A stretch of 64,000 nucleotides of DNA. Origin: Daphnia carinata (taxonomy: Eukaryota). Shown here piece by piece: positions 1 through 64,000 of the stretch. The position numbers and the translations under genes are program-made. The DNA is taken from assembly GCF_022539665.2 (NCBI RefSeq), contig NC_081333.1, forward strand, positions 12,276,001 to 12,340,000, given 5' to 3'. How positions within the stretch are numbered: the first letter of the stretch is position 1; every line of letters starts with the position of its first letter. The notes beneath the pieces are model-generated. The model saw only the letters and a list, made by a program, of their open reading frames with translations, was not told the origin of the DNA and did not search any database.

Positions 1-3000
1 TGGACGCCGCATTAAAGACGACGGGGTTCCACCCCCTTGGAAAGAAAGCTTTTTTTTTTTGTACCGTCACAGTGGCTGACGTTAGCTGCCATGAAAAGAA
101 GAAACTAATATATCAAAAGAACTTTGGCCCCCACTTTAGGGAGCAGCCAACTTGAAAATCCTTTTCGTGCTTTTTCTTTCCCTCTGTCCTTTTAAATTTT
201 TCTTGCTGCACCAGCTCTCACGTGTCTATAGACCAGAGAGTTACAATGCACTTTTCTTTAAATAGTAAGTAACACCATGGCTCTTTTTTCAACAAACAAT
301 TTTAGCTCTAAAAGCTTTTTTTTTTTATTTGGATGGGGGGTGAAATGTGTTGGGGTATTAATCTGCATTTTCATGTTGAAGATGCACACCTTTAAGCTGA
401 TGCTTGTCAAATATTCGGGGGGACTATCTCTTTTGCATTTCTGAATTCTCGAGACGCTTCTTGTAACACGAGGCAATTAACGAAGGAAGGGGAACTTTGT
501 CCCGAACTAATTGACACGACGTCATTGACGCTATTCCAGTTGTGTAGAACGATGACTTGATGTTGAAGGGGGTTTTCGTGAGAGCGACGTGATGGAGTTA
601 ATCAACTCTGACAGATTTCTGTGTTATACGAATCCACTTTCACGTACATCAATCGAAAATGGCAATCATTTCCACGTGTCGATTAAAACCGGAATTTTTT
701 TTTCAAACAAAAAAAGAATTGATGTACACACAACGTTCCACTTGTGTGTTCCAACATTTTTTGGGGTTTTTTCTCAAAGTCATTAAAAGTTGGAGCGGTT
801 TCTCAGAAAACTCGTTACACTTAAAAATAACGTATCCCTAATTTGCGAGAAAGAAAGTTATTGTTCGTTTTTTGTTTTTCATTGTCGGCGTAGTTCTTTC
901 CTGCCCCGACGTTTGTTTACATTTTAACTGAGTCATTCGATTCAACGATAGACGAATCTCTTTTAAAATACAATGGGCTTCTCTCTCTTTTTCGTGTGCT
1001 TATATAATTGCAACGAATAGTGTTACAAAATGTTTAATGAAACACGTAGTATACGAACGTAGGAAAAATAACAAACTCCCCCATTTGTTAATGGAAGCAC
1101 ATGAACCAAAATTTATATTGAACATTTCCCCCCCGGAAACCTCAAAAAAAAAAAAAAAAAAAGAGAACTGGCGTAGTCGAAAAACCTTTAAGAAAAAGGA
1201 AAGCCCATTAGTGTGATGGATCTTTCTCAATTGTGAATAACAACGTAAAAAAAAGGAACATTAATATAAATAAATCAAGTAACTTCCATCTTGTTTTCGT
1301 ATTCACATGACGTGCAACTTTGAAAATAACGGATGACTAATTAAAATTGGTTTTGTTATGCGGCCATGTTTTTTAATCGATATCAACACATTGTGTTGCA
1401 AAAGAGCCGGTTCGATTCAAAATTTTGAGCAATCATTTTTCAATAGGGGAATTATACAAAGAAAATACGGGTCGCCTTATAGGAGTGGCCAACGTTTTCG
1501 GCCAATCGACTCACTGCCAACAGAACAAAAGAATTTGGCATTTGTTATCGCTCTTTTTTGTGCTTCGAAAAGACTTTGTCGCGAGCCACATAGCCGTGAC
1601 GTCATCATCCGTCCGTAAAACATTTTTTTTTCTCTTTTAGGAAAAGAAATCAATTTTTCTTTTTACTAAAGGCACATTTGATGACGTCGGAAAAACAATA
1701 ATCCCCTCTAGCTTTTTTTTTCTGTTTTGTTTGTCCGAGTTCCACTCTGATAATTTTCTCAAATGTTATTATCATGTCGTTTTTTATGTTTCTGTCTGAT
1801 GGTTGTTTTTTATATCGAATTCAAAAGACTATTTTGAATCCATTTTCAGGAATTGCTCTCTCTACAATTGAAACAATCGATACGTGAAAGAGAGAGTTCC
1901 TTGTTTTTAAAGGTAAATTGCGTTTATTGTAGGGGGGGGGGCTTGTGTAACACGACAGCAAATTATTTTGTTTTAAAAGAGAAACAAAAGTCTTTTTCTT
2001 GAAGATTTTGGCCGTTTGACAACATTTTGTGTTGTCATTCTTTGTGATCTTTTTCTGTCATCTTTCCCTTTTGTTAATAAGGAACGACATGGAAAAAGGG
2101 AAACAAAAAGGAAATCCTCTTCAATTCCTCCGTTTCTTCTTTTGTTGTTTTTATCTTTGGTGTCAACTAGACCCAGTGATTTATAGAGAGCTTCGTCATT
2201 CGTCTCTGGTGACCCCTATATCCGTCAAAGACAAAAAAATACGAGATATAAATCAACGTATAGAACAGCCACTGTCCTTTTTCCTTCTTCCCTCGTGAAA
2301 AACAAAAAAAAAATTGGTAAATTACATTTCCCCGAAAGAAAATGAACAAAAATAAGGTCACCTCTACGTGGGAAGTGTTGATGTGTGTGTGGTATCAACT
2401 GAGAAAGTTTCCTTTATTTTTTTCCATTGATTGGTTTCTCCATTAAGGTTGGAGGCTTTTTTTAATGGCACGTATCGCAAGGGCACACATACCATAATTG
2501 CTAAAGAACGTATCGTAGATGTACGTATAGTCCTGCGCGCAGATCCACTTTAACGAGCTTGTGAGTATCCGACTGGAAAACACAAGAAAAAGGGGGGGAT
2601 CGTGTGGCCGCAACAGAGGGATTATTATTTTTTTTTTTTTCTTCGTTCCACATTGGCCATCTGGTTTAATTACCACTTTTTTCTTGAACATTTGAGACGT
2701 TGGACACAGTCTATTGTTTGAAATCCCTCTTGCAACGTCTGACACATCGTGTGCGAGGGGGAGAAAACATGGAACTTATTCGACTATGAATTTTTCCTTT
2801 CGGTTGATTGTGCCTGGCCAGGAAATAAAAAAAATATATATATTTTTCCTCCATGTTACGCTTTTGTGACGTCAACTGTTTTTCTTCTTCCCCTTGTCTA
2901 TCAATACAGCGATAAAAAAGGGGATATAATCTACTGGACCCATCAGTTTAAGACCCGTTGCTCCATTATTTATGTTTCTCCCTCAAAGGATCTGATGGGC

Positions 3001-6000
3001 CCAGTTTTTTTGCACAAACATCTCTCTCTCTCTTTATGTATATGCCTGTGTCATTTTCTTCTTAATCATTCATACATTTCGTTTGCCCGTCATCATCATC
3101 CTGGCTTATTTTTTTCAACGCCTTCGCTTCCAGACAGAACCTTCCCCCTACTCCATCAGTTTAAAAAACCCTCTTGGGGGCGAACGCACGCCCGGCTTCC
3201 TTGCAAGAAGCAAATTATCATCCAAAGTGGTAGAAAAAGGGGGCCCTCACGGCTTTTTTTTTTTTAAATCATCGGTTATATGGACTGCTGGAACACGACC
3301 GGGGGACGAAAGGTCGTTCATCATTCGTTAAAAATCAGTAACGCTCGATGCATTCGCCCTTTTTTTCTTTGGGGTTTGCCAAAATAATTATGACACAGCG
3401 GACTATAAATCCGTTAAAAAGAAAGAAAAAAACAAAACAGGAATGATCTTGTAGTTTGACATCATTCAAACCGACGGTCTAATTAAAAACAGAAATTCGA
3501 GGAATTTCACGGTGCCTTGGCGAAAAAGAATCGTTTTCAACTCTTTGAGACACACACACACACTGGAAGATATTTACATAAATCCATCCCGTCCTTTTTT
3601 TTTGGCTAGGGTTTCAGGTTTAAAAAAAAAAGATTGGAAGCAAAACTGTACGCCCTCGTCTGCCGGCTCGTAAATCAACCCATCATTAATATTAATCACC
3701 TGCTGCCTTTTGGGTTATAACGTTAGTTCTTTTCATCCCTGTTACACACTGAGGGGAGGGAGTTGTGTTATCTTCTCATTTTGCTCGATTTTTGTTTTTT
3801 TGTTTACTACCCCTGACGATGATAATAGAGTCCCTTCTCTGTGTGTGTCTCTGTTGAAAGAGATTCATTTTTATTTTGGCTCTGCTCTTTGAAACGCATT
3901 TCGTGCACTGTCCGCTGTTGGCGTTCTCAGCACTTGGCCAGCAAATAGACACACGGGAAATCCGCCCTCTCTACTTTTCCATCTCCTTCTTTCTTTTTTG
4001 TGTGTTCCACAGAGAGAGAGAGAGGGAAAACATAATTAGTGTAGCCAGGCGAGGTCCCCATCATCAAGAGTCGGCAACTTTCGGGCGAACGAACGCGCGC
4101 GCGCACGGACCCCAATTTTTTATTTTTTTTTTCTTCTTAATTTCCTTTTGATTTCTTCTTCCTCTCAGCAAGGGAGGGGAAAAAAGGCTTTATCCTCTTA
4201 TATATATCGCCCACTCTGTGGTGCAGAGACGTGCTCATATTTCCATCCATATTTTTCCATCGAACGTCCTCGCAATTTCCCCGGCGATCCCCTTTGCAAC
4301 ACCAATCCCGCTATAATACGCTCGAGTGCTATTGTCTGTGACGCAATAACACTTGCGTAAACAACAAAAAATTCTATTTTTAACATTTGCAATTAGACAT
4401 TTTTTTTTTCTCATCGCTCGTGGACAACTTTAAATCATTTAAAAATTGTTCCTGCAAGGAAAAAAATCGTTTTTCTTTTTTGCTCATCTAAAAACACGCC
4501 AAGCATTCAGCCCCCCAATGAGCTAATTAAGAGTTTGGGAACGGGAACGCGCGCACGCCAGCAAAAAAAAAGGACTTGATGAACGAGTTTGGCAGAAGAG
4601 GATGGGTGGTCGGGATTTTGGAGTCGTTCGCAATCGAAAGTTTATACGGTCCAACGTACTCTGAAGCCGTTGAGAATGACGACCAAGTTATCCCTCATTT
4701 GCTTTTTCTTTTCTTTCAATTTTCATTTTCGGGAGCCTCCTAAAATTAAAGCAAACCGACTTAACACCAAACTTTTTCTACACGATAATTAAAGGGACAA
4801 GTGGTCGACTAATCAGTTGAAGAATCGTAAACTTTTAGAATAATTTCCGAGTTTTAAAAAAATTCGTGATTCAAAAGGCGGGTAAGAAGTTTTTGAAAAT
4901 TGTTCATCGGTGGTAGTCTTACATAATAGGGGAGTTGGAAGCCCCACCGACAGCTGTTGACGAAGAAGGGTGGGCCTTAGAAACTTTATTTCAGCACGTT
5001 GATGTTCTTTGCATATGTACGCAGCTGTTTTGTCGCCTATTTCGCTCAATATTATGCACAGGCTCGCTGCACCCTACCACCCCCCGAAAGAAGTTTTGCG
5101 TTCAACTTTAGACAACAATTTTTTTTTTTTTTTTTTTACATAATTCAATGATGGACGGACGTGACGCAAGAAAATGTGCGCAGATGATGAGCGGTGTGGA
5201 GGTGTTGTTCAAAGCTCGGAGGGGGCATCCGAAAGTCATTAAGACCCGCAGTGAAGCAACATCATTCATCAGGGAAAAAAACCAAAAGTAGCAACGGCAG
5301 CACAAAAATCCCGACGCGAAAATGGCCTCCAGACACAAAAAAAAAAATCTTAGGAAATGCACGGACAGCCGCAATCCAACAACAGCAGGTTATAATAATC
5401 TTTAAAAGTAATATATACAACAAAAGCGCACGTATACACACACACCGGGCATAATGGTATAAACCTCCGTGTATATGTTAGACTGTACTACTTTTTTACA
5501 CACACAAGGTCCTAAAAAGAATTTCTGCCCTATTCACGTTTTATTTCATTGTCCTCTCGTCTTCTTTCACATTTTTTTTTTTTTCATTTCTCTTTGGCAA
5601 TTTGGGCCCTCCCGTCTGGGATTCCACGCCATTTCGCCCACGGAAATCTCCCGCGTGCTTCTCTCTCTATACAAGCGTCACAAAAGAGGATAAAAAAGGT
5701 TTTCTCTCTGGCTTTGGCACGCATTCAACTATTTGGTTATTTCCCTGTGTTCCATGAGAAGAAGCTGACTCTCTATACGCTTGTGGGTTGTTGATTTGCC
5801 AGGCACCGCTAGCTGCGGTTCTTTTCCTAGCGCGTCACGACCTATACGCGGCCATGATTCAGCCATGGCGTCCCTTTTTCCTCTTCGTGTACTTGTATAT
5901 TATAACACAGAGTGAATGCCTGGCACTGCAAAGTTGCGTGTGCTTGCAGCTTCTCTTTTGTTTGGCTGCTGCAAATGTTGCTGTGTCTGCGTCCGCTGGC

Positions 6001-7843
6001 GGCTACACAGACATTCTTGCGAGTTATTCATGATTCCATTTTTATTTAGACGTCTGCTGGCGGATGGATATACTATGCGGACTGTCGGGGAAATAAGGAA
6101 AAAGAAATGCCACGAGTGCCGCAGGAAGAGAGGGGGGCAGGGACACATAACGATCTCTTTTGGACTTTTGGACTTGCCATCCATTTTCTTTCCGTCTCGT
6201 GTTTGTCTATTCCAGTCCTGATGAGACTCAGATAGGCCACTACTTTTAGAAAAGAAACTTTCAGTTTTTTTTTTTTTATTTTATTAGTTTCACAGAGAAA
6301 CTGCTGAGACGATATAAAAGGGTAACTGTAGAGATTATGGTCGGATGGGTATTGATTCGCCTTTTGTTCCATCACCATCGTGTTCCATCATCTATTCACA
6401 GATGGCTCGCTGCAATCAATGTCAAGTGGCTTTCCTTTAAAAAAAGAACTCACTTTAAGGAAGCAAAAAAAAAAAAAAAAAAAATTTAAAATGTGTTGGG
6501 AAAAAGTCAAAGGAGATGGAAAAGATTTGACATGAGAAAGAAATTTCATTTTTTTTTTTTTTTTTTTGAAAATAAAATTCCAATCGGCTGTCTGATGTTG
6601 ACGGGATGTCGGGACCCGGGCGGATTTGTTTACTTATCGAGCAAACAACTTGACACAGCAAGTTCTCTTCAATTTCCTATCTCTTCTTTTTTAAACTTGT
6701 ACGTCTTCCCTTCCCTCTGCATATCCTACACATATATTTTTCTGAAGTTAAAATATTTGAACGCGGCATTTTCAGCCGCTCCTAAGTAAGTACATAAAAC
6801 GGAACACGTACATATATGCAAAAGACCTTTTTTTTTTTTTTTTTCTTTGCTTTTCTCGACAAGTCGATGACCAGTCAGAACAACGAAAAAAAATCTTGGC
6901 TTTGCCTCCACGACCCGCTGCCAACAACCTTTAAAAAACGTCGCTTTAAAAGTGCAGAGTCAAAGTCAATCTCATAGATTTTTTTTTTTTTTTTGAAAAA
7001 AAAAAGGAAAAGATAACAGCATTTCACCATCTGCACCGCGGTTTTTATATTTTTCTTATTTATTGAACCCCCCTCGCTCTCAAGACGTTTAACCAATGGG
7101 GGTATAAACCAAGTCCAATGGGCTGGAGAGAGACGGCCAGGGTTCATTTCGTGGTTAGGAAAGGGCAAGGTTTTATTTTTTCGAACCACGCAGTTCCGCT
7201 TCGCCCCCAATAACAAGACGGGAAATAGCAAATGAAAAAAGTAACATTTTTAATGACTCAGTGGGAAAAGTGTATAGCAGCCTGATTTGAATTTGACTCG
7301 GTCATCGGTAACGAAAAGCGTCTTTGCCTTCTAGCTTTTGGTATATTGAGCGAAAAACAGCCTCGACAGAGAAGTGGGAGGTTGGAAATCGGTATCGAAT
7401 ATCCTTCATTCAATCACTGTCAGCATTCCAGACTGGCATGCTTAGTGGCTCTCTGAGCTGTTGATAAACAATGGGGGCAACCTTTAAACTTGTGGAAGTG
7501 CATGCATCATCAGTAACAAGTAGATCGTTTTGCAGGCGAACCGGGGGCGAGACTGCGACTGCATTTCACCGATTGGATTATCAGATTGCCGCTTAGAAAG
7601 TCCTATCTCGAGGAAGCAGAGGGTTGACGATGTATTTTGTGCGGCCGCCTCATGTGAAAAATAATATACACAACCCAACCAACCAAAGAGTTGCATCATC
7701 GTTCGCTTTCCCACTCGCAAACGTGTATATACAATACCCACACACACAAACATGTATATATGTGAGAGTGTGGTAGACCGTAAACATTTCAACTGGTGCA
7801 GTTCTCAGACAAATAATAATATTAACATCAAAAAATAAAAACA

Positions 7844-10349
7844 TTAAGGCTTGACGAATTGAAGGACTTGTTTGGCTTGCGACTTGGCGACTTGATACAT
7901 CTGACGAGGCGTCACCTCGCTTTTGGAATCGTTGAGCAACGCCATGCAAATTACTGAGAGCTTGTTGGCGCAGGTGCGGAAGAGCGGATCTTTCGTGGTG
8001 ATCTGCTGATCGCCCAAAACTTTAATGATGACGGCTTTCAGCTGCTGCTTGAATGTGTCCTTTGGGAACGCGGCAGCTCGTTCGTTGTTGTTTTTCTTGG
8101 AAGGCGTCGTTCGATTACTCGTTCGAGTTAGTCCGCCGCTTTTGGCCAACAGACGGGGAGACTTGCGGAGCTGCGCGAGGTCATGCGGTTGTTGATTCTT
8201 CTTCGGCGTTCGGGCTGCAACCACACCAGAGCTCGAAGCTAAAGCCGGCGGACGGTTTTTGGCTGACAGCTGATAGGAAGTCGAACTGTTGATCGACCAC
8301 GGGTTACACCACGTTGCTGACGCTGTCTCGGGAGGTACCCACTTGTCCTGGTATTCAGATCGCTGTTTCTCAGCTTTCTCATCTTCCACGCTGCGATTAT
8401 AACTAATTCAATAATGCTTATTAGCATACTTTAAAATTTCTTTTGCCATAATAAGAAAACCTACTTGATCCCGTGATATTTTAAATTGACGCTCAAGGGC
8501 CATTCCGTCTTCCGGGCTGTTTCCACATCACACGTCGGTTTCAATCGTGTCGAGACGATGCTTTCAGGACGAGTCTTTTTGGGAGAGCGATTGGGTTGCT
8601 GTTTTTTGTTGAAACAACGTAGCAAACTGTTGACATCGACTGAGACGGTACGGCCATTGGAGCCAGGTTGTAATAAGCGATTGTTCATAGTAGCAGGCCG
8701 GTCAATTTCGGTAACCATCTTCTTTTCCAACTTCCATTTGAGAACTTCGGCTTCTGAGAATTCCGGCCACTCGTTTTTCTGTGGCTCGAATTTGGCTGTG
8801 AATCGATGGTGTTGTTTTGCCACGGCTAACGCGACTTCGTCCAACAGTTCGTTCACTGTAGGCAGGTCAATGGAACCATTCTCTTTAATCCACGTTTGAA
8901 GCGCATGCAACTGCAACCGCCGGATTTCTTTTTCTAATCGATCCACTCGTAAGTAGTCTGACGCAGCCGGAACTATGGTGTGCTCAGTTGCGGAAACCTT
9001 AGGCACTGAGAAAGCGATCGTTGAACAATGTCCGACGTAAACATTTGCCATATTTTGCAGTTGATCGGCTCCTTTCAGTAGATAAAGCCTCAATTCACTG
9101 TCGGTCCAGTGACTCAAGAAATAAAGGGATTGCGACGTCGTTTCCTTTCCCCGATGTTCCACTTCCTCAGTTGTGTAGTCAAGGCGAAACAGAAATGAAA
9201 CCTATTCAAATAAGTCATTGATTTAATATTTTGTTTATATTTTTAGTGAATAACACAGTTACGTTTTCATCCATTGCTTTCCAGAACGAATCTGCTTCTT
9301 CTATTGATAGTACCAAAGACGTTGAGGTATAGAAAATGAACGGTACACTGTCGGCATCAAATGAGCCGACCAGTTCCAAAAATGAACAAAATGTTTTCCT
9401 CTGTTAAAGAATTGAAATAATTAAAATTACCATCCATAAAACTTGCAGATTAACAAATACTACCGGTGCCGCAATAAACGGGAAACATTCACCCCTTATT
9501 TGACTTATGAGCAGATCCAGAGAGTCAAAGCCATAACTGAGTTCAGCATGTTCAAGATGTCTGAAATGGTTAGGATTTTGAGGATCTCTCATTTTCAAAG
9601 ATCCACGCCAAAACAGTTGATGGTTTATACCTATGCACAATATGGCAAACTCTTGTTTATGAAATATCTTTACGTTGTTGCACAGACTAAATGATTTCCA
9701 AAATTCAGGACAATCTTCCTTTTGTATTATTATGTCAATGGCGTAGTTCTTTAAATTATTGAAAGCCTTCTCATCCCATGGGTCAGATGGTATGTCTGCA
9801 ATGAAACTGCTGGAAAGAAATTCTTGGAACACTTCAACTCCTAAGCCTTTAATTATTTTGTGAGAATTCGTCAAGCAAACAGCCCACTGAATCGAAGATT
9901 GGTTCTGGACTAACTGGCCGGCATTTGGTGCTCGAGATGATTTCACCATAGAACTCTGATAATCCTTCACAACTTGAAAATCATGTTTCCATTTCACTGA
10001 AAAAAACAAACAAAGAAAATTAATATAACATATAGTAGGCATGGTTCTATGGAACAAGGTAATGCCAATTCATGGCCTTTACTTTCAGCATTCACAGACG
10101 GAAGCTTTCATGAAAATGTTTATAAATCTTTCATTTTTGAATGTTAAATTAAGCCCATTGCAATGAAATCCTGTTATAGTAAGGGCAACTTATGGTAAAA
10201 ACAACAAGGTGATATGATGGAAATATAAATTGCTAGGTTGGAAACCTTCACAAAATCAAAGAAATGAGATGAGAAAAAACAAATGTTAACCTACCTATCT
10301 CGTTTTTATTGTTAACATCATCAATCACAATTATAAAATATCGTTCCAT
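7844..10349 (-). CDS. MTBP: Mdm2-binding protein (MTBP / Sld7-like replication origin-firing factor), about 5 exons
   Basis: Exon 1 (10349-10295) reads MERYFIIVIDD, like the vertebrate MTBP start (recalled as MDRYLLLVI). It splices in phase 1 to 9996 (VKWKHDF..., ORF 9404..10057). Later exons lie in ORFs 8461..9162 and 7844..8389, joined across a GT-AG intron as EWPLSVNLKYHGI-N-YNRS (MTBP YHGIEY motif). The C-terminus LKAVIIKVLGDQQITTKDPLFRTCANKLSVICMALLND...QMYQVAKSQAKQVLQFV matches the MTBP C-terminal domain pattern. Recognised from memory, no search run; internal exon boundaries approximate. Confidence 0.82.
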
Positions 10350-10517
10350 GGTGTCGGCGAAAATTCACTGTTTATTTATTATGCTTCAACCAGATAGTTT
10401 TATTGAAAAGTAACACAATAGCAGACAGTTGACGTTTGAACGCGCCAAATAGCAAAACCATTTGTCCTCGCTGCTTAGCAACCGCAAGCAGACGAAAATT
10501 GGTCTTCAACTGAAAAA
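10350..10517. promoter_or_regulatory. Probable bidirectional promoter / shared 5' region between MTBP and POGLUT2/3
   Basis: Only 168 bp separate the two divergent start codons (10349 on -, 10518 on +). The interval contains GCGCCAAA (10442-10449), an E2F-like site. Function inferred from geometry. Confidence 0.6.
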
Positions 10518-12410
10518 ATGTCAGTTTTCAAATATGCGTTTGTCTGGAACTGCATAAGTATTTTCATAATTATTTTTAATCCGACAACAAGTATTGCAAA
10601 TGAGCTGTCTGAGTGCATGGTCACCGGGCCAGGAATCATTCCCGATCGGGTGGTTCTTCCTGCTCGATATTTTTTCATACAGTCAACAGGAAGGTACCAT
10701 CACGGTGTTTCATGTAGACGTAAAGCATGTACAGTTTTATCTATTGATTTAGGTGTAATATTTCACAAGCCGAACTAGTTGTCGAGCTGAAAGGAAAATC
10801 TGAACATGGTCCTTGCAGAGTATGGACTCAGATACTTGATCGTCATGATGGAAGCTTCATTGTTCGCTACAAAATGTTCCAGGTGGGTTCAATAGCTAAT
10901 AACTTATCTTAGAACTCTAAACAATAAAAACAAATCATTCAGTACTGTGATGACATGGAAATTCATGTCATCTGGAAAGGCCATCATCTAGCTGAATCTC
11001 CCTACACTTATGAAGGAAGGATATATGCTGAAGCCTGTGATTGCCCACTAGACAACATTGATGAGATGATTGCTGCCTATCAATGTTCAACTGATGTTGT
11101 TCAGGTTGATAATGACCTTAGTCAATTCCACAATGTTGACTTCAACCAAGTTCTTAGTGAAGCGATAAAGAGATTCAGTCATGCAGGTTCTTACAGTTTT
11201 TGCCATTATGTGGTTCTTAATAATAAGGTAAATGTTCTGTACATAGTTATCATAACACGTAGTACAATTTTAGTGTTTCTCGAAAGGTACATCGTCACTG
11301 CTATGGCCAACATGTGGGATTCAACATGTTTATGGATAATATTCTGTTATCCATATCCCGTAAGGCAATCCTGCCTGACATGGAGTTTTTGATGAATCTT
11401 GGGGATTGGCCATTAGTCAAGAAAAATGTGCGACCAATCATACCAATATTCTCCTGGTGTGGATCAACCGAAACTGCTGATATTGTAATGCCGACCTATG
11501 ATATCACGGAAGCCTCATTGGAGTGTATGGGAAGGTTGTAAAACTGCTTTGCTTTCTGTGAAAAGAAAAAAAACTGACTTTTACTACTTTTTTTTACAGG
11601 GTAACTTTGGACATGTTATCTGTACAGTCCAATCCGGAAATAAGGTGGGAAAACAAACAAGATAAGGCTTTCTGGAGAGGAAGAGATTCACGTCGGGAAC
11701 GATTAAACTTGGTTAAACTTTCACGTCGTCACCCTGAATTGATCAATGCATCTCTAACCAACTTCTTCTTCTTTCGGGACGAAGAGGAGACATACGGACC
11801 GAAAGAGGACCACATTTCCTTCTTCAAATTTTTTGATGTAACTTTTATTGCTCAGCACTCCAAAAATTCTTCTTTAATTCAGAATTAACTTCATCGTTCG
11901 TGTCTGGTTTTAGTACAAGTACCAGTTGAACATAGATGGTACAGTAGCAGCATATCGCTTCCCCTACCTATTGGCCGGCGATGCCGTAGTGTTCAAGCAA
12001 GATTCCGAATACTACGAGCACTTTTATAGTGACCTCAAACCGAAAGTGCACTATATTCCAATCAAAGCAGACCTCAGTGACCTGGTTGAGGTGATTAAAT
12101 GGGCCAAGACTCACGACGAAGAAGTTCGACAAATCGGTGCTAATGGAAGGCAGTATGCCAGGAGTCACCTTTTGCCAAAAGATATTATTTGTTATCACGC
12201 CACCCTTTTTAAGGTTTTTTGCATACGAAGTAGATGTTTGATCTTTTAATTAACATTTTCTTTTTTGTCTTACTGCAGAAATGGAGCCAGAAACTCAAAA
12301 CTCCTGTTCGTGTTCGTGATCAAATGACTTTAGTTAAGCCGTCTAATTCGACGGACAAGCGGCTAGGTAGCTGCCAGTGTTCGAAGAAAATGACCCATAT
12401 GGAACTATGA
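10518..12410 (+). CDS. POGLUT2: Protein O-glucosyltransferase 2/3-like (KDELC family; filamin-type repeat plus CAP10/GT90 domain), about 7 exons
   Basis: Signal-peptide-like N-terminus followed by [82 protein letters not shown] and [18 protein letters not shown]...YYEHFY, all typical of KDELC1/2. The last exon (12279-12410) ends ...[11 protein letters not shown], a KDEL-like signal. POGLUT2 versus POGLUT3 is not resolvable. Confidence 0.92.
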
Positions 12411-12624
12411 AATGGAATCATTTTCACGCAGCTTACGCTTATCAAGTGCCAAAGTAATCAGAAAAAACTGGCTACGTTTATGAATCTTCAACTCTTACTG
12501 CATGTAGTGTTATTCCAGAAAACAAAACAGGTATATAATACACTTTGCTTTTACACATACTATTTAACTCAAAACTTCCAAAGAAGTTTAGCATTCGAGG
12601 GAACACATTTCTAAGTCGATAGAA

Positions 12625-15075
12625 CTATTCCAGGCCAGCGGTGTCTAATTCGCGGATAGAAGGCATTCTAAGTTGAAACTGAAATGCATCTTCGAGCGAT
12701 ATCAGTCTACAATGACTAATGTTCAGGTGACTCAGGTACCGCAATTGATACTTTTCAATAGCATTAAGAGTTAACTTGGTTAAATTTAGACAGCCCTTTA
12801 AAGAAATAAGTAAAATGATTAAGACACAAAGAGGAGTAACAATTCTTTGATACGTACATGCAGACTTAATCGCCTTAGTCTGGAGAGGTAACTTATTGCT
12901 TTTGTCATACCATAATCGGTAAATTTACCATAGTTCAAAATTAGTATTTCGATTCCACGATTTTGTTCGCTAAGTGCGACAAGTCCGATATCTGTTATCT
13001 GTAAGGACAAGAAATTGCGCAGCTTAAGTCGAACCCTCATCTCCAAAATAGCTTCAAGTTGATGTATACCAATGGACAAGCATTCAAATCTAGGTGTCGC
13101 AGTTCACGGAATCGAAAGGCATACTGCAAGCTTCGGTCTGTAAGTTTATTGCACCCGCCGACTGATAGGTGAATAAGACCTAATACAAAATTTTAAAAAA
13201 TCTAAACTCTACCTAGGAGAACCAAATCGGACATAATCTGCCAAACCTGAAAAGCTGTAGAACTCTGCCGGTGTACAGTTTTCCTTTAGTTTGCTACATG
13301 GAGCTTCAAGCGGTTTATCTTGGAAATTTCCATCGTCTTGAATAGCAAGTTTGGTCACCTGCGATAAGCGCTAATTCAAAAAATGTTTTAGAATTGGAAA
13401 ATCCTATTTGCAAACTACACCGTCAATTTGTCCGCGAAACCGTCATCAGTCAGAGAGATGCACCAGTCGAGAAGGAGTTCACGCAGATGCAACAGTGAAT
13501 TCAGAACAACCTTACCAATTGAGAATAAGATACGGTGAATGTAAAATAAGATTTCCTTTCTGATAGTTACCCGGAGACTGGAGTCTGAAACCGCCATTTT
13601 ACAAGAAGTAAGATTGAGGTGGGTTAAAAATGGAGAATTCTTCGCCAACTGATGTAATGTTTCCTCCACCATTCTGGTGTTGCTAAGGTTGATTTGCGTA
13701 AGTGTTTCGTTCCGTTTAGAAAGCAGACCGTTTTCGACACCTTTAAATCTCAGTTGAAAATGTTAAATACCCAGCACATTTGAGCAGAGATTCACCTAAG
13801 GAGGTTATGTTTTGAAGACCTTGCAGATTGACGTACGAAAGGTAACATAACTGGCTTAAATAGGAGATTCCCATGTCCGTTACTGCACGGCAGTTTTGAA
13901 TCGAGAGCTTTTGCAAATTGGGTAGTAAAGAACAGATGCTACTTAAAGCATTGTCTGTAATTCTAACGCAAGAACTAATATCGAGTTCGGTTAGAGTTGA
14001 TTGAGTAGCACAAAGACCACTGATTCCCGTGCTGCTTACTTCGCAGCTACGCAGTATGAGGCTATGGAGTTTTAGGCCAGCTACCTATTTTCGAAAAGGT
14101 ATGCATCAGAAATGAATCTAAATATCATTTTTACAAGTTATACCTTCGACAATGAGATGCACGCCTTGTCATCTATGAGCGTTTGACTAAAGTCAAGATG
14201 TTCGACCGTTTTTGAATGTTCGACAATATGCTGCAACATGCAGTCAAATGTTAAGACTAATTCAGATGATTTATTCTCTCCTTTGCCATTGTTTTTGGAA
14301 TAAAATTTCTTATTTATTCCAGGATGGAAGGATATGGTGGTTGCTGAGAAGCTTAAATATTTCAGGCTGACAACTAAAGCCATGAATCGATCGAGGAGGG
14401 CATCAGAGAAATAGGAACTGTTTTCTGAGAAAGCAAGTTTCTTTAAATTTGGCATGGCTAGTTTAATGTGGGACAAGACTAGGTCATTGCTGAAAAGTTT
14501 TCCAGTAATGAAAGTATCACGGCAGTTGTGAAAATGTAGGCTCTCCAGTGACTGGCATTGTAAAAGGAGGTTCAATAGATTGGCCTCTGTTATATAGCTT
14601 CCATGTATTTCTAATGACAAGAGATTTCGACTGATTTGGCTCCAGAACTCAAACAGACCAGGGGTACTGGCACTAAAATTTATTTCCTGCAAGGTATTCA
14701 TGTTTTATAAATTGTTTACATTACTAATAGTATACTAAATGTGACGAAATGAACAAGTGTTTCAGGTGTACCTGGATTTTTAGATCCTGCACAGGTTTTC
14801 TTGTCCATTGGAACACACAGGCAGCGTCATCCAAAGAATTTTCAAAAGTAATAACTACATCCTTCCACAGAGACATAGTCAGAGAGGCTTCGTACCACAA
14901 CAAACATATCGTTGAAGCGACCAAACGATCTGAAGGTTTAAGATATTTTAAGATCTTTTCGATTATCTAATAAATGCAATAGTTTTGTGAATTTCTGAAC
15001 AAGGGCGAAGCGAAAAATAGAAAAAAACAAAAAACATTTTCTCTTACTCACTTCAAGAGGTAATTTATCAGCCAT
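12625..15075 (-). CDS. F-box/leucine-rich-repeat protein (FBXL type, resembling LRRC29/FBXL9), multi-exon
   Basis: Exon 1 (15075-15052) MADKLPLE with donor GTGAGT splices to 14966 IIEKILKYLKPSDRLVASTICLLWYEAS, an F-box motif. Downstream exons (ORFs 14138..14701, 13415..13672, 12819..13079 and exons between them) give cysteine-containing LRRs such as LTHLNLTSC, LRELLLDWCISLTDDG and QITDIGLVAL. The last exon ends ...RMPSIRELDTAGLE-TAG at 12625. Confidence 0.88.
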
Positions 15076-15079
15076 AATG

Positions 15080-15087
15080 ATCAAAAT
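15080..15087 (+). repeat. Left copy of putative target-site duplication ATCAAAAT
   Basis: Identical 8-mer at 20090-20097 directly after the right end. It could also be read as a 6-bp TCAAAA or 9-bp ATCAAAATA duplication, depending on where the terminus is placed. Confidence 0.7.
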
Positions 15088-15273
15088 ATGGCAATCTGTT
15101 TTACATAAAAAAAATTAAAAAAATCGCACTTTTTTCTTTTTTCCGACACGTAGCCATCTACCGCTCAGACTCGTTATTACTGGCGTAGGCAATTTCAGTC
15201 CATTGGATGCCATACGCAGTTAGTTCAGTAGCATGGATGGAGAATAACGCGTGGCCGGAGGAACAAATGAAAA

Positions 15274-15850
15274 ATGGATAAGATAATACAACAAAAGGAT
15301 GGTAAGTATGAAGATTATTATATTGGTATTCAATTATTAATTATTGTTTATTAGATCAAATTATGAAGCTGCAGGCCCAATTATTGGAACAACACAAAAT
15401 ATTAGATAACAGCAAAGCTAAGGAGGGTAAGGCCTAATATGTAATGATTCTATTTATTTGCTTTTATTCATTCGTGTTTTGTAGCTCAAATTTTGAGTCT
15501 TCAAGCTCAGCTAGGGGAAAAGAACAAATTGGAACGGGACAGTTTCCAAACAGTGAAGGAGGTTTTTCCAAACTCATCCCTAACTGAACATGAGGATGAA
15601 TTGGCATTAGGCAAACACAGTCAGGTACCTAAACTTTTCAAATAAGAATTCAAAATAAGTATAGAATTTTAACAAACAATTATTTATTGTTTAGTTATTC
15701 AGTCTACCACCTGACAGTGTGTTAAAGTTAAATTCTTTTAGTGCTGCACTAAAAGAATTGTTAGTAATAAGTCCAAGCAGCAAAGGAACTGAAGAATTGT
15801 GGGACTGTATTTGGGCCGAAACTGGGTGTGGTATGGAAACACAGAAATAG
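15274..15850 (+). CDS. Putative spliced 131-aa protein with coiled-coil-like N-terminus carried in the left arm (may be the 5' part of a decayed longer gene)
   Basis: Exons 15274-15301, 15355-15426, 15485-15624 and 15695-15850 are joined by GT-AG introns of 53, 58 and 70 bp and stay in frame: MDKIIQQKD/DQIMKLQAQLLEQHKILDNSKAKE/AQILSLQAQLGEKNKLERDSF...KHSQ/LFSLPPDSVLKLNSF...GMETQK*. More exon-like blocks with splice sites but broken frames continue to ~16660. Confidence 0.5.
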
Positions 15851-16751
15851 CATGAGTTCAACATAAAACATGAATTAGGTACTTTTCGGTATTTTGTCTA
15901 TCGAAAAAGTATTTTTAATGCTATTATTTTGCATTCACAGAATTTTAGCAGGGGATCAAGTCAAGTCTGGAAGTGTTACAGGATGGAAGAGTGAGCCTAC
16001 AGTTGAAAAACACTGAAAGTGCATTACCATTAAGGTATGAGGTAAAGTAATAGAGTATGCAAATTGTCTAATGAGAAGTACCATCTTGTGTGAATGAATC
16101 CTGTGTAACAGCATTCCTTTATAGTTCTGTCACAGCTAGAAGCCTCAAATAATTCTGCTTCTCTTGCTAAAGAACAACTTGTCCTTTACATTCAGAGTGT
16201 TGGTGAAGCTGGGTACTTAAATGGCCCTAAAGATGTTTCATTTCGTTGGCATTGCAGCGATGAACATCATACATGGACTCTTTAGGTATGAAAGGAATTT
16301 TCTTGAAACTTTTTTTAATTTATGACAAAGCATTTCTCCTGCTTTTTGCCAACCATGTCTAATCTAGAAAAAAAAATTTATCCAATAGGAAAGGATTTTC
16401 AGCATACTGGGAACACAACTATCAACAATGCAACATTCTAGGGCTGCTATTTTATCATTCAAGAGCCTTATACAATGATTTTCATCTGCAATTTGTATGG
16501 CCTTTCCCAAGCTTCTGCCAGAAGTTGAATCTATAAGTCATGTAAGTCACATGAGCAACAATTGAGATGCTTAATGGTGTTGTTTTTCTTTTCTCAGCAT
16601 AGGTTAATAGTAACATTGAATCTGAAAAGATTCTTGGTTGGGGCAAGACACTGAATAAATTGTAATGATTGAATGGATGACATGACATTTCTATACTTAA
16701 TTTGGATTCCCGAGACGGTATTTTATATTTAAAAAATTGAAGTGCATATCT

Positions 16752-17115
16752 GGGCTCCCTTCCTTTCCGTAGCCCCGTTTCCCCTTGACTCGTAATAAGC
16801 CCGTAGGGGGTCATGCCCCTACTGTACGGTATATATAAAAACAACATATACCGAGGTTTGGAGGGCTCTGGCCGGAAAGGGGACGTGGGGGTCCGCTTAG
16901 TCCGATGATGTGTTCACGGAGGGCGAAGTGGCAACCCACAAATCCGAACTAAAGGTTAATCGCTCCTGTAAAAATGTTCCAAATCTTCAGCTCTTCTTCC
17001 GGCTTCTCTTAGCCAATCACCGGGTAATCTCCCCGGTGGGTCAACAAGGCAGTGTCTCCCCCTGCCTGGGTTGACGGCAACTTTTGAAAGGGCTATTGTG
17101 CCTTTTTAAAGTTGC
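16752..17115 (-). other. GC-rich multi-hairpin segment, left-arm copy
   Basis: Appears to be the exact reverse complement of 18048-18411. Confidence 0.5.
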
Positions 17116-17421
17116 AAAAATAATTGTAATGTGCAGAGAATTGTCAATAAAATTTTTTTTATAAAATATTTTTTGCAAAATTTGTTTCTTTCATTGTCTG
17201 TGTTAGCTGTGTTCACACATTATATTTATCAACTTTTTTTTTTTTTTTGCTTTGCTTTATTTGTTTTTGTCACCTTTGATGGTAAGCATTGTTTCCATTG
17301 GTTTATCGTTTATCTGTAAGTATTCAATTATTATTCATTACACTCTATGAATTCTTTAACTTAGATTCAAGGAACAATGTGTAACATCTGGATATTTTTT
17401 GGAAGTAATTTTGTAGTTTGT

Positions 17422-17494
17422 TTTACTCGTATGGGAACCGATCCCCAGACATTCAGCGTGTAACGCCGATGCTCTAACACTGAGCCACGAGATA
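17422..17494 (-). pseudogene. Degenerate tRNA-like sequence (anticodon position TAC, Val-like)
   Basis: Minus strand reads CTCG TGGCTCAGTGTTAGAGC A TCGGC GTTACAC GCTGA ATGTC TGGGGATCGGTTCCCA TA CGAG: D arm/A box, 5-bp anticodon stem with 7-nt loop, damaged T loop/B box, partial acceptor stem. Confidence 0.65.
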
Positions 17495-17589
17495 TATCTA
17501 AATATTTTATTATCGCATATCAAATGTTATCGTCTAGGATGTTTATGCAGTCTTTCACAGTTATATGTCTATCTTCTAATGCTTTCATA

Positions 17590-17660
17590 AGGTTCATAGC
17601 TCTGTGGAAGAGCCTTTAGCTGTGATACCTGTTACCCTTGGTTCAAACCTCAGTAGATGT
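17590..17660 (+). pseudogene. Highly degenerate tRNA-like sequence (A and B boxes kept, anticodon stem lost; GTG at anticodon position)
   Basis: TAGCTCTGTGGAAGAGC (D arm/A box) at 17597 and CTTGGTTCAAACCTCAG (T arm/B box) at ~17637-17653, at tRNA-like spacing. Confidence 0.5.
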
Positions 17661-17799
17661 GTGAAGATGTAAAATAGTAGTGAAGATGTAAGAAGTAAAA
17701 TAAATGTAGAAGAGTATATTGCAGAATTGCACATCAGTTTTATTCTAAGTGTAAATGCAAGTCCACAAGTCACTAGAAAAAAGCCAACTTGACATCATA

Positions 17800-17871
17800 T
17801 GATTCATGGCTCATTGGTAGAGCATCGGCGCGGTATGCCGAACATCCAGTGTTCGATCCCTGGATAATAAT
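17800..17871 (+). pseudogene. Degenerate tRNA-like sequence (anticodon position GGT, Thr-like)
   Basis: TGGCTCATTGGTAGAGC (A box/D arm), perfect stem TCGGC-GCGGTAT-GCCGA, and CCAGTGTTCGATCCCTGG (T arm with B box GTTCGATCC). Acceptor stem poorly paired. Confidence 0.7.
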
Positions 17872-18047
17872 AAAATGTTTACACATAAACGATAAACCAA
17901 CGGAAACCAATGTCACCTTACCATCAAAGGTGACAAAAACATATAAAACAAAGCAAAAAAAAAAGTTGATAAATGAAACAAATTTTGCAAAAAATATTTT
18001 ATAAAAAAAATTTTATTGACAATTCTCTGCACATTACAATTATTTTT

Positions 18048-18411
18048 GCAACTTTAAAAAGGCACAATAGCCCTTTCAAAAGTTGCCGTCAACCCAGGCA
18101 GGGGGAGACACTGCCTTGTTGACCCACCGGGGAGATTACCCGGTGATTGGCTAAGAGAAGCCGGAAGAAGAGCTGAAGATTTGGAACATTTTTACAGGAG
18201 CGATTAACCTTTAGTTCGGATTTGTGGGTTGCCACTTCGCCCTCCGTGAACACATCATCGGACTAAGCGGACCCCCACGTCCCCTTTCCGGCCAGAGCCC
18301 TCCAAACCTCGGTATATGTTGTTTTTATATATACCGTACAGTAGGGGCATGACCCCCTACGGGCTTATTACGAGTCAAGGGGAAACGGGGCTACGGAAAG
18401 GAAGGGAGCCC
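18048..18411 (+). other. GC-rich multi-hairpin segment (candidate structured RNA or ssDNA element), right-arm copy
   Basis: Consecutive stems at 18048-18086, 18088-18123, 18125-18145, 18211-18266 (enclosing two small hairpins), 18310-18336, 18341-18360 and 18361/18411. Paired by eye, no folding program run. Confidence 0.5.
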
Positions 18412-19311
18412 AGATATGCACTTCAATTTTTTAAATATAAAATACCGTCTCGGGAATCCAAATTAAGTATAGAAATGTCATGTCATCCATTCAATCATTA
18501 CAATTTATTCAGTGTCTTGCCCCAACCAAGAATCTTTTCAGATTCAATGTTACTATTAACCTATGCTGAGAAAAGAAAAACAACACCATTAAGCATCTCA
18601 ATTGTTGCTCATGTGACTTACATGACTTATAGATTCAACTTCTGGCAGAAGCTTGGGAAAGGCCATACAAATTGCAGATGAAAATCATTGTATAAGGCTC
18701 TTGAATGATAAAATAGCAGCCCTAGAATGTTGCATTGTTGATAGTTGTGTTCCCAGTATGCTGAAAATCCTTTCCTATTGGATAAATTTTTTTTTTTAGA
18801 TTAGACATGGTTGGCAAAAAGCAGGAGAAATGCTTTGTCATAAATTAAAAAATTTTCAAGAAAATTCCTTTCATACCTAAAGAGTCCATGTATGATGTTC
18901 ATCGCTGCAATGCCAACGAAATGAAACATCTTTAGGGCCATTTAAGTACCCAGCTTCACCAACACTCTGAATGTAAAGGACAAGTTGTTCTTTAGCAAGA
19001 GAAGCAGAATTATTTGAGGCTTCTAGCTGTGACAGAACTATAAAGGAATGCTGTTACACAGGATTCATTCACACAAGATGGTACTTCTCATTAGACAATT
19101 TGCATACTCTATTACTTTACCTCATACCTTAATGGTAATGCACTTTCAGTGTTTTTCAACTGTAGGCTCACTCTTCCATCCTGTAACACTTCCAGACTTG
19201 ACTTGATCCCCCACTAAAATTCTGTGAATGCAAAATAATAGCATTAAAAATACTTTTTCGATAGACAAAAAACCGAAAAGTACCTAATTCATGTTTTATG
19301 TTGAACTCGTG

Positions 19312-19886
19312 CTATTTCTGTGTTTCCTTACCACACCCATTTTCAGCCCAAATACGGTCCCACAAGTGTTCACTTCCTTCGCTGCATGGACTTATTACTA
19401 ACAATTCTTTTAGTGCAGCACTAAAAGAATTTAACTTTAACACACTGTCAGGTGGTAGACTGAATAACTAAACAATAAATAATTGTTTGTTAAAATTCTA
19501 TACTTATTTTGAATTCTTATTTGAAAAGTTTAGGTACCTGACTGTTCGCCTAATGCCAATTCATCCTCATGTTCAGTTAGGGATGAGTTTGGAAAAACCT
19601 CCTTCACTGTTTGGAAACTGTTCCGTTCCAATTTCTTCTTTTCCCCTAGCTGAGCTTGTAGACTCAAAATTTGAGCTACAAAACACAAATGAATAAAAGC
19701 AAATAAATAGAATCATTACATATTAGGCCTTACCCTCCTTAGCTTTGCTGTTATCTAATATTTTGTGTTGTTCCAATAATTGGGCCTGCAGCTTCATAAT
19801 TTGATCTAATAAACAATAATTAATAATTGAATACCAATATAATAATCTTCATACTTACCATCCTTTTGTTGTATTATCTTATCCAT
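19312..19886 (-). pseudogene. Right-arm copy of the spliced coiled-coil gene, frameshifted
   Basis: Same exon/intron layout, but exon 3 ends GGCGAACAGTCAG|GT versus GGCAAACACAGTCAG|GT in the left arm (2 nt shorter), which brings an early TGA into frame in exon 4. Confidence 0.5.
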
Positions 19887-20089
19887 TTTTCATTTGTTCC
19901 TCCGGCCACGCGTTATTCTCCATCCATGCTACTGAACTAACTGCGTATGGCATCCAATGGACTGAAATTGCCTACGCCAGTAATAACGAGTCTGAGCGGT
20001 AGATGGCTACGTGTCGGAAAAAAGAAAAAAGTGCGATTTTTTTTTTTTTTTGGCGAAATTTTTTTTTTGTGTGTAAAACGGATTGCCAT

Positions 20090-20097
20090 ATCAAAAT
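20090..20097 (+). repeat. Right copy of putative target-site duplication ATCAAAAT
   Basis: Matches 15080-15087. Confidence 0.7.
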
Positions 20098-20120
20098 ACT
20101 GATTGCAGAATATTATGAGG

Positions 20121-21430
20121 TATGGCAATCCGTTTTACCCAAAATAAAAATAAAAAATATTGGCCTTTTTTTTCTGTTTTACTGCTATCGTCATCTAACG
20201 ATCACGTTTCTAGTTAATTCTCTACATACACTGACAGAAAAATTTTTTAAGCCCGATTTTCTGTTTTTTACGGTTAATTCAAAAACAAGAAGCCTGATAT
20301 AAAAATATACCCCATTTTCGTGATCAGCGATCAGTTTCGAATCGGAATAATGTATTTTTAATGAAATCTAGGATTTGAAGAAAATTGGAAGAGTGGGAAG
20401 GCCTTCTTACTTTTTCAATTTTGGCAAAATTTTTGATTTCGCCTTAAATACATGGTTTCGATGCAGAATTGAACGGGCATCACGAATATGAGGGTTGTTT
20501 TCTCGTGGGACTCATAGTTTTTGAATAAGATGTAAAAAACGATAAAAGTTGGAGAAAAATAAGCCCGGGCTTATATTGTCGGGCTTAAATTTTTTTCCTA
20601 TTAAAAAATAATCGCATTATCTAGATAACTATAGATGATTCTGATTCAAAATTAATCAAGGAACACGAAAATAGAATTTGTTTTTACGTAGGGTTTATAG
20701 TTTTGGAGTAATCTAAAACATAAAATTAGTGTGTGTGCGAATCATTACTAGCGCGCCAGTACGCTACAGCGCCAGCGTGACACATCAAACTTCGTTGATT
20801 ATTCAAACACCATAAACGCTACGTAAAAACAAATTTCATTTTCGTGTTCCTTGTTAAATTTTGAATCAGAATCATACATAGTTATCTAGATTTAATGATA
20901 CTATTTTTTAATAGGAAAAAATTTTAAGCCCGACAAAATAAACACGGCCTTCTGTTTTTTACGATTAATTCAAAAAGCGGAAGCCTAACATAAAAATATA
21001 CCCCATTTTCGTGATCGGTGATCAATTTCGAATCGGAATACTGTATTTTTAATGAAATGTAGGATTTTACGAAAATTGAAGAAGTGAGAAGGCTATGTAT
21101 GGCCTTCTTACTTTTTTATTTTTAGCCAAATTTTAAATTTGGCTTAACATCAACTACATCATATTTATTCAGTGTATTTCAAAAGCAATTGATTTTATGA
21201 AAAAACGAGTCAATTTTTCTGAATCAACATTAAATTCTGAGTATACCGTGTGATTTTAAACGTATTCCACGAAATTTCGATTTTTGTCTGATTTTGACAA
21301 AAGTGAGAAGGCTATATAGCCTTCCCACTTTTTCATTTTTGGCCAAATTTCAAATCTGGCTTAAAATATATGATTTTGATGCAGAATTGAATGTTAATTA
21401 CGAAAATCAAGTCTATTTTTCAATTAGCCA
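20121..21430. mobile_element. Second, probably truncated, non-autonomous DNA element sharing the foldback's terminal sequence, with internal direct and inverted repeats
   Basis: Starts TATGGCAATCCGTTTTAC, the exact reverse complement of 20073-20090. It has diverged direct repeats (~20257-20450, ~20949-21147, partial ~21301-21420) and a palindrome (~20575-20713 versus ~20797-20940). No matching right terminus found; end coordinate approximate. Confidence 0.7.
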
Positions 21431-24400
21431 CGTTAATTCAACGTTAATGACGGAACGTGCTAGCGCACAGATGTGTTAACCCGTTTTTTCCGTTTATTTT
21501 TAAAACCACACGATCCATCTACATCTACTGAGAGAAAAATTGTGAAAATGGGGTCGTTCGTGTATCATTTCATCACTACACTTTCTGCATGGGGAAACTA
21601 TTCGGATAGTTCAATGCAGTGATGTTTCAGGTTAGACATTCTAATTGTTAAGGATTCCTTCACACATCAGGAAAGTGGCAGTAGCGTCTTGCTTTTTAAA
21701 ATCCACAATTTCAACTGCCTGCGCTGGATAAAGTTATCATGTTTAAAATACAATATACCCGTAGCGTATCTTTTTCCCATTCTCTGATGACTCGCTGGGC
21801 ATCGACATCACGGATTTTGGACCCACCGGAACGTCGACTTTTGTTTCCATCGCGTATATATCATTCTGCATCTTTTTTGAATTCTTTCGATCCGTGTGTA
21901 CACATTCAGCCAAATAAAAAGATAAGAAGGGACAGAATACAGTGTACCACTATATCTCGAAAAGGATGAATATCCGGAAATCCTGCCCTATCAAATTAGG
22001 CCTCGTAACCATATAGCGTCCACATCAAGAATTAGTCATTGTACGAGCGCAGAAAGGGAGGGGAGGGGGATCGTTAGCTACACAACTGGACGGAGTGACA
22101 ACATGTTTATCTATCACTCATTTTTTTTTCCATTTCTGTCTATCAAATCCAATACCAAAAACTAGCTGTTTGCTCTCCATCAATGTTTGAATTTTCACAT
22201 TGAAATCCGGTTACGGAGGGATTGCTAGGCGAACGTCTGGTGAATGAAAGCGCACCCCATTCATGTGTATTATAAAGAATAAGAAGAGCGTCGAGGGTGA
22301 TGAGCGTCTATAGTGTAGTTGGGTGGCTCAAATAGAGAAGGGCGAGCGATGGTGTACAAAAGGGAAAAAGGCATAAAAAGATGTATTTATATGTTAGTAA
22401 TGCGTTAGGACGAAAAAGAAGGAGGGAGAGGGAGTGATTTTCAAAATTCCATTGTGAATGTTCCCAGTCTCGAAGAATAATAAGAGCGACGGCCAGACGT
22501 GTACACATATAAACATCTTTTTATTTATTTTATTTCAGTTTTTTTTTTTAAAGGTGGATGTTAGCCTATAACCCAGTCATACACACGCACGGACGCTGTC
22601 CGGCGGGGGCCAAACATGAACAAATCAAAAAGAGCCGTCCCATTTTTGCTATTGGTCTTTCAAATCGCACTGTCAACACCACACAAGACGTCTCCCTTTT
22701 TTATTACCATTATGTCCCCCTTTTTTTCATTTTTGAATTCAAGCCTAGGGTCAAAAAAAAGCGATTCATTGTTGAATTTTAATCGTTTGATTTTAGAGTT
22801 TAGACTCGCTGGGTCAACCGCGGCGGCATCATGGACGCCAATGTACAACTTCTGCCGACTGCTGCTGTTGTCGTTTTTTTTTTTTACTCCCCTCGTTTTA
22901 AAGTGCCTTTTTATCTTTGTATTATAGTGGTATAATAATGTCCTTCTTTTATCCCCCCCCCCCCTTTTTTTCAGACGCAATATACCCAGAGCGCAAAAGT
23001 GTTGTGTGCCGATGGAATCGAAATGTCTCGGCAGGCATATACTATAAAGAGATCGTCCAGTCTGTTATTTGTGCTGGTTCAATACTGCTGAATGTTGGTA
23101 CGTTACTGACCATATAATAGTACAGAAAAGACATCGCTGCATATGGAAAACCCCCCAATTTCTGTTTAGTCAAAGAGATGAGAAGCAAAATGATGACAAC
23201 ATCACCGAGAAAAAAGGAAAAACACAGACGAAGTAAAGAGGTATGTAACAAGATAAATATGAAGAGTCTGATGTCTAACTCTGCGTCGTAACGTTAACGT
23301 AACAGCCGCAAGTTCTCAAGAGAATTCAAACAGAATTCTTTTGAAAAAAACAAAACAAGAATTCTGGTTGACACAGCCAAGCGGTAAATCGATGCAACGG
23401 GCAAATACGTGTGGACGAAGGTTATGCGCTCGATGACTGGACACAAAAAATCACGCACTCCCGATCATCCATCGTGGGGCACAAACACACGAAAAGTTAA
23501 AATCCCCGAAACAGAGGGAAAGAGATGGGAAAAAAAAGAGTGTCAGAAACACAACCGAAAAAAAAAAGAGTTCTTTTTTTCTTCCTTTTTAGTTTGAAGA
23601 AGGGAGCGTCCTTGTGTGGCGGCGGCGGTTGTGTCGTTCAAAGAGAGAACGTACCCACTTTAGCTCATCTTTTTCTTTGTGGTGTTGACCGAGTCCTCAA
23701 GTACTGAACCCTCGGCCCCGACAAGACTCTATCCAACAGTATTATTTCTCTCTTTTCTTGTTTGAGTGGCTGTTGGGAGGGGACGCCATCAGAACTCTTG
23801 CTACCTTAAATGTATATTGTCAGTTATTTTTCCGTCCTATTTGACTTTTTGCCCTTTTCCGTTTGAAGCCTTTTTTTCCCCCCGCGTTTCCGTCGCAAGT
23901 CATTAGCTTATATATACATAGTATTTCTTCCTTTTTCGGTTAAATTTTTGACTCTCTTGTTTGCGCCTTTTATTCTCTTCGTATAGTTGCTCACCCCCTC
24001 GACGTGATGAATGGCCATTTTCTAAGAGAGAGAAAAAAAAATGCCACATCTTGTTTCAATGTGGCTCCGAGATGACGCATATAGATGTAGTCAACAGGTC
24101 TGTTACTCATACAGAACTGCTGCTGAGGCATTGAAACTGTGGCGTACTTTCAGGTCCCAATGTGTCGAGACGATGAAAGCCGCTGTTGGCCGGGCAACGG
24201 TGGCCTGGATGGATTTTCAGTCAAATGTAATTTACGGAGCGATGCTGACGATGTGTGTATGCAAAGTAGGCTATACAGTCCTTGCGTGCGTGCCTAGTCC
24301 ACTACATTTACAGCTGTTGAAATTACTATTATTATTATTATTATCGGGAGAGTTGAATGGTTTCTTTACGAGACAATGACATTAGCTGTCGGGATTGAGA

Positions 24401-26445
24401 CGGCAAAACGTTGGTAGTGCGGCTGCGGCTGATGTGACGATGAAGAATGGTCTTGGCACATTGAAATGTTCCAAATTAATCAGAAAAGACAAAAGAGAAT
24501 CTAATTAGTTCAGCCTATAGACTGACGGCAAAGCAACAATCACTCGGCTGGCACAGGCAAGAAGAAAAATAATAAAACGTTGCCGGCTCCCTCAGCGCTC
24601 GACTCTTTGGCCCATCAAATTTTCGCTTCGAGAGGCTCTCGTTAGATTGGTTATCCAATATAATGCCGTTTCTTTTGTGAATCATCAACATCTTCTCTAT
24701 CGAGTTGGGACTTGATATCTATCGGGTAGCCGCAACTCGATTCCCTCGATCGTTTCGCCATTTAGAACACGAGCACCTGAAAAGCGGCGCTTCTTGTTCT
24801 GTTGTCATTGCGACGTGCCCCGCATCGCCAAAAGCACGTTGAGCCTGACATTTCGATTAGGCGTTCCAATTTTAGCCCATTCAAGCGCACACGCGGCACT
24901 CGTATGGCGACAGCGGTTATTGTATAACACTTGCACGTTGCCTCCTTGTGTATGTCGGTACAGTTTTGAATCGATCAGAAACGTCATATGTTTTTATACT
25001 GTTGTACACGATGTGTGGGACTATTACTACAAACAAGACCAAGAGTTACTTGTGGTCCTTCGTGTCGCAGATGAACACACTCTACATCACCTGCAGCACG
25101 TCCATACCGACTTCGGCTTCTGCAGTGTGGCCACTTCAAAAATAAACCACCCACACAGCAGCCCCTCCTCAGTTTCCCGTTGGTTCTCGCCTTTTCAATT
25201 CAATTCACTCTTGCACGTCGCTATTGTGTCTGTTAAGTCGAAGAGGAAAAAAAAACTGTTGAATCTCTTTGTATTCGGAAAGCAGCGAAGATGATGTGTA
25301 CAATAATAGGTGGTTAGCGTGGGTGTTCGCTCCCCATTTCATGGTTTTGGCTTGGCACAGTTTGCGGGATAGAACGACTCATTTAAATCCTGAAGCGGGA
25401 AAAATTTGAAAATGTGCCATCCATGTTGAAATTTATTTATTTATTTTTTAAATTTTCTTCCGTGCGTGGGTGTTTGTGAAGTGTGTTCTGAGTGGACGTG
25501 ATGCTGTCGTCGGCCGGCGATGTCTCCGTCGGTCAATTAGCATTTGCAAAGGTTTCACTTTGCATACTTGCATTTACAACTAGATGTCATGGTGACACAA
25601 AGAAATAGATTTAGGGTAAGAGAGAGATTACCGAGCGGCGGTGGCTATTTACACAGAGAGAACGGAGGGAGAAGGGGGGGGGGGGGTGATGGTCACACGA
25701 GCGAAGGGCTGCCTCTGACGTTTGACACGCTCCCGCATTGTAATAATTTTAATCGGACACGGTATAATATACACGCCAGCGATTCATTTAACGCGTTACA
25801 CATCAAGGATTATGTGAAAGGACGAAGCGAAAAACATTTACGAATAATAAATAATTTTTAAAAAGTCGAAAATGTGATTCAAATGGCAAATGTAAAGTCT
25901 GGTGAACAAAAAAAAATCACACTGTGTTTGCTTACAGTGGTGATTAGCTTTATGTAACACGTATGTAAATGGGCGTCGAGATAGATAACCGGGGCGAAAA
26001 CATCCAGAATGGGGAGCTCTATGTTTCTTTGAGAATCTACACGACGATTATTAACAAAATCTTTTTTCTTTCTGTTTGTTTTTCTTTTGTTTTTCTTTAC
26101 AACACTTGAAACACGTGAAACCATCAATGGTAACAAGCACGGTGAATAATGACATAATGATACTTGGGTACTTAACTATCGAGTTGCGCGACCGTATTCC
26201 AAAACACCGAGATGCAAAAAGACACTTACAAAAAAGAAATCGGGATCTACTGCTACATTATCATAACTGTAATCAAACGAGAATGACAACGAGATTGTAG
26301 CCTAGAGGCTACTATGCGCATCTGCGGGATGAGTGACATTGGTGAACGAGATGTCCACCAACTATAATTTTCCACCACACCTCACTTCGGCGATATTTTA
26401 AATAATTGTTGTGTTTCCAAAATCTTGTTTAATCTATTCATTTCA

Positions 26446-27741
26446 TTAATCGGAATAAGGTGACCTTTCACTTCGGTCGGATCGCGGAGAATTGCTCTGA
26501 TTTTCAGATATAATTACACTCCCTAACTCGTTCTCCTGTTTGACGACGCCTCCTGCGCCTCCGCCGCTGCCAGGGCTCGTGTGGTGTAGGACGATGTTGG
26601 GGGTCGAATGATAGGCCGCATACCCCGCCGGGTTCATTGGCTCCAGCGGTGCGGATTGGGCCGATCCGCCAGCCGCTGCCAGTAGGTTCATTCCAGGAAA
26701 TACGGGGTAATCCGGCCGGAGGAAACTCCCGGCCAAAAAACTAGACGCTCCGTAGCCAAAAGCTGCGGGGAAGTAGCTGGATTGTATGGGAAACATTGGA
26801 GGTCGGGACGAAGATCCGGTCATACTTCCAGCATTGGGGAAACCGCTTCCGACTGCCGATAGGCAATTCTTCCATTGCAGAGACGCTTCCGCTTGCTGAT
26901 GAAGATGGTGCTGATGGTGATTGTATCGCGGCATCTGCTTTTCTCGCGTTCCAGATGACGAATGTTGTAACGATTTGCGTTTATGTTGATGATTTCCAGC
27001 CGGAGGTCCTTCCGCGTTCACCGCGTTAGTAGTTAACGTGTTGTTGATGTCCGGCTGCGGATTGTTGTTGTGGTAGACGAGCTGTTCGATGGCCCGCAGT
27101 ACATCTCCATCACATCTATCCAGAGTAGACTTGAGCGTGGCTCGTTTAGTCTGCGGGAAAAGTCTGGCGAGAGTGTCCAACGGTGCTCTTTTACTTGCTG
27201 CTTCCGGCTCGCTACCTCCGCCGCCCCCACTAGTCGCATCCAGCGCTGAAGCGTTATCGTCCACATCGGGAAGATCGAATTTCGTCCTATCAGATGGTAA
27301 TTCCGGTTCGTCTTTTACGCGAAACGGATACAAATAATTCGAAGTAATTAACTCGTACGTTTTTTTACAGTTTAAAGAGCGAGGGGGCGATGTGGAAATA
27401 ATTAATAATTAATAAAAGAAATAATACAAAAGGACGATGATAATGCTCAGATGTCCTACTGTACTATATTCCCTATTGACATGGCTTCTACATTCGCATT
27501 CCACGGATGCAATTGTTGAGGCCAGCTGCTTCACAGAATACGCTACGCCATAAAGCTCTTTCTTTCTTTTCTCTTTTGATGGATCCATATGAATCCATCG
27601 CGTGATGAAGTCAGTCTCGCCCTCATATTCCCTGTGCTCCAGAGGCCAACGCCAGGCCTAAATGCCATCGTCCATTGTTATCATCCCTTTTCAATAAAAA
27701 TTGTTAAGGATGCTGGGCTGAGAAGTCGCGCGTTGGCGGAT

Positions 27742-27775
<34 letters not shown>

Positions 27776-30528
27776 AGTAGCCTATATCAGTCGCTCATTC
27801 AAACACTTTTCACTTCCCCCAGCATCAACATCTCCGTACTGGGGAAATATAAAAAAAAAAAAAGAGAAAGAAAGACAAATTCCTTCTTGCTGTATGGTGC
27901 CGTGGCAATATACACATATATGCTGATATGTCTGTATATGTGTAGATATTTCAAAAGCGGATATAGATAGGGCGAGGTGTCGAGAGGGGCCATTTATTGC
28001 CGTCGACTGCCGAATCAATCTCAATGAATAAATTGCTGCTACTCTCCTCTAACAATGTGAAATGAAAAGAGGAGCTCTCTTCCATCAGCTATACTAGGAC
28101 ACGAGTAAGATGTAAAGAATGATAATATAAAGAAAGAGAAAAAAAAAACTAGGGTATCTTTGTGTTCGGCGAGATTCTTCAATGTCATTATCTCTTTAAT
28201 ATCGCAGCGAAATGTTCTATTTTGATACGATTTTCATTCGCAGTTTGAATGGATATCAAAAGGACGAGTTCAAATGCCTTGCTGTTTTTAAGTCAATTAT
28301 TTCTTTTTAACGATTCATGGCGTTTTAGAAGAGCGGGGACTGATATGTAAGAGGCAAAACGAAACGATAGAAAGCTCCCACAAAACGCACATTGAGACAC
28401 TTCATTATTTCATTATCCAGCAGCCGCATACCAAATGAACGCGATCATAAAGAAAAATCTATTTCACAACTCGCTTTGAAGCACATCCTAGACCACCTAT
28501 ATAATAGCGACTGATTGATTTGTTTGATGCCTAATCAACACGCACTACCTCATCACTTACACGTTTATCGATAATTCTAAAATGAACTAGTCATACGGGT
28601 TTCTACCTGTTGGATGGCTGTGGTTGTCGGAATCTCCCGCATCGTCCGAATCCGAATCCATCAAAAGCGGACTCTTGGGCGACATGCTGTTATTGCTCAT
28701 CTTAGAGGCTCTGTTGGTTCCAGGAGAAATGGGTTCGACAGGTCCTAGCAAACCCTCGCCCTTTCTGTTCACGAAAGAATGATAATGTGGCGATTCGTCT
28801 CGTTCGTTTGCGGTCGTACAGTTCAAAGATAACGATCCAGGCGGATGTTGGCCAGCTTCACGGCCAGAAAAGTTCAATCTTTTCACGCTGCTTTCGTAGC
28901 CGTTATTGGCAGACGAGTCGCAAATGGGTTCTCCTCTATTGGCGGATTTCCCACCGCTTCCGCTCCGATCGCTCATCGAGCGACTAGGAGATTCTTGACC
29001 GGTCGGACCTTGTGAACCAGCTTGTTGGCTCATGTTATTTATCCCGCCTGAAGGGACAGTATAGAGCAGCCCTAATTCTCGAGCCTCGTTCTCCTCCTAT
29101 TGAACATTAGAAACAAAAATAGTTTAGACGTTAGATTCATGGCATAATGAATGGCTTTGTAAGTTCGTTTTAAAGAGTCATCTCATCTAAATAAGCTTGT
29201 TATAACAAACAAACCGCTCTCGACAATTGCCTATGTTAAGGGGCCCCAGAAATCAAGTAGGATCGGGAATCTATACTATTGCGTAACGAATCGTTTCCTA
29301 GAGCGGACAGCCCGTCGCTGGTTTCTACTTACAGTACACAAATTCTAAGATGCTGATGGGTGGAGATGAAACACCACCACTCATCCGATCTTGCGTGATT
29401 GATTATAAAAAGGATCACATTAAAACGGGGCTGTTTTCGACGAAAAAGGGAACTAGTTTGCGGCGCACGGATAACCCTTTGAACTGGTCGCAATGACGCC
29501 GACCATTAAACCATCCCACACAAACAGAATAGGCCTATATGTCTGGCAGGGTAAAGAAAATAAGCTTCATATTCAAACTATCCTTCATCTCTCCAAAAAC
29601 AGGGCAGTCCTTTAGTAAAGCCTGGATTTCTTTGATTGAGAATGACGGAAGGCACATGATTTTGGCTTTCACTCGAAATTTCAATTTCATTCGTCTGATG
29701 GAAAGCCCCCCCCCCCCCCGCAAGTTCATTAACTGCACACGCGTATAGGCCTACTTGTAGAATCGTCAACACACAATTTAAATAATTAATACTGAGCCTT
29801 CAAAATTGTTAAAACTGACGACACAAACGGAAAAAAAATTGAAAGAAAAGAGTTGAGTGCCGAGTAATAAAACATTCTCCACGACAAAAGACAGAAGATA
29901 TCGACGATCCGCATTTATCGCACGTTCCGTTCCAGTACATCAAAGTGACCCATTTTTACCGGCGGAAATCAACGCCGATTGTTTTGCAAAAAAAAAAAAC
30001 GAGTTTCATTTTTCAAAACAATCCCTTTTGTCTCACCTGGGCTTGTTGCCTGCGGAGAGCCACCTGAGCGGCCATAACGCGCTGCCTTTCGGCTATGAGA
30101 GTGCATTTAGCGCATGCACAATCACGCCAGCGACAGTAGCGTTTGTGTCCTTTCAGAGCAGAGACGACCCCGTGATTACGACACCTAGCGCACTTGGGCG
30201 TCCGCTGGTAGCGCTCGGATGCGCGGAGGAGCATAGCGGCCGCGGCCGCTGCCGCCGTCGGAGGAATCCCTCCGTGATGGTGATGATGATGACCGGCATG
30301 GTGTTGGCCGTGATGCTGTTGGTGATGGCCGTGGTGTTGATGCGGTGAACCCATGTGTCCAGCAAGTCCGGCAAAGAAGCCATGAGGGCTCATCATGCCA
30401 TTAGCTCCTGATCCGGGACCGGTTGCGCCACTTGCGCCGCTTCCGTCTCCGCTGGGGACTTGATGGCCGCTGTTACGATGCGATGACAGATCCATGACTT
30501 TGCCTTCACTATTGATAGGCAACTTCAT
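26446..30528 (-). CDS. Dmrt99B: Doublesex/mab-3 related transcription factor, Dmrt99B/DMRTA2 class (DM plus DMA domains), 3 exons
   Basis: Exon 1 (30528-30037) has [65 protein letters not shown]. Exon 2 (29096-28607) continues [12 protein letters not shown]. Exon 3 (27311-26446) has the DMA domain [40 protein letters not shown] junctions with compatible phases (0, 1). Confidence 0.93.
27743..27773 (+). repeat. Poly-G tract (G31) in Dmrt99B intron 2
   Basis: Counted directly; longest G/C homopolymer in the window. Confidence 0.9.
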
Positions 30529-33500
30529 TATTTAAAAATTCTAACTGGCTTATTACATCATCTGGCAGTCAGACAATTACTTCCACTAGAGGTAAGCATG
30601 TCACGATGTCAGTAAATAAAATTGAGATCATGGCCTAAAAGAATGGATGTGTTGATTAATCTTACGCTGTAATTGCTTGCCAACTGCCGCTTGTTTTCGT
30701 TGGAAGACGCTTGTTGATGGAGAACAATCAACTCGAATAGAAGACAACGTAATCACTTTTCAAACAAGCAGACAACAAACAAAAAGACAAATGCCACGCT
30801 AGTACACTCTCATTGCCAATACGGGGTGTGCCTATTTTTAATAACGCGCAGCAAAAAAAAAACAAATGGTTCCTCTCCGGTGCAACGTTGATGACAAACT
30901 GTGTCGGCGAGGAATAAAGTTTTTCGTTATTATGTGTGGAACCACCCAGAGATGTTTGAGTGCAACGTCTATTTACCCAGTTAGCTATAGCTGGTGATGG
31001 TGCGGCATCGGTCCCGACAGTTCACACATGTGTGCATTAGACGAGAGTACAGTTTATGTAAAGAGTGCGGATGGAAGGCCAGCCCCTAAACGATTGCCAT
31101 TGGTTCAACTGTCGTTGCGTCTCAAAATTGGCCGTCCACACACAGACACCAAACAGCGTCGAATGGTGCGTATGTGCGCTGTACAATATAGTGTGTAGTA
31201 CACAGTAGACATCTATTATACGGTAGACGATCAACGTAACCGCTTGTGATCGTTTCATTATCATCTCTTTTGAGACTGCGCATCAGGGTGGCGCGGCGGA
31301 AACCTGCCCATTCAGAAGCATAAAAGGTGAAAAAAAAAAGTATTTGTTCGCTTTGGCATGTTGTGATGTTCTTGTTTATTTAAATCAAAACGGGTGTGTG
31401 TTATTATACATGTATACTTCTTAGGTGGTCTTTTTTTTTTTCTTTCTCTTTCTCACCCTTCAATATTTCCTTTTTTTATCGCCAGTTTTCTTTTCACCCC
31501 CTCGTACGTTTGCATGCGAATCGTTTGATTATAATAGATTGCAAGGTGTGAAATATGATCTTTCTCCGTGGTTTCACTCCTCTCTATAGTCTACATGTAT
31601 TCACATGAATTGTACGTAGAAACAGAGGCCTATTGTTACACGCAAAGATTTTTCCTTTTGTGCCCTCACCTACCATTTATTAAGGGTGGAAAAATGAGTC
31701 ACAAAGCCTTCAAGTTTTGACATTAATAATACCATACAAACTTAATATTCCAATTTTTCGTTCCTTGAGTTCAACTGTTTTTAGCTGAGAAACATATCCC
31801 GACAGAAATAGGCACTATAATTCGTTACGGACGTCATATAAACATACGAACAGTGATAATTTCCCAGTGTGATTGAGTTTGCGAGCAGTGGTTAATATTG
31901 AAAGGAAACAATGATTTTGGCCATGGATATTTGCAATAATCGAAATGCAAGAAGAAGAATCCCATTATCAACACTGTCTCTGCCGTTTCCTGAACTACAA
32001 ACAGTTTGTTAGCAACAATCTGAACCCACAAATGTAATATAAAAAAAGAACGTGCCTATTATAAAAATAAGAAGAGTTTGCCCCCTCATGTGGAGTAGGA
32101 AATCAACCTCCCCTGAATAAAAAAATATATATATATACGTGGAAAATAAAAAGAAAGAAACGTAGGAAGTTTGTCAAGCAGTTGCGGTTGATGAGGGTCG
32201 TTCATTGAGCACTGAACAAAAAGAAGATAAAAAGCGAGTTAGATGTACACAGTACATTATATTGTACACATTAGACACTGCATTTTCTCGAGTGGTATAC
32301 AGTGGTGACATTCTATATGCTTTTCAGTCAGCGAGCAAAAGCGAGCGGTTTAATCAAACGTGATGAACTACTGGAAGCCCCTGGCTGCTGAGCTTGTTGT
32401 CGTCGTACCCTTCACATAAAGACACATATATCCACACACACATACGTATGTATATATGTACACAGTACGCTGGGGGTGGACGTCGGCGACGCAACATGTT
32501 ATATGTATTTTAAAAAAAGAAAGAAAAAAAAAGTTCTCTGCGTTGCGCATACCGAACTCCCCTCTACACCCCCAACCGCTGCTGGTTCGGAGACAAAAGC
32601 CCTTGAATTCACACACATTAGTAGATCTGAAAAAAAAAGGAGGGGTGGGCAAGCAGTCTGCTGGGCAGGGAGCATCAGGACACATTATATTATTATTGAG
32701 AAAACTTGAACAATGAAGCAGTATGGCTATATACTTTTATCATTACGTCATATTCAATATCTGCGGCGGAGAGCGCCCCGCAATATAGACACGACGCGAA
32801 ACGTTTTTTTTTTTTTTTAAACAGGGAAAATAAAAGGATAAAAATTATACGTTTTTAAACGTGGTGCTGGTGTAATGGTAACCGCTGGAACTCTCGTCCT
32901 AATCGACCGCCCATATAGAACTACAAATGTGGATGTTGAAAATGAGGGCCACATATTATATACATGCTTCCTTGTTGTGTATAACTATCTCTTTTTTTTT
33001 TTCTTCTTCTTTCTAGGTTTCTATAGGAGAGCAGGATGGATGACATTACATCGCCATTATTTGGGGTAAAATAGAAAAGAAAAAAAGAAATTGTCGGGTA
33101 TTACTTTATAAACGTCTCTCACACTCTGTAAAAACTACAGATGAAAGAATGGAAAATGGGAGGAGTTTGTTGCTTTATTTCCCCACCATCTCGCCTTGTT
33201 TCCATCTAATTCTAGTATTTACATCGGTGGTTACGTCTAAATACTTCACTCGTCAAAAAGGCTTTATTTCTTTATCGTTCTTCCTTTCCTTTCCGTTTCA
33301 TTCTTGTTCAGCCTCTCAGACGCCATAGTATTTAGACATCTGTGGGTTCCGTCATTTACGCCATTCAAAGAATCCCTTGTAGTATTATTTTTATACATGT
33401 ACATTAAAAATTATACCATTCTTCTGATGCCTCCTCCTCTCATTTGTTTATTTAGACGACCTTTGTTTCCCCCCTTTTCCTCGACACAATTGCTGGTGGA

Positions 33501-36500
33501 CTTAACTCTTTGTACATATTCACAAATTTGCACCGCATTCATCGTTTAATCTATTTGAGGCTGTACATTTTTTTTTTCTACTTTGGTCTTTGAAACCTTA
33601 CGTGTGGTATGACGTGCATTCAACTTTGTTTCCGCGTCGCTTATTCCTATAACTACATGTATAGTATAATCTGCTTTAGAGGGGGCATCAACAATCCCTC
33701 CCCTCTGACAATCGAAAAAAAAAACCGCGATAACAAAAACAAACTTGATGCGCCCATGTCATCTATAGTATTTTTTTTTCGATTTTCGATACTACAATAG
33801 ACACTTGCGTATTTGTGTGTAAAGCAACTATATAGCCCTTGTGTAATGTACGTACCCTTTTGAACCATTGAGCTCCGTTATAGAGCCGGTCAAGAGGAAG
33901 GAACTACAATGGGCACCATCTTGTGTGATAGATGTAGCGGGGTTGTAACCTACGCTTGACCATCGCCGAAGAACGACCAAATAATACAAGAGAAAATACT
34001 TTGGACCATTGACTGGCTACGGCGGCCTGTTGAGTGGGAAAAGAATAGGGTCCAAGTCAAGGTGTTACAAAAGAGGATGCTTCACGGTCAAGGGGATCGC
34101 GACGAGTGATGAAAAGACGTACACACACGGCCGTTGACACATTATGTAACAAAGGCTGCATGATACCTGTTGGCGCGGATGCAATATGTTTCATCAAAGA
34201 TTGAATCTCAATCCAACCGCCGGAATATTACTGACACCAGAATGACCTATCGTTGTTTCTCTAAGAAATCTACCGCCCGAACCCTCGTGTCGATTGTATG
34301 TTTGTAATAATGGGGGCTTGTGTTGGCCTGTCACATTGATAAATATATTGCACATTGGCGATGAATGGATCCGGAGACATCAAAAGATGAAAAACCTTCA
34401 GACAAATGGAGGGAAAAATTACATTTTTCCTTCTCGCTGGATCGAGCAATGACAATCGGACACGTGCGCATCGCAATCGCATTCTACACACGACATCTTC
34501 ATCCCAATTTTCTTGTACAAAATAGCAAATACAGCCGGCCCGTTGAACAATCAGCGCGTAGCTTTTATTGCGTCTGTTACTTCCACACAGTTTTTACGGG
34601 GATTATAGGCAACGTTTACGTCTATTCAACAGCAACGGTTGCAATGTTCTATACCGTTTAAAAACGCGTAAGAGTAACTCGATACGAAAACGAAAATTTC
34701 CAGCCCAGCAATTTATGATGGATGTCTTGGCAACAGCATTTTAATGCATCCGCAACTTTTCCTCCCCTCCACATTTTTTCAATATTTCAATTATAAAATT
34801 GCCATTAAAAAAAAAACTAACAGCAACGGTTTTCCCCGTAAAATGTTTTTATTGCCGGTTCGCAGTTTCAATACTGGCACCGGAAGAAGCGCTACGTAGC
34901 GCTGGATGGGTTCGTCAGGACAACGTCTTCGTCGTATTCCATAAATTGCAAAAACCTCAAAGATGCATTTGTTTTTTTTTTTTTTCAATTGCACGGTAAT
35001 TGTGCCCCATTTATTTATTCTTATCGAAACGAAACAAGCGGAAACATGCGGCGTTCCTGCGTTTGTTTATTCCCCCTCCCCCTCGCTTATAGCGATGGCG
35101 TCTGAAAACGTGCGGACGGGCGCGCACACCTTGACAGCGACAGATCTGCTTGCGGTACCTAACTCATTAATGGCTTGTTCTACGCAGTTTTTTTTTATTT
35201 TGCTGCTAGTGCCACATGATACAGAGCAAAGGGAGGGGGAATATTTCGATATGTAAATCAGTTGCCGAAGTTCCACTGGGGCGGAAGATTTAACAAGCTC
35301 GCTTTGTGCTCGCTCCTTGCTGACTGCTTCTGCTGTGCCGCGCTCCACTTCGCTCCACTCTCTACTTTGCGCGTTGCTCTCGCTCATTCTCTTTTCTATA
35401 TACACGTGTGTATATACAGAAAATAGGCAACTCCTACGACTGTACATCGGTAAATGTCCGCGTTTTCGACTCTACGTAGTGGAGAGCCAACCCGCTACCA
35501 ATTATCAAAAGTCGGTCTTGCTCGTCTCGCGTACCCCCCGTGATCTCTGCATCTACTGGCGCTTTTATCTTTTCAGCTTGGAAGCCGAAAAGTTTGGTCG
35601 GAAACAAAAGCCTTTGCTTGCGTCAACAAGCACAAAAGACAAAACATGTCGACAACAAATCGGATATTTTTTCTTGTTCTTTTTATACAACCACAGGTGA
35701 GTGATCATGGGACAGAGACTTGGCGTAGAGCTACAAAAACTTTCGACATAAATCAGGTGGGCTATGGGGGGGGGGGGGGGGCTGACGTTGAATAAGTTGT
35801 AATGCAACCAATGGCTCCTTACTTCCTTTGACTCAAGTTGGAACACATGCAAAGAGAAATTTCACTCTATTCACCGCGTTTTTGCTCATCGTGTCCTGTC
35901 ACGGACTGTTCATAGGAGTGGGGACACGACTTTCAGGTGCCCCAATTATATTTCGCGGGTGGGGATCGTGTAACGAGCAACTGAACTTTACGATCAAAAC
36001 GTTCCGGCCATCAAACTGTGAAAATGTCTTTGCCCCCGCTTTCCATTCGTTCTTTACGAGTCTTTTCCACCAATTATGCGAATGCAACCCGTCCACCAAC
36101 CATCAGCGACGATTGCCGCTCCGATGTAATAGACATATACATCGCTAATATAAGGGAAAAAAAAAAAAAAATCTGACGAACCGCAATGGCCAAAAATGAA
36201 AAAAAGAATTCAAAGCATCATTTGTCATCTTTTTTATGTCTAACGAAGCAAAATAAGAATATTTGCTGTGGTCGGAAATGATTCTGAGAATGATGCAATT
36301 TTTTTTAAAGATGTAAAAGCACAAGAATCATCGTTGAAATCATCAGCTTGCTGAAAAACCCGTTGAAAATTGTGGATGCCCACGCCTTCCGCACGAGATA
36401 TTCGATCGTCATTGGAAGTTTTTAACAATCGACGGATGGATAGACAAATTTCTACAGAACGTGGACCCGTATGCGAACGAAAAACTTGTAGCCCTGCATG

Positions 36501-39500
36501 AACATAGCCGCCATCCAGCGGCGGAAGGCGGAGGACATCGTTCCGTTCTACACCCCCGCCTATCGCGTGCCATCCGCAACAGTATTTAACGCACATTTAC
36601 ATGTTCAGGTGGCAGACGCATTTTCATTCATTGCTTTGAAATTAGAAGGGATCATTTACGGTTGAAATTACTAAAGGTATCATTAACGAAAGTTCGCGAA
36701 ATTGCTTCGTTACATGTACGCAATTGTAAATAAAACGTTAGTGGTACTAGCTAAAGGTCGCGTGACAACTGAGAGGCGTGGACGAAAACCCCACGGTGGT
36801 TTTTCGTGTAATCGAAAGCAATTGACAATATAACTTGGCGCTTTCTTAGTTTTAAAACATGTAGCAGACCTTAAACTACCGAGACTAGTGATTTTAGCTT
36901 ATTTTTATGCACTGTTATGCAACTAGCTAATAGTCAATGAATCGCGGTTACATAGATAATTCTTAACGGTTTCTAGCTAACCTTGCTTTGAACACGAGAC
37001 TCCTCCTTTTGGGCTGCTCTAGCTGAAGTTGAACCATCTCCTGGAGCTGGCCAGCTGTGAAAAGACGAACAGAGTAGTGTTTGCTTTCGATCCATGTCTT
37101 AAGCACAAGCACAAGCACACACTTGAAAGCCATTTGTAACGTGTTTGCATAGGAGCAAAGCAAAACGAATCCTTTACGTGTTCACGACACAAATGAAAGG
37201 CTAGTTGGCAAACTCTTACCACTAGCGCTTGAACTGTCACAGGCACATGCATTTGAGACAACACTTGTTCTTAGGACGACACGAACTGAACTGCTGGGGG
37301 GCGGCACGTGTTTCGTTTAGCAAAATTTCAAAGGGCACCTTGAGGTAGAGGTAGAGTAATGAAAAACTGCCACGTAAAGGAGAAAAAAGGCGGTCAACGA
37401 TGGACTTTTGATCCCCCTTCCCTCTATTCCTGCTTCCTGGAACTGTCAAAACAAAAAAGGTAATGAAAAAACAATTAGCTGTGCCGATGGGCTAACTGAA
37501 AAACAACCACTTGAGGCGATAAAACAGGTGAGACTTAAACCCAATGAACACCGCCTGCCTATACGTCACTTTGAAAATTCGCCATTTGAAAAAAATAATT
37601 CGGTTAGTTGCCTCTTCACAATGCACGCAACCTACGTTAACAAACTACACGAAGACCGTACAAAAAGAAAATTAGTATATACATAAAAACTCTAAGTGAA
37701 TAAATTTTGGCTAAGCTTAAATTCGAATAGCGTCACGAAAATTACGTGTCATGAATGCGGTTTCGTTCCAGCCGCTGAAAATATCAAATAATTATTAATT
37801 ATTATTCAATTTAATCAAAATTAGAAAAGCAAAGCCCAGTTATTGCAGTGGTTGCATGGCCCACTTGAAATTTCCCTTTAAAATAACCGCCGTGGAGACT
37901 TGAACATAAGGCATATAGAACGGCATTCCTACGCCATACCGCCGAGCCATCTCCTATGCAAAAGGTGTAAATAAGCTCCTTATTTATACAGGTGATCCAA
38001 AAGAAATGTTTTGTTGGAGTGTGCGGACCTGGCACAGTGGCTATCGCCATTCCCTTGTAATCAGTTTCCCCAGGTTCGGTTCCCGCCACCTCCAATTGCC
38101 AAATTCCACGCCCTACTCCTCCTCCCTCCTCCACGCCCTCCCTCCCATTGTATTCATACATGTTACGTCATCAAGTCATCTTCAACGAAGATATTCATCA
38201 AGAACTATGGCCTAAAAAGGCCAGCTAAAAATACTACCACATTACAAGAAAACAAACAATACTACACGTATGACACTCACAACAACTCAACACGTATACA
38301 GACGTTTCACAACTACACGTTGAAGATCGACCACGTAGGTAGAGAAGAGATAATCGTAGCTTGTAGGTTGTTGGTAAGTCTCCCTATGGCCACTAGGTTC
38401 ATGGATGCAGGCAGCTAATCGTCGGGCTATGTGACCCTCTTCAATACCCGTAAGTTTTTTGTTGGTTGTGACTGTATCTACCACCACACTACCACCGACA
38501 CCCGCAATTCTTTTTCCCATACACAACATATCTACGAATAGTGTTGTATAATAAATAAATTGTAATCTAGTATTCTATAACAGTGCATTACATAACATCG
38601 TTTGGCACAAATGCTTTGGGTAGCGCTGGCATGTTTTCTGTCTATGCTTTTGAAGGCTTCCGTAGGCATAAGTTTCCATCATGGGCGGTAGAAGCGGTCA
38701 TAAGAGATAAGGCTGAATTTCTCTTTGAACGCCTTGTTTTGGAACACTGTGCGCCATCCGTTGGTTTCTCTAACATGGTTGATGGTTGCCAATACAGCAA
38801 GGCTATCGTTTGTGCTACCTTCAACTAGATGGCATACATCTCCATATAAGGTTCGTTTCCCGAACGCTATTCCGGGCGGATTCATAACCGCACGGAACAA
38901 TAATGCAGCAGCACCATATGGGTCGTACCGTCGATAGCAACAGCGGCAAACGGAATGGGCTACTTCTGGTAAGTTATTCGGTCGGTAGCTTTAAAAATTC
39001 AAGCGACAAAACTATTTATGGGACGTGAGAACGCGACGTTCCCAAATAAAAATGTATGAATGTCGCAGGTTCACAAACATTTTTTTTGCAAGAATGATAT
39101 GTAAAAACGAGAAGAATATGATGATAAGCAACCCCTCTCCCCCCCACTGACTCAATCGATTTTAAATTCTAGTTACGTTCCCGAGGCCCATTTGTATCAT
39201 GCGAATGCAGCCCACCCGAAATGTGGCATGGTCAATATTTGCATAATGGCTCCGATTTATGAGTAGCCAACTGGCAGAAAACAAATCACCCGTCTTCTAA
39301 ATTCAGGTTCTTTCGTTTTTCTTCTACGTCTTCTTCTACCAAAACACATAGCCCGTCACCGTCCGTTAAATTTTCCATCCAATTTCGGCGAAAAAGTCTC
39401 CGACAATTTCATCAGTTTCATCGTCCGTCTTGACTTTATAGAGAGAATAAAGTCAACCGAAAAAGGAACTAAACAAAGCGGCCAGAAATGAAAAAAGAAA

Positions 39501-42500
39501 AAAAAAACTGAGGGCACAAAGGCAAACAAAACACCGAAAGCAGCAAACAAAATAAAAAGAGCCCGTTTGCACCATTTTCTTTTGTTCGTCCAAACAATAG
39601 TTGAGCCAAACTTTAGAGAAATGCGGCACTGGCTTGCGCATACTTTTTTTTTTTTAAATAATTATCTGATTGAACCAGAATGATGCCGGTACAAAAGAAT
39701 TTACGGATCTTGGGGACCGGACTCGTTTTCTGCTGGAAAAAGACCTGCAAACAACAAAAATAATAACCAAAATTAACGTAAAGCCGATGGAACAAAACAG
39801 TTGCACATGTGCAACGGGAGTTGTAATGCTCTTAACAAAAATAGTTTTCCTATTTGTTTCCGGAAGCGAAGTTATGGTAACTTGTGTCGCTCAGGCATAG
39901 CAACATACTGGCAATGCTCCTCCGTTCACGTAAAAATTAGCTACAGTCGTCTCTGGTTCCATAGTCTGAGCTACTTAACATCATGTTACGTATTCATTTA
40001 CAAAGCCCCGAAGTTGAAGAAAACGACAGACGTCAGCAGCAAATAGCAGTGACCATTTTTCACGGCTTACAAGACGCGCACCGACATTTCAAACCTAGAT
40101 TTTAAAATGGAAAGTAAACTTTGAAATACTGACGTCATTGCTTGAAACTTACTCTTGTTTGTGCCAGCATTATTCATGCAGAGAGTTATTGAAACACGAA
40201 ATTATATTTCTGCTGTATCCTCAATTTTTTATCAAGGTGGAGCTTCTGTAAGGATAGCAAAATTATTGATTATCGAGAGGGAAACAAGGATAAAATTACC
40301 TCCCGCACATACGTCAAACTAGGAACAATGAAAGTATATCGCAAAGTGGATTCCTTGAAAGCTAAATGAGTGCAATTTCCCGACATTCTTCGAAGTGTCA
40401 CATTAGCAATTTCTCTTTGGAGTAGCTGCACGGTGAGGAATGTCCAATTGCCTCTTGTCAACACGCTCTGATAAGCGCGTTTGCCACGGGGAATCTGCGT
40501 CGTTGTTTGATAAAAACGGCAATCGGGTTACAGTTTACCAGAACGAAATACCCAAACTTACATTCATTTACCTTTTACGTGTTTCAATTTAATTTGAAAA
40601 ACAAAAATACCAGGCGTCTCTGTTGTTCAAGTTTTTCTTATGCGACGTCTCTTGCGTGTTTTGGGGAGGTCAAAATCCCAATGAAATTCGAATAGGAGAA
40701 CAACATTTATTCATTAATAATAATAAAAAAATATCGGCTACTTGTCAACGGCCATGTTACCTGGAAACATGAACGCTCAGTTATAATAGACTTGGTACGG
40801 AGAGTTGCACGACATGTCGATATTCAATTACATTCTCTACTAAATTGGGAGCACACGCACGTTAACATGATCCGACTTTGTGCGTCCCACCGCACGTGTC
40901 ACATTGTCCCGTATAGAACGTGAGTAATAATTCCTCCGACCAACTATAAGTTTAACGGCACTACTTCTTTGGACTTCTTCTGATACTGAATCTGTAACAG
41001 TATCCCACTCAAAACAGGATTGAGGGATTTTTATTTGATTTTTTGTTTTTGGCTCTGAATGCGGATGAAACACGCTCTACTTCACAGTTGCAAAGGAGAA
41101 AACAAAGCCTGGACGTTGTTCCTCGAACGGTCACGTAATATGCTGGGCAGTATGAAATTTTCATTGAAAATTCGTGCTTGAAGGCAAGCAAAAGAACTTC
41201 ACGATATCCATAAGAGCTGGGCCCATTCAAATGCCATGAAAGAAAAATGGACTTCATTGAAGCATATACTGTTCACGTTGTAACCTGCGTGGGCGTAGTA
41301 AGTCAACAGCCTTGACTGATTGCAAATTGTGTTTTTGAGAGGTTGAAAATATACCTTCAGACCCATCGGTTTTCCCTTTTGTATACGCTTTAACTCAGCT
41401 TGGCTACCGTCCAAATGTTTCGTTTCTGAACGAATCTTAAATGACGTAGTACGCTGGGAGTCGTAACCTTTCTTTCTTGCGATAACGCAAGACTTTGTGT
41501 TTACATCGCAACTTGGAATGCCGACGCCAAACATCAGAGAAATGCTTTCAAATGATACGAGAAAAAGTTGGACGGTTTATTGGGCGAATGAATGGAACGA
41601 CTTTACGTAAATCCTCGCTTGTGCCATTTAGAAAAAGTCAATTATTGATAAACGACCCACCCACCAACTACTTCACGATTCCTCCTATTCTTCCGCGCTG
41701 ATAAACTTAAGCTTCGTGTTTTCTTTTTTGTTTGGGGATTTTATTTCTCCTACGTGCTGACCAGAGACAAATGGTTCATTCGTCTAGCTGATATTAGCTG
41801 TCAATTTGTTATCCTTTTTTTGGTTGGAAAAGAACAATAGCTCTTCGTCTGTATACATTGTTTTGGCCGTGACAAATGATACATTTCGCTATTTCTTTTT
41901 TCCTTTTTTACTCGCTCCCTTTGATTAGCAGCGCAAGTCAGCTCTTTTTTGCGTCTGCAGGCACCAAGAGCTACGTAGGTATCGATTTGTGCGCTGGAAA
42001 GAAAAACACACGAAATATCGACCCGCTCGTGCTCGTCACTTGCCACCTTTCAACATTAGAAACATGTTTCAACTGCGGGCCAGCGTTCAATCGCTGTCAG
42101 GTACGGCAATCCGAACGGATTTATTTCAACAACGGGAAGCCGTTGCCAGACTTTTTCTTATTTCTAGTCTTCATTTGATGATTAGTTCCATCTACCCACG
42201 TCCGCGGATGCAAACGCAAACGCAAAAAAAAAAAAAAATTCATAGAAAGTTTGGCTCGAGAACGATCGGCTGGAACATGCCATGTTCTATTTAGCTAGAT
42301 GGATGATGTTTTGAAGAATTTTAAAAAGAAACCCAAGAAAAGAGCGTATAGCTAACAACAATTTGCGGCCTGCCGCTGCCGTTTTTATGTGCCTTCAAAA
42401 TCGGCGTCGGGGGGTAGTTGGGGAAGACGCGCAACCGGTATAAACTTGCGCACGCTTTCCTCTTTTCCGCTTACATATATAGAATATAATGACTTAGAAG

Positions 42501-44017
42501 AAGATGGAGAGCGACCAGTAAAATCTAATCAGGCCGCCAGCCGAGCACAGTTCCAAGGTCTTAAGAAAGAGACGTGCCGAGCTTGGGATCTATCAAGTTC
42601 CGCAATCTTGTGCAGGCCCCCCCAATTTTGGCAGTTTTTTTTTTTTTTTTTTTTTCAAAGCAAAACTTTTTTTTTTTTTTTTGGGGGGGGGGGGGGGGGG
42701 TTTCGCTGCGCCAGTCAACGAGAATCGACTTTCCCATTCGTATTCATCAGCAAAGATGACTAACACGCCCGTCCCGTCATGTGCGCGGTATACGTGCGAC
42801 GTGTGCACCTAACTAAGCAGTGAATGATTGAGCGAGCAAACTGAGTGTCAAGCAAACTAAATGATGATGGTCTGAGAGTAATACGTAAAAATCTCATCTT
42901 CATCCCTCTTGTCCCCTAAAAAAAAGTTCTGTAACACTTTCGACATAACGAGATAGATGAACGCGTGTCAGCTCATTAGTATTTTGTAGAGTTGTTGCTA
43001 TGACAGCAATAATCACGTAAGGCGCCCCTTCCGTTTGGGAAAATGTAATGCATTCCCGTACTGTCCAATTTCAATTACACTCTTCATGTTTCCCTTTTTT
43101 TTTCGAATTCGAATTCGGCTTGGCTAAATGATGGGAGATCTAGCAACAGATGGAGAATAATTTCCGAAGTTTTTTTTTGGTACTCCATTCGGCTGCAATC
43201 ATTGCCAACATTCAGACAAGTTCTTGGATCGCACTCCAAAGTCGATTCGGACTTGATTCGGCTTTTCGCCGGCTGTGACTGAATATTCACTTTGCTAGTG
43301 AACATCCGGCTCTGATCTTTGTAACCAATTACCAAAGTTAGTTCCGTTTCCGATTTGCCCCGTAAATCATCATATCCCGCGCACGACCCTTTACACCGGA
43401 AACCGGATGAATAAAGGCACCTAGCATTTCCATTAAGGGCCGTGTATATTAGATAATTTGCTTTATCGACAGTAAAAAGAAACATGGAATCAAACAAAAA
43501 AAGGGTGTGTAGAATAAAAGACGAAGGATATTTAAATAGTACCAACTGCTTCCCAAACGATCAAAAAAAATTAAATATTCAAAAAACCTAGAGCAAAAAT
43601 AAATGGGCCGATTAAGTAATACGTGTGGACAAATTGGGGAGTTCCACCGTACAAAGGCACAATTTTTGTTCAGCGCTTCTGATTTCAACATCACTTTCAT
43701 TTGCTTTGGGAGGGAAGTTTGGGAAGCTAAAAGGCACATAATGGAAGCCAAAAAGACCGAAAATGAAATTACATTCTCGGTTGGATTCACTTCGTACGAA
43801 CCCCGTAAGAAGAAATACATTTGAAAAAAAAAATGATATAGAGCTGAAAAATGAAATTGCGTTAAAATCCGAACTCGTTCAATTGTTGCCTCTGCATTAC
43901 TGTTTGAAATCAATCGAAACTGGGGCATATAGTAAAAAACCAAGACAGCGAGAGACGAATATGTGGAAAGGCAAGAAAGAAAAACAAAAAAAAAATAAAG
44001 ACTGAATTTAAGAACAA

Positions 44018-44840
44018 TCACAGCTCCCGGACGCCGGTTCCGTAGTTGGCACCGCCCGCCTTGTGGACGGCCTCGCGGAAGAACTCGTAGTTTAGCTCAT
44101 CGGCCGTCTCGATTTGCAACTCAACAGCGAAATTCTGCACGACGAAAACAATGAACAGAAAACAATAAAAATTCCATTCAAAATACGAGACTCTCGTGCG
44201 TGTTGGATCTGAGAAGCAATGCGCAAGTTCAACTCATTCAATCAAAATCCCCCGCCACCTTATAACCCAAAAAATGCTTCACGTTCACTACGTATTTTAT
44301 GTTACTGCCGTTACAATCAAAGCGATCGACATCTTCCATCTCTGTCTCTCTTTTAGCTTTTGCGCTTCTAGTCGGCTTCAACCGACTATCGATAACCGTG
44401 AAAGCAAAACGGAACGGACAGAGCGAGTTGTTGTGCTAGGTTCTTTTTTGTGATTGATTAATATATATACCATGATGATTTCCTTGACGAGAGCCTTGTC
44501 GCTGCTGAGCCGAGCTCGCTTCATCGTGCTGACGTTGGGTCCCAGCCAAGTCACAAAGAGGAACTTGGTCCGCTTGCTCATCTCGTCACCGCTCTGCAAT
44601 GGCAACAATAACAAACAACGCGATGAAGGTAAAAGATCAGCATCGGCTTTTGAAATCACAGAGAATGCCTTCGGAAAATGTGTTTTAAAATGTGGTTTTA
44701 AAATGTTTACTTGAATGCGGACAAATCCAAATGCGCGTTCATCATCGACAAACTGAGTTCGAAAGTCAGCGAAATCGCTTCCTACGGCCTTGCTGCAGAT
44801 CTGGTTGCCCTCGAATTGGAACACCGCCCTAGCAGAGATT

Positions 44841-44871
<31 letters not shown>

Positions 44872-46695
44872 GAAAAAAGATTTCGAGTTGATGTGATATC
44901 CGTGTACGAATGCTAATTTGCATGAGTTAATATGTGTCAGTTCTTCATGTTTAATCGCTTTAGATTGTTGATGTTGTCCCATTTGTCCGTTGTGTTTCCT
45001 GTGGGTTTACACCATTCGACCGCAAATGAAATGATGCAACGGCCGAACCAAAAACAAAGAGAGAGAAGAAAGAAACTATCGCACTATATCAAAAGCGTCG
45101 ATGTGGAAAGCGGAAAAGGAAGTAAAGCCAGCGCTCAACGATAAGAGGAAAAAAAAATCCCAACTTTTCGTGTTTTTTTTGGCTTTGCCTTTGCGTTTTT
45201 GGCTGCCCTTCTCACGGCCCCCCTCCCCTTTTTTTTGCATCCATGTTCAACTCCGGAATCCCAATTCGATTGAGCAGCGGAAGGGATGTGCGATTTTTTT
45301 TATTGCCTTTTGTTTTTACCAAAAGTTAGGACGCACAAAGTATTCAGTTAGCCGAAGCCGGACAACCAGTGAACGATCAAGCCGGAAATGTTTTCACGAA
45401 CACTCACGATCGAATAATAATAAGTACCACCTCTATTTTCCCACCGTATGCTGTGCGCAGCACTGCAGTGCCAAACATAATCAAATATCAAAGAAGAACC
45501 ACCCAATGAGGTAATTAGATGCCCACCTGTTGTCAAAGCTGTCCCAGCAAAATGCAAATTATATTGAACGATGAAAAATCAAAAGCAACTAGTTCATCAA
45601 GTTCAATTGTTTGTTGATGAAACGAGTTTAACTCGCATATCCATGCAAAATCATTTACCTTCAGGGTAAATCTGATACAAGGTTCAAGATGCAATTGCAT
45701 CAGACGGCTGTTCTACTAGATAAAGCAATGAATCTTGCGCTTATGACGGGAAGATTGTATGGCAATTAACGCCATTTCAAGATCGCGTTCGTGAAAACAA
45801 TGTTCCATGCTCGTCCCATTAGCCGTGCATGTCTGTGTAAAATTACGAGCTCGACGGTAACAGTGATCCCGAGATCAACGTACCCAAATATTACGGATCG
45901 TGAGCATTTTCGGTGTTGAGTTCTCAATGACGTCCATCACGAGAGGCAATATTTTCATCCCGAGACGACTACAACGCCGCGAGAAAGGCCATCAGAATTA
46001 ATGTGAACAATAAAGAAAAGCAACAGGTGGTAGAGTACGTTCACAGCGAAGCCACTGAACGCTGGCCGCAAACAAAAACAAAAAATCCATGAAAACAATG
46101 AAGAATTTTGGAAGGAAAACGTATCAAACAAAAGGTTCGTGTGAACAGATTCTTTGAGCCTGAAGGGTTCAAATAAAAACGCTTTTCATTGATTACAGTA
46201 AGCGAGAGTCAAATGATGCATCATATTTGATTCGAAACAGTTAAATTAAAAAAAAAAAAGTTAAACAGGATGTAATCGAGGAAAAAGGAAATGATGTCGT
46301 TTAAAAATCACGTTGTTTCACGCAAGTGTGAACCACTAGCCGCCTGTTGCCAGGGCCAGTCTTCTCTCACAAGTAAGTACGTCGATTAAATTGCAGCACA
46401 CGTAATCTAGGCTACTTCGACCTCGTTTTTCACTCACAAAAGATCTCACTTGACAGGGATTTTTAATCCATCGGGGTTAAGGTGCCGATTTAACGACCGG
46501 AGGTAAAATATGATAAGTATACATCAACCTCGAAATGAATAGAAAACAGAGCGTGGGACGCGTGCAAAGTATTTCAAGGAAAAACAGCGAGAAAATGTAA
46601 TGTAAACAAGAGTACCAATTCGTTTCGGTGAAGTCTGAGCGGACGTCGTTGTAAGATTCTCGAACACTCTGACGATCGATGTGGGTCTCCAGCGT
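44018..46695 (-). CDS. COTL1: Coactosin-like protein (ADF-H actin-binding domain); start exon lies further upstream and is uncertain
   Basis: Exons 46695-46616 (TLETHIDRQSVRESYNDVRSDFTETNW), 44828-44711 (AVFQFEGNQI...DDERAFGFVRIQ), 44593-44471 (SGDEMSKRTKFLFVTWLGPNVSTMKRARLSSDKALVKEIIM) and 44134-44018 (NFAVELQ...KAGGANYGTGVREL*) splice in frame. GDEMSKR and AGGANY are coactosin hallmarks. Confidence 0.92.
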
Positions 46696-48934
46696 CTAAA
46701 ATAACAAACGAAAAAAAAAGAAGAAATGCTGTTTAAATTCAAAACTAAATTTCATCCGTTGTGGAGGGGCTAGCAGTTTTAAACAACAAGAAAATACAAT
46801 CATCTAAGAGCAAAACATGAGACAGGGTGTGCAAACTTATTTGTTTTTTCCATCTATTACCCTGGAAACCTTAACTACTTTCAGGATGGTACTCCGGGCG
46901 GAATGCAAAGTCGTGCGCATCTGTTAACACTGTTAGACCTGCTTTTTTTTTTGTTCCCCGGTAGTGTATCTATTGTGAACCAACTCATACGGGAAACAGG
47001 ATTAATCCGTCCCACTTTATCACACGTTCCGGTTGTCGACAAAAGAAAAAAAAAGAGAACTTAAATAAAATCAGGGTACAATGATGGTCGTGTTCTGGAC
47101 CACCCGTAATAGGTTACGTGACACACAGGAGTTGGGTTTTGTTATAAAAACCCGAATTAAAAATAAGATGACAGATGGTCTTGAGAAAAAAAAAAAGAGG
47201 TGGAAATGGTGGACAGACGACAAGCGTAACATTTGAGCCAAGCAAAACGAGTTCCAGGCACGAAAGGTTATTGGAACAAGGTATTAGAAACAGACGTGTT
47301 ATTGCACTTCACGTCCATCGGGAGATCGTGAAACTTACACGCTGAAAGTCGCTGACAATCCCGACAGAATCAGGCTACATCAGACACGGGAAAATCAAAT
47401 AACATGTTATAGATTTAAAGTCAAAAGCAGAAAGGAGATGGAGGTCATATAAACTAGACTGTGTAACCTCTAAATATTAGCACGCCACGCAAATGAAATA
47501 AGAGAAGAAACGGGATGAAAAACTGAAGAATGTTATGAATTCAGAATTAAAATTAAAAACCCCAGGAAAAAAAAAAAACGTTCGATTCACTTGGAATGAC
47601 ACGATTTTCCCAAGCAGGAATTTGTAGATTCAAAAATTCTATTTTTTTATTTACATTTAGAAAAACCCCCTGGAGTTGAGTACACCCGACATTTTGTGAT
47701 GGACACAGTCCGGAACAGACGCAAAGAGCATGAAATCAATTCGGACGAAAAACATTAACGGAAGGAAACAAAAGAATACAACAAAAAAAAAAACGGGAGT
47801 ATTTCTAAAACATATGGTGAGGCTAAATAAAAAAGAATCTCATAACTGTAATTGTTTGTTGAAAATAGTTGCCAATCTATTGCCTTTCCTGCTGTTGCCA
47901 AGTGCTTTCGGCACACAGAGTCCCATCATTTGCAATAACGGTCGAACAAAGCATCGTTGAATTATTCAAATTGACTTTACTTATTCAAGAAACTTTTTTT
48001 TTTTAACAAAAATTAAACCTTAAATTGCAAAATAGTTTTGCTTAGCGAACTGGAAAAGGTTCCCATTCCATGCCAACCCGCCATGAATTTATGAAAAAGG
48101 CGTGAAGTCTGGGAACAAAATCAGAAAAACACCAGCGGGGCTATTTAATACCTGTGCGGTCATTACCTTGCCCCCTTCGCGAAAAGAAAAAGCCACTTTC
48201 AAAGCATACTATTCTTTTTATGTTACTTCTCCCCCCACCTCCGTTAGCCTACCTTGAAAATGTCAACCATCGCCGTCTACCTCCATTTTCTTTTCGTCTC
48301 ATGATTTTCAAATTAAAAAAAAAGGACGCGTGACGGTCAAAGCCTCAATAAAAAAAAAAAATGGCACAAGTACACGGACCAATGATTCGAAAACTGTTCT
48401 ACCTTATTGCGAAGACTAACACGGCTGTTATTTTCTCTGGTGAACATGGTGGACATGAAGTTGGTCGCAATTATCGAATTTTGGAGGCAGCAAAATTTGG
48501 AACACAAACACCGACGTATGAACAGAAAGACACTCGAGACACACTGTGAAACAACGTCCTTTTTGTTTTGTTCTCCTTTCACCACGAAAAATAATAAAAA
48601 ATGACCAACTCGAGAGAAATCGAAACTCAAGATGTTGCAGCTCGCACGAGAATGTTAAGTCGATTCGTGGACGTAATGGCCCAGACGAACGGCAATGTGA
48701 GACTTGAAAGGAAGGGGGGGGGGGGATTGGAAGAGAAGGCTGCTTCACTATCGATGTAGTCGATTGTGCCAGAGAGTGGAATCGAGCGCAAAGTGATAAG
48801 AGCAAAAAGCCAAACGCGTCGGCTTCGATGGGATCTCGAGAATGGCTCACTCGTCGAGAGTAAATCCTACTGCTAAAACATTTTTCTTTTGTCTGACGCT
48901 GAGTGACGCTGCCACCGGGACCTGTCGCTTTCTG

Positions 48935-48967
<33 letters not shown>

Positions 48968-51526
48968 TCGACAATTTCAAGTTCTCTCTACCACATCCTT
49001 TGGCTATGTTTCCTTGCCTACTGAACCCCCCCCCCCCCCTCGCGTACACGCAACAATCGGAAGGGCAAACCATTGCGGGAAAAACCACGACGGTCGCGCC
49101 ATGTTTCTGTTAAATCTATTCAACCCCACCCTAGTCACCACTATTTAAATGTTACCTTGCCTCTCTTTTCAAATCCGCCCTTCATTGTTTGCCTTTTTTC
49201 ATCTCATCTGAACGCATTCGGTTCGGTTCGTCATTTGTTTTTTGTTTTTTTTTAGTGTGGAAGGGGGGGAGATCAGTTGTTGCCTCCCTTTCCGTTTCGG
49301 CTGTCAACATCAGGAAATCCGACTTCTCGTTTTCAATGAGTTGTTCATCATCTCATTAATTCAGATGGCTGTCCGCCCGTTCTATACCTAATGCGGTTTT
49401 TGTTCTTTTATTTCAATGTGTAATAATCATTTTCACTGGCGCAGTTAATAAACCTAGTTTTCAAAGTAAAGAGGAGGGTACAGTCCTATCCGAGTTTCTA
49501 GCAACAGGATACATCACATGTAAACCTGCCGAAATGCGTTGGTTTCAAACAAACGAGCCGCTGACATCATGTCGTAACCACCGCTTTTTTTTTAAATTTA
49601 ATAGTATGACATGATTATTATGTCTTGAAACATTAAACGTAGTCATAATAACTAGAAACCTTTGTGTGATTATTACATGATCCTGTCGACATTGCATAGA
49701 ATAGTTCCATCGACTGTAATAAGGACAGAATAACAAAGTACAAAGGTAAATAATCAATAAAATTCTTACCAGGTAGGAAGGCAGGACATTGTTAGCGACT
49801 GAAGTCATTCTTGAATTGATTAAACTCGGGGGTGGGTTCGGATGAAAAGAGCAAATGAACAATTGCTGCGTGCTGGCCAAAAATCAATGGCAATTCAGAT
49901 ATTCTTTTAGTGTTAGCTGCTTGAAGTCTTTATCGAGCGAGATGAAACGAGTTTGAATTAGTTTTTTTTTTTCAAATCGGAGCTCGCCAAGGTGCTTCTA
50001 GTGTAACTGCCGTGCAAGAGCGTTCGAAACTAACTGACGCTTTGCTTATTTTTCTGTTGCCGGTTTCAACTCCGTCAGTCCAATTCCCGATCTTCATGTT
50101 CGTGGGATACGCCAAGTGCAGACCAGAAATCTGTTGGTTTTTTTTTTTTTTTTCGTTCACTCGCCAGTGTCCGTTCTGCTTGGGGGAAAGAACAGAATGT
50201 ATATCATTCTCTTTTGGTTCGTTTCCTTCCTTCGGTTAGCTTCTCTTGCCCTTCTTCTTATTCTTCTTCTTCTTTTTTTTCCAGACTGATTCATTTTCTT
50301 TTCTCCTATCCGTTCTGCCTTATTTCGCTTCAACACAGAAGCTTCTCACAGAGAAAAAGGACACTGGACGATGGAGAGCAAAAATCCCGGGCCATCTGTT
50401 GCTTGCAGGCACGCAACCCGCTCTGTTCTCAACATGTCCTCCCCCAACGTTCCCGTTTCTTTCTGCGTGCTGAGAATGAAACAAATACACGCACAACAAA
50501 AAAAAAAGAGGATAAATCCATTGCACGGCTGTCTTAGTCTCGTTGCATGCGTTACTTTTACATTCACGTTGTTTCTATTTCATCTTCTAGTTCTAATGAT
50601 CTTTCCTGAGTATGGCCGTTGAAAGGAGCTGCCGGCTTTTAGCGTTCGGCCATCACGAGGAAGAGGAAGACGCTTCAAACACTGTTCGTGATGAATACAA
50701 AAAACAAAAATAAAGGACGTTTTGATTAACCACTAACGAGGTAAAAATACCATTGCTCATGGCCACTCGATTGCCTCATCAAGAACAAAAAACGCGAAGG
50801 ACATCGTAAGCCCATAGCCATGAGTCGTGACTATATCAATGATGGTACCTGAACATTCCGAATTCCAATGTTCAGTTAGCAACGCGACAATAATGAAATT
50901 CAATACGATTCGATGTGTACCTTCTTTATGATATCATTGGACAGACGGAAGGAGAGGGGGAATGATTTCCGATCTGCAAACTTCCCCGACGTAAACCATC
51001 TGCGCAGGATAATTAGAGTCACCGACATCATTTGCAACGGTGGCAATTGCTTCTCTAACCCGCAGTTCTTCATCGTCTTTTTACGCACGAGAAAAAAAAA
51101 AAGAAAGATTTAGGTTCTCCTTGTCTTGAAGGTATTTTCCATCGTAATCACGAAGCAAAAAAAAAAAAAAATTCGACACGATTCAAAAGTACAGGGAAGG
51201 GAAAAGAACGATCCCCTTCCATAAAGCCATGGAAGATTAGAGTGGGTGATCGTAAATTTCGTATGTTTCACATAGCGGTTTATTCGCATAACTTCACTCG
51301 ATTCTTCGGTTGGTAAATTTCGCCAACGGCTCACCATGTTCCATGATGTATTCGATCGCATAGCGGCTAAAAAAAAAAAAAAAAAAATCTAGTTTTCCAT
51401 CTGGTCTACATCTGGCTCTTAAAATTCGTCTCTCTTTTGCTGTCAAATGGTAGCCTTTAGACATTTAACGGTGCCTTGACTCGCTCTTTAACGATCCAAA
51501 ACGATAAATGCCGAGTCTCCTTAGCA

Positions 51527-51527
<1 letters not shown>

Positions 51528-51557
<30 letters not shown>
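51528..51557 (+). repeat. (CA)15 microsatellite
   Basis: Read directly from the sequence. Confidence 0.9.
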
Positions 51558-51558
<1 letters not shown>

Positions 51559-54500
51559 CAATCAATAAAAATGACCCAACAGAGACCCGAACATGCTCGA
51601 CATTTATTTCACCACGTCCATATCGAAGACAACCGCAACGCATTGGAAACACACACATAAAGAACAAAAAAAAAAATGAAATAAAAAGCAGACGGTAACT
51701 AAACAAGAAAGAGACTACTATATGGAACATTTATATCTTTAAAACAAAACAGAAAAAAAAAACCGTTTGTATCTTCTAACGAACAATTTTTTTTTTCTTC
51801 TATCGATCACCGAATCTCACTTGCATTGTTTGTTTGCTTTTTCTTTCCTGTCCCAACTGAAAACATTATTTTGTGCCTATTGCGTATTATACGTGTGCAC
51901 GTAATGCCCCGTTGCGGGGAGGGTACTTCATCTAGTACGGGGGGAGGGGGGGGGAGAGAGTTGGCTGTTCTGCAATTTCTCGGTTGATGCCTTCCAGCTC
52001 TTTCCGGTTGACAGCGATATATCTCTCCCTCATTTCATACTTGTTTTTGTGGAGCTATTTCCCCTTTGCCATGAAGGGAGGATGAGGCCACCTTTTCTCT
52101 GTATCTAATAGTACTAAACGTAACTGGATATAGGCTTGTGTGCTCTAAGCAAACAACGGGTGCTTCATCAATTTTAATACCTTTGGCAACGTGCACTGGT
52201 TCACGTTTGCACGGGATACAATTCTGCATAGAGGCAAAAGGAATAATTAAATGGGCAAATATAAGAGCAATAAGGACACAAGGATTAGAAACACACAATT
52301 GTAATTTTGTCAGGTTAAATTGTGTTGTTGTCTCTCAGGTAAGTAGCGGATTTATTAAACAACCTCAAAAGTCTTCGTATTTCTTAGACTTTGCATCATC
52401 CAACAGATGCTGCGTTTACGTTTTACTCTCGTAAGCTTTACTAGAAAATCTTCATCTCCGACATGTTTGAATATGAAGAGGAAGCATCTCTTCCGCAAAA
52501 CAAAAGCAAAAACAAAAACGTGCTGAAAAAAGGAAGTGATGAAATAAAGCCCAGTTTTACGAAGCTATACAATTAATTAAAATCTCGAAAAAAAGGAGCT
52601 TCTCGTGTGGTGGTGGTAGTTTATCCTACATCTCCTGGGGCGTATCATACAGTTCTTCATTCGCAATGTGATGAATGTTGCATAAGTCCCGTCCTATCGT
52701 CGACAGAACACGAGAGAGGGATATCAAATTAAACGAACCAGCATGGATTTCCCTAAAGCTCTTCTTTATACCGTTCCTCCCGCTGCCCTAACCCAACACA
52801 CACAGACGAAAAGCATCGTCGCTTGTGCCCGTCACTGACGCGCATACGAAAATGTAATGTAACCACAAGGCGATTAAAAATACTGACGAGACAAATATGC
52901 TATGCAAGACTCATTAAGAATACAAGTCGTATAATGGAACGTACATCAGCTTCCGATATGAATGCATAAACCCGAACGTCATAAACGAATATTTTATTCG
53001 GCTGTGTCTTTATAACATCCGTTTTACGGCATCAAAGAGGGAACCCTATTTGCATCATACGTTACAACGATTGTCGTCCATTGCTTACGTCAACATGCGT
53101 GTACAAGAAATTTATAGGGAACAAATTTTCGTTTATCGATGGAACTGTGTGAACCGAAAATCGAATTTGTTTTTATTTTCACATTCAAAGCGAGAATCTC
53201 AATATCAGGGAGCTACTGGCGCCTCCCTAACGCCACACGTTCGGAGCCAAATAGTCTTGGCGGTTGGCATCGATTGCAACCAACTCTATTGGGAAATCGG
53301 TGAGCAATAAGAAAAAGACATTGCCTGCTGATCCTGCTTCGTTTTTTTTCCTCTACGCTTCTATTGTTACTCCCCGTCAGTCTCTATCTCATACTCTAGC
53401 GGCCGTTGGGGACTCACATTTCTTTTTTGTTATATTTTGAATAAGCTGTATAGATTGCTTATATGGACCCGAGTCGTAGTGTGTGGGTATCTCCGACGCA
53501 ATGGATTATTCGATCTTGCGCTTTTCATCTCGGTCAGTCCCGTCCGCGTTTATGGATTTCTAAAACGGAGGGACTACGTATACAACTAGACACGTCTCAT
53601 ATATTCTTGTAATCCGCTTTTTTTGTGTGTCTGTGGGGTTATTATCACCAATCTTGAGCTAGAAAAAGTGCACAGTTGTGAGTCATGACCTCGCCTTCGT
53701 GTATCTTCACTGGTAATCACGACGCCGTGAAAGCCCAGCTGCAGTGAAGAATGTTTTGAATGGCGTCACTCGCTCACCATGACAACGTTTCATGATATTG
53801 CGCATTGCCATTGTCACCATCCAATCTCATTATGTCAGCTCTGTCAGGCGTATGCCAACGTGAATCAACGGACTCATTTCAACACATCAACAAAGTGAAC
53901 TAGAAACTATTATTTTTTTTTTTTGAAGTCGATACAAACGATGAAAATGTTTTGGATTTTCTTTTGGCTTTTAATTGGCATGCGCTTCTTTATTCCTTTG
54001 AGCTCTCGCTCGAGTCTGTCGCCATTGAACTTTTAACCACAGGATTCATTCCATCGGGGCACAGTAGACGATGGTTTACATTCATCAGATATTTTTTTCG
54101 GCCCACGCCAAGAAGGAAATGTAAATGCAGACAGGATTTTGTTTCTTGTGGTTTCATTCAACTTATAAGAATACAAATGTTTATTAAAAGATGCAGTGAA
54201 GGAAAGAATGGCTAACAATTCAGAGACGTGGTTATAACGAAAAAAGACAGCAGTCAATCGATAACACAAGTTTGGTGCGTAAACAAATCCATGGTTTCTA
54301 GGGACAAAAATATTTTTTTTTAAAACCCTGTTTCCCGAGCTACGTTGTTGCATTGCCTATTTAAACGCTGCTCGTAATACTGCTTAGATTTATACATTGT
54401 TAATAAGGATATCATTATCAGCATGCAATTGAAATCAGAGTCGTTCTCTATACTTACTTTATTGTCCCCCTAGTGGCAATTAAACTCGGAACGAATAAAG

Positions 54501-57500
54501 GTGTATTACGTGAAAGAGGATTTCATTCGACGAAGGCAATCTATTCAAATTAAAAAATAAATTATTTACAACCTGAGCCGTATCGTTGAACAATTGTCGC
54601 TGACTTTCGTCTCGAGTGTCTGCTGCTCGTTACAGCCTACATGAGAAGACGGTCTATTTATTAGGCTACAAAAAAAAGTAAAACACGGAACGCACATTTC
54701 ATTGCAAATATTTTAAACTTTGTCGTTCCATAACTGCCAGTAACATATAAATTTTTAAGTTTGATATTACCTTTAGACGAGGGAATAGAGAAACCCAACC
54801 TTACCAACACTGACATGTAGCTCGATAAGTAATTCATTACACGTACAGTAATTCTAAACTCGCTACATTCATAGAACAGCGTTAACGACAGACAGGTGTC
54901 GAACTTTTTTAATGTCCAAAAGAATAACAAAAAAAAAAATATATAAAACTGGGTTAACACTGCGATTTCTCGTATTTTACTAGCACTAACTCTGCTTTTC
55001 TGCGCGCCTTTTATGAACTAGACAACCGTAACATTTCACTCTTCAACCCTCTCTTTTTTCTTTTTTTTTTTTGCCGCCACGCAATACGGCGTTCCCCGTA
55101 TTACGTACAAGGTCTTATGTTGAAATCCGCTGTCAAATAGCTATTCGGGAGCCTTGGATAGGTGGCCCCGAGAGAATCTGGCCGCCACAGCGGGACCCGC
55201 GCCAAAAGCTTAGAGGTACGTGCGACCGCAAGATGCTTAACTATTATGACTAGCCATAACATGTAATACTGTTATAGGCTAATACTGTGAACACAGCGAC
55301 GCAAGTGAACGTGTACGACGGGCACATTCGTCGAAGGGTCCAGCGGCGTCGAATTAATCGGATCAAAAGAAAATGTTCACAAGCGACACGGTTTTAAAAG
55401 GCAATACGACTGGAGGATTTTCCGCTGTCCTTTCACCTGGTGTTGTTGGCTTTAGCAACATAGATTTGTGTTAAAAAGAAATTGAATAAAATTTTTTTTT
55501 TTTTTAAAGGCCCGCTTAATACATATGAGACGAGACCAGGATTTTGATGCATTTTTTTTTAACCATTTATTTTTTAAAAAGAAATTTACGTGACCACACG
55601 CACCCGCTTTACACGACATGTAACAGCTATTCTTATATAACCAGTGTTTTCAGACTCTTGCCGTCTGTTTGCTTTTCATTTTATCGCCTTCATGCGACTT
55701 TGCTGGACGAAATGTTATTCGCTACAGTTGCGTCTGGTTGGACGGATTTTCGGTGGTAAATGTTATTGTAAATCATTTTGTTTTTCTTCTTCTACTTGCT
55801 AATAGCTCCGTTAACTGCTTGTGGACAAAGGCGAACGACCGAAGTGCATCAAAAGGCAAACAAGTTTATTGCCATTTATTTTTAAAAGATAAAAAAAAAA
55901 CAATATACTGTATGGAACTGTTGGACTGCCGTGATAGATAATCAGAAATAGAAATAGCCTCGAAAAAGAGGTCTGACAATAGACAGGCAACAGGCGGCCA
56001 TCGTGAGCGTGAGAGCTCGAACGAAGGATACGCAATCAGACCCCCGTGTACAATCTGGTATATGTAGCCGAGTACAGTGCAACTTCGAGTTAGACAAAAA
56101 CCGATAAGACCCATTGAACTTGATTGGTCAATTGCTTTTGGATTCATTGCACACGGCGATCGAGTTATTACGAATGTGCAGCGCAAACTTTGTATAGAAT
56201 GCGGATTACAAACTGTGTGTTTCTATGTACGCGCTATAGAATAATAAAGAAGGGGAAAGTTAAATATTAATATGAGATTGATTTTGTCTTCCCTAGCAAC
56301 TATACTTCCGCCTAATATGTGTACAAAGAAATCGTAGATTACTGTACACTAGGACATGTTATTGCTATGGTTTGCTCGGTGCTGGCGCTCGGGAAAAATT
56401 TGCCATTGTTTAGATGGCATTGCCAAATTGATTGCGAGTGCAGCTTGCTCGTTCTATACGCCTCGTTCACGTCCCTCTTCACGTACAAATCTCTTTCCTT
56501 ATTTTTGTTTTCTTGATTATATTGCTGTGCATAAATTCCTTATGACCAATTACTACCCGAATGCCGGACCGATGGCCATCAACACTGTGTCTAGCCCAAA
56601 TGGCTGTACTCCGTTCAACTTTGTTTTGTGGCAAAGTGGTACCTCGTCTTCGCCTTTGACTTTCATTATTTGATCGTTTGGACATGCATGAACGAGGCAG
56701 TGATATCGTCGTAGCAATTGCGATTCACCGGCAGATTACACAGCCTAGTAAAAGAGTCTAGTGGTTAGAATACACAGCGGTGGGTATGTGCGTGTGTGGC
56801 TTCGAGCTGAGATGGAGCCAATCGAACCAGATGAAGAGAGGGGAAAAGAAAAAAAAAAAGCAATGGCGCCGGAAGTGTTTCAATGGCCGTTGACTCCTCT
56901 TGTAATGCCAAAAGCACCGTCTCCGCCTTTCCCCATAAGATTCACTGAAAGTTAATCGAGTCGCAAAAAAAAAAAAAATGAACAAATTCCCAGGCGAAGG
57001 AGAGGAAAAAAAAAACTCCCACAAATGCGTCACGCGGAAATGTTCAACCTTGCCTTTAGCGCCTTCATTTATTTAGTCTTCTATCCACCTCCCGTTTTTT
57101 TTTTCTCGTTTGATTTTTTTTCTTTTGTGGGGAGTTGATTCTATCGTTAACTGCGCAGAGACCCATTAACGAAAGAGAAAGAGAACAAAAATCGATAAAG
57201 AACATTAAAGACCCATTCTTTGATGCGATTAGATCGTATCTTAATTGCTGCAGTTGATGAGCAGCAAAAAGAATTTCTTTACATCGCCTCCAGCGTTTTG
57301 GGTCCTTTCGTTTTTATCAAACCAACCGAACTGGGGAAAGAAAAAAAAATGAATCACGTTCCACTCGAAAAGCTTTATCTAAAATCACCCTGGGCAACTT
57401 TGAAAGTTACAGTTATGCAGTTTGAGAATAAATTAAAGAGTCATTCACTCATTTCATTCTTTTTGGAAGGTTCCAATTGTAAACAGCAAAACGCATCCAT

Positions 57501-60500
57501 TTTCGCATAAGAACGGGACCGTGAGTCCGCCATAGATTGGTGCCGATAACAGATCACGTACGTATTGACGTCAATCTTCGACGTGTCAGCGTGCTTTCCT
57601 ATTCCCCAACTATCTATTTCGATTTCATCTGTTATTGTCGTACAACATTCTGCCAAGTCGGATGGTTTTCCTCTTCCGCTTGTCCTTCTTTTGAAAAGAG
57701 TCTCATCCGGATGTATACAACGCCCTGATGTTATACACATATCCCTTTTCTTTTAGGCTCCTATATCCGGGCCATAATTCCTGTGACGATCGCGCTGACA
57801 TAGACGATATCACAGTGAGCAATCAGTCTCTATAGCTCAAGAGTGTCGTTGCTGCTAAATCCTTTTTTTTGTTTTTTTTTCTTTTTCTCTTCCGTTTTCC
57901 ATGTGCACGTTTGGTTTCTCATCAGCTTTTTTTTGTACGAGGATATGGGAAAGTTCCCTCCGTCCTCAATTGCGTAGCCCATTCATTGGTGTTATTTTTT
58001 TTTTTTTGGGGGGGGGGGGGAGGAGGGCATGCGAGGTCTTGATAAAAACACATTGGCCAAGTTTTTGCACTGAGGCTATGCATAAAAACCACAACAATGA
58101 AAAATCAGTGATACACAAGAACAGGTTTACAGGAGACACTGGGCAGCTGCTGTCGCTCTTTGCAGTAACAGAAACGGAGTGCCGGAGAATAAGTTTGAAA
58201 AGAAATAGACCAAGTATGTAGTGTGTTGCATGCGGTGCACGTACATTGCGAGCCTTTATACCTATACATCTGTAGGCGTGTTTTTTTTTTTCTTTTACTC
58301 AATTATCGATTTTAGAGAAGGATGCCCTTCTGCAGGTCGTCACAAACTCGACGCATGTTGCACTCCACAAGGAGCCAGCAGCTGACTAACACATGGCAAA
58401 CAATTTATTTTATCTTTATCAAAAGCAATCAGCCTTGATCGAAAGGGCGACGTTGATCGATTCGTTGCCACATTGGCTATAGAAATTACGAGGTGATAAG
58501 AACCCAACGCCTTCGAAACAGACAGAACCGAACAGACTTTCGGGATTACCCCACGTAGCTTATACGGTTTGCATTCGGATGAGTACAGTGCACGAGGAGA
58601 GAGAACGAAAGAAAAACAAATTGATTTTTTTGTTCAGTTGTTGTCTTCAACGCAATGCCAATCCGCCATGAAAGTCCAAAACAAAATACAACGGATTCCG
58701 CGCGTGAGCGCGATACGCTGTCTGCAGTATCGCTTTGGACGACTGTTTGGCCAAGCAGTTGACATGTTACACGATCAATTAAAAAGCCTTTGATCTCGGC
58801 TTGTTTCTGGCATACGCCCACATACTGCGGCAATGGAACACGAGCAAACTCTAGGATCGCCCCATGTCAGCGAGATGTCAAAATAGACGTATAACCTTTC
58901 GGGTTATAGCAAATCATTCGACGTATGATGAAATGTCGTCTCGATGGCTTAATAATAAAAAAAAAAAAACGTGTACTTGATAAAGGATCTCATTCTTCCT
59001 TATTTTTTGTATTTTTAACGTCGCGTTAATAAGTCTGTACTAATAAGATGTCGGAATAATGCGATTGTACTGCAAAGCTGCATACACAAAAAGAAGATTC
59101 ACTTGTATACGGCCGAGCATTATAATAACATTTAATGACCAAGTTAAGCGGATATTAAACTTACATGTACACGTGCCAGCAACTGGCTCTTTATATTTTG
59201 CTCGTCATTTAGCAACCCTTTTTTTTTTCTCTTCAGGACATTAATTCAGTTTTATTGAACTATCTTTCTTTGTACAACAAGACTCGTAAAAATATTTTCT
59301 TAATGAAACTGGCTGCCGTGCTTGGTGAAGCCTGAATGTATTAATACTAAAGAAAAAGGGGAATACTCTAGGTCCCAATGTTTTTTTATCGGCGTCACGT
59401 AATTTGATAATAGTACAATTACATGGCCAACCATTAGGCACACAAGGCCATCAAATAAAGTGTGCAGGTAAATGTTTATTTTAGAGCGATCTTTGGGGCA
59501 TAAACGCGCATCCTGTTCGACTGACTGATTGGATAGTTGGAAAGGCCATCGCATCAGCAAAAGAAGGCGACCTAATGCCCTGTATATAAATGAAGTTTGT
59601 TCAACAGCAAACAAGACAAACAGTTCCAGCTTATCAGGTTCGATTTCTCGATTTGCTGTCACACGGTATGTCCTGAATAGTCGATCACCTGTCGTGAAAA
59701 TATTCAAAACAGGCACGGATGTGAAATTGGCTAACAGCCCGTTTTCCTCCTACACGAACGTGTGACAACTTGTCAATCAAGTTTTAAACCAGTTATAGGA
59801 ACTGGAAGGTTACGTTTATACATTAGCGTCAAACTTCGTAACAGATCGCTCTTTCCGGCTTTGTTATTATTCGAACTAGGTCTCTGTGGAACCTGTCAAT
59901 CCGGATGCATTTCACCGAAATTGTACAACATTGACGTCCTTAGAAAGTTACATTATCCAACATCTGTGCAAAAAAACAGAAAATTTTTCATTCACTCAAT
60001 GAAATTATAGGACGCAGAGTTTGAATTTTCTGCGGGACGTGATGAGCGCTCTTCGTTGTAAAATGAATCTTGTGACGAGCTGTAATAGCAATTCTTTTTC
60101 CGCCAAACTTTTTAAAATTCGTTCGCATCAAATGGATGTAGGCATGACTGAAAAAATTTATGTGAGAATATTGATGATTGGTGTGAGTGATACGTGTCTG
60201 ATAAAATCTCAATCGTATCAAACTATTTTCTTTTTAAATTTACATATTTGCCCGATCCGTTATGGTTTGACATTTTTGTTCACGCGTAACATTAACGAAA
60301 GAAAATGAAGTCTTTATTATTTAAATTGGTATGTGCATAAAATAACCGATCGATCCAAATTTTATTAAACGAAATTCATTTTTCTATACGTGAGGCAGGG
60401 ATGGAAAAACAGCTCGTTTAATATTCTATGAGCAATACAGTTAAAACTGTGCGTCAAAGTCGTTCATTGTAAAGGAAGCCTGCCGGTTCAAAAACAAACA

Positions 60501-63500
60501 TCCATCCTTTCACCAAAACTTCTTCAAACAATCGATGACACCACATCGAAAGGAATAAAAATCACCGTTTCCCATTTGGCTTACAATTTTTACTGTTCAT
60601 TAAATATTCAAATATATGAGTCCACTGTAAACGTGAGAAAAAGAAGAAACTGAATGGCATTTCACATTAAGCTATCTGCTATCTGAACAGTTTCAATCGC
60701 CAGTGTCACTCACTTGCGGAATACATTTCACTAGAATCTTCTTTTATCGTATTAATTTTTACGTTGTATCACCTGTTCTGAATGGCAACCAACATTTGAA
60801 TCATTACATAAAGTAAAGCGCTTTTCCTATAGAACGGCTTGTAGATAGGACACCAAGTTCTTCTGTGCAACCTTTAAACGCATTTACCTTTTGTTCAGCA
60901 GTGGCTGATTTGTAGCAGAAGATGTGATTGCGTTCAAGGGGAAAAGACTCTCTCGGGTTCTGACAAAAGAACTACGTCCTACATCGTAATCCTTAAAAAA
61001 ACCGGAAGAACGCTTACGCACAAAGGACGGGGCTGCTGCAAAAGCTTTGCCATAGAGAGACCCATGTCTTATGACTGATGTGCGTCTCGCAATCTATACC
61101 GCTATCGTCAAAGCTTTTCTAACTCCGACGTCGGCAGGAATGGAAATTTCTATGCCATCATACCAATAATCTGAAAAGTAGGAAATTATCAAAAGAAGAA
61201 ACTGTAGCAGGGGATGTATGAAGCCAGACGTAAATCTATGCGTGCAACTACGCCGATATATATCGCAGAGCATATCTCGTAGTATTACGTCGCCTCTAAA
61301 ACTAATAATCGACGGTGGAAAAAAGAAAATTGACAACAAAAGAGAACGTGGAAAATCGGAAGGAAGACTTTCGAATCCTATTGACAATCGTAGCGAAATT
61401 GAAAAGGAAGGATTTGTAAATGCGATTTTGCAGGTTCTCGTGTTGCGTTTTATTTCATTCCAAGTGCTTCCGCACAATCATGCAACATAGAAAAAAAAAA
61501 AATGTATACTGTGAAGTCTTGTAAAAAGCTAAGCAAATCAGGTTAAATCGAATCACATCGAGTCGAATACATTCATATGAGCCAGTGGAGGAAACGAAGA
61601 TGTTTTTGGGTTTCTATCGCGTTGCATCCATGACGCGCTGTTCTGTAGCGGAATGACCCTGTTCTAGCATTACGTCAATTTACTAGCTAACAATAGCAGT
61701 GTTTCTCAATCAACAACTTGTACCCTTTTGTAAGTGTCACGATTGCCATTTACAAGGCAGTGCCACCAGTCAAGTTCTCGTTTAAAGAGGAGAAGCCCTT
61801 TCGATTGAACCGCCTAATTATCACGATCCGCCAACTTGTACACACTCACATACCAAGATCCAAGTTATAACGAGCCGGAACAAGTTCCGAAATAGCACCG
61901 AATGATCTACGATGATAACGCAAAAGGCGTGGCGTAATTGAAAACAAGAAGATTGGTGTTGGGCGATTGCAACATCCATTGAACAAGATAGAAAGATGAA
62001 GTTGGATTGGAATTGTTGGTTTGAAATTGCAATCATTCTGGTATTTCTGCTTGGACTATTACAGTTGTGGAGGTTGACAATGTTGATCGTCGGTTACGAC
62101 ATCGATACAAATTCCTATCAGACAAAATGGAAACAATAAACAAGAAAACTTGCTAGTGACAAGGGAATTATCCGACATTATTGCGAAAGGAAACATAAAC
62201 GTTCGAGTTTTTTTTTTTCATTTGTACTTACATTGTGGCTGCTGAAGACGAATGACGTAAACGTTCTTATTCGTTTTTCCTTCCCGAAGCAGCTCAACGT
62301 TCTTTCATTGACACCTTATTGACAAGCGAATTGTAAGTTAGATTTAAAAGAGCCCCAAATGTTTCCTCGCATGTCGTAATCAAATTGCATTGCAGGCGGG
62401 ATTCGATTGACATCGGCCTCTGTGACTGTATCCATGGTGTCACTTTAATGTCACTATCTTTACACAGAAGCGCAGATAATACCATCTGATGTCAAGGGCA
62501 ACAATCATTGCGTTGCGTAACGGTTGTTGTTGACATCATATCGGATGCTGGACAAAAGTCCGTCTCAAATTAATTTTTTTGAAAGTCTCAATCCTGACAC
62601 GCAGTACATTATAAATCAGCGTGATCAAGTGACACTCACGCATTTACCAGGGAGAACTGACTTGCTCTGTATAATGCTTCGCAAATGTAATAGCGATGTG
62701 TTTGGAAAGCAGAAAGCGTTTCTAACGTTGTCACGACCGATGCCTCCATCTCCAGTGGACACGTACACACCTTTTCACGTCACGACCTGTTTTTTCGATC
62801 CCCCGATTCAAGCTATTAATTTCGGTTCATTGTCCATATGGTGCGTGGAAACGCATAGGGTAAAAGGATGGTAGCCCTGAAACGGACAGGTGAAGTACCC
62901 CAGATAGACTATCTTTATCGTGTCACACTCAAGTACGCGGAACGGCTGCGATCGATACACGGACGTGCTTTAGCACCGATCAAGTCTCACTATTGGATCT
63001 TGACCTGTTTCACCTCTAAGAATAGCACGAAAAATATATAGATGTACATGAAAGAACGTTTTCTTTTAATATTGTATTGATTGTGACGATACATATCATT
63101 GATTGGTATACGTGACAGCTAATTGTTGGCTGTGTGTGCGAAAAAACTTGCCGTTTATTCCGTACGATCGTGTGGAAACTGGAGAAAGCCTCGGATGAGC
63201 CGAGAGAGACGATGCTCGGGACTACATCAGACACGGAGGATAAACGCAGAAGTTGAATGTTTGGATGGGAGGACGACATATTGACAGGTGGATAAATGGG
63301 AGACTATGATGTACATTATATGTTACAAAGGGGAACGGTTTCGATGGATGAAAAATAGCTTGGGTAGTTTGCCTACGTAAACAAAGCTCAGAGGGGGTTG
63401 ATCTCGTGTTACTTTAGCCATGCGCGATCGTGTATGTTAACAAAAGATCGTATCAGAGTGTGGTTTACATGTAGCTGTGGAAGAGATTTCTTATGTACCT

Positions 63501-64000
63501 CAACCCTCATCAGTTTTAACCCTTGGAAACTGTTGCCATGGATGTGGGAGAAATTTGTTTCATCATTTCTGAATGTTCTCGCCTTTTTTTGTGTTTAAAT
63601 ACCAAACTTTGAAATGAAACTAAAGAACGAAGGAAGAGGATGCAGAGCACGGCAAAGAATGTCTTCCATCCAGTATTTGCACCGGTGGATGTTAAATTGC
63701 TTATTTGTATCACCACATCTCCATCTTAAAACTTTATAGCAGATAGGTTGTGGTGGTGAAAAGAAAACCACAGCTGAGAGTCACAAACGTCTTACTAAAC
63801 AATGTGGGTTACCTCCTCTATACACTCCACTCTTATTTATATCTCGAATGAATATACTATAATTATATATTTCTATGAAAATGATCGTGAAAAATATCTG
63901 GTGCGTTCGAGGACACGGTTGAGAGTGGTGGCAACAGCTGGCCGAAATCAAACAAAAACATCAAATGAAAATAATTTCAAGACGAAAAGAAGTCCATACG

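What the first reader, a model, noticed from the sequence alone, without database searches (positions are those of the whole stretch)
15088..20089. 5-kb foldback element with an organised modular layout: [gene ->][<- hairpin array] [tRNA-like cluster] [hairpin array ->][<- gene]
Seen: two ~2.25 kb inverted arms, a ~520 bp unique spacer and an 8-bp flanking direct repeat. Each arm carries an inward-reading spliced ORF and an outward-reading hairpin-rich segment, and the spacer holds three tRNA-like units. Known: foldback and Pack-MULE-type elements have long TIRs and can capture gene fragments, and SINEs use tRNA-derived Pol III promoters. I do not recall a family combining kilobase gene-bearing TIRs with a central divergent tRNA-like cluster. 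Inference: a possibly undescribed non-autonomous transposon family, mobilised in trans, that could also produce long dsRNA or hairpin RNA.
Basis: partly seen in the sequence, partly recalled or inferred. Interest (0 to 1): 0.88.

Follow-up and report, generated by a model that had tools for sequence, protein, structure and literature searches.

The report
Mirror-image IS3EU-type transposon in water flea
This 5-kb mirror-image stretch of water-flea DNA is real and its arms belong to a multi-copy, spliced repeat family; its ends match the little-studied IS3EU group of jumping genes, so it is likely a transposase-less IS3EU derivative carrying a probably non-functional gene remnant, a variant of a known kind rather than a new system.

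Summary
The foldback is real: two ~2.25-kb inverted arms (95.8% over 2,274 columns) around a 523-bp spacer. Read as 15087-20090, the element ends TATGG..CCATA inside a 6-bp repeat (TCAAAA), the published IS3EU/GingerRoot signature; the 8-bp reading also fits. No transposase was detected. Each arm holds a spliced gene. The left copy is an open 131-codon frame, 84-92% identical to 24 Daphnia carinata proteins (48 such sequences on record, some as adjacent identical pairs). The right copy is frameshifted, and arm differences look neutral (2 synonymous, 11 not). Intron-less contigs of one run confirm the splicing. The hairpin block is real, but 'outward-reading' is not established. The spacer holds two weak, decayed tRNA-like units and one A/B-box-only unit; their presence in other copies is untested. 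One of three complete IS3EU elements fetched from other animal-like DNA is also a whole mirror image, and this scan earlier noted IS3EU-type foldbacks in sea-urchin, coral and other genomes (unchecked). Verdict: likely a non-autonomous IS3EU foldback derivative, inserted 12 bases before a host LRR gene's start codon. New variant of a known kind.

The parts
15087..20090 (.). Whole foldback element, ends TATGG..CCATA (alternative register 15088-20089)
15081..15086 (+). Left copy of the 6-bp target duplication TCAAAA (8-bp alternative 15080-15087)
20091..20096 (+). Right copy of the 6-bp target duplication TCAAAA (8-bp alternative 20090-20097)
15087..17337 (+). Left arm
17861..20090 (-). Right arm; identical to the left over 821 bp (16368-17188) while 20 substitutions cluster in 15473-16367, a patchiness unlikely under even spread (p 0.0004)
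15274..15850 (+). Left-arm spliced ORF, exons 15274-15301, 15355-15426, 15485-15624, 15695-15850; 131 codons, predicted N-terminal coiled coil, no Pfam family
15851..16700 (+). Further spliced exons after the stop (GT..AG joints near 15879-15940, 16042-16111, 16042-16195, 16286-16388); no open frame, likely remains of a longer gene
   Evidence: HECT and transposase profiles not significant
19214..19886 (-). Right-arm copy of the gene, 2-bp deletion in exon 3, frame closes after 85 codons
16750..17125 (.). GC-rich hairpin block of the left arm; four abutting stem-loops in 16985-17125; no Rfam family
18055..18430 (.). Mirror copy of the hairpin block in the right arm
17126..17190 (.). AT-rich zone with AATAAA at 17146 on the inward strand and T runs on the outward strand; candidate end of transcripts from both sides (inferred)
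17338..17860 (.). Central spacer
17423..17494 (-). tRNA-like unit 1, cloverleaf fold (z -2.2), Rfam tRNA 23.9 bits, below cut-off
17597..17649 (+). Unit 2, A-box and B-box-like motifs only
17807..17862 (+). tRNA-like unit 3, Rfam tRNA 21.5 bits without acceptor stem; shares 24 of 27 bases with unit 1
15052..15075 (-). First coding exon of the host leucine-rich-repeat gene; its ATG lies 12 bases from the element's left end
20121..20180 (+). Third terminus of the same type (TATGGCAATCCGTTTTAC), 30 bp right of the element; no partner end found in the window

Best explanation
This is a real, transposase-less foldback DNA element of a multi-copy Daphnia repeat family, likely a non-autonomous IS3EU/GingerRoot derivative that would be moved in trans by an IS3EU transposase acting on its TATGG..CCATA ends. 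Shown: arms, ends, flank repeat, spliced multi-copy gene, frameshifted right copy, no detectable transposase. Inferred: one end of an ancestral element, with its promoter and the start of its companion gene, was copied in inverted orientation over the other end (strand switching or conversion during gap repair, as proposed for Galileo arm extension), which removed the transposase; the arms have since exchanged sequence in patches. Inferred: the end promoter still drives a spliced RNA whose short frame is a neutral remnant, the hairpin block likely sits in that RNA's 3' part, and the tRNA-like units are decayed passengers in the uncopied middle.
For: Ends and repeat: register 15087-20090 gives TATGG..CCATA and a 6-bp repeat; 3 of 3 termini in the window carry the T. 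IS3EU families 'always' end TA..TA with usually 6-bp TSDs (PMC10045372 passage); rust-fungus families end TAYGG..CCRTA (PMC12730594 passage; 15 of 15 supplement rows seen begin TATGG or TACGG). 3 of 3 complete IS3EU elements fetched here end TACGG..CCGTA with a 6-bp repeat in that register only; 1 of the 3 is a whole mirror image with 4,366-bp arms. Multi-copy: 48 D. carinata proteins in 7 clusters, rows on 9 different chromosome-sized records, 3 of 20 listed rows with two adjacent loci for one protein; 584 contigs of run X1 at 85-100% identity. Splicing: 5 GT..AG joints in the arm and one host intron. Neutral frame: 2 synonymous and 11 non-synonymous arm differences against 19% expected synonymous; 2 and 8 among listed variants; 10 different C-termini among 24 proteins. 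No transposase: 0 of 91 frames of left arm and spacer give a meaningful Pfam match; an IS3EU transposase profile finds nothing under E 0.1 in 2,787 window frames. Arm protein shares 49 columns with D. magna proteins (hhalign E 9e-14) whose next domain weakly resembles the N-terminal domain of IS3EU companion genes.
Against: The 8-bp/ATGG register fits this one site equally well and no second complete copy or empty site was seen. No autonomous partner with these ends was found (no genome held). The sixth base is C here but A or T in all IS3EU ends seen. The link to IS3EU companion genes is weak and indirect: hhalign probability 2.3%, E 0.02; shuffles reach the score in 1, 7 and 593 of 1,000 for the three proteins; direct comparison of the arm protein gives nothing; the 3' exons do not match a HECT-like or transposase profile (7 of 100 shuffles as good in each test). 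Variable sites avoid the stems of the hairpin block, which a purely neutral remnant does not predict. GingerRoot of clubmoss avoids genes (PMC6839031 section 18), whereas this copy sits at a gene start.
Confidence: 0.72

Rival explanations
1. A foldback of an 8-bp-TSD superfamily (Pack-MULE/Foldback, Galileo-like P, Zisupton or hAT) with ends ATGG..CCAT that captured a gene fragment.
For: The longest flank repeat is 8 bp in this register. MULEs have long TIRs, 8-10-bp TSDs and gene capture (PMC5225508 passages); most foldbacks are assigned to Mutator (PMC4079207 passage); Zisupton makes 8-bp TSDs (PMC12730594 passage); Galileo 7-8 bp (PMC4168063 passage).
Against: All three termini are preceded by T, and TATGG..CCATA with 6 bp is an exact published signature; the 8-bp reading needs only two chance flanking bases on top of the 6-bp one. 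No transposase fragment of these groups among 91 frames.
Confidence: 0.15
2. A functional cassette: the conserved hairpin block and the central tRNA-like (Pol III/TFIIIC) units would stop the two inward transcripts from reading through, so the element makes mRNA but avoids a 2-kb hairpin RNA and silencing.
For: Four abutting stem-loops, z -6.4; 11 listed variable sites have mean pairing 0.27 against 0.59 on the inward strand, 9 of 380 shifted positions as low (61 of 380 on the outward strand); one contig of a wetland run has 0 differences over 162 bases of the block while other pieces of that run differ by 5-8%; AATAAA and T runs face each other at the arm's inner end.
Against: The variant list was cut (30 rows not shown) and sites are clustered; contigs show no strand, end or level; units are below the tRNA cut-off and unit 1 and 3 have diverged; no tRNA-model match in three IS3EU loci from other animals (0 of 11 rows); the spacer was not seen in any other copy.
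Confidence: 0.1
3. An assembly artefact (folded-back long read or mis-joined repeat).
For: No record spanning the whole element was seen (one search covers the left arm only, in pieces).
Against: The arms differ by 29 substitutions and several indels including a frameshift; both flanks are unique and share the target repeat; adjacent identical gene pairs occur in the D. carinata reference annotation.
Confidence: 0.03

Closest known systems
IS3EU/GingerRoot superfamily of DNA transposons (PMC10045372, PMC12730594, PMC6839031, PMC8232023; passages and named sections read)
   Same: TA..TA ends, here TATGG..CCATA; 6-bp target duplication; inverted ends; an extra gene read inward from the end; GingerRoots carry gene fragments.
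   Different: No integrase-type transposase; inverted repeats of 2.25 kb instead of 30-150 bp; both arms carry the same gene; hairpin block and tRNA-like middle not described in the passages read; sits at a gene start.
Galileo (P superfamily) and other Foldback-structured elements such as Tetris (PMC4168063, PMC4079207; passages read)
   Same: Long arms extended by recruiting internal sequence, including ORF pieces, into both ends; non-autonomous; foldback shape said to arise independently in different lineages.
   Different: Different ends and duplication length; no tandem subrepeats in these arms; arms hold a complete multi-exon transcription unit.
Pack-MULEs / MULE foldbacks (PMC5225508; passages read)
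   Same: Long inverted ends, gene-like cargo, insertion near genes.
   Different: 8-10-bp duplications; here the cargo is inside both arms and its closest relatives are other repeat-like Daphnia proteins, not an identified host gene.
tRNA-derived SINE heads and tRNA pseudogenes (recalled, no call)
   Same: A-box, B-box-like motifs and partial cloverleaf followed by an A-rich stretch.
   Different: No own target duplications or dispersed copies seen in the window; scores under the tRNA cut-off.

Membership tests
IS3EU/GingerRoot | TA..TA (TAYGG..CCRTA) termini | tested here: met
   TATGG..CCATA at 15087 and 20090, third terminus also TATGG; definition
IS3EU/GingerRoot | 6-bp target site duplication | tested here: inconclusive
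   6-bp TCAAAA in the TA register, but an 8-bp repeat fits the next register; one site only
IS3EU/GingerRoot | Terminal inverted repeats longer than 30 bp | tested here: met
   2.25-kb arms
IS3EU/GingerRoot | Integrase-type (PF24764) transposase in the element (autonomous members) | tested here: not met
   none; so at most a non-autonomous derivative
IS3EU/GingerRoot | An autonomous IS3EU with the same ends in the same genome | not testable with these tools
   no genome held; scans of viral and metagenome collections gave chance hits only
IS3EU/GingerRoot | Second (companion) gene related to those of known members | tested here: inconclusive
   indirect and weak; HECT-like remnant not significant
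MULE / Pack-MULE / Foldback | 8-10-bp duplication and TIRs over 100 bp | tested here: inconclusive
   8-bp register possible; long arms present
MULE / Pack-MULE / Foldback | MULE transposase or shared ends with a MULE | tested here: not met
   no match in 91 frames; shared ends with a MULE could not be tested
P superfamily (Galileo-like), Zisupton, hAT | Own transposase or ends shared with such an element | tested here: inconclusive
   no transposase match; no repeat library available to compare ends
Functional tRNA genes | Full cloverleaf passing tRNA finders | tested here: not met
   ARAGORN 0; Rfam 23.9 and 21.5 bits against 29
Known structured RNA or ribozyme | Rfam match or hammerhead core in the hairpin block | tested here: not met
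   (no family near cut-off); hammerhead-core scan found none

The most novel reading that the evidence does not exclude
A widespread Daphnia family of mirror-image IS3EU derivatives keeps a selected RNA module: a structured 3' hairpin block plus central Pol III/TFIIIC-bound tRNA-like units that end or block the two convergent transcripts, letting a near-perfect 5-kb palindrome stay transcribed without making long double-stranded RNA, an anti-silencing architecture not described for transposons.
Probability: 0.1. Interest if true: 0.7.

Novelty: new variant of a known kind. Interest (0 to 1): 0.32.

Why it matters
IS3EU is called poorly characterised in the papers read (PMC8232023, PMC11934779 passages). 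A foldback form with a transcribed, spliced arm gene extends the group to Daphnia and suggests that mirror-image derivatives are a recurring product of IS3EU biology. In practice it explains dozens of 'uncharacterized' D. carinata gene models as transposon arms, and this copy separates a host LRR gene's start codon from its upstream DNA by 5 kb. If the hairpin block and tRNA-like middle prevent double-stranded RNA, that would be a new way for palindromic DNA to avoid silencing; the evidence for that is thin.

Tried and rejected
No whole genome is held, so copies could not be counted directly. Terminus scans: 1 hit in viral contigs and 7 in metagenome contigs, all chance (no further similarity). 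Protein-based metagenome scan: 319 pattern matches, none confirmed. Run search: no RNA holder listed; X4 gave 0 laid contigs. Contig depth was not used as an expression level or a transcript end. Homolog search with a 3' exon frame: none; PDB searches: none; Atlas first hits 0.86, no lead; structure model low confidence (pLDDT 59.7, pTM 0.27), so no fold search was run. By-eye likeness of the 3' exons to a HECT start, to the IS3EU transposase motif or to P-type transposases: HECT-like 16.0 bits against 13.1 +/- 1.7 and transposase 19.5 against 16.1 +/- 2.5, 7 of 100 shuffles as good in each; P-type not tested beyond Pfam. The label 'HECT-like' for L010/L011 frames rests on a recalled motif; Pfam gave no hit. 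ISL2EU reading (GGC ends, AT duplication; recalled) dropped because it leaves the longer flank repeat unexplained. Dada and KolobokP do not fit (no TIRs; direct repeats; passages). Penelope/hammerhead, telomerase, 7SK and RNase MRP ideas: no Rfam support, no hammerhead core; others judged by eye from recalled motifs. Relaxed ARAGORN is noise (31 calls in 5 kb). Viral scans for IS3EU and HECT motifs: 0. The bacterial promoter scan is irrelevant here. Literature searches that found no description of this family or of this combination; Repbase, Dfam, the Zisupton paper and the 2019 Kojima review were not available, so an existing library entry cannot be excluded.
Full report
Observation. The two arms align over 2,274 columns at 95.8% (15086-17337 against 20091-17861) and enclose a 523-bp spacer. 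They are not evenly diverged: 20 substitutions fall in 15473-16367, while 16368-17188 is identical for 821 bp, which 20,000 random placements matched in 0.04% of cases. The right arm has a 2-bp deletion that closes its frame. Unique flanks, a shared flank repeat and real differences between arms argue against a folded-back read, though no record spanning the element was seen.

The ends. Moving out one base gives TATGG..CCATA with a 6-bp repeat, TCAAAA. A third terminus 30 bp to the right also begins TATGG. Passages of PMC10045372 say complete IS3EU families always have TA..TA ends and usually 6-bp duplications; PMC12730594 gives TAYGG..CCRTA and 6 bp for rust-fungus IS3EU, and 15 of the 15 supplement rows I saw begin TATGG or TACGG (27 rows exist). 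GingerRoot has 6-bp duplications, 100-150-bp TIRs and gene fragments (PMC6839031 abstract, passages, sections 18 and 21). As a check, a transposase-motif scan fetched 27 loci, many being intron-bearing, animal-like DNA in prokaryote genome records; Pfam confirms PF24764 in 3 of the 3 transposase frames tested. Three distinct complete elements among them end TACGG..CCGTA with a 6-bp repeat in that register alone. One, L021:8688-17556, is itself a mirror image: 4,366-bp arms 99.95% alike, 137-bp spacer, a transposase in each arm. It was seen once, so an artefact is not excluded. Against IS3EU: the 8-bp register fits this single site too, and the sixth base is C here but A or T in the IS3EU ends seen.

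The arm gene. Exon 15695-15847 hits five D. carinata clusters holding 44 sequences; two more clusters add four. Listed rows lie on nine chromosome-sized records, and 3 of the 20 rows give two adjacent loci for one identical protein, as paired arms would. The left frame is 131 codons, 84-92% identical to the 24 family proteins fetched; the right closes after 85. Run X1 is on record only as guessed DNA, but its contigs skip five GT..AG introns of the arm and one host intron, so I infer it is RNA-derived; 584 contigs lie on the stretch, 215 at 99% or more, 212 at 95-99, 131 at 90-95 and 26 below. Three of the spliced introns lie after the stop. The frame shows no sign of selection: 2 synonymous and 11 non-synonymous arm differences against 19% expected synonymous, 2 and 8 among listed variants, and 10 different C-termini among 24 proteins; the numbers are small. 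The model is a low-confidence coiled coil. No transposase is detectable. The arm protein shares 49 columns with D. magna proteins (E 9e-14), whose next domain weakly resembles the front of IS3EU companion genes in L010 and L011 (best of 7,036 frames at E 0.16; 1, 7 and 593 of 1,000 shuffles; hhalign probability 2.3%). My guess that the 3' exons are HECT remains was not supported.

Hairpins and tRNA-like units. The block is real: four abutting stem-loops in 16985-17125 fold at z -6.4 on the inward strand and -4.2 on the outward one; the whole 376-nt block scores -2.6 inward and -3.1 outward. Eleven listed variable sites avoid stems in the inward fold (9 of 380 shifts as low; 61 of 380 outward), from a truncated, clustered list. 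X1 contigs cover the block, but contigs give no strand or end. It matches no Rfam family. Units 1 and 3 are weak tRNA matches related to each other and are the only tRNA-model rows in the 64 kb; unit 2 has only box-like motifs. T runs would end any Pol III transcript from units 1 and 3 before the hairpin block, so tRNA unit and hairpins are unlikely to be one SINE-like RNA. Three IS3EU loci from other animals show no tRNA-model match. Whether other Daphnia copies have this spacer is untested.

Context. The element sits 12 bases before the ATG of a minus-strand leucine-rich-repeat gene, with an initiator-like ATCAGT (recalled motif) just outside the right duplication, so it likely parts the gene from its start site. 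X1 holds a spliced contig of that gene, but whether that genotype carries the insertion is unknown.

Mechanism. Shown: foldback anatomy, IS3EU-type ends, multi-copy spliced arm gene, no transposase. Inferred: an IS3EU end with its promoter and companion-gene start was copied in inverted orientation over the other end, as internal sequence is recruited into Galileo arms (PMC4168063 passages), and foldback shape is said to arise by transposase loss and arm elongation in different lineages (PMC4079207 passage); the element would then move in trans and its arms would convert each other in patches. Confidence 0.72. Rivals: an 8-bp superfamily (0.15), a selected anti-read-through module (0.10, compatible with the IS3EU origin), an artefact (0.03).

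Novelty. Eight literature searches found no description of this family or of IS3EU foldbacks; Repbase and Dfam could not be searched. The IS3EU reading came, before I saw the scan's notes, which record IS3EU-type foldbacks in sea-urchin, coral and other genomes, one with the same 8-bp first reading, IS3EU elements with HECT companions and foldbacks with tRNA-derived pieces; these are unchecked notes, not support. What this copy adds is a transcribed, spliced arm gene, a structured block and a tRNA-like middle. New variant of a known kind; interest 0.32.

Noticed in passing
L021:8688-17556 (same element as L014:2471-11339): An 8,869-bp IS3EU with TACGG ends and a 6-bp duplication that is a whole mirror image: 4,366-bp arms 99.95% alike, each with a transposase reading inward and a second gene reading outward from a 137-bp centre; only short relatives were found elsewhere in its record.
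   Followed up: partly
window 20121-21450: A third TATGGCAATC terminus 30 bp from the element's right end, followed by a nest of palindromic modules (20250-21420); no partner end in the window. May be a truncated or interrupted relative inserted next to the first element.
   Followed up: partly
window 12600-15075 (-): Host leucine-rich-repeat gene whose ATG lies 12 bases from the element; first exon has an F-box-like start (recalled motif, untested).
   Followed up: partly
D. carinata proteins P0001-P0022, P0027, P0028: At least 48 'uncharacterized' reference gene models appear to be arms of this repeat family rather than host genes.
   Followed up: partly
L009-L034: Many prokaryote genome records in the genome collection contain intron-bearing, animal-like DNA with IS3EU transposons, i.e. 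likely host contamination of those records.
   Followed up: no
window 15295-15528: Exons 2 and 3 of the arm gene begin with related sequence (67% over 110 bp), a small internal duplication; 15731-15759 is a 29-bp palindrome inside exon 4.
   Followed up: no
window 7847-10360 (-) and 10570-12410 (+): Neighbouring host genes match MTBP_C (E 7.5e-8) and glycosyltransferase family 90 (E 1.6e-35).
   Followed up: no

Follow-up and report, generated by a model that had tools for sequence, protein, structure and literature searches.

Introduction

Long terminal inverted repeats (TIRs), together with target-site duplications (TSDs) of 8-10 bp, are described as features of Mutator-like elements (MULEs; PMC5225508), and Pack-MULEs are reported to carry gene fragments between their TIRs (PMC6431247). 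In the Helenus elements, as their description has it, tRNA-like promoters lie within direct long terminal repeats (LTRs; PMC10886601). In yeast, TFIIIB and TFIIIC are reported to block Pol II at nearly half of the tRNA genes; these roadblocks act mainly against Pol II that arrives from the 5' side of the tRNA genes, and the antisense side is without a peak in that account (PMC5052057). In mouse, an antisense MIR transcribed by Pol III is described as pausing Pol II (PMC5358760), and for Mu killer of maize a hairpin RNA has been proposed (PMC3440606).

We analysed a stretch of 64,000 nucleotides of Daphnia carinata DNA (the window, to which all coordinates refer), in which three related tRNA-like Pol III promoter units had been predicted from the sequence. 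In the literature that we searched we found no description of the element that holds these units, or of tRNA-like promoters inside any TIR element; the element may have an entry in a repeat library. The words "carinata" and "MULE" are absent from the main text of a survey of crustacean transposable elements (PMC12241861). Our favoured explanation, which we hold tentatively and with slightly less than even confidence, is that the units are decayed tRNA-like modules in a palindromic transposon, the outer two of which would be outward-facing Pol III promoters that block Pol II.

Results

A 5.0-kb palindrome flanked by a short direct repeat

The units occupy the 520-bp centre of a 5.0-kb palindrome (15088-20089), which consists of a left arm, a long TIR of approximately 2.2 kb (15088-17337, plus strand), and a right arm (17861-20089, minus strand) that holds a second copy of a gene and a mirror hairpin array. 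The two arms are 95.8% identical over 2274 columns, indels included, with 2/385, 18/478, 2/417, 0/821 and 9/149 substitutions in successive segments, the last of which adjoins the spacer. The second of these segments (15473-15950, 478 bp) alone holds 18 of the 31 arm-arm substitutions, and 821 bp further inward are identical, a pattern that suggests patchy conversion, either between the arms or with other copies.

The palindrome is flanked by a direct repeat (15080-15088 on the left, with its mate at 20090-20098 on the right, both read on the plus strand), which measures 8 bp if the element starts at 15088, and 9 bp with one shared base. The chance of an 8-9-nt repeat in that register is approximately 0.001 for this single insertion, and the repeat is likely to be a TSD. 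With TIRs far longer than 100 bp and a flanking repeat within the 8-10 bp of MULE and foldback elements, and with no transposase domain identified in the arm gene in Pfam and PDB searches, the palindrome is likely to be a non-autonomous foldback or Mutator-like DNA transposon; this class is read from the TIRs and the flanking repeat, and, no autonomous partner having been found, the superfamily is provisional. TSDs of 8 bp also fit hAT or P elements. An older nested foldback element (20121-21420) lies 31 nt from the right end and has the same terminal motif as the palindrome, suggesting related ends and a single superfamily. At the level of DNA ends, this related terminus (at 20122) was identified; the dispersal of copies is read from the gene family.

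Between the left end of the palindrome and the apparent start codon of an F-box/LRR gene (12625-15075, minus strand) lie 13 nt, with the palindrome on the upstream side; the element likely interrupts the 5' UTR of this gene and displaces its promoter by 5 kb. Other neighbours in the window are a glycosyltransferase family 90 gene, near 10900-12400, and a gene at 26446-30531 (minus strand), which we take from a motif in its translation to be a DM-domain (Dmrt-like) gene.

A broken, spliced and multicopy gene in each arm

The left arm contains an eight-exon orphan gene (15274-16663, plus strand) that points inward and is broken. Its first four exons lie at 15274-15301, 15355-15426, 15485-15624 and 15695-15878, and the remaining four at 15941-16041, 16112-16285, 16389-16541 and 16603-16663, all on the plus strand. 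The spliced frame comprises 304 codons and is interrupted by 4 internal stops, whereas the other frames contain 24 and 27; in the right-arm copy, exon 3 has lost a further 2 bp. Run X1 contained joined forms at introns 1, 2, 4, 5 and 6, with 5 of the 12 joints ending in CT..AC, and loose ends that join exons 3 and 4 across intron 3; intron 7 is modelled only. This run is recorded as "DNA?", and we read it as likely RNA from the intron joints themselves, intron-less DNA copies also being possible. Among the 912 X1 contigs aligned, we identified spliced forms of many variants of the arm gene.

One exon of the arm gene matched P0002, an "uncharacterized protein" of D. carinata, whose relatives form 15 clusters with 96 member sequences, a count in which isoforms may be included. 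Every named row among these relatives is from D. carinata, and they are spread over large contigs of ten different lengths, from 7.9 to 14.4 Mb; D. carinata has ten chromosomes. In 3 of 46 rows one protein is given from two consecutive LOC numbers, as paired identical neighbours on paired arms would give. The 55 members picked by script are 102-180 aa long and end at several different points. Over the last four exons (15941-16663), the frame remains open for approximately 160 codons past the stop at which most annotated copies end, with two further stops, so the ancestral protein was probably approximately 300 aa long.

We could not find a relative of this longer ancestral protein. Comparisons with longer proteins gave 5 candidates for exon 6 and 387 for P0002, none of which was confirmed, and a search of 1.84 billion representatives returned P0002 only, beside one repeat protein at an E value of 3e-6 that we set aside as spurious. 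Nothing significant was found for the arm gene in Pfam and PDB, the best match in the Atlas (0.76, GCR1_C) was under the noise level, and the AlphaFold prediction for the protein has a pLDDT of 53. A search of viral contigs with the protein alignment gave 39 candidates, none of which was confirmed.

The coding differences between the two arms comprise 3 synonymous and 13 non-synonymous changes, a dN/dS of approximately 1 on small numbers, and the arm gene looks neutral by this measure. We infer that it is defective cargo, carried by a dispersed DNA transposon of the non-autonomous kind. We also considered stop-codon read-through and restorative editing of this gene, and rejected both, because the stops vary among relatives (W, Y or a stop at the first, a stop or a frameshift at the second), because dN/dS is approximately 1, and because no unit carries a suppressor anticodon. 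The original prediction had missed that the arm gene is spliced and multicopy, and this gives the tRNA-like units a concrete possible role.

Three tRNA-like units at the centre of the palindrome

Unit L (17494-17422, minus strand) has TAC at the anticodon position, with one mismatch in the A box and two in the B box. Unit M (17590-17662, plus strand; GTG) has one mismatch in each box and keeps the D-stem, with an unpaired anticodon arm, and unit R (17800-17872, plus strand; GGT) also has one mismatch in each box and keeps the D and anticodon arms, the acceptor stem being absent. The positions, strands and triplets of all three are as predicted. The A-to-B box spacing, which is tRNA-like, is 43 in each, and the box mismatches total 3, 2 and 2 in L, M and R. 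The prediction also had all three units pointing outward, which is true of L and R, each of which faces its own arm; M points to the right arm from a position 200 bp behind R.

Using A-box and B-box consensus motifs, we identified 5 sites in the window with a spacing of 42-44 and at most 3 mismatches, compared with a mean of 0.4 (maximum 2) in 60 order-1 resamplings, and 3 sites with at most 2 mismatches compared with 0.07. At the wider spacing of 38-55, the excess of box pairs over the whole window was not significant (7 versus 3.6, maximum 8). The window also contains a second back-to-back pair of A/B-box units at a spacing of 43 (37884-37956, minus strand, and 38023-38095, plus strand; the 37949/38030 pair), which lie approximately 80 nt apart. 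The plus unit of this pair has a perfect A box and is followed by 425 nt free of T4, as are 2% of random starts; the pair has no Rfam tRNA match, no match to a model of the three central units and no repeat or palindrome around it, indicating that such pairs occur outside this anatomy. The same three-unit model (R2) identified no further unit in the window, this pair included.

When paired in the canonical register, the three units together retain 100% of D-stem, 73% of anticodon-stem, 67% of T-stem and 62% of acceptor-stem pairs, compared with 33-46% for the whole structure in slid registers. The D-stem and acceptor values support the view that the boxes have been kept better than the acceptor stems, as predicted. 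Pair covariation among the three units was not above that of shuffles (49-122 of 500 for the covariation measures). Unit L folds into a cloverleaf-like structure with a short acceptor stem, and folding z-scores are -2.2, -0.8 and -0.5 for L, M and R.

The units could in principle be three captured, working tRNA genes (Val, His and Thr), and the cloverleaf fold of L is a point in favour of this. ARAGORN, which called no tRNA by default, found L as its sole match when relaxed to 90%, and L and R among 9 matches at 85%; M was absent even among the 32 matches at 80%. For the Rfam tRNA family, whose cut-off is 29 bits, the covariance-model check gave a sub-threshold signal for L (23.9 bits, E 0.055), another for R (21.5 bits, E 0.26), and none for M at E values up to 10. 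The head pattern was found at 4 metagenome loci, all prokaryote-type tRNA arrays without any other match to the window, and genes of such arrays can carry the same start from D-arm to anticodon stem, these loci having been selected by the pattern. Against this reading, however, stand the sub-cut-off scores, the broken acceptor stems where a functional tRNA has one of 7 bp, a T arm that is one base out of register in both L and R where a canonical one is expected, a C in place of U before the anticodon of R, and anticodon triplets of M and R that differ in other copies, as seen in shallow contigs. The reading is already largely refuted and we consider it extremely improbable, in agreement with the prediction that the units are not working tRNAs.

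M, which keeps its boxes and D-stem only, fits another alternative, in which the units would be untranscribed TFIIIC-binding barrier sites that separate the arm genes or shield them from heterochromatin. B boxes have established barrier activity. Barriers would be expected at the ends of an element rather than at its centre, however, and A boxes, A-tracts and T4 runs suit transcription better, leaving this a quite improbable explanation. It is, by comparison, very probable that the units are degenerate tRNA-derived modules in a TIR element.

A probable shared origin of the outer units

The original prediction held that the units look like diverged copies of one ancestor. For the outer pair we confirmed a shared motif, a 13-nt exact word, and a shared anticodon stem, with different anticodon loops. 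The best window of L and R is identical at 22 of 25 positions, which is reached by 3 of 120 pairs of unrelated tRNAs, and the 13-nt word by 2 of 120; the background here is made of the pairs among 16 unrelated metagenome tRNAs, which are of prokaryote type and not those of Daphnia. Over the whole length, 11.7% of the same 120 pairs equal the score of L and R, so that similarity alone gives moderate support. The two homologous arms each have one of these units at their inner end, and approximately 85 extra bases separate the head of L from its arm. Common ancestry of L and R, as one unit duplicated with the arms, is moderately supported by this position, by the 22/25 window and by the shared T-arm shift. 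Kinship of M with the outer pair is more weakly suggested: M matches R at 10 of 12 positions from -5 to +7 (binomial p 7.5e-5, in one of 27 segment comparisons), and matches L no better than random tRNAs do.

We found no TSD around the head and tail of either L or R, the longest shared words being 6 nt and not adjacent to the head. Independent SINE insertions are therefore not indicated.

From the arm gene to the units: hairpins, candidate poly(A) signal and putative terminators

Each arm has the same order of features when read inward, namely the gene, a hairpin array and an AATAAA, followed on the other strand by a T4, an A-tract, a short body and a tRNA-like head. In the left arm, the hairpin array lies 3' of the gene (16780-17120, plus strand; z-score -4.2 on the inward strand and -3.3 on the outward strand), likely in its 3' UTR, and is followed by an AATAAA (17146-17151, plus strand) that is a candidate poly(A) signal of the gene; a second AATAAA is at 16654. 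The mirror hairpin array in the right arm lies at 18040-18380. G-U pairs in the array favour the inward strand, and the array has no Rfam match. Over part of the array, pieces from two wetland metagenomes differ from it at 0 of 162 nt and at 5 of 254 nt, compared with 5-8% in other pieces, and the array is possibly a cis element of the transposon. A 21-mer from the hairpins had no match in metagenomes, and a pattern scan of viral contigs likewise returned none.

Downstream of L, the body, the A-tract (17234-17249) and the first T4 (17180-17177) occupy 17177-17421 on the minus strand. Downstream of R, the corresponding features (A-tract at 17955-17964, first T4 at 17983-17986) occupy 17873-17986 on the plus strand and mirror the inner end of the left arm. 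The first T4 lies 307, 141 (at 17738) and 176 nt from the A box of L, M and R respectively, and all three units thus have the downstream T-run terminator of a type-2 Pol III promoter in addition to A and B boxes at tRNA-like spacing. In the window, 6% and 19% of random starts are followed by T4-free lengths of 307 and 176 nt, so such runs are not rare. The first T4s after L and R occupy mirrored sites, each 29 nt away from where the AATAAA ends, so that the predicted Pol III RNAs would meet the arm mRNA tail to tail.

This layout bears on a third alternative, in which the palindrome would be a silencing locus of the Mu killer kind, where read-through, or Pol III RNAs that continue past the T4, would give double-stranded RNA that targets the whole family. 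In having an element end and its gene duplicated in inverted orientation, with 821 identical bp near the centre, the palindrome has the layout described for Mu killer (PMC3440606), and the units do face the genes antisense. The first T4 precedes the poly(A) region of the gene, however, so the predicted Pol III RNAs would barely overlap the mRNA; in addition, X1 contains many variants in spliced form, and the family is young and dispersed rather than confined to one locus. We regard a silencing locus as improbable.

Contigs of X1 cover L and R with few differences (in record 7, 1 difference over 66 nt). Among the rows listed, none records a difference inside L, compared with 12 substitution rows and 6 indel rows in the adjoining 41 nt (17378-17418), which fits a promoter role for L. 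Two shallow contigs (depths 2.4 and 3.4) derive from another copy of the centre with approximately 92% identity; both have M and R anticodon triplets that differ from those of the window, and in both the A-box GG of M and R starts with C instead of G, which argues against strict conservation of the boxes, though these may be errors. The summed depth in X1 is high over L, R and the arm sides and approximately 2-3 in between, with an adapter loose end at 17484, a contig that starts at 17806 and a lack of cover over 17668-17743; as contigs carry no information on start, strand or level, none of this was counted as evidence. Small shares of runs X2 and X3 did not cover the spacer, and no contig aligned from run X4, which is of the same sample as X1, a result from which we draw no conclusion. 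One further X1 contig (record 6) matches 17747-17863, the spacer and unit R, and then seems to pass into GC-rich sequence that is unrelated. This contig may be chimeric, represent a variant element, or come from the locus that was the source of the head.

The main rival to the favoured explanation is a passive relic, in which a SINE-like unit, or a small cluster of tRNA pseudogenes, was acquired before the inverted duplication and is now only riding along. The head, body and A-rich tail of L and R, which M lacks, are the anatomy of a tRNA-derived SINE; M is strongly decayed, other copies differ in the A-box GG, and unrelated sequence follows R in one shallow contig. The arm gene also looks neutral, and the cargo need not therefore be selected. 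Conversely, the head and tail have no TSD of their own, the D-stem and A box are kept in all three units while the acceptor stem and anticodon loop drift, and the rows listed for L contrast with those of its variable flank. A passive relic is possible, and on this evidence we think it fairly unlikely.

Discussion

Under the favoured explanation, of outward Pol III promoters that block Pol II, one arm, with its end, gene, hairpins, poly(A) signal, T4, A-tract and head, would have been duplicated in inverted orientation; L and R would then descend from one unit and have diverged at the centre, the region in which the arms resemble each other least. TFIIIC and TFIIIB would occupy both units, from which Pol III would transcribe outward RNAs of approximately 320 and 190 nt that end at the T4 beside the poly(A) signal of the arm mRNA. 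A Pol II that reads through across the centre would be stopped by the head-on Pol III unit; if not stopped, its transcript would be a 2.2-kb hairpin RNA, which would expose the whole family to silencing. As the heads are back to back, a crossing polymerase would run head-on into one of them and reach the other from its 5' side.

Judged from sequence features, it is evenly balanced whether at least one of the units would be an active Pol III promoter, the two mismatches in the B box of L speaking against it. That a blocking role has been selected seems doubtful: the arm genes already have an AATAAA, and they would approach the units from the antisense side, the one that lacks a peak in the yeast account. 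We further consider it unlikely that the transposon family has domesticated tRNA-derived Pol III units as an anti-silencing device, in which back-to-back promoters at the fold would stop Pol II, and genes that face one another would be expressed without hairpin RNA.

Long perfect palindromes with inward-pointing genes are expected to be self-silencing, by way of hairpin RNA. A Daphnia genome with dozens of these elements, whose central Pol III modules vary naturally, would offer a test of tRNA-like units as Pol II roadblocks in an animal, and of how mobile DNA evades RNA silencing. Even if the units are passive, dozens of D. carinata "uncharacterized protein" models are explained as the cargo of one mobile element, and an F-box gene is marked as having an insertion 13 nt upstream of where its coding sequence appears to start.

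Compared with known systems, the palindrome shares with Pack-MULE and foldback elements, as these are described, long TIRs, an 8-9-bp flanking repeat, the lack of a transposase, a gene cargo, dispersed gene copies, and insertion at the 5' end of a gene (PMC5225508, PMC6431247). It differs from them in that the 2.2-kb TIRs are themselves the cargo, with a whole spliced gene in each, and that Pol III modules fill the centre. Mu killer of maize is likewise an inverted duplication of an element end and its gene; in its description it is a single locus that contains duplicated transposase sequence and exerts silencing in trans (PMC3440606), whereas our element belongs to a dispersed family and has Pol III modules at its fold and a gene that is not a transposase. 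Dada, known from the water flea Daphnia pulex, is also a DNA transposon associated with small RNA genes; it is described as having no TIRs and as inserting into the RNA gene (PMC3706591), whereas in our element the TIRs are long, the units lie inside it, and its flanks are not halves of an RNA gene.

The units resemble tRNA-derived SINEs in their head, body and A-tract, and the antisense MIR reported in Polr3e in that an antisense Pol III unit faces a Pol II gene; in contrast to these, they have no TSD of their own, lie inside a TIR element with the arms of which they are duplicated, and are placed after a poly(A) signal rather than, as in Polr3e, in an intron (PMC5358760). Finally, Helenus (TRIMp3; PMC10886601) and Cassandra are similarly non-autonomous and carry a Pol III promoter derived from a small RNA, in which anticodon and isotype disagree. 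These elements are described with direct LTRs, a primer-binding site, a polypurine tract and TSDs of 4-5 bp (PMC10886601), whereas our element has inverted repeats and, at its centre, units that face outward. Helenus is recognised by two direct LTRs that hold tRNA-like sequence and, in animals, by a 4-bp TSD; we found no direct repeat extending around M and R, and the flanking repeat is 8-9 bp. If the anti-silencing reading holds, the palindrome would be the DNA-transposon counterpart of promoter capture by Cassandra and Helenus, with the captured promoter serving termination rather than copying.
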